NCBI GenBank assembly: GCA_934660865.1
Contig: CAKUIA010000001.1
Coordinates: 90,001 to 122,000 of the forward strand
Direction of reading: 5' to 3'
DNA from: an uncultured Opitutales bacterium
Lineage (GTDB): Bacteria; Verrucomicrobiota; Verrucomicrobiia; Opitutales; Intestinicryptomonadaceae
DNA length: 32,000 nucleotides
Below the pieces are notes generated by a model, which did no database searches, was not told where the DNA came from, and worked only from the letters and a program-made list of their open reading frames with translations. A program made the position numbers and the translations under genes. Shown here in pieces: positions 1-32,000 of the stretch. Numbering within the stretch: the first letter of the stretch is position 1; every line of letters starts with the position of its first letter.

Positions 1-58
1 GTAGAGCAGCGGATTGTGGTTCCGCTGGTCACGAGTTCGAACCTCGTTAGCCACCCCA
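1..58 (+). tRNA. tRNA-His (anticodon GTG), 5'-truncated by the window edge
   Basis: Anticodon stem-loop gcgga-ttGTGgt-tccgc. T arm acgag-ttcgaac-ctcgt. The 3' acceptor tagccac, discriminator C and encoded CCA end at 58. Almost collinear with the E. coli tRNA-His 3' half (..GGAUUGUG.UUCC...GGUUCGAA.C...UUAGCCACCCCA). Confidence 0.9.
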
Positions 59-65
59 TTTTGTG

Positions 66-97
66 GCCCGCATTCTCATTGAGTTTGCGGGCTTTTT
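66..97 (+). terminator. Rho-independent terminator downstream of tRNA-His
   Basis: Stem gcccgca (66-72) pairs with tgcgggc (86-92), followed by T-run 93-97. Confidence 0.7.
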
Positions 98-626
98 GTT
101 GGCTTAAATAGTGGGGTTTAGCCGATTTGCCCTCTTGAAAATCGTTTACGATTATTTGCGCTTAATTGCTTTTATTGTTGCAAAAAACGTTCCACAACGT
201 TCGAAAAAAAATCAGTACGATACAACCTAAGGCTATGTGCATATCTATCTATGATACAAGAAACAATGGTTGTGTTATTGACAACAAGGAAAATGATATA
301 CAAGATAAATCGTAGTCAATAGCGGTGCGGAATATGCCAAATACAAAAAACCTAACTCGCCTCAAATAAGATAAATTGTTTTTTAATTTAGGGGAAAAAG
401 CTTTGTTCTTTTTGTATTGGAATCTTTAAAAACTAAAACTGGTTTTGTAGAAGCGAAATATGACACAGATTCCGTTTTAGTTTCGATAATAAACTTTTGG
501 ATTTTCTTCGCAAAAAAGATCAAAAAGAAATTTTAAACCTTGTAATACCAAATTGATAGCAACTAGTTAATTGAGCTCCCCATGTGAACAGGAAAACATA
601 TATATTCACCTACGGAAAAAATAAAT

Positions 627-1184
627 ATGAAATACTTTATCTGCATTTTATTCTTTTTGACGCCATTCTTGTCTTTCGGGATAACCGATATCGAGATGAA
701 TGAGATTGTTTCTAATTTTTGCAAATCAACCGATACGCTTAAAAGAATTGATGATTACCACCCGAATGTGAAATTATCCGAAGAAGAAAAAACACGATTT
801 GCATTTTTAGCGTTGAATAAACTACTTGATGATCCTCAATGGCCTGATTTAACCTATGGGTGGAAAGTATCCCGATTAGAGGGCATTATTGCGAATCTTG
901 ATTCTGATAGAATACCGTTAGAGTATGTCCCTGTGATATTTAAGGCGTTGCGCAGCAGAGCTTCCATGTTCGATGCGGATATAATTTATATAGACGCACT
1001 TGAAAGAGTTATAGGAAACAATCCGGGATATACAATACAGTATGTAGAAAGCGGAAACTTGAATAAAAAAGAGCGATTAGCATTGATAGCCAAGTGGGAA
1101 AATTTATTTAAACAAAATAAGGAATATATACTTAAAAAGCGTCAATATAAAAGCAAATACTATGGGAAGAGAATTGCCAAATAG
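627..1184 (+). CDS. Hypothetical secreted protein (185 aa)
   Basis: ORF-track ORF in an AT-rich region. Hydrophobic N-terminus MKYFICILFFLTPFLSFG resembles a signal peptide. No motif I recognise. Confidence 0.5.
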   Translation: MKYFICILFFLTPFLSFGITDIEMNEIVSNFCKSTDTLKRIDDYHPNVKLSEEEKTRFAFLALNKLLDDPQWPDLTYGWKVSRLEGIIANLDSDRIPLEYVPVIFKALRSRASMFDADIIYIDALERVIGNNPGYTIQYVESGNLNKKERLALIAKWENLFKQNKEYILKKRQYKSKYYGKRIAK

Positions 1185-1402
1185 CGTGAATATATAACTT
1201 GGTTTGATTTATATGCAATAACATATTAGCTGCCATTATTGGCTATGCTTGACTTTATTATTGTCATACAATTTGTAGGATTACTGTAGGGTTTTGTGTT
1301 AGGATTAAAATACAACCATAAATCTCCTCAAATAGTACGCGCACAAAAACGGCGCATATTGCATTAGCTTTTTGGCAAAGGTTTTATAAGGTTAAATTTA
1401 TT

Positions 1403-2848
1403 TTAAAAACCCATCGCCTTTGCAACTCCCTTGCCGTAGGCTGGGTCGGCTTTTGTGCAGTTTTCTATATGGCGTTTTTTTATAAATTCGGGGGCGTCGC
1501 CCATTGCCCTGGCGGTATTTGCAAAAAGCCGCTCTTGCTGCTCGGGCGTCATCGAGCGAAAGCGCCTGCCAGGCTGCGAATAGTAGTCGTCGTCATCTTC
1601 GCGGAAATTCCAAGAGTCGCCCTCGCCGTCTACGGGCGTACGCGGGCCTCGATATTCGGGCTGCTCCTGCCAAGCCCCATACGAATTTGGCTCGTAGCCG
1701 GTTTTGCCGCCGTAGTTGCCGTCTACACGCATTTTCCCGTCGCGCGAATAGCCTGTTATGGGGCAGCGCGCCCTATTTACGGGAATTTGATAATGGTTTA
1801 CGCCCAGCCTATAGCGCTGTGCGTCGCCGTATCCGAACAGCCTAGCCTGCAGCATTTTATCGGGAGAAAAACCAATTCCAGGCACCACATTTGCGGGGTT
1901 AAACGCCGCTTGTTCAACGTCCTGAAAATAGTTTTCGGGATTTTTGTTTAGCTCCATTACCCCGACTTCCTCTAGCGGAAATTCGTCGGTATACCACTCT
2001 TTTGTTAGGTCGAACGGGTTATACGGCATTTTCTTTGCCTGCTCTGTTGTCATTGTCTGTGTGCAAAGTTTCCACCTTGGAAAATCGCCCTTTTCGATGT
2101 GCTCGAAAAGATCGCGCTGGTTGCTGTCTCTGTCTTTTGCTATCACGCGCTCTGCTTCTTCGTCGGTTAAAAACTTTATAGGTTGCTGGCACACCCAATG
2201 AAATTTCACCCAAATAAGCTCGTTTTTTGTATTGTACATACTAAACGTGTGGCTGCCAAACCCGTGCATGTTGCGATACGAGGCGGGTATTCCGTCGTCG
2301 CTCATAGTTATCGTAATTTGGTGCAAAGCTTCGGGCAGGCTAGTCCAAAAATCCCAATTATTTTTTGCCGAGCGCAAATTTGTTTTAGGGTCGCGCTTAA
2401 CGGCATGGTTTAGGTCGGGGAAATGGTGTCCGTCGCGGATAAAGAACACGGGGGTGTTGTTGCCCACAAGGTCCCAGTTGCCCTCTTCGGTGTAAAACTT
2501 TACGGCAAACCCGCGTATGTCGCGCTCGGCATCGGCGGCCCCGCGCTCGCCCGCCACAGTCGAAAAACGCACAAAAACATCGGTTTGCTTGCCTATTTCA
2601 GAAAACAGTTTTGCCCTGGTATATTTTGTTATGTCGTGCGTAGTAGTAAAAGTTCCAAACGCGCCCGAACCTTTTGCGTGCATACGGCGTTCGGGAATAA
2701 CCTCGCGGTTGAAATTTGCCATTTTCTCCTGAAACCACACGTCTTCCATCAACATTGGGCCGCGCGGCCCAGCAGTGCGCGAGTTTTGATTGTCCGCAAT
2801 GGGGCGACCGAAATTGTTTGTTAACTTGTCCTTTTTTGCTTCGTTCAT
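1403..2848 (-). CDS. katA: Monofunctional heme catalase (481 aa, small-subunit type)
   Basis: Classic catalase signatures: [20 protein letters not shown] (distal His region), [39 protein letters not shown], and [14 protein letters not shown] (proximal Tyr region). AGGA Shine-Dalgarno about 9 nt upstream of the ATG. Confidence 0.95.
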
Positions 2849-3263
2849 TGGTATCCTTTTTGATAATCCGTAAAACCTGGGCTTTATTTTCCCTAAAAAA
2901 TAACACCCTTATATGCTTATCGATAGAATACTGCTTTAGCTTTAACTTTTTTAAAAAATTGCAGATAAAACAGCTACAACTTATTCCGGAAAAAAATTTA
3001 TCCGCGTTCTGCAAACACACGAATAAGTCTATGCAAAAATTATTAAATTTATATATTACTAAAACGACGCCCGATATGCCGCTCTTCCCGTAATCCAAGC
3101 CATTCTTTGAGTCGCAAAAAAACAAAATATGGGCAGCAAACAAACTGCAGGCGTTTTGCATGGCTTAAACTAACATGCACCCCCCCATAAAAACATTAGT
3201 ACAACAAAGAGACTTTTCTTTAATACAAAAAAGAAAATCCCTAAAAATGCACCTCCATTAAAG

Positions 3264-6071
3264 CTATAACCTTACATTAACGGGCTTATAGGTGTTGAAA
3301 AACACTTTTTCGTTATACTCTTTCAAAGAATCTACCCAAGCGTCAATATCCCGTATATCGTCGGATTCGTCCATAAGATTTTGGGCGCCAAGCTTCAACA
3401 GCATAAATTCATTTTCCATATTTGTCGGGAATATAGCAGGGTCGTCAGTATTTATACATACGTTAATAATGTTTTTTCTTACCTTGCTTTCGTTGAATTT
3501 TCTGTCCAACCAACTGCGGACCGGAGGGTTCCACCTAAATACCGGGTGTTCTTCAATCGAATTAAGACCGCCTATATAAATGTTAGACGAAGGGCAAACT
3601 TCCAAAATTATGCCCTTCTCGGCATATTCGTTTATTTTTAAATCCTGAACGGCGCGCACTGCATTTATATACATTTTTAAGTTTATTTCTTCGTTAAAAA
3701 TGCCGTCCCACAACACCTCGCCATCATTCTTTAAATAAAGGCATTTGTTTGCCTCTTTAAAAAATTCCTGACTACAGTTGTAATATTGAAAGATTTTCGA
3801 CTCTGGGCTGATACGCTGTCCGTTAAATTTTTTATCGATATCGGGAACCAACTCAAAATCGTCCGTATTCCTTAATTGCTCTATTTTGTCTTTGCTTAAA
3901 ATCTTGTTCCAAATAATCGGGCAATTCCGCCTAAGTTTCCAGGCATCAAAAATCGAGTTTATATCTATTGCGGCAGACCCGTTTAATTCAAATATTCCGC
4001 CGTACAACTCTTTGGCGATTTTTACCGCCAACTTTTCGCACCATATTGCCATCGGCAAAAATTCCGAAAGCCCCGATTTTGTTAATTGCGCGTGCAACCA
4101 AACAAGATTGTCCAGATAGTTTATTTTTGAAATGCGAATTACCGTTTTTTTTGAATACCATTTAAGCGGATCTACGCCCAATGCCAGCGCGTGCGAAATT
4201 CTGTCGTTTTCGCCATAAGACAAAAAAGTTATAGTTTCGTCTATTCTTCGCAACCCGGTAATTATGTCTTCAAAGTCTTCGCCGCTATGGAACAATTTTT
4301 CGAGCGGTTTTATTGCGGGCGCATTCTTCATGGTTTCGGCGCGCATTTTTTGCGCCGCGTGCATTTTTGCAAGACGCCTTAGATACGGCGCATATACTTC
4401 GGGAGGGACATCTTCTTCGTTGCCGGCCGCGTCAACTCCCGTAATTGAGCGAATAAGGTCTATTCTTTCGTTGTATTGTGCAGACGCATTATTTGCATTG
4501 TCTCGTATTCTATCGACTACGGATTTTGCACAAACCAACGATTTCGATGAACCCGCAAATTTAAAAAATTTGTTGCAAAAATTTGCAAGCGCCTTGCGCT
4601 TTTCCTTTTCAAGGAAATTTTTTGCGCTACCGTCAAGCGATTTACTTTTATTATAGTGGTATACAATCGAAAATTTAATGGAATCTTTGGCAATTCCGTT
4701 TTTGCCGCAATATTTATCTATCTCATTTTTTGTTCTTTTAAAAATAAGAGGTATTTCGGTTTCGGGATTTTGCATTCCAACCCTAAGCTGCAGATTTTTT
4801 ACCCCCGAATTTAACGTGCACCTAAGGCCTTTTATAGGCATATTGTTGCAATCGAGTTTGCGAACGTGCGACGAAAAGTATTTTGTAAAAAACTTTAACC
4901 CGTTGCTGGCCGACATAACCGAATAACTCCGTATTAGGTTTATTTGATTTATCAGCATAAGTGCAAGGGGAGAATCTTCTGAATTTGCGTCGGGTCCGAA
5001 TATCTTTTCCCATAGGAACATCAGAAAATAGAAAAAACTTACTTCGTTTTGCACCGAAAAATATTTTATCGACTCCGATAGCGGAAAATCCGTACAAACT
5101 CCGATTTTTTTCAGCGAGCTTAACGAATAGGCATTTAATATTTTATTTGTCAAGTGTCCCGATTCGCGTATATTGCGCATTATCTCGGTTTTTTTTAGCA
5201 AGCTTAACAAATAGGCATTCAATATTTTATTTGTCAAGCGCCCCGATTCGCATATATCGCGCATTATCTCGGTTTTTTTCAGCGAGCCTAACAAATAGGC
5301 ATTCAATATTTTATTTGTCAAGTGCCCCGATTCGCGTATATTGCGCATTATCTCGGTTTTTTTGTTAGTAAGACAATTCACATGTTTCCAAATAAGAAAT
5401 CGCGCACAATTACCGAAAATATTAAGCATTGCCGACGGGCACCCCCACAACGACATATCTCTATCAACATCCGGAGGATATTTATCGCCTTTGGGAGCCG
5501 GCATTCCGTCAATGCAAGCCATAATAGATTCAAGGCTGGGATACGCACCGTTTATATGTATGTGGTTTTCGGAATGCCTCGGCGTTTTATCGCACGAAAT
5601 TCCAATGTGGTCTAGGTTTAACACTATACGGTGCAACAACTGTTTTGACAGCAGTGGTGTTTCAAATTTATCCTGTGCCCACAGCGAAATAAAACAGTAT
5701 GGGTGAAAATCTCTTGCAAACACGGCAAATTCGTTTCTAAGCTTAGGCTTGCAAGTAATATTTGTGCCCGAAAGCTCCCAAAAGTGCTCAAAACTCCTTA
5801 ATAGAGGGGCTTTATTTATAACCGAATTATTGCCGGAAAAATACATTTTCGACGGGTTGTTCTCGTCGAAAGTTCCGAGCAATTCGGAATATCTCGCCGA
5901 GTTTTCCCCTTCTGCAACCAAAACCTTTTCAAAAATTTCGTATAGTCGTTTGTTTGAAGATGTATCTATTTTAAATTCGCCTGTAAATACGCAATCAAAT
6001 AGATATCGCGCCATTTTCGCACTTCTGAGAATGGGCAATAACTCGAATTCAAACAGACTTCTTTGATACAT
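3264..6071 (-). CDS. rdrB: Divergent adenosine-deaminase-fold protein with large insertions (935 aa); RdrB-like effector of a RADAR-type cassette
   Basis: All ADA-family motifs occur in the canonical order. They are NHIHING (H170/H172, nt 5556-5564; cf. HVHLDG), GVDAAGNEE (aa 545-553; cf. IDLAGDE), FHSGED (H595/E598, nt 4278-4289; cf. VHAGE), RISHALA (H627; cf. LGHGY), EVCPSSNIYIGG (aa 824-835; cf. EICPWSSYLTG) and CINTDDPAIF (D876/D877, nt 3438-3449; cf. SLNTDDPLIF). The gene lies directly downstream of a P-loop NTPase gene on the same strand. The symbol reflects architecture only and is not HMM-verified. Confidence 0.75.
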   Translation of the reverse strand: MYQRSLFEFELLPILRSAKMARYLFDCVFTGEFKIDTSSNKRLYEIFEKVLVAEGENSARYSELLGTFDENNPSKMYFSGNNSVINKAPLLRSFEHFWELSGTNITCKPKLRNEFAVFARDFHPYCFISLWAQDKFETPLLSKQLLHRIVLNLDHIGISCDKTPRHSENHIHINGAYPSLESIMACIDGMPAPKGDKYPPDVDRDMSLWGCPSAMLNIFGNCARFLIWKHVNCLTNKKTEIMRNIRESGHLTNKILNAYLLGSLKKTEIMRDICESGRLTNKILNAYLLSLLKKTEIMRNIRESGHLTNKILNAYSLSSLKKIGVCTDFPLSESIKYFSVQNEVSFFYFLMFLWEKIFGPDANSEDSPLALMLINQINLIRSYSVMSASNGLKFFTKYFSSHVRKLDCNNMPIKGLRCTLNSGVKNLQLRVGMQNPETEIPLIFKRTKNEIDKYCGKNGIAKDSIKFSIVYHYNKSKSLDGSAKNFLEKEKRKALANFCNKFFKFAGSSKSLVCAKSVVDRIRDNANNASAQYNERIDLIRSITGVDAAGNEEDVPPEVYAPYLRRLAKMHAAQKMRAETMKNAPAIKPLEKLFHSGEDFEDIITGLRRIDETITFLSYGENDRISHALALGVDPLKWYSKKTVIRISKINYLDNLVWLHAQLTKSGLSEFLPMAIWCEKLAVKIAKELYGGIFELNGSAAIDINSIFDAWKLRRNCPIIWNKILSKDKIEQLRNTDDFELVPDIDKKFNGQRISPESKIFQYYNCSQEFFKEANKCLYLKNDGEVLWDGIFNEEINLKMYINAVRAVQDLKINEYAEKGIILEVCPSSNIYIGGLNSIEEHPVFRWNPPVRSWLDRKFNESKVRKNIINVCINTDDPAIFPTNMENEFMLLKLGAQNLMDESDDIRDIDAWVDSLKEYNEKVFFNTYKPVNVRL
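5111..5362 (-). repeat. 3 x 84-bp head-to-tail tandem repeat, in frame inside the deaminase ORF
   Basis: Units are 5111-5194, 5195-5278 and 5279-5362. My hand alignment gives 4 (unit 1 vs 3) and 6 (unit 2 vs 3) differences per 84 nt. They encode three 28-aa units, KKTEIMRNIRESGHLTNKILNAYLLGSL / KKTEIMRDICESGRLTNKILNAYLLSLL / KKTEIMRNIRESGHLTNKILNAYSLSSL (aa about 237-320). Confidence 0.95.
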
Positions 6072-6080
6072 TTTACTACT

Positions 6081-6239
6081 TTATTTTAAGGCTTTTTTTA
6101 GAGCGTCAAAAACCGCCTCTGGCAATTTTTTGCGAACGCGTCGTTCCCAACTTTTTGGCAGTGGTTTTATTGTTTTTAAATCATCAAACTCCGCTGAAGC
6201 GCGTATGCGCCCAAAAAGATCAGAATCATTTATTCCCAT
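6081..6239 (-). CDS. Small ORF (52 aa) between the ATPase and deaminase genes; below the 60-aa cut-off of the ORF track
   Basis: Hand translation gives ATG at 6239 and TAA at 6081-6083: MGINDSDLFGRIRASAEFDDLKTIKPLPKSWERRVRKKLPEAVFDALKKALK. Same strand as the flanking genes and ends 9 nt before the deaminase ATG. No clear RBS, so coding status is unproven. Confidence 0.3.
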   Translation of the reverse strand: MGINDSDLFGRIRASAEFDDLKTIKPLPKSWERRVRKKLPEAVFDALKKALK

Positions 6240-6313
6240 TTTCTTCAACTGTTTTATGTATTTAGTTTCGCTTTTCCCTGAAAAATTTGATTAACATGTT
6301 AACGTTAAGATTC

Positions 6314-8710
6314 TTATCCATCTATCAACACGACTCCCGGAAATTGTTTCTTCATTTCTGATTGATTCTTTTCATCTTCACCATTCTCATTATCATCATT
6401 TTTCTCATTATCATCATTTTTCCCATTATCATCATTTGTCAATTCAAAGACTTCAAGCAAACACTCTAGGAAATTTTGCATTAGGGTTTTATTCTCTTTG
6501 CCATCCAAATTATATTTATTCACGAAAGATTTCAAACACTCTATAATTTTTTTTGATTCTAGTATAGATAAATTAAGCTGCTCCCAACTGCTAATATTCC
6601 ATTTATACGCCATATCTCTTTTTCTCAATTCAGGTACACTTTCAGTGCTTAAACAGATATTGTTTTTAGAATATCTTTTATTTTGTGTAGAAGCCAAAGC
6701 AAACGCGTTTACATAAACTATTATTAACTTTTTTACGAATTTCGAAAACTGAAATTTTTCTGAACCCTTTTCTGTGCTCTTTGGATTTGATTTCTTAGCT
6801 TTTGATTTATTAGATCCTTTTTTCATCTCAGAAAGAATTGCATCCACATTCGCCCTGAACTTGCCGTACATACAATAAATAAATGATGCAGAACAAGCAA
6901 TTTTTTCAAAACTCTTTAATTCATCTACAAATAGTTCCTTGTTCGTTATCTCTTCGTACTTAATTCGTTGATAATCGTCGGTCAATTCTTTGTCATTTTT
7001 GTCATTTTTGTCATTTTCGTCGTCATCAAAATTGTTGCCATTGATATTTTGCACTCTTTTGTAGTCGTTCATGAATATTTCATTATCGAAACCAAATGAA
7101 TAGTTTTCCTCATCATTTGCAATATCCGACGGAGAAAATAGTTTAGCTGTAATCCACAAGAAAAACTTATCCGGCGAAACATAAATTCTGGAACCATTCG
7201 GAATATCCGCCTCATAAGTTATTATATAAAACAACTTCTCTAGATTATTTTCTGGATTTTCGAAATTGTTTTCATTATTTTTGCCAGTTTTTGGATAGTA
7301 TGCAAGCAGTTTATTTTGTGGTTCAGAATACGGAAAATACTTTTCGATATCCGAAAATTTTGCAAAGCGTTTTACGCTGAAATTTTCTTCAACTTCTTTG
7401 TCTTTAAGGTCTATTTGGCTTTCGCCGCCGTAGGCATTGCAATTTGCCTTTGCAAAGTCGAATATAGTTCTATCGGTAGTACCGCCACCATATTCATAAA
7501 AATCCATAATGCGTTTATTTAAAAGTGCATAACTTATGTTTTCTTTGGCAAACGCGTCTTTTACTTGCGCTAAAAATTGGAAAAACTCCCTTAGGTTATT
7601 AAAAGGAACAGGGGCGTCTTTGCTGTTAAATATGTTGTTATCGCGCATTAAATATCCGCAATTTAAATTAAAGCTTTCTTTTATCTGAGCTACTATATTC
7701 GATATGGATTGCTCATTCCATTTATGCCCTTCATTTATTTTTACGCTGATACTTTCATCTTTTACTATGTCGCGCACATTTATCAGCCTTATCCTTCTAT
7801 TTCTCGGCAAAACTTTTTCCAAATACCTGTCGCTTAAATCATAGCTTTTCGAAATAAAATACATATCTTTGGCTTCGGAATCGTTTTCGGCTTTAGCTTG
7901 AGATATACGATCGATTTTTGAATACAATCTTTTAATTCCTTCGTCCGAAATCCTGTCGTTATGGGTCATTTGGCGGAAGAATTCTATTGTAAATATCCTG
8001 TGATACATTTCGATATCGCCCGAAATAACGGGCATAATATAGGGAGTTGCCAAATATTTCCTAATCTTTTCCAGAACCTCAAACCCGTGAATAAAAGACA
8101 TATCAATATCGTCTATAGGCAATACAAGGAAGGAGCATTTCAATACATCTACGGCTTTTTTCATTAATTCGTGTATGCCCTGCTCAAGATTTAGGGCATT
8201 TTGTTCGTCTAAGATATTGTCTAAACCCGTAGATTTTTTCGAATTGCAAATAGCTTCGCTAAGCTCGGCAACCTCCGAAAGTTTGTTGAAAAATTCCTTC
8301 GCCGAATCCCCGTTTCTGTCGCTTAGTAAATCCAAATTGCGCTTTTTTACGGTATCGGCAATTCTTCCGAGTACAATCGAAAGGAAATTGTCGTTGTCGT
8401 GAATTAGCGTTGGGTCTATAATATCCAATATATACGGAGGGTTTTCCAGCTTGCCTTTTATTGCGGTCTTTATGTTTAAAAGAAACGTCGTTTTTCCGCT
8501 TCCCCTTTCACCCGATATAAATACGGAATTATGGCTTCGCAGAGCCGGATACGTTTTTTCTTCCGACTTCTTTATTTGCCCTACATGTGCATTTATTATT
8601 TCCAACAACCGCGAAAATGCGGCATTTTGCAATATATTTGAGGCTTCCGAAAAAGCCTCGGGGTTTAAACTTTTATTTAAATCTATTGTAATTTTGTTGA
8701 GTGTTGCCAT
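6314..8710 (-). CDS. rdrA: Large KAP-like P-loop NTPase (798 aa); RdrA-like partner of the deaminase
   Basis: Walker A GERGSGKT (aa 67-74, nt 8489-8512). Walker B-like FLVLPIDDIDM (aa 194-204, nt about 8108-8131), resembling the KAP-family hhhIDDLDR motif. A long, mostly helical-looking C-terminal region contains D/N/K/E low-complexity tracts. The gene sits immediately upstream of the deaminase on the same strand. The symbol reflects architecture only. Confidence 0.7.
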   Translation of the reverse strand: MATLNKITIDLNKSLNPEAFSEASNILQNAAFSRLLEIINAHVGQIKKSEEKTYPALRSHNSVFISGERGSGKTTFLLNIKTAIKGKLENPPYILDIIDPTLIHDNDNFLSIVLGRIADTVKKRNLDLLSDRNGDSAKEFFNKLSEVAELSEAICNSKKSTGLDNILDEQNALNLEQGIHELMKKAVDVLKCSFLVLPIDDIDMSFIHGFEVLEKIRKYLATPYIMPVISGDIEMYHRIFTIEFFRQMTHNDRISDEGIKRLYSKIDRISQAKAENDSEAKDMYFISKSYDLSDRYLEKVLPRNRRIRLINVRDIVKDESISVKINEGHKWNEQSISNIVAQIKESFNLNCGYLMRDNNIFNSKDAPVPFNNLREFFQFLAQVKDAFAKENISYALLNKRIMDFYEYGGGTTDRTIFDFAKANCNAYGGESQIDLKDKEVEENFSVKRFAKFSDIEKYFPYSEPQNKLLAYYPKTGKNNENNFENPENNLEKLFYIITYEADIPNGSRIYVSPDKFFLWITAKLFSPSDIANDEENYSFGFDNEIFMNDYKRVQNINGNNFDDDENDKNDKNDKELTDDYQRIKYEEITNKELFVDELKSFEKIACSASFIYCMYGKFRANVDAILSEMKKGSNKSKAKKSNPKSTEKGSEKFQFSKFVKKLIIVYVNAFALASTQNKRYSKNNICLSTESVPELRKRDMAYKWNISSWEQLNLSILESKKIIECLKSFVNKYNLDGKENKTLMQNFLECLLEVFELTNDDNGKNDDNEKNDDNENGEDEKNQSEMKKQFPGVVLIDG

Positions 8711-8732
8711 AGCGTTAATCTTTTAAATGCAC

Positions 8733-8761
8733 AAATATCTTATTAACGCGATTTTTGTCAA
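8733..8761 (-). promoter_or_regulatory. Candidate sigma70-like promoter for the ATPase-deaminase cassette
   Basis: Read on the minus strand: TTGACA (8761->8756), a 16-17 nt spacer, then GATATT/ATATTT (8739->8733). This is about 25 nt upstream of the ATG at 8710. The -10 element is weak and the host promoter consensus is unknown. Confidence 0.25.
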
Positions 8762-8912
8762 GATATATTTTTAGATGGATTATGAAATCGCACAAACCTA
8801 AAGCAAATATGCAAAATAGCATTGAGTATAACACATACATTACCTTATGTGATATATATAAAGTTTTTGCCTAAAATATATACAATTTGAGTGCTAGAAT
8901 CTCCCGTTTTCA

Positions 8913-9191
8913 TTAAAAAACATTGGGATATTTTTCGTCTATCGTGCTTAAGATGTATATGGCAATAGATTCACGGCTCGATAATCTCAAATGTGCAGAC
9001 ATAGCCGCCACAAACAACGACTTTAGATGTAATAAAGGCAATGTTTTGCCTTTGCATTTCGGCAAAAAAGCATTGTTTTGCGCGATAAATTGCGGTTGGA
9101 TTAGTTTTAGCAATCCGCCTATGTCTTGCGCCTCTAAAACGAAGGAAAAAAGGAAAACCGACAATATCAAAAGGCATATTTTCGGCTTCAT
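8913..9191 (-). CDS. Small secreted hypothetical protein (92 aa)
   Basis: Signal-peptide-like N-terminus MKPKICLLILSVFLFSFVLEAQ. Starts 18 nt downstream of the preceding minus-strand ORF. Confidence 0.4.
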   Translation of the reverse strand: MKPKICLLILSVFLFSFVLEAQDIGGLLKLIQPQFIAQNNAFLPKCKGKTLPLLHLKSLFVAAMSAHLRLSSRESIAIYILSTIDEKYPNVF

Positions 9192-9208
9192 TTACATTCC
9201 TTTTTATA

Positions 9209-10012
9209 CTATTGCCAAAAAACTTTTGCGTTTACGCGCCCTTGGATTGCCTCAATAAGCGACCTGGTTCTTAAATCGAATTTCGAAAACTTTACTTTTT
9301 TGCCGTTTGCCGAAAATTCGATTTCAACGCTTTGCTCTTTTGCCAAAATTTTGTCTATATCGCTTTGCGAAAGTTTGTCGGCAAAAACACCGTTTATTTT
9401 CAAAATTTTTGCAGCGCCTTGCGGAATATCGGCATTGCCGGAATATAGATATTTGCTCCATTGGTCGTCGAAAAGCAAAGCATAGGAGTTATCGCTTTGC
9501 TTTTTAATTTTAAAGCCCCATTTGTAAGCTTTGCCCTTGTAGTTATCGTAATCGCAGTCTTCAACATAAGTTGGCTCGACATAGTCGGGAGAATTTTTGT
9601 CGAACACAAATTTGGTGCTAGCGGTTATGGTAGAGTTTTTGTAGGAATAATTTAATTTTTCGATTAGCACGCCCTGCTTTTTTATCAGCAAATCGCCGTT
9701 CGACAAATTAAAGCTTTTTTCGCCGTCTGTATTATCTGCAACATATTTGGCGGCTTGGGATACTTTCGACTTTAAAATTTCGTAATCTAAAGCGGGCTCT
9801 GCATTTGGCAAATTTGCAGCCTTTTGCCTTTTTCCGATTTCGAATAAATTTGTGGGCAATGGCTGCAAAAGTGTATCGACATTCAAATACGCCCCAAGCA
9901 AAAAACATAAATACATATCCGGATATGCCGTGCCAATGTTTGGGCGCAATCTTATAAAAGCGTTTTTATCTTTCGTAATCCCAAAAAGCATGCTTTCGCC
10001 CTTCGACAACAA
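9209..10012 (-). CDS. Hypothetical protein (267 aa as tracked, non-ATG start); probably the C-terminal part of a frame-shifted or split secreted-protein gene
   Basis: Long ORF with no signal peptide. The tracked start is TTG, and the ORF overlaps the upstream ORF (9952-10344) by 61 nt in a different frame. Confidence 0.45.
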   Translation of the reverse strand: MLSKGESMLFGITKDKNAFIRLRPNIGTAYPDMYLCFLLGAYLNVDTLLQPLPTNLFEIGKRQKAANLPNAEPALDYEILKSKVSQAAKYVADNTDGEKSFNLSNGDLLIKKQGVLIEKLNYSYKNSTITASTKFVFDKNSPDYVEPTYVEDCDYDNYKGKAYKWGFKIKKQSDNSYALLFDDQWSKYLYSGNADIPQGAAKILKINGVFADKLSQSDIDKILAKEQSVEIEFSANGKKVKFSKFDLRTRSLIEAIQGRVNAKVFWQ

Positions 10013-10344
10013 GCTGTATTTTGCGAGTATATGTAGGCAACCAAATTCGGCTCCGGTTCGCTTCTTTTTATTTTAAGCTCTATAGTGTTGTCTTTGCCCC
10101 ATACAAAAACTTCAACCTCGGTTTTTTGGTTGTTAACATTTTGCGTTATTTGTGTTTTAGACATAACAATGCCCTTTGCCTTATAGGCGGCAAAAAGTGC
10201 AGACGAAGCTTCGCCGTAGTCTAGCAAGTTTATAGCTTCCAACAACTTAACATTTTGCGCGTTCAAACAAAATGCGGCACAGAATGCCCACCATATAACA
10301 ATTTTAGCCAAGCGTTTCATTTTATCCATTTTTAGCGGTTGCAA
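9952..10344 (-). CDS. Hypothetical secreted protein fragment (130 aa); probably the N-terminal part of the same split gene
   Basis: Signal peptide MKRLAKIVIWWAFCAAFCLNAQ. The last about 20 residues (..CCRRAKACFLGLRKIKTLL) look like out-of-frame read-through. Confidence 0.45.
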   Translation of the reverse strand: MQPLKMDKMKRLAKIVIWWAFCAAFCLNAQNVKLLEAINLLDYGEASSALFAAYKAKGIVMSKTQITQNVNNQKTEVEVFVWGKDNTIELKIKRSEPEPNLVAYIYSQNTACCRRAKACFLGLRKIKTLL

Positions 10345-10455
10345 ATATCTTGTATCTTTAGGTACAAAATAGACGCGTTTATTTTATATGTCAATAAAAT
10401 ACTGTTTATATAAATGTAGGTATTATTTGGCCAAAACAAAATTTTATAAATAAAA

Positions 10456-10914
10456 CTAAAGCGTCGCCGTTTTATTTGTCCTTTCGGCAAGTTCCCGCAA
10501 AAAAAGCTTCTTTTGTTTGGGCGAAACAAAGGTAAATTTCTGTTCGCGCCCCAAAATATCGTTTGCCAGAAAAAATCCTTTTATTTCTTTTGCGTCCAAA
10601 TCTATTTTTATGCAGTCTGTAGACATTATCGGAGCTTTATATTTAAGCGGCATTTTACATTCGCCGAACGACAATATGTTTTTATACGGAATTTTCCCCT
10701 TTATAAAAGGCCCGCACCTGATTTCCAGCCAATTTTCGGCAAACACATACCTTATCGGGAAGAAAACCGCAAAAAGAGCCGACAGCACAAAGAAAAGTTC
10801 AAGAGCAGGCATTTTCCCCGTATTCGAAGGGCTTAAATAAATCGCCAAAAATACAAAAGGCACTGCCAATATTATGTAAAACCACCAATCAATTTTGGAA
10901 TTGTAAACTTTCAT
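10456..10914 (-). CDS. Small membrane protein with a bacterial PH-like domain (152 aa from the ATG at 10914)
   Basis: From MKVYNSKIDWWFYIILAVPFVFLAIY... there are two TM helices followed by a soluble domain (..IKIDLDAKEIKGFFLANDILGREQKFTFVSPKQKKLFLREL). This is reminiscent of the bPH/DUF1200-type family. The tracked 5' extension to 11097 has no supporting features. Confidence 0.55.
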   Translation of the reverse strand: MKVYNSKIDWWFYIILAVPFVFLAIYLSPSNTGKMPALELFFVLSALFAVFFPIRYVFAENWLEIRCGPFIKGKIPYKNILSFGECKMPLKYKAPIMSTDCIKIDLDAKEIKGFFLANDILGREQKFTFVSPKQKKLFLRELAERTNKTATL

Positions 10915-11141
10915 ACCCGCATACCTACCAAAATTGGCAGTGTATGTAAATAATATATTAATTGGCACAATTTTAAGCTTCGCAAAAAAAACGGTTTCTC
11001 CGCCGAACACACACAAATACCGCATTTGCATGCAAAAAACTTTTGCCTTACATAAAAAACGGGGCAGCTTCGCCTTAATGTACAAATTTAACGTCAAATT
11101 AAGGCAAAATTGCCCTACACAAAATCTATAGGAAAACTACC

Positions 11142-13052
11142 CTACTTTTCCTCTACATATACGTCAAACGGCTTAAGCGTCTTGTTGTTCGGCAAAACAT
11201 AATCGATTTCGCCAAAATTTGCGGTAACACTTACACCGTTTGAAAAAGTTGTTTTTTGAACTGTTTTATCTTTTGTAAGATATTCAAAGTCGACCATCTT
11301 TTCAAACGCAACCTTGCGGGCTATGGCTGTTGCCCTTTTATACGACTTTGCAATTTTATCTTTCAACAAATCCCAGTTTGAAAGCTTAAAGCTATACAAA
11401 GGCGGATAGCCGTATAACGCGCTTAAAGCGTCTATCCTATTCATTATATCTGGATAATTTGCGGGAGTGTCGCCCCAATACCAATACTGCACGGCGCAAT
11501 CGTGATATGCCAAATCCCAAATGGGAAATCTGTATTTTGCATTGAACATATAGTCGGTTACATTTTTGGGGATTTCGTTTAATTTTAAAACATCGGTTTG
11601 CTTGCGCCCGGAATCCGGATTGCGGAAAGGAACGGCATTTAGCAGACCTTCGGCGTAATCGTAGCTGCCTACAAATAACTCGTGTCCGCATTCTACGCCG
11701 TTTACAAGCCCTATACTGTGCAAATATTCGTTTTGTGCTATAATTGCATTTGCGCTTTGCGTACGGGTTGCTGGGTGTTTTTCGCTGTAACATTCCTGCA
11801 AAGGAGAAGTTGCCTGGACATCTATAAACCTGGCATTATAACGGTGTCCGCGCAAATTTTCGGCGGCAATTTCCTTTGTCATATAAAGCGCGCATACATC
11901 GCAAACAGCCTGTTGATCGTACATATTGCCGTCTAAGCCGTGAACCTTCCACGCGGTAATAGGTTTTTTATCTTGCGAAATACATACAACATCTGGCCAA
12001 TATTTTGTGCGTTTTTCCGAAAACTTTACCCTAACGGGAACGATTTTATCTACTATATTTGCGGGCAAAACATCTCGGTATAAATCGTAATGCCCCGACA
12101 AATAACCCTTTGCCTTTATATATTCTATATCTTCGGGCGACTCGTCTTCTATATTATTAAGAAAAACGTTGTCTATGCCAAGTTCGTCCATCTGCGAAAT
12201 TATTTTTCTTATATCGCGTTTAGGTTCGTTGGCAATTTTGGGGCGCCCGTACATTTCGTTCGAATAATTGTCGCGCCAAATCCAAAAACTTGCCGTCCCC
12301 TTCAATTTATTTACGTTAGGGTTTTCCCTTGCCTTTTCCGACAGCGATTTTACAGGCTGCACACTATTGCGCCATTGTCTATACTTTGCCATTAAAGGAC
12401 CTATTTTTGTACCGACAAAAAAGCGTATCGTTTTGTCGTATGCAAATTCTCCCTTTTGCGGACGCCAAAGAATTGCCGAGTGGGCAAGGTTGTTTTCCTG
12501 AAAATTTCTTACCTGGGCATCGTACGGAAGTTTTACGGCGCTTATAACATATTCGCCGTTGCGCTCGAACGCCGTAAGCGACATAGACCAAAGCACACCG
12601 CAAACCATCGACAACGATTTATGACCCATAAACTCCGTTTCAACCGGGAAAGCATAACCCGTCGAAATCGGGTAAATTGCAGTATCTTTTTTTTGCATTT
12701 TCCAAGCGGGCGGATACGCTATTGCCTGTTTTTGTTTGCCGATTGCGCTTAATGTAAGCTCAAAAGAAGAGTCGTCTACAAGCGATATTTTTGCGCCAAT
12801 CAAAAGCTCGGCTTTTATGTCGAAAAGCAATTCATTGTCTTTTACCCTAATGTTTTTGATTTCATATGCAGGATCTAACTGCCTATATATAGATTTCGTA
12901 CCTTTTACGAGCAATTCCATTTGCCCGTTATCCGACATCGAAATTTTTAGGCCTTTGTTTTCTATTTCGGCCGTTTTCGCAAACAAATGCGCCGCCGAAA
13001 AGCACAATACCACAGCCAACTTAAAGAACATTTTTACATTAAAAATGCGCAT
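11142..13052 (-). CDS. Secreted hypothetical protein (636 aa), possibly a glycoside hydrolase-like enzyme
   Basis: Signal peptide MFFKLAVVLCFSAAHLFAKT. Long uninterrupted ORF with core-like composition. The functional guess is weak, since I recognise no diagnostic catalytic motif. Confidence 0.6.
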   Translation of the reverse strand: MRIFNVKMFFKLAVVLCFSAAHLFAKTAEIENKGLKISMSDNGQMELLVKGTKSIYRQLDPAYEIKNIRVKDNELLFDIKAELLIGAKISLVDDSSFELTLSAIGKQKQAIAYPPAWKMQKKDTAIYPISTGYAFPVETEFMGHKSLSMVCGVLWSMSLTAFERNGEYVISAVKLPYDAQVRNFQENNLAHSAILWRPQKGEFAYDKTIRFFVGTKIGPLMAKYRQWRNSVQPVKSLSEKARENPNVNKLKGTASFWIWRDNYSNEMYGRPKIANEPKRDIRKIISQMDELGIDNVFLNNIEDESPEDIEYIKAKGYLSGHYDLYRDVLPANIVDKIVPVRVKFSEKRTKYWPDVVCISQDKKPITAWKVHGLDGNMYDQQAVCDVCALYMTKEIAAENLRGHRYNARFIDVQATSPLQECYSEKHPATRTQSANAIIAQNEYLHSIGLVNGVECGHELFVGSYDYAEGLLNAVPFRNPDSGRKQTDVLKLNEIPKNVTDYMFNAKYRFPIWDLAYHDCAVQYWYWGDTPANYPDIMNRIDALSALYGYPPLYSFKLSNWDLLKDKIAKSYKRATAIARKVAFEKMVDFEYLTKDKTVQKTTFSNGVSVTANFGEIDYVLPNNKTLKPFDVYVEEK

Positions 13053-13135
13053 AACTTTTCCTCCAAAACATCAAAACTATATAACGATTCACCGATTCTA
13101 CCTAAACCCGCCTATTTCCGTCAAGAAATAAAAAA

Positions 13136-14482
13136 CTATTTGCGGGGGAAAAGCTTTAGGCGTATGCCGTCTTGGATAAGCAGGGAATCGTATAAACCCG
13201 CCCTGTTAAAGTGCATTGCTATGCAATATGCAATAAAATTGCCCACCATTAGGGGCAATATTAGCGAGTAGTTTAGCGTTAGCTCGAAAATTATTACAAC
13301 CGAGGTTATCGGGCAGCGGATTATTGCCGCAAAGCACGCCCCCATGCCCAGCAAAACACCCGCCGAAACAAGGTTTGCGCTTTCGCCGAAAACGGGAGTA
13401 AACAAAACTCCCAAAACGCCGCCAAGCATGCCGCCTATAACAAGCGTGGGCGAAAACAGGCCGCCGCTGCCGCCCATTGCGTAGTTTACCACGGTTGCCA
13501 AAAACTTAAAAAGGCATATAACGGCCATGCCCGACAGCAAAATTTCGCCGTTAAATGCGGGTATTAACGCCGAATACCCCACGCTAAAAACGGCATTATA
13601 ACCCGTTTTATAGTAGGCGTAGGTTGCAACAATGCCAACCGCCAAGCCGCCCAAAGTTGTTGTGGCCCAATACGGCAGCTTTTTTTGGCGCTTTGCAAAA
13701 CCGCGCAATTTAAGCAAAAGCCTTAAAAACAAAACGCCGACAAAACCCGCGCAAACGGCAACTGCCACCGAAAACAACATCCATATTCCCGTGTGAAAAT
13801 CGGCATCGGGCACGCCTATAACGGGGTGCTCGCCCACTATAAGGCGCGAAACTGCCGCCGCCAAAACAACAGCCAACACCATTCCCCCAAAGTGCCTTAT
13901 TTTTGCGTTGCCCGTATTAAGGAGTTCTTCGAACACAAAGCTTATAGACGAAAGAGGGGCGTTGAAACTTGCCGAAATGCCGCTTGCCATACCGACGGGC
14001 ACGGCGTCTTTTACACCGAATTTTGAAAAGCCCAACTTTTGCGCCAAAACCGAGGCAAAGGCCGAGCACAAGTGTACCGTTGGTCCTTCCCTGCCCGCGC
14101 TGTTGCCAAAACCGCAAAAAATTGTGCCCATTAAAAACCTGCAAACAATTTCCTTAAACCTAAATACGCCCCAGTTGTTGTAAAACCTTGCCTTTGTTTG
14201 CGGAATGCCGCTGCCTTTGGCATTGCCCTTTGCGAATGTGGAAAGCGAAACGCCCACAACAAACGCGCCAAAAGCGGGCAACAACGGCATTAGCCACCAG
14301 CGGTTTTGCTCGCCCAAAATTGCGCCAAAACCCCAATCCATATTAAACAGCCCGAATATGGAAAGCTGAAAGGCAACCGCAAGCGCGCCGCCAAATACGC
14401 CTATTAGGGCGCACAAAAAAAGGAATCGGTTTTTATGCCAGCTAAAATACTTTAAAAACCTTAAAAAACTTTCGTGGTGCAT
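13136..14482 (-). CDS. ClC-family chloride channel / H+-Cl- antiporter (448 aa)
   Basis: The three ClC selectivity-filter motifs are present: GSGIPQ, GREGPTVH and GGSGGLFSPTL. The protein is polytopic and hydrophobic. Confidence 0.9.
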   Translation of the reverse strand: MHHESFLRFLKYFSWHKNRFLFLCALIGVFGGALAVAFQLSIFGLFNMDWGFGAILGEQNRWWLMPLLPAFGAFVVGVSLSTFAKGNAKGSGIPQTKARFYNNWGVFRFKEIVCRFLMGTIFCGFGNSAGREGPTVHLCSAFASVLAQKLGFSKFGVKDAVPVGMASGISASFNAPLSSISFVFEELLNTGNAKIRHFGGMVLAVVLAAAVSRLIVGEHPVIGVPDADFHTGIWMLFSVAVAVCAGFVGVLFLRLLLKLRGFAKRQKKLPYWATTTLGGLAVGIVATYAYYKTGYNAVFSVGYSALIPAFNGEILLSGMAVICLFKFLATVVNYAMGGSGGLFSPTLVIGGMLGGVLGVLFTPVFGESANLVSAGVLLGMGACFAAIIRCPITSVVIIFELTLNYSLILPLMVGNFIAYCIAMHFNRAGLYDSLLIQDGIRLKLFPRK

Positions 14483-14485
14483 ACG

Positions 14486-15997
14486 CTATTTTTTTGCGCC
14501 AACCGTGCGCTGAAACTGCGCCGCCTGCTGGCGGTTGTAGCGTTTCGAAAGCAGCAATTCGCCCGAAGTGCCGAACTGCCTAAAAAGCCCCACTTTGGTG
14601 TAGGAGGCCATAAGCCCCAAAAAATCGCCGCCTTTGGTAAACACCAAGTCGCCGCTAGAGGGGGTAAAATTGCCCAAAATCGCCGAAAAAAGCCCTACGT
14701 CGGCGGCGGCCAAATTCTGGTCTTTAACGTCTACATTATAGGGAAATTCGCCGTAGTAGAATTTTTTTGCGTCTATTACAACCGCCTGCGAAAACTTAAA
14801 GGGCTGACCGGAAATGTCGTAAACTTTAATTTTAGTTTTTTCTATAAAGCTTTTCGGGAGAGCCACAGCCATAACGCCCGCATGCGTCTTTACCCTAAAG
14901 ATAGACGCCGCGCCGAATTTAAAGCCGTTTGCCGAAACCGTAAGCGACATTGTTTCGGGGGGTATGAAATCGTGCGGATTTGCGTCGAAAAGCGTGTTTG
15001 CAACGCCTATCAAAGCCCAGTAGTTGCCGTTTGCCGAAATTGCCACCGCCTTTGTGGTATCCGAATATTTTATTTCGCCGAAAAGGCCTTTTCGCGTATA
15101 GTCTAAAGTTAAAGACACGACGTTTTTGCGCGCCTCTTCAAAAATTTCGCTTGCGGTAAGCGGGCGAATGTCCTTTACGTCTTGCGCCAATTTTTCGTTT
15201 TTTGCGGCAAGCTCGCCGACGCCTTCGGCGAGTTTTTCGGCGTGCTGCTGAATGCGCTGCTTTTCGGACTTTTCGGCCTGCACCATGGCCTCGGCCTTTT
15301 TAAGATTTTGCTCGTATATTTGCGATTTTACCGAGGCAACCTCGAGCCTTGCCGACAGCGCGCGTTTTTCAAGCTCTATTGCCCTGTTTTCGTTTTTAAG
15401 GCGTTCGCTTTCGCCCTTAAGTTTTTCCAAATGCGCCTTGTTGCTTTCAAGCTCGCCCTGCACCGATTGAAGCCTTGCCTTAAGGGTGCTGTCGCTTTTG
15501 TGCAAATCGCTAAGCTGCGCCTGAAGCTGTGCCCTGTCTTGCGAAGTTTTTTTAAGCTTTTCCATAGCTCCCGAAATTTCGCTTTGCAAAGCCATATTTT
15601 TTTCGTCGCCAAGCTTTACTTTTGCCTCCAAGTCGCGGCTTTTCCTTACAATCTGCTCCATTTCGGTTTGCAGCTCGCGCTTGCTTTTTTCCAAAGCGGC
15701 CAATTCGGCCTCGCGCTGGGCAATAAGCTTTTTTTGGCGCTCGCTAAGCTCGGCGTTTTTTTCGGCCTTTTCGGAAAAGCTGCTTACTTGTTTTGAAAGC
15801 TCGCCCCGCTGTTCGCGCTCTTTATCCAGGCTCATTTTAAGCAGGTCTACCAGTTGCGAATCCACAAAATTTTGCCCCAGCGACTGCGCCGTTTGCTGCG
15901 CGTCGTCGGTTTTTGTTTCGGCGCCCTCAAAGCTTACCATGCTAAGCATGCTAAGCAAAAGAAAGTCGCAAATTACAACCAATAAAGACCTGCTCAT
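14486..15997 (-). CDS. Membrane-anchored coiled-coil protein (503 aa), function unknown
   Basis: N-terminal TM segment (LLVVICDFLLLSMLSMV). About 250 aa of heptad-like E/K/Q/L-rich sequence. The C-terminal about 200 aa looks like a beta-rich globular region. Confidence 0.65.
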   Translation of the reverse strand: MSRSLLVVICDFLLLSMLSMVSFEGAETKTDDAQQTAQSLGQNFVDSQLVDLLKMSLDKEREQRGELSKQVSSFSEKAEKNAELSERQKKLIAQREAELAALEKSKRELQTEMEQIVRKSRDLEAKVKLGDEKNMALQSEISGAMEKLKKTSQDRAQLQAQLSDLHKSDSTLKARLQSVQGELESNKAHLEKLKGESERLKNENRAIELEKRALSARLEVASVKSQIYEQNLKKAEAMVQAEKSEKQRIQQHAEKLAEGVGELAAKNEKLAQDVKDIRPLTASEIFEEARKNVVSLTLDYTRKGLFGEIKYSDTTKAVAISANGNYWALIGVANTLFDANPHDFIPPETMSLTVSANGFKFGAASIFRVKTHAGVMAVALPKSFIEKTKIKVYDISGQPFKFSQAVVIDAKKFYYGEFPYNVDVKDQNLAAADVGLFSAILGNFTPSSGDLVFTKGGDFLGLMASYTKVGLFRQFGTSGELLLSKRYNRQQAAQFQRTVGAKK

Positions 15998-16007
15998 ACA
16001 ACAAAGC

Positions 16008-16913
16008 CTATTGAAAATCGCCTATTTCGGCAACGGGTTTTACCTTGTATTCGCGGTTTATGCGCTTTGCCATACCCGTTAGCACTCCGCCGGGGCCGCA
16101 TTCGAAAAACTGCTCTACGCCCATTTTTGCGGCGTTGTTCATACAGTCGTTCCAGCGCACTGTCATTACAACCTGTTTTACCAAAGCCTGCTTTATGGCA
16201 ACGGGGTCCGAAATTCTTTCGCCCGTAGTGTTCGTAAACACCGCAATTTTTGGGGTTTTAAACTCTATGTTTTCAAGATACTTTTCGAAGCGCGCGCGCG
16301 CGGGCTCCATAAGCTTGCTATGGTAGGCCCCCGCAACCTTTAGGGGAACTGCCATTTTAAACGTTTTTTCGGCGGCAACTTTTGCCAAAAGCTCTTTAAT
16401 TTTGTCGGCCGCACCCGAAACTACAATTTGCCCCGGGCAGTTTAGGTTTGAAATTTCAACGTCGAATTCGCCGCAATATTGCCGGGCAAGCTCCAACGAA
16501 CCGCCTATCAGGGCCGCCATTGCGCCTTTCGAAGCCTCGCAAGCCTCCTGCATAAGGCGGCCGCGTTCGGCAACAATCTTTAAGCCCGTTTCAAAGTCGT
16601 AGGTTTCGGCCAGAGCATGGGCGGTAAGCTCGCCAAGCGACTGCCCCAAAGCGCAAAGCAAATCGCCCAACATACCCTTTTGTCTTAAAACTTCGGCCGC
16701 GGCGATGCCGTGCAAATACAAGGCAGGCTGGCAAATGCTTGTTTTTGTAAGCTCTTGTATTGGGCCTTCAAAGCACAATTCGGAAATCTTAAAACCGAGT
16801 GCGCTGTCGGCTCTTTCGAAAAGCTCTTTTACCGCTGCGTTGTTTTCGTACAAGCTTTTGGCCATACCAACGCACTGCGCGCCCTGCCCCGAAAATAATA
16901 TACCTGTTTTCAT
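16008..16913 (-). CDS. fabD: Malonyl-CoA:ACP transacylase
   Basis: FSGQGAQ near the N-terminus, active-site GQSLGE, the typical 301-aa length and a ..GPG..L.G.. C-terminal region. Confidence 0.92.
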   Translation of the reverse strand: MKTGILFSGQGAQCVGMAKSLYENNAAVKELFERADSALGFKISELCFEGPIQELTKTSICQPALYLHGIAAAEVLRQKGMLGDLLCALGQSLGELTAHALAETYDFETGLKIVAERGRLMQEACEASKGAMAALIGGSLELARQYCGEFDVEISNLNCPGQIVVSGAADKIKELLAKVAAEKTFKMAVPLKVAGAYHSKLMEPARARFEKYLENIEFKTPKIAVFTNTTGERISDPVAIKQALVKQVVMTVRWNDCMNNAAKMGVEQFFECGPGGVLTGMAKRINREYKVKPVAEIGDFQ

Positions 16914-17513
16914 TTACATTCCTTTTGTTTTAGAAATTTTCAAGATTATGTCTTTTGCCATATCGTTTACCAAAGCAGACAGCGCCGAAACGTAGCTTTG
17001 GTAGGAATCGCCGCAGTCGGCCGAAGCGTCGAACACGCCCGAAGCTAAAACCGCGCCGTTTGCGCCGAACAAAGACCAGTTTGATTTTATCGCAACTTTG
17101 CCGCCCAATTTGCCGCCAAGCTCGAATATGGATATTTTTATGCTATGTTGCGAATTTGGGTAGCTTTCGTACGAATATGCCGAAATTTTGCCGTTTTTGG
17201 AAAACGCCGCGCGCAGGTCGGAATATACGGTTCTTAATACGCCGTCGGAAAGCGGTTCGCCCCAGCGGTTTTCGTCGGAAATAACAAGCTCGCCGTTGTC
17301 GGCAAAGCTTACAATTTGCGAACGCATTGCATACGATGGCAGCGATATGCCCAACAAGTGCGCAGTAAGCTGGGTTTTGCTTTGCGCTATGTCGGTTGCG
17401 GGCGTCAATACATAGAATGTCGTAGGGTCTTCCTTAGGCTCTAAAAAGCTTGAAATGCACCCGCTTAAGCATAGGGCAGCTATTGCAAAAAATGCCGTTG
17501 TAAAAATTTTCAT
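16914..17513 (-). CDS. ABC-transport auxiliary lipoprotein (PqiC/DUF330-like)
   Basis: Lipobox LSGC after a signal peptide. About 200 aa. Lies immediately after an MCE-domain gene, as is typical for this family. Confidence 0.7.
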   Translation of the reverse strand: MKIFTTAFFAIAALCLSGCISSFLEPKEDPTTFYVLTPATDIAQSKTQLTAHLLGISLPSYAMRSQIVSFADNGELVISDENRWGEPLSDGVLRTVYSDLRAAFSKNGKISAYSYESYPNSQHSIKISIFELGGKLGGKVAIKSNWSLFGANGAVLASGVFDASADCGDSYQSYVSALSALVNDMAKDIILKISKTKGM

Positions 17514-17525
17514 ATCAGTAGTCCT

Positions 17526-18542
17526 CTATTTGTTTTTCTTTGAGCCTTTGCCCGTTATAATCGAGTTGGGGTTGCGCTCTATGTAGTCTAAAAGTTCGGC
17601 CGCCGAGCTTGACGCTTTGCCCATATTTATAAGCAAGTTCGACAGCTCGTACCTAAAGGGCGAATTGGGCGCTAAAAAGCCGTTTAATGTTGCCATTAAA
17701 GCGTTTGCGCTTTCGAAACTCTGTTTGCCGTCTTTGGTAAATTCGGTAAGGCTTGTGTTTGCCTGAACAATGAACGTGTTTATATTCTTTATGGTTTCCG
17801 ACAAATCCTGCAAAGACTTTCTTATGTTTTTGTCGCCCATAAGCGAATTTGCGCTAAGCACCATTTTGTCGGCGTCGCTTAAAAGCGTGTTGGCGTTGGC
17901 GTTAAGGGCTTTTGCGTCTATTTCGTCCAGCTTGGTGTTAAGCTTTATTAGCATGGAATTTAAATTCGAGCCAATTTGGTCGAGATTCATATTCACGATA
18001 TCGTCGGCTATAAGCGAAAATTTTTGGCTAAACTCGGCAATGCCGCTAGACTGCACCGAGGGCATTTCCTTATACTCGCTACCGTCGTAATAATAGTTTA
18101 TGTTGTCGCCGCGCTTGGCAAAATAGTCGAGCTCTACATAAAGCATGCCGGTTACCACGCTTTGGTAGGCAAGCTTTGCCCTAAGGCCGTCTTGTATTGC
18201 GCCGGAAAGGCTTTCGCTTACGTTCAAAATTTTGCCGTGTTTAATTTCGGCCATTTTGGCGACTTCTTCCGACGACAGCACCGAAAACGTTACAATAATT
18301 CGCGCTTTTTTTGCGTCGCTTGCCGAGCTTATCAAAATGTTGTCGACCTTTCCCACGCGCACGCCCTTGTATTTTACGGGCGCGCCAATATCCAAACCGT
18401 TTACCGTTTCGGAAAAGTAGCAAATATACTTGTCGGTTTTTACAAAATACCTGCCCGCACCGAACACGATTATTGCAAAAAGCGCAAGCATTGCAGCGCC
18501 CACAACAAATATGCCTATCGCCAAGGGATTAGCTTTTTTCAT
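17526..18542 (-). CDS. mlaD: MCE/MlaD-family substrate-binding protein (338 aa)
   Basis: N-terminal TM helix. MCE core GLDIGAPVKYKGVRVGKVDNI. Long helical C-terminal extension. The start overlaps the MlaF stop (ATGA). Confidence 0.85.
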   Translation of the reverse strand: MKKANPLAIGIFVVGAAMLALFAIIVFGAGRYFVKTDKYICYFSETVNGLDIGAPVKYKGVRVGKVDNILISSASDAKKARIIVTFSVLSSEEVAKMAEIKHGKILNVSESLSGAIQDGLRAKLAYQSVVTGMLYVELDYFAKRGDNINYYYDGSEYKEMPSVQSSGIAEFSQKFSLIADDIVNMNLDQIGSNLNSMLIKLNTKLDEIDAKALNANANTLLSDADKMVLSANSLMGDKNIRKSLQDLSETIKNINTFIVQANTSLTEFTKDGKQSFESANALMATLNGFLAPNSPFRYELSNLLINMGKASSSAAELLDYIERNPNSIITGKGSKKNK

Positions 18543-19309
18543 TTTTTACCTTCTATGTTGTTTAAAGGGTCTATGCCCCTGTTCAAGAATATTCTTACGT
18601 CTGCAAAGTCCGACTTTAGCAGCTCTTTGGGCGCGCCAAGCGCACCCTGAGTTTTGGTTTTTGCGTCTAAAAACACTGAGTTGTCGGCAATGGCAAAAAT
18701 GCTTGCCAATTCGTGTGTTACAACAACTATTGTAGAGCCTACCGTGTCGCGGAGCTCCAAAATAAGCTCGTCTAGCCTGCGCGAGCTTATGGGGTCTAGC
18801 CCCGCGCTGGGCTCGTCGAAAAAGAGAACGTCGGGGTCAAGCGCCATTGCCCTTGCCAAACCCGCGCGCTTTGCCATGCCGCCGCTTATTTGCGACGGGT
18901 AAAAGGCGCCGAAGCCCGAAAGCCCGACTAGCGAAAGCTTTAGCTTTACAACTTCGTCTATGTCGGCCTGGCTTAGTTTTGTAAAGCGCTTTAATGGCAG
19001 CGCAATATTTTCGGAAAGCGTCATCGACGACCACAGCGCCCCGCCCTGGTACAAAACGCCGAAATGCCTTAGCATTTCCTTTTTCTTGTCGGGGTTTGCC
19101 GCCGTAAAGTTTTCGCCGTTGTACGAAATAGAGCCTTTTGCGGGGTTGTACAAGCCTATCATATTCCTTAACAGCGTGCTTTTGCCGCAGCCGCTGCCGC
19201 CCATTATCACGAATATTTCGCCGCGCTTTACGGTGAAATTAAGGTTTTGCATTACAACGTAGTCGCCGTAGGCAAGGGTCAGGTTTTCGACTTTAATTTC
19301 GGCGCTCAT
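18539..19309 (-). CDS. mlaF: MlaF-type ABC transporter ATP-binding protein
   Basis: Walker A GGSGCGKST, signature ISGGMAKRAGLARA and Walker B LFFDEPSAGLDP. ATGA overlaps with both neighbouring genes. Confidence 0.9.
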   Translation of the reverse strand: MSAEIKVENLTLAYGDYVVMQNLNFTVKRGEIFVIMGGSGCGKSTLLRNMIGLYNPAKGSISYNGENFTAANPDKKKEMLRHFGVLYQGGALWSSMTLSENIALPLKRFTKLSQADIDEVVKLKLSLVGLSGFGAFYPSQISGGMAKRAGLARAMALDPDVLFFDEPSAGLDPISSRRLDELILELRDTVGSTIVVVTHELASIFAIADNSVFLDAKTKTQGALGAPKELLKSDFADVRIFLNRGIDPLNNIEGKK

Positions 19310-20454
19310 ATATCGAAAATATTAAATAGCACGGCAAAAACCGCGTCGGCTACAATTATGAATGTTATGCTTGTTACAACGCTTGCAGTGGTGCACAAGC
19401 CCACCGCCGACGAGCTGTTGCCGCATTTCATACCGCGCATACAGCCTACAACGGCAACTATTATGCCGAATATAAAGCTTTTGCCCACGCCCGTAAGGCA
19501 CTGGGTTAGGTCCAAAGCCGTGGCGGTTCGGTTTAAATACTGCACCGCGTTTAAATCGAAAAGCCCGAATCCTATCAGCGCCCCGCCCAATATGCCGATA
19601 AAATCGGCAAAAACCGTAAGCAGCGGGAACATTAAAACAAGGGCTATCATTCTCGGCATAACAAGGTATTCCATTGGCGAAATGCCGAAAGTTTGAAAGG
19701 CCGAGATTTCCTCGTTTACCTTCATCGTTCCAAGCTCGGCGGCAAAAGCCGCCCCGGTGCGCCCCGCCATTACAATGCCAACCATTATAACGCCCATTTC
19801 GCGCACCATTGCCAAGCCGACTAAGTCGGCCACAAAAATTTCGGAACCGTATTTCGACAACTGCACGCCGCCTACAAAAGCCAAAATAAGCCCCACCAAA
19901 AAGCTTATCAACGCCACAATGGGCAAGGCTTCCGCGCCCGCCCTTTGCACTATAAGCATAAAGTCGTCTTTGCTAAAGCCAATGCGCCCCTTAAGCATTT
20001 TCGCCAAACATATGGCAACTTCGCCCAAAAACTCCACCTGCTCTTTTATGTTAAGTATGGTGTCGGTTGTATGGTTGCCTATGTGCCTTAAAATGTTTTT
20101 GTCTTTGCGCAGCTTTTTCTCCTCGCTGGCCTTCGGCGACGAAACCGCCAACCCCACAAGTTTTTTTAACGAGGCGGGCAGCGCCGATATGTCGAAATCT
20201 ATGCTCTTTTGGGCGCACTTTTCGGCGCAAGCCAAAAGGAATGCCGAAAGAGAAGTGTCGTAGTCCAAAATTTTGCCGCAGTCTACCGACAGGTGCGTTA
20301 TGCCGTTTAGCATTTCGCCTATTTCGTCCGACGAAGTCCTTTTTTCGGCAAAAACCCAACTGCCCGAAATGCGCAAAACACCACCGTCGCCCGATTTTTC
20401 GACAACGGCATACGCTGTGGTGTTTGTTTTGGTATCTTCGCCGATTTTTTGCAT
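19306..20454 (-). CDS. mlaE: MlaE-family ABC permease with an N-terminal STAS-like extension
   Basis: The C-terminal about 260 aa is a polytopic MlaE-like permease (..EMGVIMVGIVMAGRTGAAFAAELGTMKVNEEISAF..). The N-terminal about 110 aa resembles a STAS/MlaB-like domain (VLRISGSW...LDYDTSLSAFLL). I prefer the ATG at 20454 (MQKIGED) over the tracked start at 20475. Confidence 0.85.
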   Translation of the reverse strand: MQKIGEDTKTNTTAYAVVEKSGDGGVLRISGSWVFAEKRTSSDEIGEMLNGITHLSVDCGKILDYDTSLSAFLLACAEKCAQKSIDFDISALPASLKKLVGLAVSSPKASEEKKLRKDKNILRHIGNHTTDTILNIKEQVEFLGEVAICLAKMLKGRIGFSKDDFMLIVQRAGAEALPIVALISFLVGLILAFVGGVQLSKYGSEIFVADLVGLAMVREMGVIMVGIVMAGRTGAAFAAELGTMKVNEEISAFQTFGISPMEYLVMPRMIALVLMFPLLTVFADFIGILGGALIGFGLFDLNAVQYLNRTATALDLTQCLTGVGKSFIFGIIVAVVGCMRGMKCGNSSSAVGLCTTASVVTSITFIIVADAVFAVLFNIFDI

Positions 20455-20530
20455 ACGTCGCCTATGATTGCACAATTACACAATCAAATAAAGCTTTTTT
20501 TAGCGCATCTGGCATGTGCAAAAAAACAAA

Positions 20531-20558
20531 AAAGCCGATTTCAATAAATCGGCTTTTT
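20531..20558 (-). terminator. Bidirectional intrinsic terminator hairpin
   Basis: Perfect 11-bp stem aaagccgattt (20531-20541) / aaatcggcttt (20546-20556) with a 4-nt loop. An A-run lies on one side and a T-run on the other. It sits 22 nt downstream of the stop of the 20580-21314 gene. Confidence 0.7.
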
Positions 20559-20579
20559 CGGATTGCGTAAAAACCAAAA

Positions 20580-21314
20580 TTAGTATCTGTCGGAATCGTC
20601 GTCGTAGTGCATTCCCATATCGCGGCCGTAGTCGTCGCGTTCGGAATCGTCGTCTTCGTCGTCCCAGTGCATGGTGTCGTCCTGCTCTATGTATTCGTCG
20701 TCGGGCAGGTCTTCTATTTCGTCGTACTCGTCTTCGTCGGAATCGTCGTCGTCATCGTCGGAGTCGTCGTCTTCCAAGGAATAGCCGTCGGGCACATATT
20801 CCAAAATGTCCATAATTTCGTAGAAGGCGTGTATAGCCTTGCCCTCCATATAGTCGGAATTGTAGTGCTCCCTTACTTCGTCTTCAAGGTCTTCAATGGT
20901 AAGGTCTTCCTCGAAATGGAAGGTGTCGTTTAGCATCTTAACCTGAAGCGAAGTTATGTGGTTTAAGAACTCCGCATAGTGGCTTTTTTCGTCGTCCAAA
21001 GTGTTGGGGAACAAAAATACCTGCTCGGTCGGATCCATAACCGACTCGTTTGTCAGCACCAATTTCACGCCCTTGTCGCCGTCTTTCGAGTCTATCGAAA
21101 ATGTGTAGAACGCATTTTCCACAATGTTTTCGTCCAATCCGTAATCTTTAATGGACTGCAAAGCCTCCACCATGTGTGCCGCCTGCCGCGGGTCTAAAAC
21201 GCTAATGCCGTCGTAATCCCAGTTGACTTTGTCGCTGGTTTCGTAAACCCACCAGTTGTTGTCTTTGCCTACGCGGGCTTTGCACCATTTTAACTTGTTT
21301 GTCTGATTTGCCAT
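20580..21314 (-). CDS. Hypothetical protein with an extreme polyacidic C-terminal tail (244 aa from the ATG at 21314)
   Basis: An N-terminal about 180-aa globular-looking region (MANQTNKLKWCKARVGKDNNWWVYE...) is followed by about 65 aa that are almost entirely D/E (..EDDDSDDDDDDSDEDEYDEIEDLPDDEYIEQDD..DDEDDDSERDD..DDDSDRY). The tracked start at 21335 is a non-ATG codon. Confidence 0.6.
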   Translation of the reverse strand: MANQTNKLKWCKARVGKDNNWWVYETSDKVNWDYDGISVLDPRQAAHMVEALQSIKDYGLDENIVENAFYTFSIDSKDGDKGVKLVLTNESVMDPTEQVFLFPNTLDDEKSHYAEFLNHITSLQVKMLNDTFHFEEDLTIEDLEDEVREHYNSDYMEGKAIHAFYEIMDILEYVPDGYSLEDDDSDDDDDDSDEDEYDEIEDLPDDEYIEQDDTMHWDDEDDDSERDDYGRDMGMHYDDDSDRY

Positions 21315-21535
21315 AAACGAGCCTAATTTTAACACTTGTACAAACTCTTCAAGCTTTTTTTATCGGAAATAAAATTTTTCTTTCAATTTTTTTATAAATC
21401 GAATAAGGTTCGGATAAAAATAAGCTGTGTATTTTGCAAAACTTGGCATCGGCATAAAAAGGCCGTTTTCAAATTTTGCAAAAAACCTGGAATATTTTAC
21501 CTTTCAACAAAAACAAAATACATAAAAACACTACT

Positions 21536-23947
21536 ATGAAAAACAAACTGTATACGATGGGCATTGCGCTATTGTCGCTTTTGGCGTTCGGCTGCACAAG
21601 CGGCACCGAAAGCGGTTCGCAATGCAATGCAAAAGAAGAAAGCCTTAGCCTAAACGGCAAGTGGTCGCTCTCGTATTGGAAACAAAGCCAAGACGCAGAA
21701 ACCCAGTGCCCCAAAGCCGTAAAGCCCGAAAAAACGATAAAGGCAACCGTTCCGGGCAACACGGCGCTGGACATGCAAAAGGCGGGCATTGTAGACGAGC
21801 TTGAATTCGGCATGAACGCCCACCAGCTAAGAAAGTTTGAAGGCTACGAATTTATGTACGAAAAATCCTTTAAAGCCCCCAAGCTTAAAGACGGGCAAAA
21901 GGCCGTTTTAAATTTCGAGGGTGTAGACTGCCTTGCAAAATATTTCCTTAACGGCGAAAAAATCGGCGAAAGCGACAACGCCTTTATAGCCCACTCTTTC
22001 GACGTAACAAAGCTTATAAAGCAAAACGGATATAACCACCTGCAGGTTATACTAAGCTCGCCCATGGTAAAAACGGGCAAGCATTTTACAACCGCGGCAA
22101 GCTCGGGCAACGATGTTTGGAAGGAACTAAACAACGGCATACGCCGCCCCGCCCACTCGTACGGCTGGGATATTCTGCCCAGAATAATCTGCACGGGGCT
22201 TTGGAGGGACGTATCGCTGCAGATACAAAATCCCGTAAGGATAAAGGACGTTTTTGTTATGGTTAAAAACGTAAACTTGGGCAACAAAACCGCCCAGGTT
22301 ATGGTAGACACCCAAATAAGCGCGCCTTTCGACGAAATCGACAACCTTACAAGGCGCGTAAGCGTTTCGGTAGACGGCAAATGCGTGCACCAGCTTTCGA
22401 TGGCGCAGGAAACCTACTCTATGCGCGACGAATTTACAATCGGCAACGCAAAATTCTGGTGGCCGCGCGGCTACGGCGACCAAACATTGTACAACTTTAA
22501 AGTGGAGCTTCTCGACAAAAGCGGAAAAGTTGTAGCCCAAAAAGAGGTAAACACGGGCTTAAGAACAATAGACCTGGTTTGCCAACCCGTGGAAAAGACG
22601 AAGAAAAACGGCGAATTCCGCTTTAAGGTAAACGGCCGCGACATTTACATTAAGGGCACAAACTGGGTTCCCGTAGATTCCATGCACAGCCGCGACCGCC
22701 AGCTTATAAAGCCCGTGCTCGACATGCTTGTAGACACAAACTGCAATATGGTTCGCTGCTGGGGCGGCAATGTTTACGAATGCGACGAGTTTTTCGACTT
22801 TTGCGACAAGAACGGCATTTTGATTTGGCAGGACTTTGCAATGGGCTGCTCTATGACACCCCAAAACGACGAATTTGCAAAGGCCATAGAAAAAGAGGCC
22901 AAGGCCATTGTTATAAGGTTGCGCAACCACCCGAGCTTGGCTCTTTGGTCGGGCAACAACGAAAACGATATGTTCATAAATTGGTCGCGCTTTAACGACC
23001 CGAATTCGGACAGGATAAGCCGCACGGTTTTGCCCCGCGTGATATTCGACTTCGACCCCTTCAGGCCCTACCTGCCCAGCTCGCCCTACTACAGCCCCGA
23101 AGTGTTTAAAGACCGCAAAAACTTTGCGCCCTCCGAAACGCACCTTTGGGGAGGCGCCCAGTATATGGAAGCGCCCTTCTACACAAACAGTTTGGCGCAC
23201 TTTGTAAGCGAAATAGGCTACCACGGCTGCCCGAATATGGAAACCCTCAAAAAAATGTTCGGCGACAAAACGTATCCTTGGGGCAAAAACGATTTTGAAT
23301 GGAACGACTTTTGGCAGTTTAAGGTTGTGCAGCCTTTGCCCACTTCTAAGGCCTTTTCGCACCGCAATAAAATGATGCACAAAGAATTCAACATCTTCTT
23401 CGGCGACAAAACGCCCAGAGACCTGCAAACTTTTGTGGACGGCTCGCAAATTGTGCAGGCCGAAAGCCTAAAGCGTTTTGTAGAGCTTTGGCGCAGCGAA
23501 AGACCGTACCGCACGGGCATTCTTTGGTGGAATATGCGCGACGGCTGGCCGGTAATTTCCGACGCGGTTGTAGACTACTACAACTCGAAGAAATTGGCCT
23601 ACCACTATCTTAAACGCTCGCAGCAAGACCAGCTGGTTCTTATAAACCGCTTTAACGAGCTGCTTGCCGTAAACGATTCGTTTGCCGACAAAAAAGGCAG
23701 GGCAAAAGTAAGCGACGTTGAAAGCGGCAAGGTTTTGTACGAGGGCGAATTTACAATACCCGCCAACGGCAGAGCCGTTTTAATGGCAAACCTGCCCAAG
23801 CCCGAAGCCAAAGAGGGCATTATTCTTATAGAATATACAATAGACGGCCAGCCGAAAAAGCTTAACCACTTTTTATACGGCAAGCCTCCCTTTAGCCTCG
23901 AAAAATATATGGAAAATATGAAGGCTCTTAAAATTGACAGGCAATAA
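21536..23947 (+). CDS. GH2-family beta-mannosidase-like glycoside hydrolase, probable lipoprotein
   Basis: Signal/lipobox-like MKNKLYTMGIALLSLLAFGC. GH2 beta-mannosidase-type motifs are present: WWPRGYGDQTLY, NMVRCWGGNVYE, GILIWQDFAM, the acid/base region HPSLALWSGNNE and the nucleophile region VSEIGYHG. I prefer the ATG at 21536 over the tracked 21476. Confidence 0.85.
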   Translation: MKNKLYTMGIALLSLLAFGCTSGTESGSQCNAKEESLSLNGKWSLSYWKQSQDAETQCPKAVKPEKTIKATVPGNTALDMQKAGIVDELEFGMNAHQLRKFEGYEFMYEKSFKAPKLKDGQKAVLNFEGVDCLAKYFLNGEKIGESDNAFIAHSFDVTKLIKQNGYNHLQVILSSPMVKTGKHFTTAASSGNDVWKELNNGIRRPAHSYGWDILPRIICTGLWRDVSLQIQNPVRIKDVFVMVKNVNLGNKTAQVMVDTQISAPFDEIDNLTRRVSVSVDGKCVHQLSMAQETYSMRDEFTIGNAKFWWPRGYGDQTLYNFKVELLDKSGKVVAQKEVNTGLRTIDLVCQPVEKTKKNGEFRFKVNGRDIYIKGTNWVPVDSMHSRDRQLIKPVLDMLVDTNCNMVRCWGGNVYECDEFFDFCDKNGILIWQDFAMGCSMTPQNDEFAKAIEKEAKAIVIRLRNHPSLALWSGNNENDMFINWSRFNDPNSDRISRTVLPRVIFDFDPFRPYLPSSPYYSPEVFKDRKNFAPSETHLWGGAQYMEAPFYTNSLAHFVSEIGYHGCPNMETLKKMFGDKTYPWGKNDFEWNDFWQFKVVQPLPTSKAFSHRNKMMHKEFNIFFGDKTPRDLQTFVDGSQIVQAESLKRFVELWRSERPYRTGILWWNMRDGWPVISDAVVDYYNSKKLAYHYLKRSQQDQLVLINRFNELLAVNDSFADKKGRAKVSDVESGKVLYEGEFTIPANGRAVLMANLPKPEAKEGIILIEYTIDGQPKKLNHFLYGKPPFSLEKYMENMKALKIDRQ

Positions 23948-23963
23948 AAAAAAGTCCATAAAG

Positions 23964-23995
23964 TACCCCGTTTAAAAATGAACGGGGTATTTTTT
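23964..23995 (+). terminator. Terminator-like hairpin after the GH2 gene; its loop contains the next gene's ATG
   Basis: A 9-bp stem taccccgtt (23964-23972) / aacggggta (23981-23989) encloses the loop taaaaATG (23973-23980). T6 follows at 23990-23995. Confidence 0.5.
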
Positions 23996-25594
23996 ATATT
24001 GGGCGCGGGGCTTGGAACAAGGTTAAGGCCGCTTACGGCAAAACTTCCCAAGCCGCTTTTGTATCTGCGCGGCAAACGCGCAATAGAGCACATATTCGAT
24101 GCCGCAAAAAATCTGGGCTTTAACAAGGTTGTTGTAAACACCCACCACCTGCCCGAAGAATACCTTAAGGCGTATCCAAGCCGCTCCTACAATAGGCTGA
24201 ATTTGGAGTTCGTAAACGAGCCCGTTTTGCTAGACACCGGCGGGGCGATAAAAAACATTCTAAAAAAATACCCCGACTGCGAGCGCATTTTAGTACACAA
24301 CGGCGACATTTTTTTTGACGGCAGCCTAAAGGATTTTTGCGAAAAAAATAGCGACAAAAACGCCGCAAGCCTTTTGCTTTTAAACTCGGGCAAAAACAAA
24401 AACGTTTCGGTAAACGAAAACGAAGTTGTGGATATGCGCTTTGCGCTTGGGGCTACGCATAAAAGCACCGCCCAGTTTTCGGGCATATTTATTGCAAACA
24501 AAAAGTTTTTAAACTGCGCCAAAAATTTTGAAGGCGAAATATTTTCCAGCGTAGACGTATTTTTGCAGCTGCTAAAAAACGGCGAAAAGCTCGCGGCATA
24601 TTTCCCCGAACAACCCTGCCAATGGGGCGACATCGGCACATTTGCCGACTACATTTGCGCGCAAACCCCAAACATTTACGCCGACAAAGAATTTTTCGAC
24701 AACCTAAAAATTAAAGGCGTTTTTGTTGTACAAAAGGGAGCTTCCGACCGCAAATTCTTTATTTTAAAAACCGAAAATAAAGATGTTGTAGCCTGCGTAT
24801 ATTCGCCGCTTAAGCGCGAAAATTTATTGTACGAAAACATTGCAAAATACCTTTTAAAACACTCGATTGCAGTGCCCGAAATTTTGTATTCCAACAAAGA
24901 AAACAACCTGCTTGTTATGGAAAGCGCGGGCAAAACCGACCTGCTTGACTTGTGCAAAAACAAGCCCGAAAGTTTTGTTTTGCAAAACTACAAATTGGTT
25001 ACCGCCGAAATTGCTAAACTGCACAAAATAGACTTTAAAAAATGCGAGCCGCCCGAATTGGCGGAAAGCTTTTCGCAAAAGCTCTACAAGTGGGAGCAAA
25101 ACTATTTTACCGAAAACCTTGTGGAAAAATATTTCGGGCTTAACCCCGTTGTTTCGGAAAGCGAGCTGCAAAATTTAACAAACACCCTTTTGGCGGAAAA
25201 ACCCGCGCTTGTGCACCGCGACTTGCAGTCGCAGAACATTATGGAGTTTAACTGCTCGTTTAAATTTATAGACTTTCAGGGAATGCGCATTGGCTGCAGC
25301 TACTACGACATTGCATCGCTTGTTTTCGACCCCTACCCGGATTTCGACATAAGTTTGAGGCAAAAAATTGCAAATTTGTTCGAAATTAAAGACAAAAACG
25401 TATTTTATATGGCCTCCTGCCAAAGGCTAATGCAGGCGTTGGGTGCCTATGCCTTTTTGTCGAAAAGCAGGGGCAAAACCGAATACGAAAAATACATACC
25501 AAAAGCCCTGCCAATGCTTTTATATTGCGCTACAAAAGCCGGGTTAAACGCGCTTAAAAAGCAGTGCGAAATTTGCATTGATTTGCTTAAATAA
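23978..25594 (+). CDS. Bifunctional sugar-1-phosphate nucleotidyltransferase (MurU-like) / APH-fold anomeric sugar kinase (AmgK-like) fusion protein (538 aa)
   Basis: The N-terminus carries the NTP-transferase motif ILGAGLGTRLRPLT..PKPLL. The C-terminus carries kinase motifs LVHRDLQSQNIM and IDFQGMRIGCSYYDIASLVFD. These fit the COG3178/AmgK pattern (HRDfhsrNLm, DFQDA, YDLvSLL.D) better than choline kinase. A LicC/LicA-type fusion remains the alternative. Confidence 0.7.
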   Translation: MNGVFFILGAGLGTRLRPLTAKLPKPLLYLRGKRAIEHIFDAAKNLGFNKVVVNTHHLPEEYLKAYPSRSYNRLNLEFVNEPVLLDTGGAIKNILKKYPDCERILVHNGDIFFDGSLKDFCEKNSDKNAASLLLLNSGKNKNVSVNENEVVDMRFALGATHKSTAQFSGIFIANKKFLNCAKNFEGEIFSSVDVFLQLLKNGEKLAAYFPEQPCQWGDIGTFADYICAQTPNIYADKEFFDNLKIKGVFVVQKGASDRKFFILKTENKDVVACVYSPLKRENLLYENIAKYLLKHSIAVPEILYSNKENNLLVMESAGKTDLLDLCKNKPESFVLQNYKLVTAEIAKLHKIDFKKCEPPELAESFSQKLYKWEQNYFTENLVEKYFGLNPVVSESELQNLTNTLLAEKPALVHRDLQSQNIMEFNCSFKFIDFQGMRIGCSYYDIASLVFDPYPDFDISLRQKIANLFEIKDKNVFYMASCQRLMQALGAYAFLSKSRGKTEYEKYIPKALPMLLYCATKAGLNALKKQCEICIDLLK

Positions 25595-25721
25595 ACCGTA
25601 AAATTTTTGCGCTTGCCGCACACACAACCGCGCTTTTGCTACACTTTTGTGCTTCGATTTAAAAAATTTTATACAAAATTGTAATTTTTATCGAAAATAC
25701 AACGGTTTAAAAAAAATGCCT

Positions 25722-25750
25722 TTGACACAGCTATTTAGCGGTAAAAATAT
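25722..25750 (+). promoter_or_regulatory. Candidate sigma70-like promoter of gdhA
   Basis: TTGACA (25722-25727), a 17-nt spacer, then AAATAT (25745-25750). A GGAAGG RBS-like element lies about 9 nt before the ATG at 25792. Confidence 0.3.
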
Positions 25751-25785
25751 CTTGACCATATTTTAAACCAATAAACGGAAGGTAA

Positions 25786-27135
<1,350 letters not shown>

Positions 27136-27170
27136 TTGCCTTAAGCTATCGCTAAACGCATTTTTACAAA

Positions 27171-27194
27171 CCCCCGAAATTTCGGGGGTTTTTT
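27171..27194 (+). terminator. Rho-independent terminator of gdhA
   Basis: Stem cccccgaa (27171-27178) / ttcggggg (27181-27188), followed by TTTTTT. Confidence 0.8.
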
Positions 27195-27396
27195 GTTTTT
27201 CGGGCAACTTTTGCATTTATTAAGCGCGCAAAGAAACTTTACAAAAAGAAAAATGCAAAACACATATTTTCTTTTGAAACTTTTGTTTTAAATGCGCGTT
27301 TACCTTATATGTTTTTTTGGGGGAGCGAAAAAACTTGAAGACGGCAAAAACGCCGTTAGTATTTTTTGCGACCTTTGATATTTACATACATACACA

Positions 27397-28668
27397 ATGA
27401 AAAAGCGTTCAAAAAAAATACTTGCAGCCCTGGTTGTGCTTATTGCAGCAGCTGCGCTATTCTTTGCATTTTACAATTCCGACAAGGAAGACTATGCGTT
27501 TAAAACCGCTTCGGTCGAAACGGGAGATATGACGGTTTATGTAGACGCCACCGGCACCATAGAACCCGAAGACTTAGTCGACGTAGGCGCGCGCGTTTCG
27601 GGCGAAATTGTGTCGTTCGGCAAAGACAAAAACGGAAAGGAAATAGACTACAGCTCTACCGTTTGCGAGGGCGATGTTTTGGCGTTGATAGACAACACCA
27701 TTCCGCAGTCGAATATGCTTTCGGTTAAGGCGCAGCTTCAGGCTGCAAAGGCAAAGCTTGCCCAGGCAAAAGCATCGCTAAAGCTAAACCAAACAAAGCT
27801 TGCCCAGGCCGAGCGCAACTGGAACAGGGCAAAAAAACTGGGGGTAAGCGAAGCCCTTTCGCAGTCGGCATACGACAACTACCTTTCGCAATGGGAGCAG
27901 GCAACAGCCCAAATAGATGTAAACAAGGCCGAAATACTGTCGGCCGAAGCCGACATTGCAAAAGCCCAAGCCAGCGTAAGCGAAGCCCAGCGCAATTTAG
28001 ACTACTGCACAATTAAAGCCCCCGTAAACGGCGTGGTTATAGACCGCAAAGTTAACGTTGGCCAAACGGTGGTTTCTAGCATGAGCGCAAGCAGCCTGTT
28101 TTTGATAGCAAAAGACCTTTCAAAAATGGAGGTTTGGGCGTCGGTAAACGAAGCCGACATCGCCTCGATTTTTGTCGGGCAAAATGTAGTCTTTACCGTA
28201 GACGGCCTGCCAAACCAAAGCTTTTCGGGCACGGTAAACAAAATAAGGCTTAACGCCACAATGAGCCAAAATGTTGTTACCTACATTGTGGAAGTTACAA
28301 CATCTAACAAAGACGGCAAGCTTTTGCCCTATATGACGGCGAATTTAAAGTTCGAGGTAAACTCGCTTAAAAACGCCAAAATAGTTCCCAATTCGGTATT
28401 TTTGTGGAACCCCGAAGGCAAAGCGCAACAGGCCGACAAAGACGGCAAAAAAGAATTGTGGGTACTGTCGGACGACGGCTCCATACGCGCCGTAAAGGTA
28501 AAATGCCTGCTCGACAACAGCGCGCAAACGGCAATAGAAAGCCCCGAAATCAAAGCCGGCGACAGGATTGTATACGGCGTTGAAACCCTTGCCGAGCAAA
28601 GTAAAATGGCGGCAACCCCCTTTGTGCCCAAAATGCCAAAGCGCATAAAAAATTCCGCAAAAAGGTAA
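27397..28668 (+). CDS. macA: HlyD/MacA-family periplasmic adaptor of a tripartite efflux pump
   Basis: N-terminal TM anchor. Lipoyl/barrel-sandwich segments flank a long Q/A/K-rich alpha-hairpin (..LQAAKAKLAQAKASLKLNQTKLAQAERNWNRAK..). YCTIKAPVNGVVIDR motif. First gene of an ATPase-permease-OMF operon. Confidence 0.85.
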   Translation: MKKRSKKILAALVVLIAAAALFFAFYNSDKEDYAFKTASVETGDMTVYVDATGTIEPEDLVDVGARVSGEIVSFGKDKNGKEIDYSSTVCEGDVLALIDNTIPQSNMLSVKAQLQAAKAKLAQAKASLKLNQTKLAQAERNWNRAKKLGVSEALSQSAYDNYLSQWEQATAQIDVNKAEILSAEADIAKAQASVSEAQRNLDYCTIKAPVNGVVIDRKVNVGQTVVSSMSASSLFLIAKDLSKMEVWASVNEADIASIFVGQNVVFTVDGLPNQSFSGTVNKIRLNATMSQNVVTYIVEVTTSNKDGKLLPYMTANLKFEVNSLKNAKIVPNSVFLWNPEGKAQQADKDGKKELWVLSDDGSIRAVKVKCLLDNSAQTAIESPEIKAGDRIVYGVETLAEQSKMAATPFVPKMPKRIKNSAKR

Positions 28669-28687
28669 TCGCTAAACGGCAAATAAA

Positions 28688-29383
28688 ATGGAACTTATAA
28701 AGCTGACCGATTTGAAAAAAACCTATTTTATGGGCGACATTTCACTGCCCGTATTAAAGGGCATAAACCTTTCGGTAGACCGCGGCGAAATGGTTGCCCT
28801 TACGGGGGTTTCGGGCTCGGGCAAAAGCACGCTTATGAATATTTTGGGCTGTTTAGACAGGCCCACAAGCGGCTCGTATATGCTCGACGGCGCCGAAATT
28901 TCGAACCTCGACAACGACGGCCGCGCCGACATTCGCAACCGCAAAATAGGCTTTGTTTTTCAAAACTTTAACCTGCTTGCCAGAACCACCGCTTTGGAAA
29001 ACGTGCTTATGCCGCTGGAATATTCGCACCTGCGCCTAAGCGAAAGCGAGGCTATTGAAAAAGGCAAGGAGCTTTTGAAAATGGTTGGGCTGCAAGATAG
29101 AATGAACCACGAGCCCTCGCGCCTTTCGGGCGGGCAACAGCAAAGGGTTGCCATTGCACGCGCCCTTATAAACGACCCAAAAATTTTGTTTGCCGACGAG
29201 CCTACCGGCAATCTCGACTCGAAAATGAGCGAGGAAATTTTGGATATGTTCCGCCGCATAAACGAGCGCGACAAAGTAACCATAATATTGGTAACGCACG
29301 AACCCGATATCGCCCAAATGGCAAAAAGGGTTGTAAAACTAAAAGACGGCGCCATTTGCGACGACTACCTTACAAACAAATAA
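28688..29383 (+). CDS. MacB/LolD-type ABC transporter ATP-binding protein (stand-alone NBD)
   Basis: Walker A GVSGSGKST, Q-loop region, signature LSGGQQQRVAIARAL, Walker B ILFADEPTGNLD and H-loop VTHE. Confidence 0.92.
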   Translation: MELIKLTDLKKTYFMGDISLPVLKGINLSVDRGEMVALTGVSGSGKSTLMNILGCLDRPTSGSYMLDGAEISNLDNDGRADIRNRKIGFVFQNFNLLARTTALENVLMPLEYSHLRLSESEAIEKGKELLKMVGLQDRMNHEPSRLSGGQQQRVAIARALINDPKILFADEPTGNLDSKMSEEILDMFRRINERDKVTIILVTHEPDIAQMAKRVVKLKDGAICDDYLTNK

Positions 29384-29392
29384 AACGGCGTT

Positions 29393-30754
29393 ATGAAAAA
29401 TCTTAAAACGGTTAAGTCGGCAATAAAGTCGATTTGCAGAAATCCCACAAGAACCTTTCTTACCACGCTGGGCATTATAATAGGCATAGGCGCGGTTATA
29501 GCCCTTATGGAAATCGGCAACGGCGCGCAGGTTTCGCTAAGCCAAAATATGGAGACAATGGGCGTAAACAACATAAACATTATGCCCGGGCGCAGCACAA
29601 AAGGCGGCGTAAATTCGGGCGCGGGGGCCCGCGTAAACCTAACCTACAAGAACGTCGAAACCATTCGCCAAAAGGCGAAATATGTATCGAAAGTTTCGCC
29701 AAACGTTTCGGTTAGGGGGCAGATTATCTACAAAAACAAAAACTGGAACCCCGCCTCGGCAATAAACGGCGTAAATACCGATTTTTTCGAAATCGCAAAC
29801 TGGAAGATAGACCGCGGCGTATTCTTTACAAACGAAATGGTGCAAAGGGGCGCAAAGGTGTGCCTTATAGGGCAAACGGTTGTAAACGAGCTTTTCGGCA
29901 CGGAAGACCCCATAGGCAAAGACATTCGCGTGCAAAACGTAAACTTTAAGGTTATAGGCACGCTAAAAGCCAAGGGCGCAAATATGATGGGCTTCGACCA
30001 GGACGACACCGTTATAATGCCGTGGACAACCGTAAAGGCGCGCCTTAAGGGCGCAGGCCAAAGCTCTATAAGCGCGGCAAGCGTCGCCTCTACAACAAGC
30101 ACTACCAGCACAAGCAGCACGTCCGACATCTACACCGACGGCACTACCATATACGCGCCTAAAACGGGGGCTTCGCTGCCGCCGGTGCGCTTCCAGAATG
30201 TAGACAGAATTTCGGCGTCGGCAATCTCCACAAAGCACATAAACGACGCCGTAAAGGAAATAGGCCTTATCTTGCGCGAAGAGCACGGCCTTTCCATAAA
30301 CGAAGACGACGACTTTTTTATCCGCACCCTCGCCGAATTTTACGAAATGCTAAATTCGTCTACAAAGACAATGACAAGCCTGCTTATTTGCGTTGCGTTT
30401 ATCTCGCTTATTGTAGGCGGGGTTGGCATAATGAACATAATGCTTGTTTCGGTTACCGAAAGAACCAGGGAAATAGGCCTTAGAATGGCGGTAGGCGCAA
30501 AAAAAGGAGACATACTGCGCCAGTTTTTGATAGAATCGGTGGTAATCTGTATGGTAGGCGGCACAATAGGAATTTTGGCGGGGCACACAACAAGCATAAT
30601 AATTTCGAAAGTTATGAACTGGCCCTCGGCGATTTCGTATGGCGCAATATTTTTGGCGGTAGGCGTTTCGGTTTTAGTGGGCGTATTGTTCGGCTACTAC
30701 CCCGCATGGAAAGCCGCCCGTTTAGACCCAATAGAAGCTTTAAGATATGAATAA
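29393..30754 (+). CDS. MacB-type (FtsX-fold) ABC permease with a large periplasmic domain
   Basis: TM1 (TFLTTLGIIIGIGAVIALM) is followed by a periplasmic domain of about 270 aa. The C-terminal FtsX module is present (GGVGIMNIMLVSVTERTREIGLRMAVGAKKGDILRQFLIES..) and ends ..AARLDPIEALRYE. Confidence 0.9.
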   Translation: MKNLKTVKSAIKSICRNPTRTFLTTLGIIIGIGAVIALMEIGNGAQVSLSQNMETMGVNNINIMPGRSTKGGVNSGAGARVNLTYKNVETIRQKAKYVSKVSPNVSVRGQIIYKNKNWNPASAINGVNTDFFEIANWKIDRGVFFTNEMVQRGAKVCLIGQTVVNELFGTEDPIGKDIRVQNVNFKVIGTLKAKGANMMGFDQDDTVIMPWTTVKARLKGAGQSSISAASVASTTSTTSTSSTSDIYTDGTTIYAPKTGASLPPVRFQNVDRISASAISTKHINDAVKEIGLILREEHGLSINEDDDFFIRTLAEFYEMLNSSTKTMTSLLICVAFISLIVGGVGIMNIMLVSVTERTREIGLRMAVGAKKGDILRQFLIESVVICMVGGTIGILAGHTTSIIISKVMNWPSAISYGAIFLAVGVSVLVGVLFGYYPAWKAARLDPIEALRYE

Positions 30755-32000
30755 CCCGACAAAAACATTTTTATTGTATGCAATGTGCGCCGCATTGTGC
30801 GGCTGCATGGTTGGCCCCGACTTTGAAAAGCCCGAGGCCGACAAACTGCTGGGCGAAAGCTATTCAAAAAAGGCCGACAATAAAGCCGACAACCAAACGC
30901 TTGCCGCATGGTGGAAAACCTTCGGCGACGACGAGCTAAATTCGCTTATAGAGCGCGCGTTAAGCCAAAATCTTGATTTGGAGATTGCAAAATACAGGGT
31001 TTTGCAGGCAAGAGCCAACTTGGGCATTACGCAAAGCTCGCTTTTGCCCGTTGTAGACCTTAACGCCGCCATGTCCGAAAAAACCAAAAATACCATGATA
31101 AACAAGGCTAGCCCTACATATTCGGCGGGCCTTACAAGCTCGTGGGAAATAGACGTTTTTGGGGCAACCAGGCGCGAAATAGAATCTAAAATTGCGCTAT
31201 ACGAGGCGGCATTTGCAAGCCAGGCGGCCTCAAGAATTTCGATTGCCGCCGAAGTTGCCGACTGCTACTTTAAATATAGGGCAACGCAAATATGCCTTAT
31301 AATTACAAAGAAAAACCTGCAAACGCAAAAAAACACATGCCAAATAACGCAGCAAAGGCGCAACAACGGCTTTGTTTCGGAGCTTGACGTTGTAAGGGCG
31401 CAAGCGCAGGTAGAAAGCACAATGTCGGAAATACCGACGCTTGAAAGCACGCTTAAAACCGCGCAAAACGCGCTGGAGCTTTTGCTTGCGGTAAAAAGCG
31501 GCTCGCTTAAAGACGAGCTTGAAGGCACGCCCGCAAAGCTTCCCGACCTGGAAAACTACATACCCTACGGCGTGCCCGCCGAGCTTTTGGAGCGCCGCCC
31601 CGACATTATCGCCGCCGAATACGACTTTAGACAGGCAATGGCGCAAATCGGAGTTGCCCAGGCCGACTTGCTCCCAAAATTTTCGATAACAGGCAGCATT
31701 TCCTACCAGGCGCCCGACATAGGCAATATGTTCCAAAACCAATACGGAACGTGGTCGGTAGGCCCGAACATTTCGTGGAACATATTTAACGCGGGCAAAA
31801 CCCTGTTTAACATAGAACGCCAAAAAACGGCCGCAAAAGAATACGAGGCAAAATGGAAGCAAACCGTTTTAACCGCGGCAAAAGAGGTTGAAGACGGCAT
31901 TGTTTCGTCGCAAAAAAGCAGGCAAAAAATAGACATCTTAATAGAATTGGTAAGGAAAAACCAAAAGGCTTTCGACATATCCAAAAAGCTGTACAGCGAG
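30747..32000 (+). CDS. Outer-membrane efflux lipoprotein (NodT/TolC family), 3'-truncated by the window end
   Basis: Absent from the ORF track because it runs off the window. My hand translation from the ATG at 30747 (8-nt overlap with the permease stop) gives MNNPTKTFLLYAMCAALCGCMVGPDFEKPEA..WWKTFGDDELNSLIERALSQNLDLEIAKYRVLQA... This shows a lipobox and typical OMF repeats, and the frame stays open to position 32000. Confidence 0.85.
   Translation, partial: MNNPTKTFLLYAMCAALCGCMVGPDFEKPEADKLLGESYSKKADNKADNQTLAAWWKTFGDDELNSLIERALSQNLDLEIAKYRVLQARANLGITQSSLLPVVDLNAAMSEKTKNTMINKASPTYSAGLTSSWEIDVFGATRREIESKIALYEAAFASQAASRISIAAEVADCYFKYRATQICLIITKKNLQTQKNTCQITQQRRNNGFVSELDVVRAQAQVESTMSEIPTLESTLKTAQNALELLLAVKSGSLKDELEGTPAKLPDLENYIPYGVPAELLERRPDIIAAEYDFRQAMAQIGVAQADLLPKFSITGSISYQAPDIGNMFQNQYGTWSVGPNISWNIFNAGKTLFNIERQKTAAKEYEAKWKQTVLTAAKEVEDGIVSSQKSRQKIDILIELVRKNQKAFDISKKLYSE

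Follow-up and report, generated by a model that had tools for sequence, protein, structure and literature searches.

Organization and setting of the locus

Two large genes follow one another on the minus strand of the window, by which we mean the whole 32,000-nt stretch analysed here from an uncultured Opitutales bacterium. The upstream gene (6314..8710, minus strand; 798 aa) encodes an AAA+/KAP-like ATPase and the downstream gene (3264..6071, minus strand; 935 aa) a divergent adenosine deaminase; both open with an ATG codon, and we refer to them as rdrA and rdrB on the evidence presented below. Their GC contents (0.344 and 0.395, respectively) are in keeping with an AT-rich block at 2900..11100 (no strand assigned; GC 0.368), as compared with 0.469 for positions 11101–32000 and 0.509 for the adjoining catalase gene, and the coordinates, lengths and base composition given for this co-directional pair in the initial annotation were all reproduced. 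Besides rdrA and rdrB the block contains four other genes, small or unknown, and it is flanked by the catalase gene and by GH129/ClC genes; elsewhere the window carries ordinary housekeeping genes of the chromosome (FabD, Mla transport, GH2, glutamate dehydrogenase). The pair was apparently gained by horizontal transfer, as an AT-rich chromosomal insertion. A search for the empty site with the exact catalase sequence returned the same arrangement only and no island-free strain, and megablast of the locus against E. coli genomes gave zero matches.

The upstream ORFs of 92, 267, 130 and 213 aa, together with an ORF of 185 aa, gave zero matches to PADLOC and NCBIfam profiles and a sole Pfam match (bPH_4), and their homologues were absent from the other fetched loci (L002–L083). 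Having neither a defence-profile match nor homologues in other loci, they were dropped as candidate accessory RADAR or defence genes. The ORFs of 92, 130 and 185 aa resemble signal-peptide proteins. Consensus scans placed a promoter-like site (TTGACA-16-GATATT; 8734..8761, minus strand) 24 nt 5′ of the rdrA start codon and a candidate terminator-like hairpin (3133..3148, minus strand) 3′ of the rdrB stop codon; the former is taken as a candidate and not as evidence, because such sites are no more numerous in the region than in shuffled sequence.

The ATPase, RdrA

The 798-aa protein matches the RdrA profiles of both PADLOC (3.2e-43) and NCBIfam (1.3e-72), and E. coli RdrA was the only match below 1e-3 in a single-sequence search of the PDB (1.5e-12); a profile built from the family reached E. 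coli RdrA (8hr7) at 2e-47 and Streptococcus suis RdrA at 6.8e-10. Its AlphaFold monomer model is of moderate confidence (pLDDT 75, pTM 0.77), the extreme C-terminal tail typical of the clade falling outside the modelled protein. In Foldseek searches the model recovered the RdrA rings 8hr8, 8hr7 and 8fnt first (E 5.6e-18, TM 0.52–0.54, about 900 alignment columns) and S. suis RdrA (8fnu) second (6.4e-9), with the following match at E 0.03 and no other fold below that value. [quoted passage not shown]

The Walker motifs reported earlier are both present, with their key residues invariant. Walker A (GERGSGKT, aa 67–74, including K73; 8489..8512, minus strand) aligns with G81/K82/T83 of E. coli RdrA (numbering from PMC9994260), and Walker B (LVLPIDDIDM, aa 195–204; 8099..8128, minus strand) with D221/D222. 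Positions invariant in alignments of 36 and 49 sequences include R69, G70, G72, K73, D200, D201, D203 and R374, the last of which is probably sensor 2. A sensor-1 motif (SGD, aa 230–232) aligns with the E. coli TGD (D253), its D232 being invariant or nearly so.

Low-complexity tracts had also been reported in the ATPase, and these are real. Tandem Repeats Finder (TRF) identified a 9-bp unit repeated 3.7 times in frame (6989..7021, minus strand; DENDKNDKNDK, aa 564–574), lying within residues 558–576 that are modelled at pLDDT below 50; relatives have at this place an acidic loop without the repeat. It also identified an 18-bp unit repeated three times in frame (6384..6437, minus strand; NDDNGKNDDNEKNDDNEN, aa 759–776; 97% matches), within the linker of variable length and sequence that precedes the C-terminal tail in other members of the clade; here residues 761–798 are modelled at pLDDT below 50. 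The acidic tracts are, according to sequence and model, short in-frame repeats inside loops predicted to be disordered, and so lend no support to the suggestion of an undescribed variant or family.

The deaminase, RdrB

The 935-aa protein matches PADLOC RdrB (5.4e-67), NCBIfam RdrB (1.1e-103) and Pfam A_deaminase (1.1e-9); E. coli RdrB was the only single-sequence match in the PDB below 1e-3 (3e-17), and the family profile aligned with E. coli RdrB (8fnw) at 3.7e-56 across residues 5–790 of 799. The AlphaFold monomer model (pLDDT 86.9, pTM 0.88) recovered 8hr7 and 8fnv first (E 2e-22, TMt 0.67–0.69), as compared with only about 1e-4 and partial coverage for ordinary adenosine deaminases (ADAs). 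For both proteins, then, the structural check proposed in the initial annotation returned the RdrA and RdrB cryo-EM structures as first, full-length matches.

All six ADA-fold motifs previously listed are present: HIH (aa 170–172), DAAGNE (547–552), HSGE (595–598), SH (626–627), EVCPSSN (824–830) and NTDDP (874–878). Their catalytic and metal-binding residues are invariant in a 43-sequence alignment, in which the invariant positions include H170, H172, D547, G550, E552, H595, G597, E598, H627, E824, S829, N830, D876 and D877; because key positions in both RdrA and RdrB are invariant in family alignments, the motifs are not chance matches. The HxH metal ligands H170 and H172 (5556..5564, minus strand) align by profile with E. 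coli RdrB H152/H154 (numbering from PMC9994260), the HSGE motif with its metal ligand H595 and catalytic E598 (4278..4289, minus strand) aligns residue-for-residue with H498/E501, the fourth histidine, H627 (4191..4193, minus strand), aligns with H530, and NTDDP with D876 and D877 (3438..3452, minus strand) aligns with the E. coli GSDDP. Around the ADA core lie the RdrB-specific elements, an N-terminal extension, a large core-splitting insertion and, beyond the last histidine, a third insertion.

The tandem repeat noted in an insertion domain is likewise genuine, an 84-bp unit present 3.1 times in frame (5105..5363, minus strand; TRF, 92% matches, indels 0) and encoding three 28-aa copies (KKTEIMRNIRESGHLTNKILNAYLLGSL). 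It covers aa 237–323, between the HxH and HxxE motifs at the position of insertion 2, which in E. coli RdrB helps to build the 2-fold interface (PMC9994260), and is modelled as helical with pLDDT 51–64. Relatives carry one copy of the unit (about 1.4 in P0002), and the HxH-to-HxGE distance, 425 aa here, lies within the family range of 333–460 aa. The repeat is a recent, private in-frame triplication of a 28-aa helical segment in a variable insertion, and again gives no support to a new family.

Could this instead be a housekeeping purine-salvage adenosine deaminase beside an unrelated ATPase? The protein does match Pfam A_deaminase and, weakly, the NCBIfam adenosine deaminase equivalogs, but the equivalog matches are confined to some 90 residues at the C-terminus and lie far under their cut-offs (43 vs 426 bits; for TIGR01430, 41 bits against 217, aa 813–896 only), and the Pfam match covers only positions 220–291 of the 330 in the profile. 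Housekeeping Add (PF00962/TIGR01430) is a single-domain protein of about 330–370 aa; the present one has 935 aa and RdrB-specific insertions, its partner is specifically RdrA-like along its full length, and the pair is AT-rich and occurs sporadically in varied genomic contexts. Profiles, synteny and structural matches effectively refute the purine-salvage reading, to which we attach a negligible probability.

The best non-RdrB structural matches were ADA, adenine deaminase and Cad1, the CARF-fused adenosine deaminase of type III CRISPR systems (PDB 9ofd, 9mmw, 8z40), which shares with RdrB the ADA fold, conversion of ATP to ITP and a role in antiviral defence. The likeness to the present RdrB is a weak one by structure and profile and is confined to the deaminase core, and the two systems differ in control, which is exercised by cyclic oligoadenylate in Cad1 and by a partner AAA+ ATPase in RADAR. 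A CARF–ADA identity was ruled out: the PADLOC match to CARF5--CARF_ADA (5.7e-7) spans part of the ADA region only (aa 813–891), and a Pfam search of RdrB found no CARF family.

Distribution and divergence of the gene pair

In unrelated taxa, about 60 genome loci place a homologue of RdrA immediately 5′ of one of RdrB, both on one strand, and their flanking genes differ, as do the neighbours in L002, L003 and L004. Such relatives are sporadic across many phyla (at least 430 among 185,579 species genomes), a pattern unlike the syntenic, universally conserved housekeeping locus that would have spoken against a defence role. Synteny thereby joins PADLOC, NCBIfam, Pfam A_deaminase, the PDB searches and AlphaFold/Foldseek in agreeing with the RADAR reading first proposed from motifs.

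The sequences themselves are divergent. RdrB averages 23% identity to other family members, as against 29% among those members, making this the most divergent clade sampled, and the clade shares about 20–25% identity with other RADARs. Experimentally validated RADARs share 22–28% identity with one another (PMC9994260), so that a divergence of this order does not set the pair apart as a new family. NCBIfam scores fall below the equivalog thresholds (245 vs 600 bits for RdrA, 348 vs 800 bits for RdrB), and automatic annotation would therefore leave both proteins unnamed.

The best-studied system, RADAR of E. coli P0304799.3 (RdrA 947 aa, RdrB 799 aa; PDB 8fnt, 8fnv, 8fnw, 8hr7–8hrc), shares with the present pair the two-gene rdrA–rdrB operon and full-length structural matches. 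Both RdrA proteins have the two Walker motifs, sensors 1 and 2, a C-terminal alpha-helical lobe and, at the place of the RdrB-docking ‘crown’, a helical insertion that separates Walker A from Walker B; common to the two RdrB proteins are the His tetrad, the Glu and Asp-Asp residues and three insertions. Structural alignments nevertheless give only about 14–16% identity; at 935 aa the RdrB here exceeds the 799 aa of its E. coli counterpart, the shorter RdrA body, of 798 aa, no longer carries its clade-specific tail, a 242-nt intergenic gap separates the genes, and the host is an uncultured Opitutales bacterium and not an enterobacterium.

Much closer are the Opitutales-like loci L004, from the Opitutales MAG RGIG9302 (yak abomasum) and the nearest named relative among the matches listed, and L002 and L086, from Logan assemblies. 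Their RdrB proteins are 68–73% and their RdrA proteins 60–62% identical to those described here, with the same domain layout and matching N-termini, but the flanking genes are different and RdrB lacks the triplication. Their RdrA proteins (844–851 aa; 851 aa in L002 and 844 aa in L004) carry the tail in frame and abut rdrB (4–8 nt), whereas here it is detached.

A detached RdrA tail between the genes

The small intervening ORF that had been offered as a further sign of an undescribed system is, by sequence comparison, a piece of rdrA. Most loci have rdrA and rdrB spaced by –40 to +13 nt, so that the 242-nt gap is an outlier; it holds a 55-aa ORF (6081..6248) beginning at TTG 6248, with an ATG available at 6239. 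When the window's 839 six-frame segments were searched with a profile built from 20 intact RdrA tails, the segment at 6081..6290 (minus strand; open 6084–6290, stop codon 6081–6083) stood out at E 2.5e-18, with the runner-up at 0.12, and the last 61 aa of the L004 RdrA align end to end with it at 43% identity. About 25 members of the clade share the conserved tail, even members about 40% identical, and the RdrA here is C-terminally truncated relative to its closest relatives (about 835–864 aa). The comparison identifies the ORF as the conserved RdrA C-terminal tail (about 60 aa), detached by stops and a frame change, and the spacing is atypical because the extra DNA is this detached tail.

Body and former tail are divided by a junction (6289..6316, minus strand) at which sequence and three-frame translation place TAA stops in all three frames within overlapping palindromes (TTAACGTTAA / TTAACATGTTAA). 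The frame-1 stop (6314–6316) precedes the tail-frame stop at about 6289–6291, and at least two mutations therefore separate the present state from an intact rdrA. Programmed frameshifting was ruled out here, as the RdrA frame ends before the tail frame opens. The detached ORF is most likely a non-functional relic.

Relatives show other states of the same region. In the L086 group the rdrA tail is separated by a frame change within a poly-A run, and its reading frame has a pN/pS of about 1.0 (11 synonymous and 45 nonsynonymous pairwise differences), small numbers that give no evidence of constraint on the tail in that group. This frameshifted allele occurs in several samples as four variants, about 90–98% identical over the first 500 aa, all with intact RdrA bodies. 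L087 retains a truncated rdrA without rdrB, and the RdrA of L003 has no tail at all yet lies beside an intact rdrB, so the tail may be dispensable.

These observations bear on whether the system still works, since decay in clade relatives (L086, L087) means that the present copy could be inactive. Under such a reading the RdrA tail and translational coupling to rdrB have been lost, which has put the system out of action, and further lesions have yet to accumulate, as the clade-conserved tail lying out of frame behind three-frame stops, the outlying gap and the tail pN/pS of about 1 in the L086 group would suggest. Against this, neither ORF is interrupted over its 798 or 935 codons of AT-rich DNA and all catalytic residues are intact, L003 is naturally tail-less beside an intact rdrB, and the L086-type allele persists in four variants. 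We therefore regard a decaying, inactive RADAR as unlikely, though the foremost of the alternatives weighed here. A more speculative proposal, in our view quite improbable, is that the clade's RdrA tail (about 50–60 aa) is a separable regulatory module, uncoupled from the body at least twice independently. Translation from ATG 6239 or TTG 6248 might then still yield the detached tail as a micro-protein (about 52–55 aa) acting in trans; alternatively, tail loss might retune the RdrA trigger threshold.

Proposed function

Sequence and predicted fold place the two proteins in the RdrA and RdrB families, no catalytic residue of the ATPase or the deaminase has been lost, and the genes follow the order conserved in the family. 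We consider it very probable that the pair is a RADAR anti-phage system, carried on an AT-rich insertion of apparently horizontal origin. Its odd features are lineage-specific changes in a divergent RADAR, not a new kind of system.

Phage defence that requires both active sites, with conversion of ATP/dATP to ITP/dITP upon infection, is known for the RADARs of E. coli, Citrobacter rodentium and S. suis (PMC9994260). By analogy with these, seven RdrA subunits would form a ring that docks through its helical ‘crown’ on a shell of twelve RdrB subunits, and upon phage infection RdrB would turn ATP and dATP into ITP and dITP, which would poison the nucleotide pool and halt phage replication in an abortive infection-like response; sensing is suspected to lie with the variable lobe at the RdrA C-terminus (PMC9994260). 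The RADAR mechanism is still debated. According to the original proposal (Gao et al., 2020, as cited by PMC9994260), RADAR edits RNA by turning adenosine in transcripts into inosine, and the titles of PDB entries 8hra and 8hrb refer to RdrA rings ‘in RNA-loading state’. An active RADAR that edits RNA instead of deaminating free ATP/dATP is nonetheless very unlikely here, as the fold and active site of RdrB are of the mononucleotide adenosine/AMP deaminase type and not ADAR-type, and PMC9994260 reports massive accumulation of ITP/dITP without strong evidence that RNA is edited.

Implications

The locus extends the RADAR catalogue to an uncultured lineage whose close relatives are a yak abomasum Opitutales MAG and metagenome assemblies, and is otherwise an ordinary instance of a characterized defence system from a sequence-divergent clade. 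Because the curated NCBIfam equivalogs would miss this clade, it offers a divergent family in which to study the parts of RdrA and RdrB that are truly constrained, and its natural tail-bearing and tail-less variants could help to probe the suspected role of the RdrA C-terminus in trigger sensing.

Identity of the gene pair

The initial annotation had read two minus-strand genes in an AT-rich block as an anti-phage RADAR (RdrA/RdrB) cassette, and both its coordinates and all of its motif positions are borne out. The genes are rdrA (6314..8710; 798 aa) and rdrB (3264..6071; 935 aa), both with ATG starts. RdrA carries a Walker A GERGSGKT at residues 67–74 and LVLPIDDIDM at 195–204, and RdrB carries HIH (170–172), DAAGNE (547–552), HSGE (595–598), SH (626–627), EVCPSSN (824–830) and NTDDP (874–878). 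The block is indeed AT-rich, with a GC content of 0.344 in rdrA, 0.395 in rdrB and 0.368 across 2900–11100, as against 0.469 in the other 21 kb of the window and 0.509 in the adjacent catalase gene. Matches to PADLOC, NCBIfam, Pfam A_deaminase, the PDB and AlphaFold models likewise agree on RADAR.

The downstream protein is RdrB, with matches to PADLOC RdrB (5.4e-67), NCBIfam 'RADAR system adenosine deaminase RdrB' (1.1e-103) and Pfam A_deaminase (1.1e-9). Searched by sequence against the PDB, it finds only E. coli RdrB (3.2e-17) below 1e-3, with the ordinary adenosine deaminase 6ii7 at 8e-3. The upstream protein is RdrA, matched by PADLOC RdrA (3.2e-43) and NCBIfam 'antiviral RADAR system adenosine triphosphatase RdrA' (1.3e-72), and the only PDB chains matched by its sequence are those of E. 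coli RdrA (1.5e-12). As these single-sequence PDB matches leave part of each protein uncovered, family alignments were built.

For RdrB, an alignment of 43 sequences was drawn from an exhaustive search that gave 271 cluster representatives (E <= 1e-30), and its profile aligns with residues 5–790 of the 799 in E. coli RdrB (3.7e-56). In it H170 and H172 correspond to E. coli H152 and H154, while direct alignment pairs H595/E598/H627 with H498/E501/H530, the roles of the E. coli residues being taken from PMC9994260. H170, H172, H595, E598, H627, D876 and D877 are invariant across the 43 sequences, and by homology RdrB has an intact deaminase zinc site. The AlphaFold model (pLDDT 86.9, pTM 0.88) best matches E. 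coli RdrB chains 8hr7/8fnv (E 2e-22, TMt 0.67–0.69), followed by ordinary adenosine/adenine deaminases and Cad1 at E ~1e-4 or worse.

For RdrA, K73, D200/D201/D203 and R374 are invariant and D232 nearly so in two alignments (A3 and A4; 36 and 49 sequences), and homology to the family shows an intact ATPase active site. The A3 profile finds E. coli RdrA (2e-47) and S. suis RdrA (6.8e-10) in the PDB. The RdrA model (pLDDT 75.2, pTM 0.77) best matches the E. coli rings 8hr8/8hr7/8fnt (E 5.6e-18, TM ~0.52 over ~900 columns), with S. suis RdrA next (6.4e-9), and further matches are to unrelated AAA+ proteins (E >= 0.03). Although sequence signal is nearly absent from the C-terminal half of RdrA, the predicted fold of this half is RdrA-like.

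Distribution and genomic context

When each species was represented by a single genome, a scan yielded at least 430 loci with RdrB relatives, spread over many phyla and including at least one archaeon. Of the 80 fetched loci with sufficient DNA on the upstream side, about 60 have an RdrA homologue immediately before the RdrB gene in the same orientation, and among fetched loci the two genes mostly overlap or are separated by <=13 nt. Given this scattered distribution and the differing flanks of the closest relatives, the pair is sporadic and mobile. A conserved salvage locus, the alternative against which the initial annotation was to be checked, is ruled out by the same distribution and by the unlike flanks, which comprise DUF1573, PLA2G12-like and GCE_fung genes in L002 (a Logan assembly), PHO4 and PhoU in L003 (another relative's locus), and, in the window, catalase at one end of the cassette and bPH_4, GH129 and ClC at the other end. 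The window lies on a 205-kb scaffold of ENA assembly ERZ28614456, from an uncultured host. The defence-gene neighbours that had been looked for were not found beside the cassette, and the remaining window is ordinary chromosome with FabD, Mla transport, GH2, glutamate dehydrogenase and efflux genes. A 503-aa protein (14486–15997, minus strand), encoded between the genes for the ClC channel and FabD, has weak coiled-coil-type Pfam matches only (DUF7491 and ATG16, both below cut-off).

The AT-rich DNA near the cassette also holds small ORFs at 8913–9191, 9209–10012 and 9952–10344 (all minus strand) and at 627–1184 (plus strand), three of which (92, 130 and 185 aa) have signal-peptide-like N-terminal sequences. 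These ORFs had no match in Pfam, NCBIfam, PADLOC or the fetched loci L002–L083, and are apparently unrelated to RADAR.

Among the matches listed, the named relative nearest to the cassette belongs to an Opitutales MAG from yak abomasum (RdrB 68% identical), and metagenome assemblies contain about 25 clusters of close relatives (RdrA identity 57–63%). RdrB averages 23% identity to 39 other sampled family members, compared with 29% among those members, and both proteins score under the NCBIfam equivalog cut-offs (RdrA 245 vs 600 bits; RdrB 348 vs 800 bits), so that pipelines would leave them unnamed. This divergence is roughly normal within the family, since the three RADAR systems with experimental validation are only 22–28% identical in their conserved parts (PMC9994260).

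A detached RdrA C-terminus

Three features singled out earlier as odd, namely a small ORF between the genes, tandem repeats in RdrB and acidic tracts in RdrA, are all present. The small ORF (6081..6248; 55 aa) lies in the 242-nt gap between rdrA and rdrB. In the nearest relatives RdrA is 835–864 aa long and ends 4–8 nt ahead of rdrB, and its last 50–60 residues form a conserved tail, ...SEL.KKII.S.EF...K.I.PFP..WW.....KKLPPQVYD.I.ANLGIK, recognisable down to members ~40% identical. The window RdrA frame runs through the conserved ...LLEVFEL into an acidic repeat and a stop at 6314–6316. Past this stop, a 25-nt stretch carries TAA stops in all three frames, and a different frame opens at 6290, encodes ...TKYIKQLKKMGINDSDLFGRIRASAEFDDLKTIKPLPKSWERRVRKKLPEAVFDALKKALK followed by a stop, and ends 9 nt ahead of the rdrB start. 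Because the last 61 residues of RdrA from the yak abomasum MAG (RGIG9302) align end to end with this frame at 43% identity, and because a profile of 20 intact tails finds the tail segment among 839 six-frame window segments at E 2.5e-18 (runner-up 0.12), the small ORF is the detached RdrA C-terminus and not an additional gene. No fewer than two mutations lie between this state and an intact gene, and programmed frameshifting cannot rejoin the two parts, as the RdrA frame terminates upstream of the point where the tail frame opens. Overlapping perfect TTAA-rich palindromes (TTAACGTTAA and TTAACATGTTAA) occupy 6289–6316, exactly at the break between RdrA body and tail, and could be an insertion/excision scar or an operator.

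Tail loss also occurs elsewhere, as RdrA of L003 is wholly without a tail. In a group of related loci (L086, L088–L093), the RdrA proteins P0161, P0168, P0171 and P0173 (813–821 aa) all end in ...NSELTKNNQIQ and a stop; the frame changes within a poly-A run (AACAAAAAATAATC; L086:7420-7600), the tail is intact and open in the +1 frame, and the gap to rdrB is 128 nt. This allele is represented in several samples by four variants whose first 500 aa are ~90–98% identical. The detached tail of the group has a pN/pS of ~1.0 (from small numbers), and thus no sign of constraint. The most economical reading of the window small ORF is a relic.

Clearly decayed loci exist among relatives as well. L087:1-9746 encodes P0177, the top RdrA relative by identity (79%), truncated at 688 aa, with no rdrB following and with two opposite-strand AAA_14/DUF4143 genes bracketing it; it has the appearance of a RADAR locus that has decayed or been disrupted. 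In five further loci (L012, L019, L023, L048, L062), the best-matching RdrA and RdrB ORFs lie 222–1285 nt apart or one partner is short (for example, RdrA is ~460 aa in L012, and RdrB starts late in L023), which suggests that RADAR genes are also frameshifted or split in Vibrio, Helicobacter, Methanococcoides and Ca. Spyradosoma.

Repeats and acidic tracts

An 84-bp × 3.1 tandem repeat in rdrB (5105–5363) encodes three in-frame 28-aa copies (92% identical DNA) between HxH and HxxE, where E. coli RdrB has its insertion 2 (PMC9994260). The unit is single-copy in relatives' RdrB, and the triplication is a recent, private expansion. The RdrB P0002 (L002:8540-11248; 70% identical) has the unit RKPKELRDIYES... 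and then a partial second copy RKSKELMRNIYESGHLTNKILNAYSLSSLKK at residues ~236–290, so that this site within insertion 2 appears prone to duplication among members of the clade. Including the triplication, HxH-to-HxGE spacing is 425 aa (family range 333–460), and the repeat segment is modelled as helices at low confidence (pLDDT 51–64). The acidic tracts of RdrA (6384–6437 and 6989–7021) consist of short in-frame repeats, of 18 bp and 9 bp respectively, in loops modelled at pLDDT < 50.

Implications for RADAR

By analogy with characterised systems, RdrA heptamers would dock via their crown onto an RdrB dodecamer, infection would cause ATP and dATP to be deaminated to ITP and dITP, and these products would block phage replication (PMC9994260). 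That RADAR acts by RNA editing, the first mechanism put forward (PMC9994260), remains an unlikely rival. The window copy has both catalytic cores intact, but has lost the tail conserved in its clade as well as the tight coupling of the two genes. The RdrA C-terminus is a suspected sensor, and in S. suis RdrA the last helices re-orient to form a protein interface (PMC9994260).

Neither the RdrB repeat nor the acidic tracts define a subtype. With the small ORF a detached tail, the RdrB repeat private and the divergence near the family norm, the earlier suggestion of an undescribed variant is not supported; the recurrent detachment of the RdrA tail is a small curiosity of the window RADAR, and the pair adds a new and divergent member to a known system.
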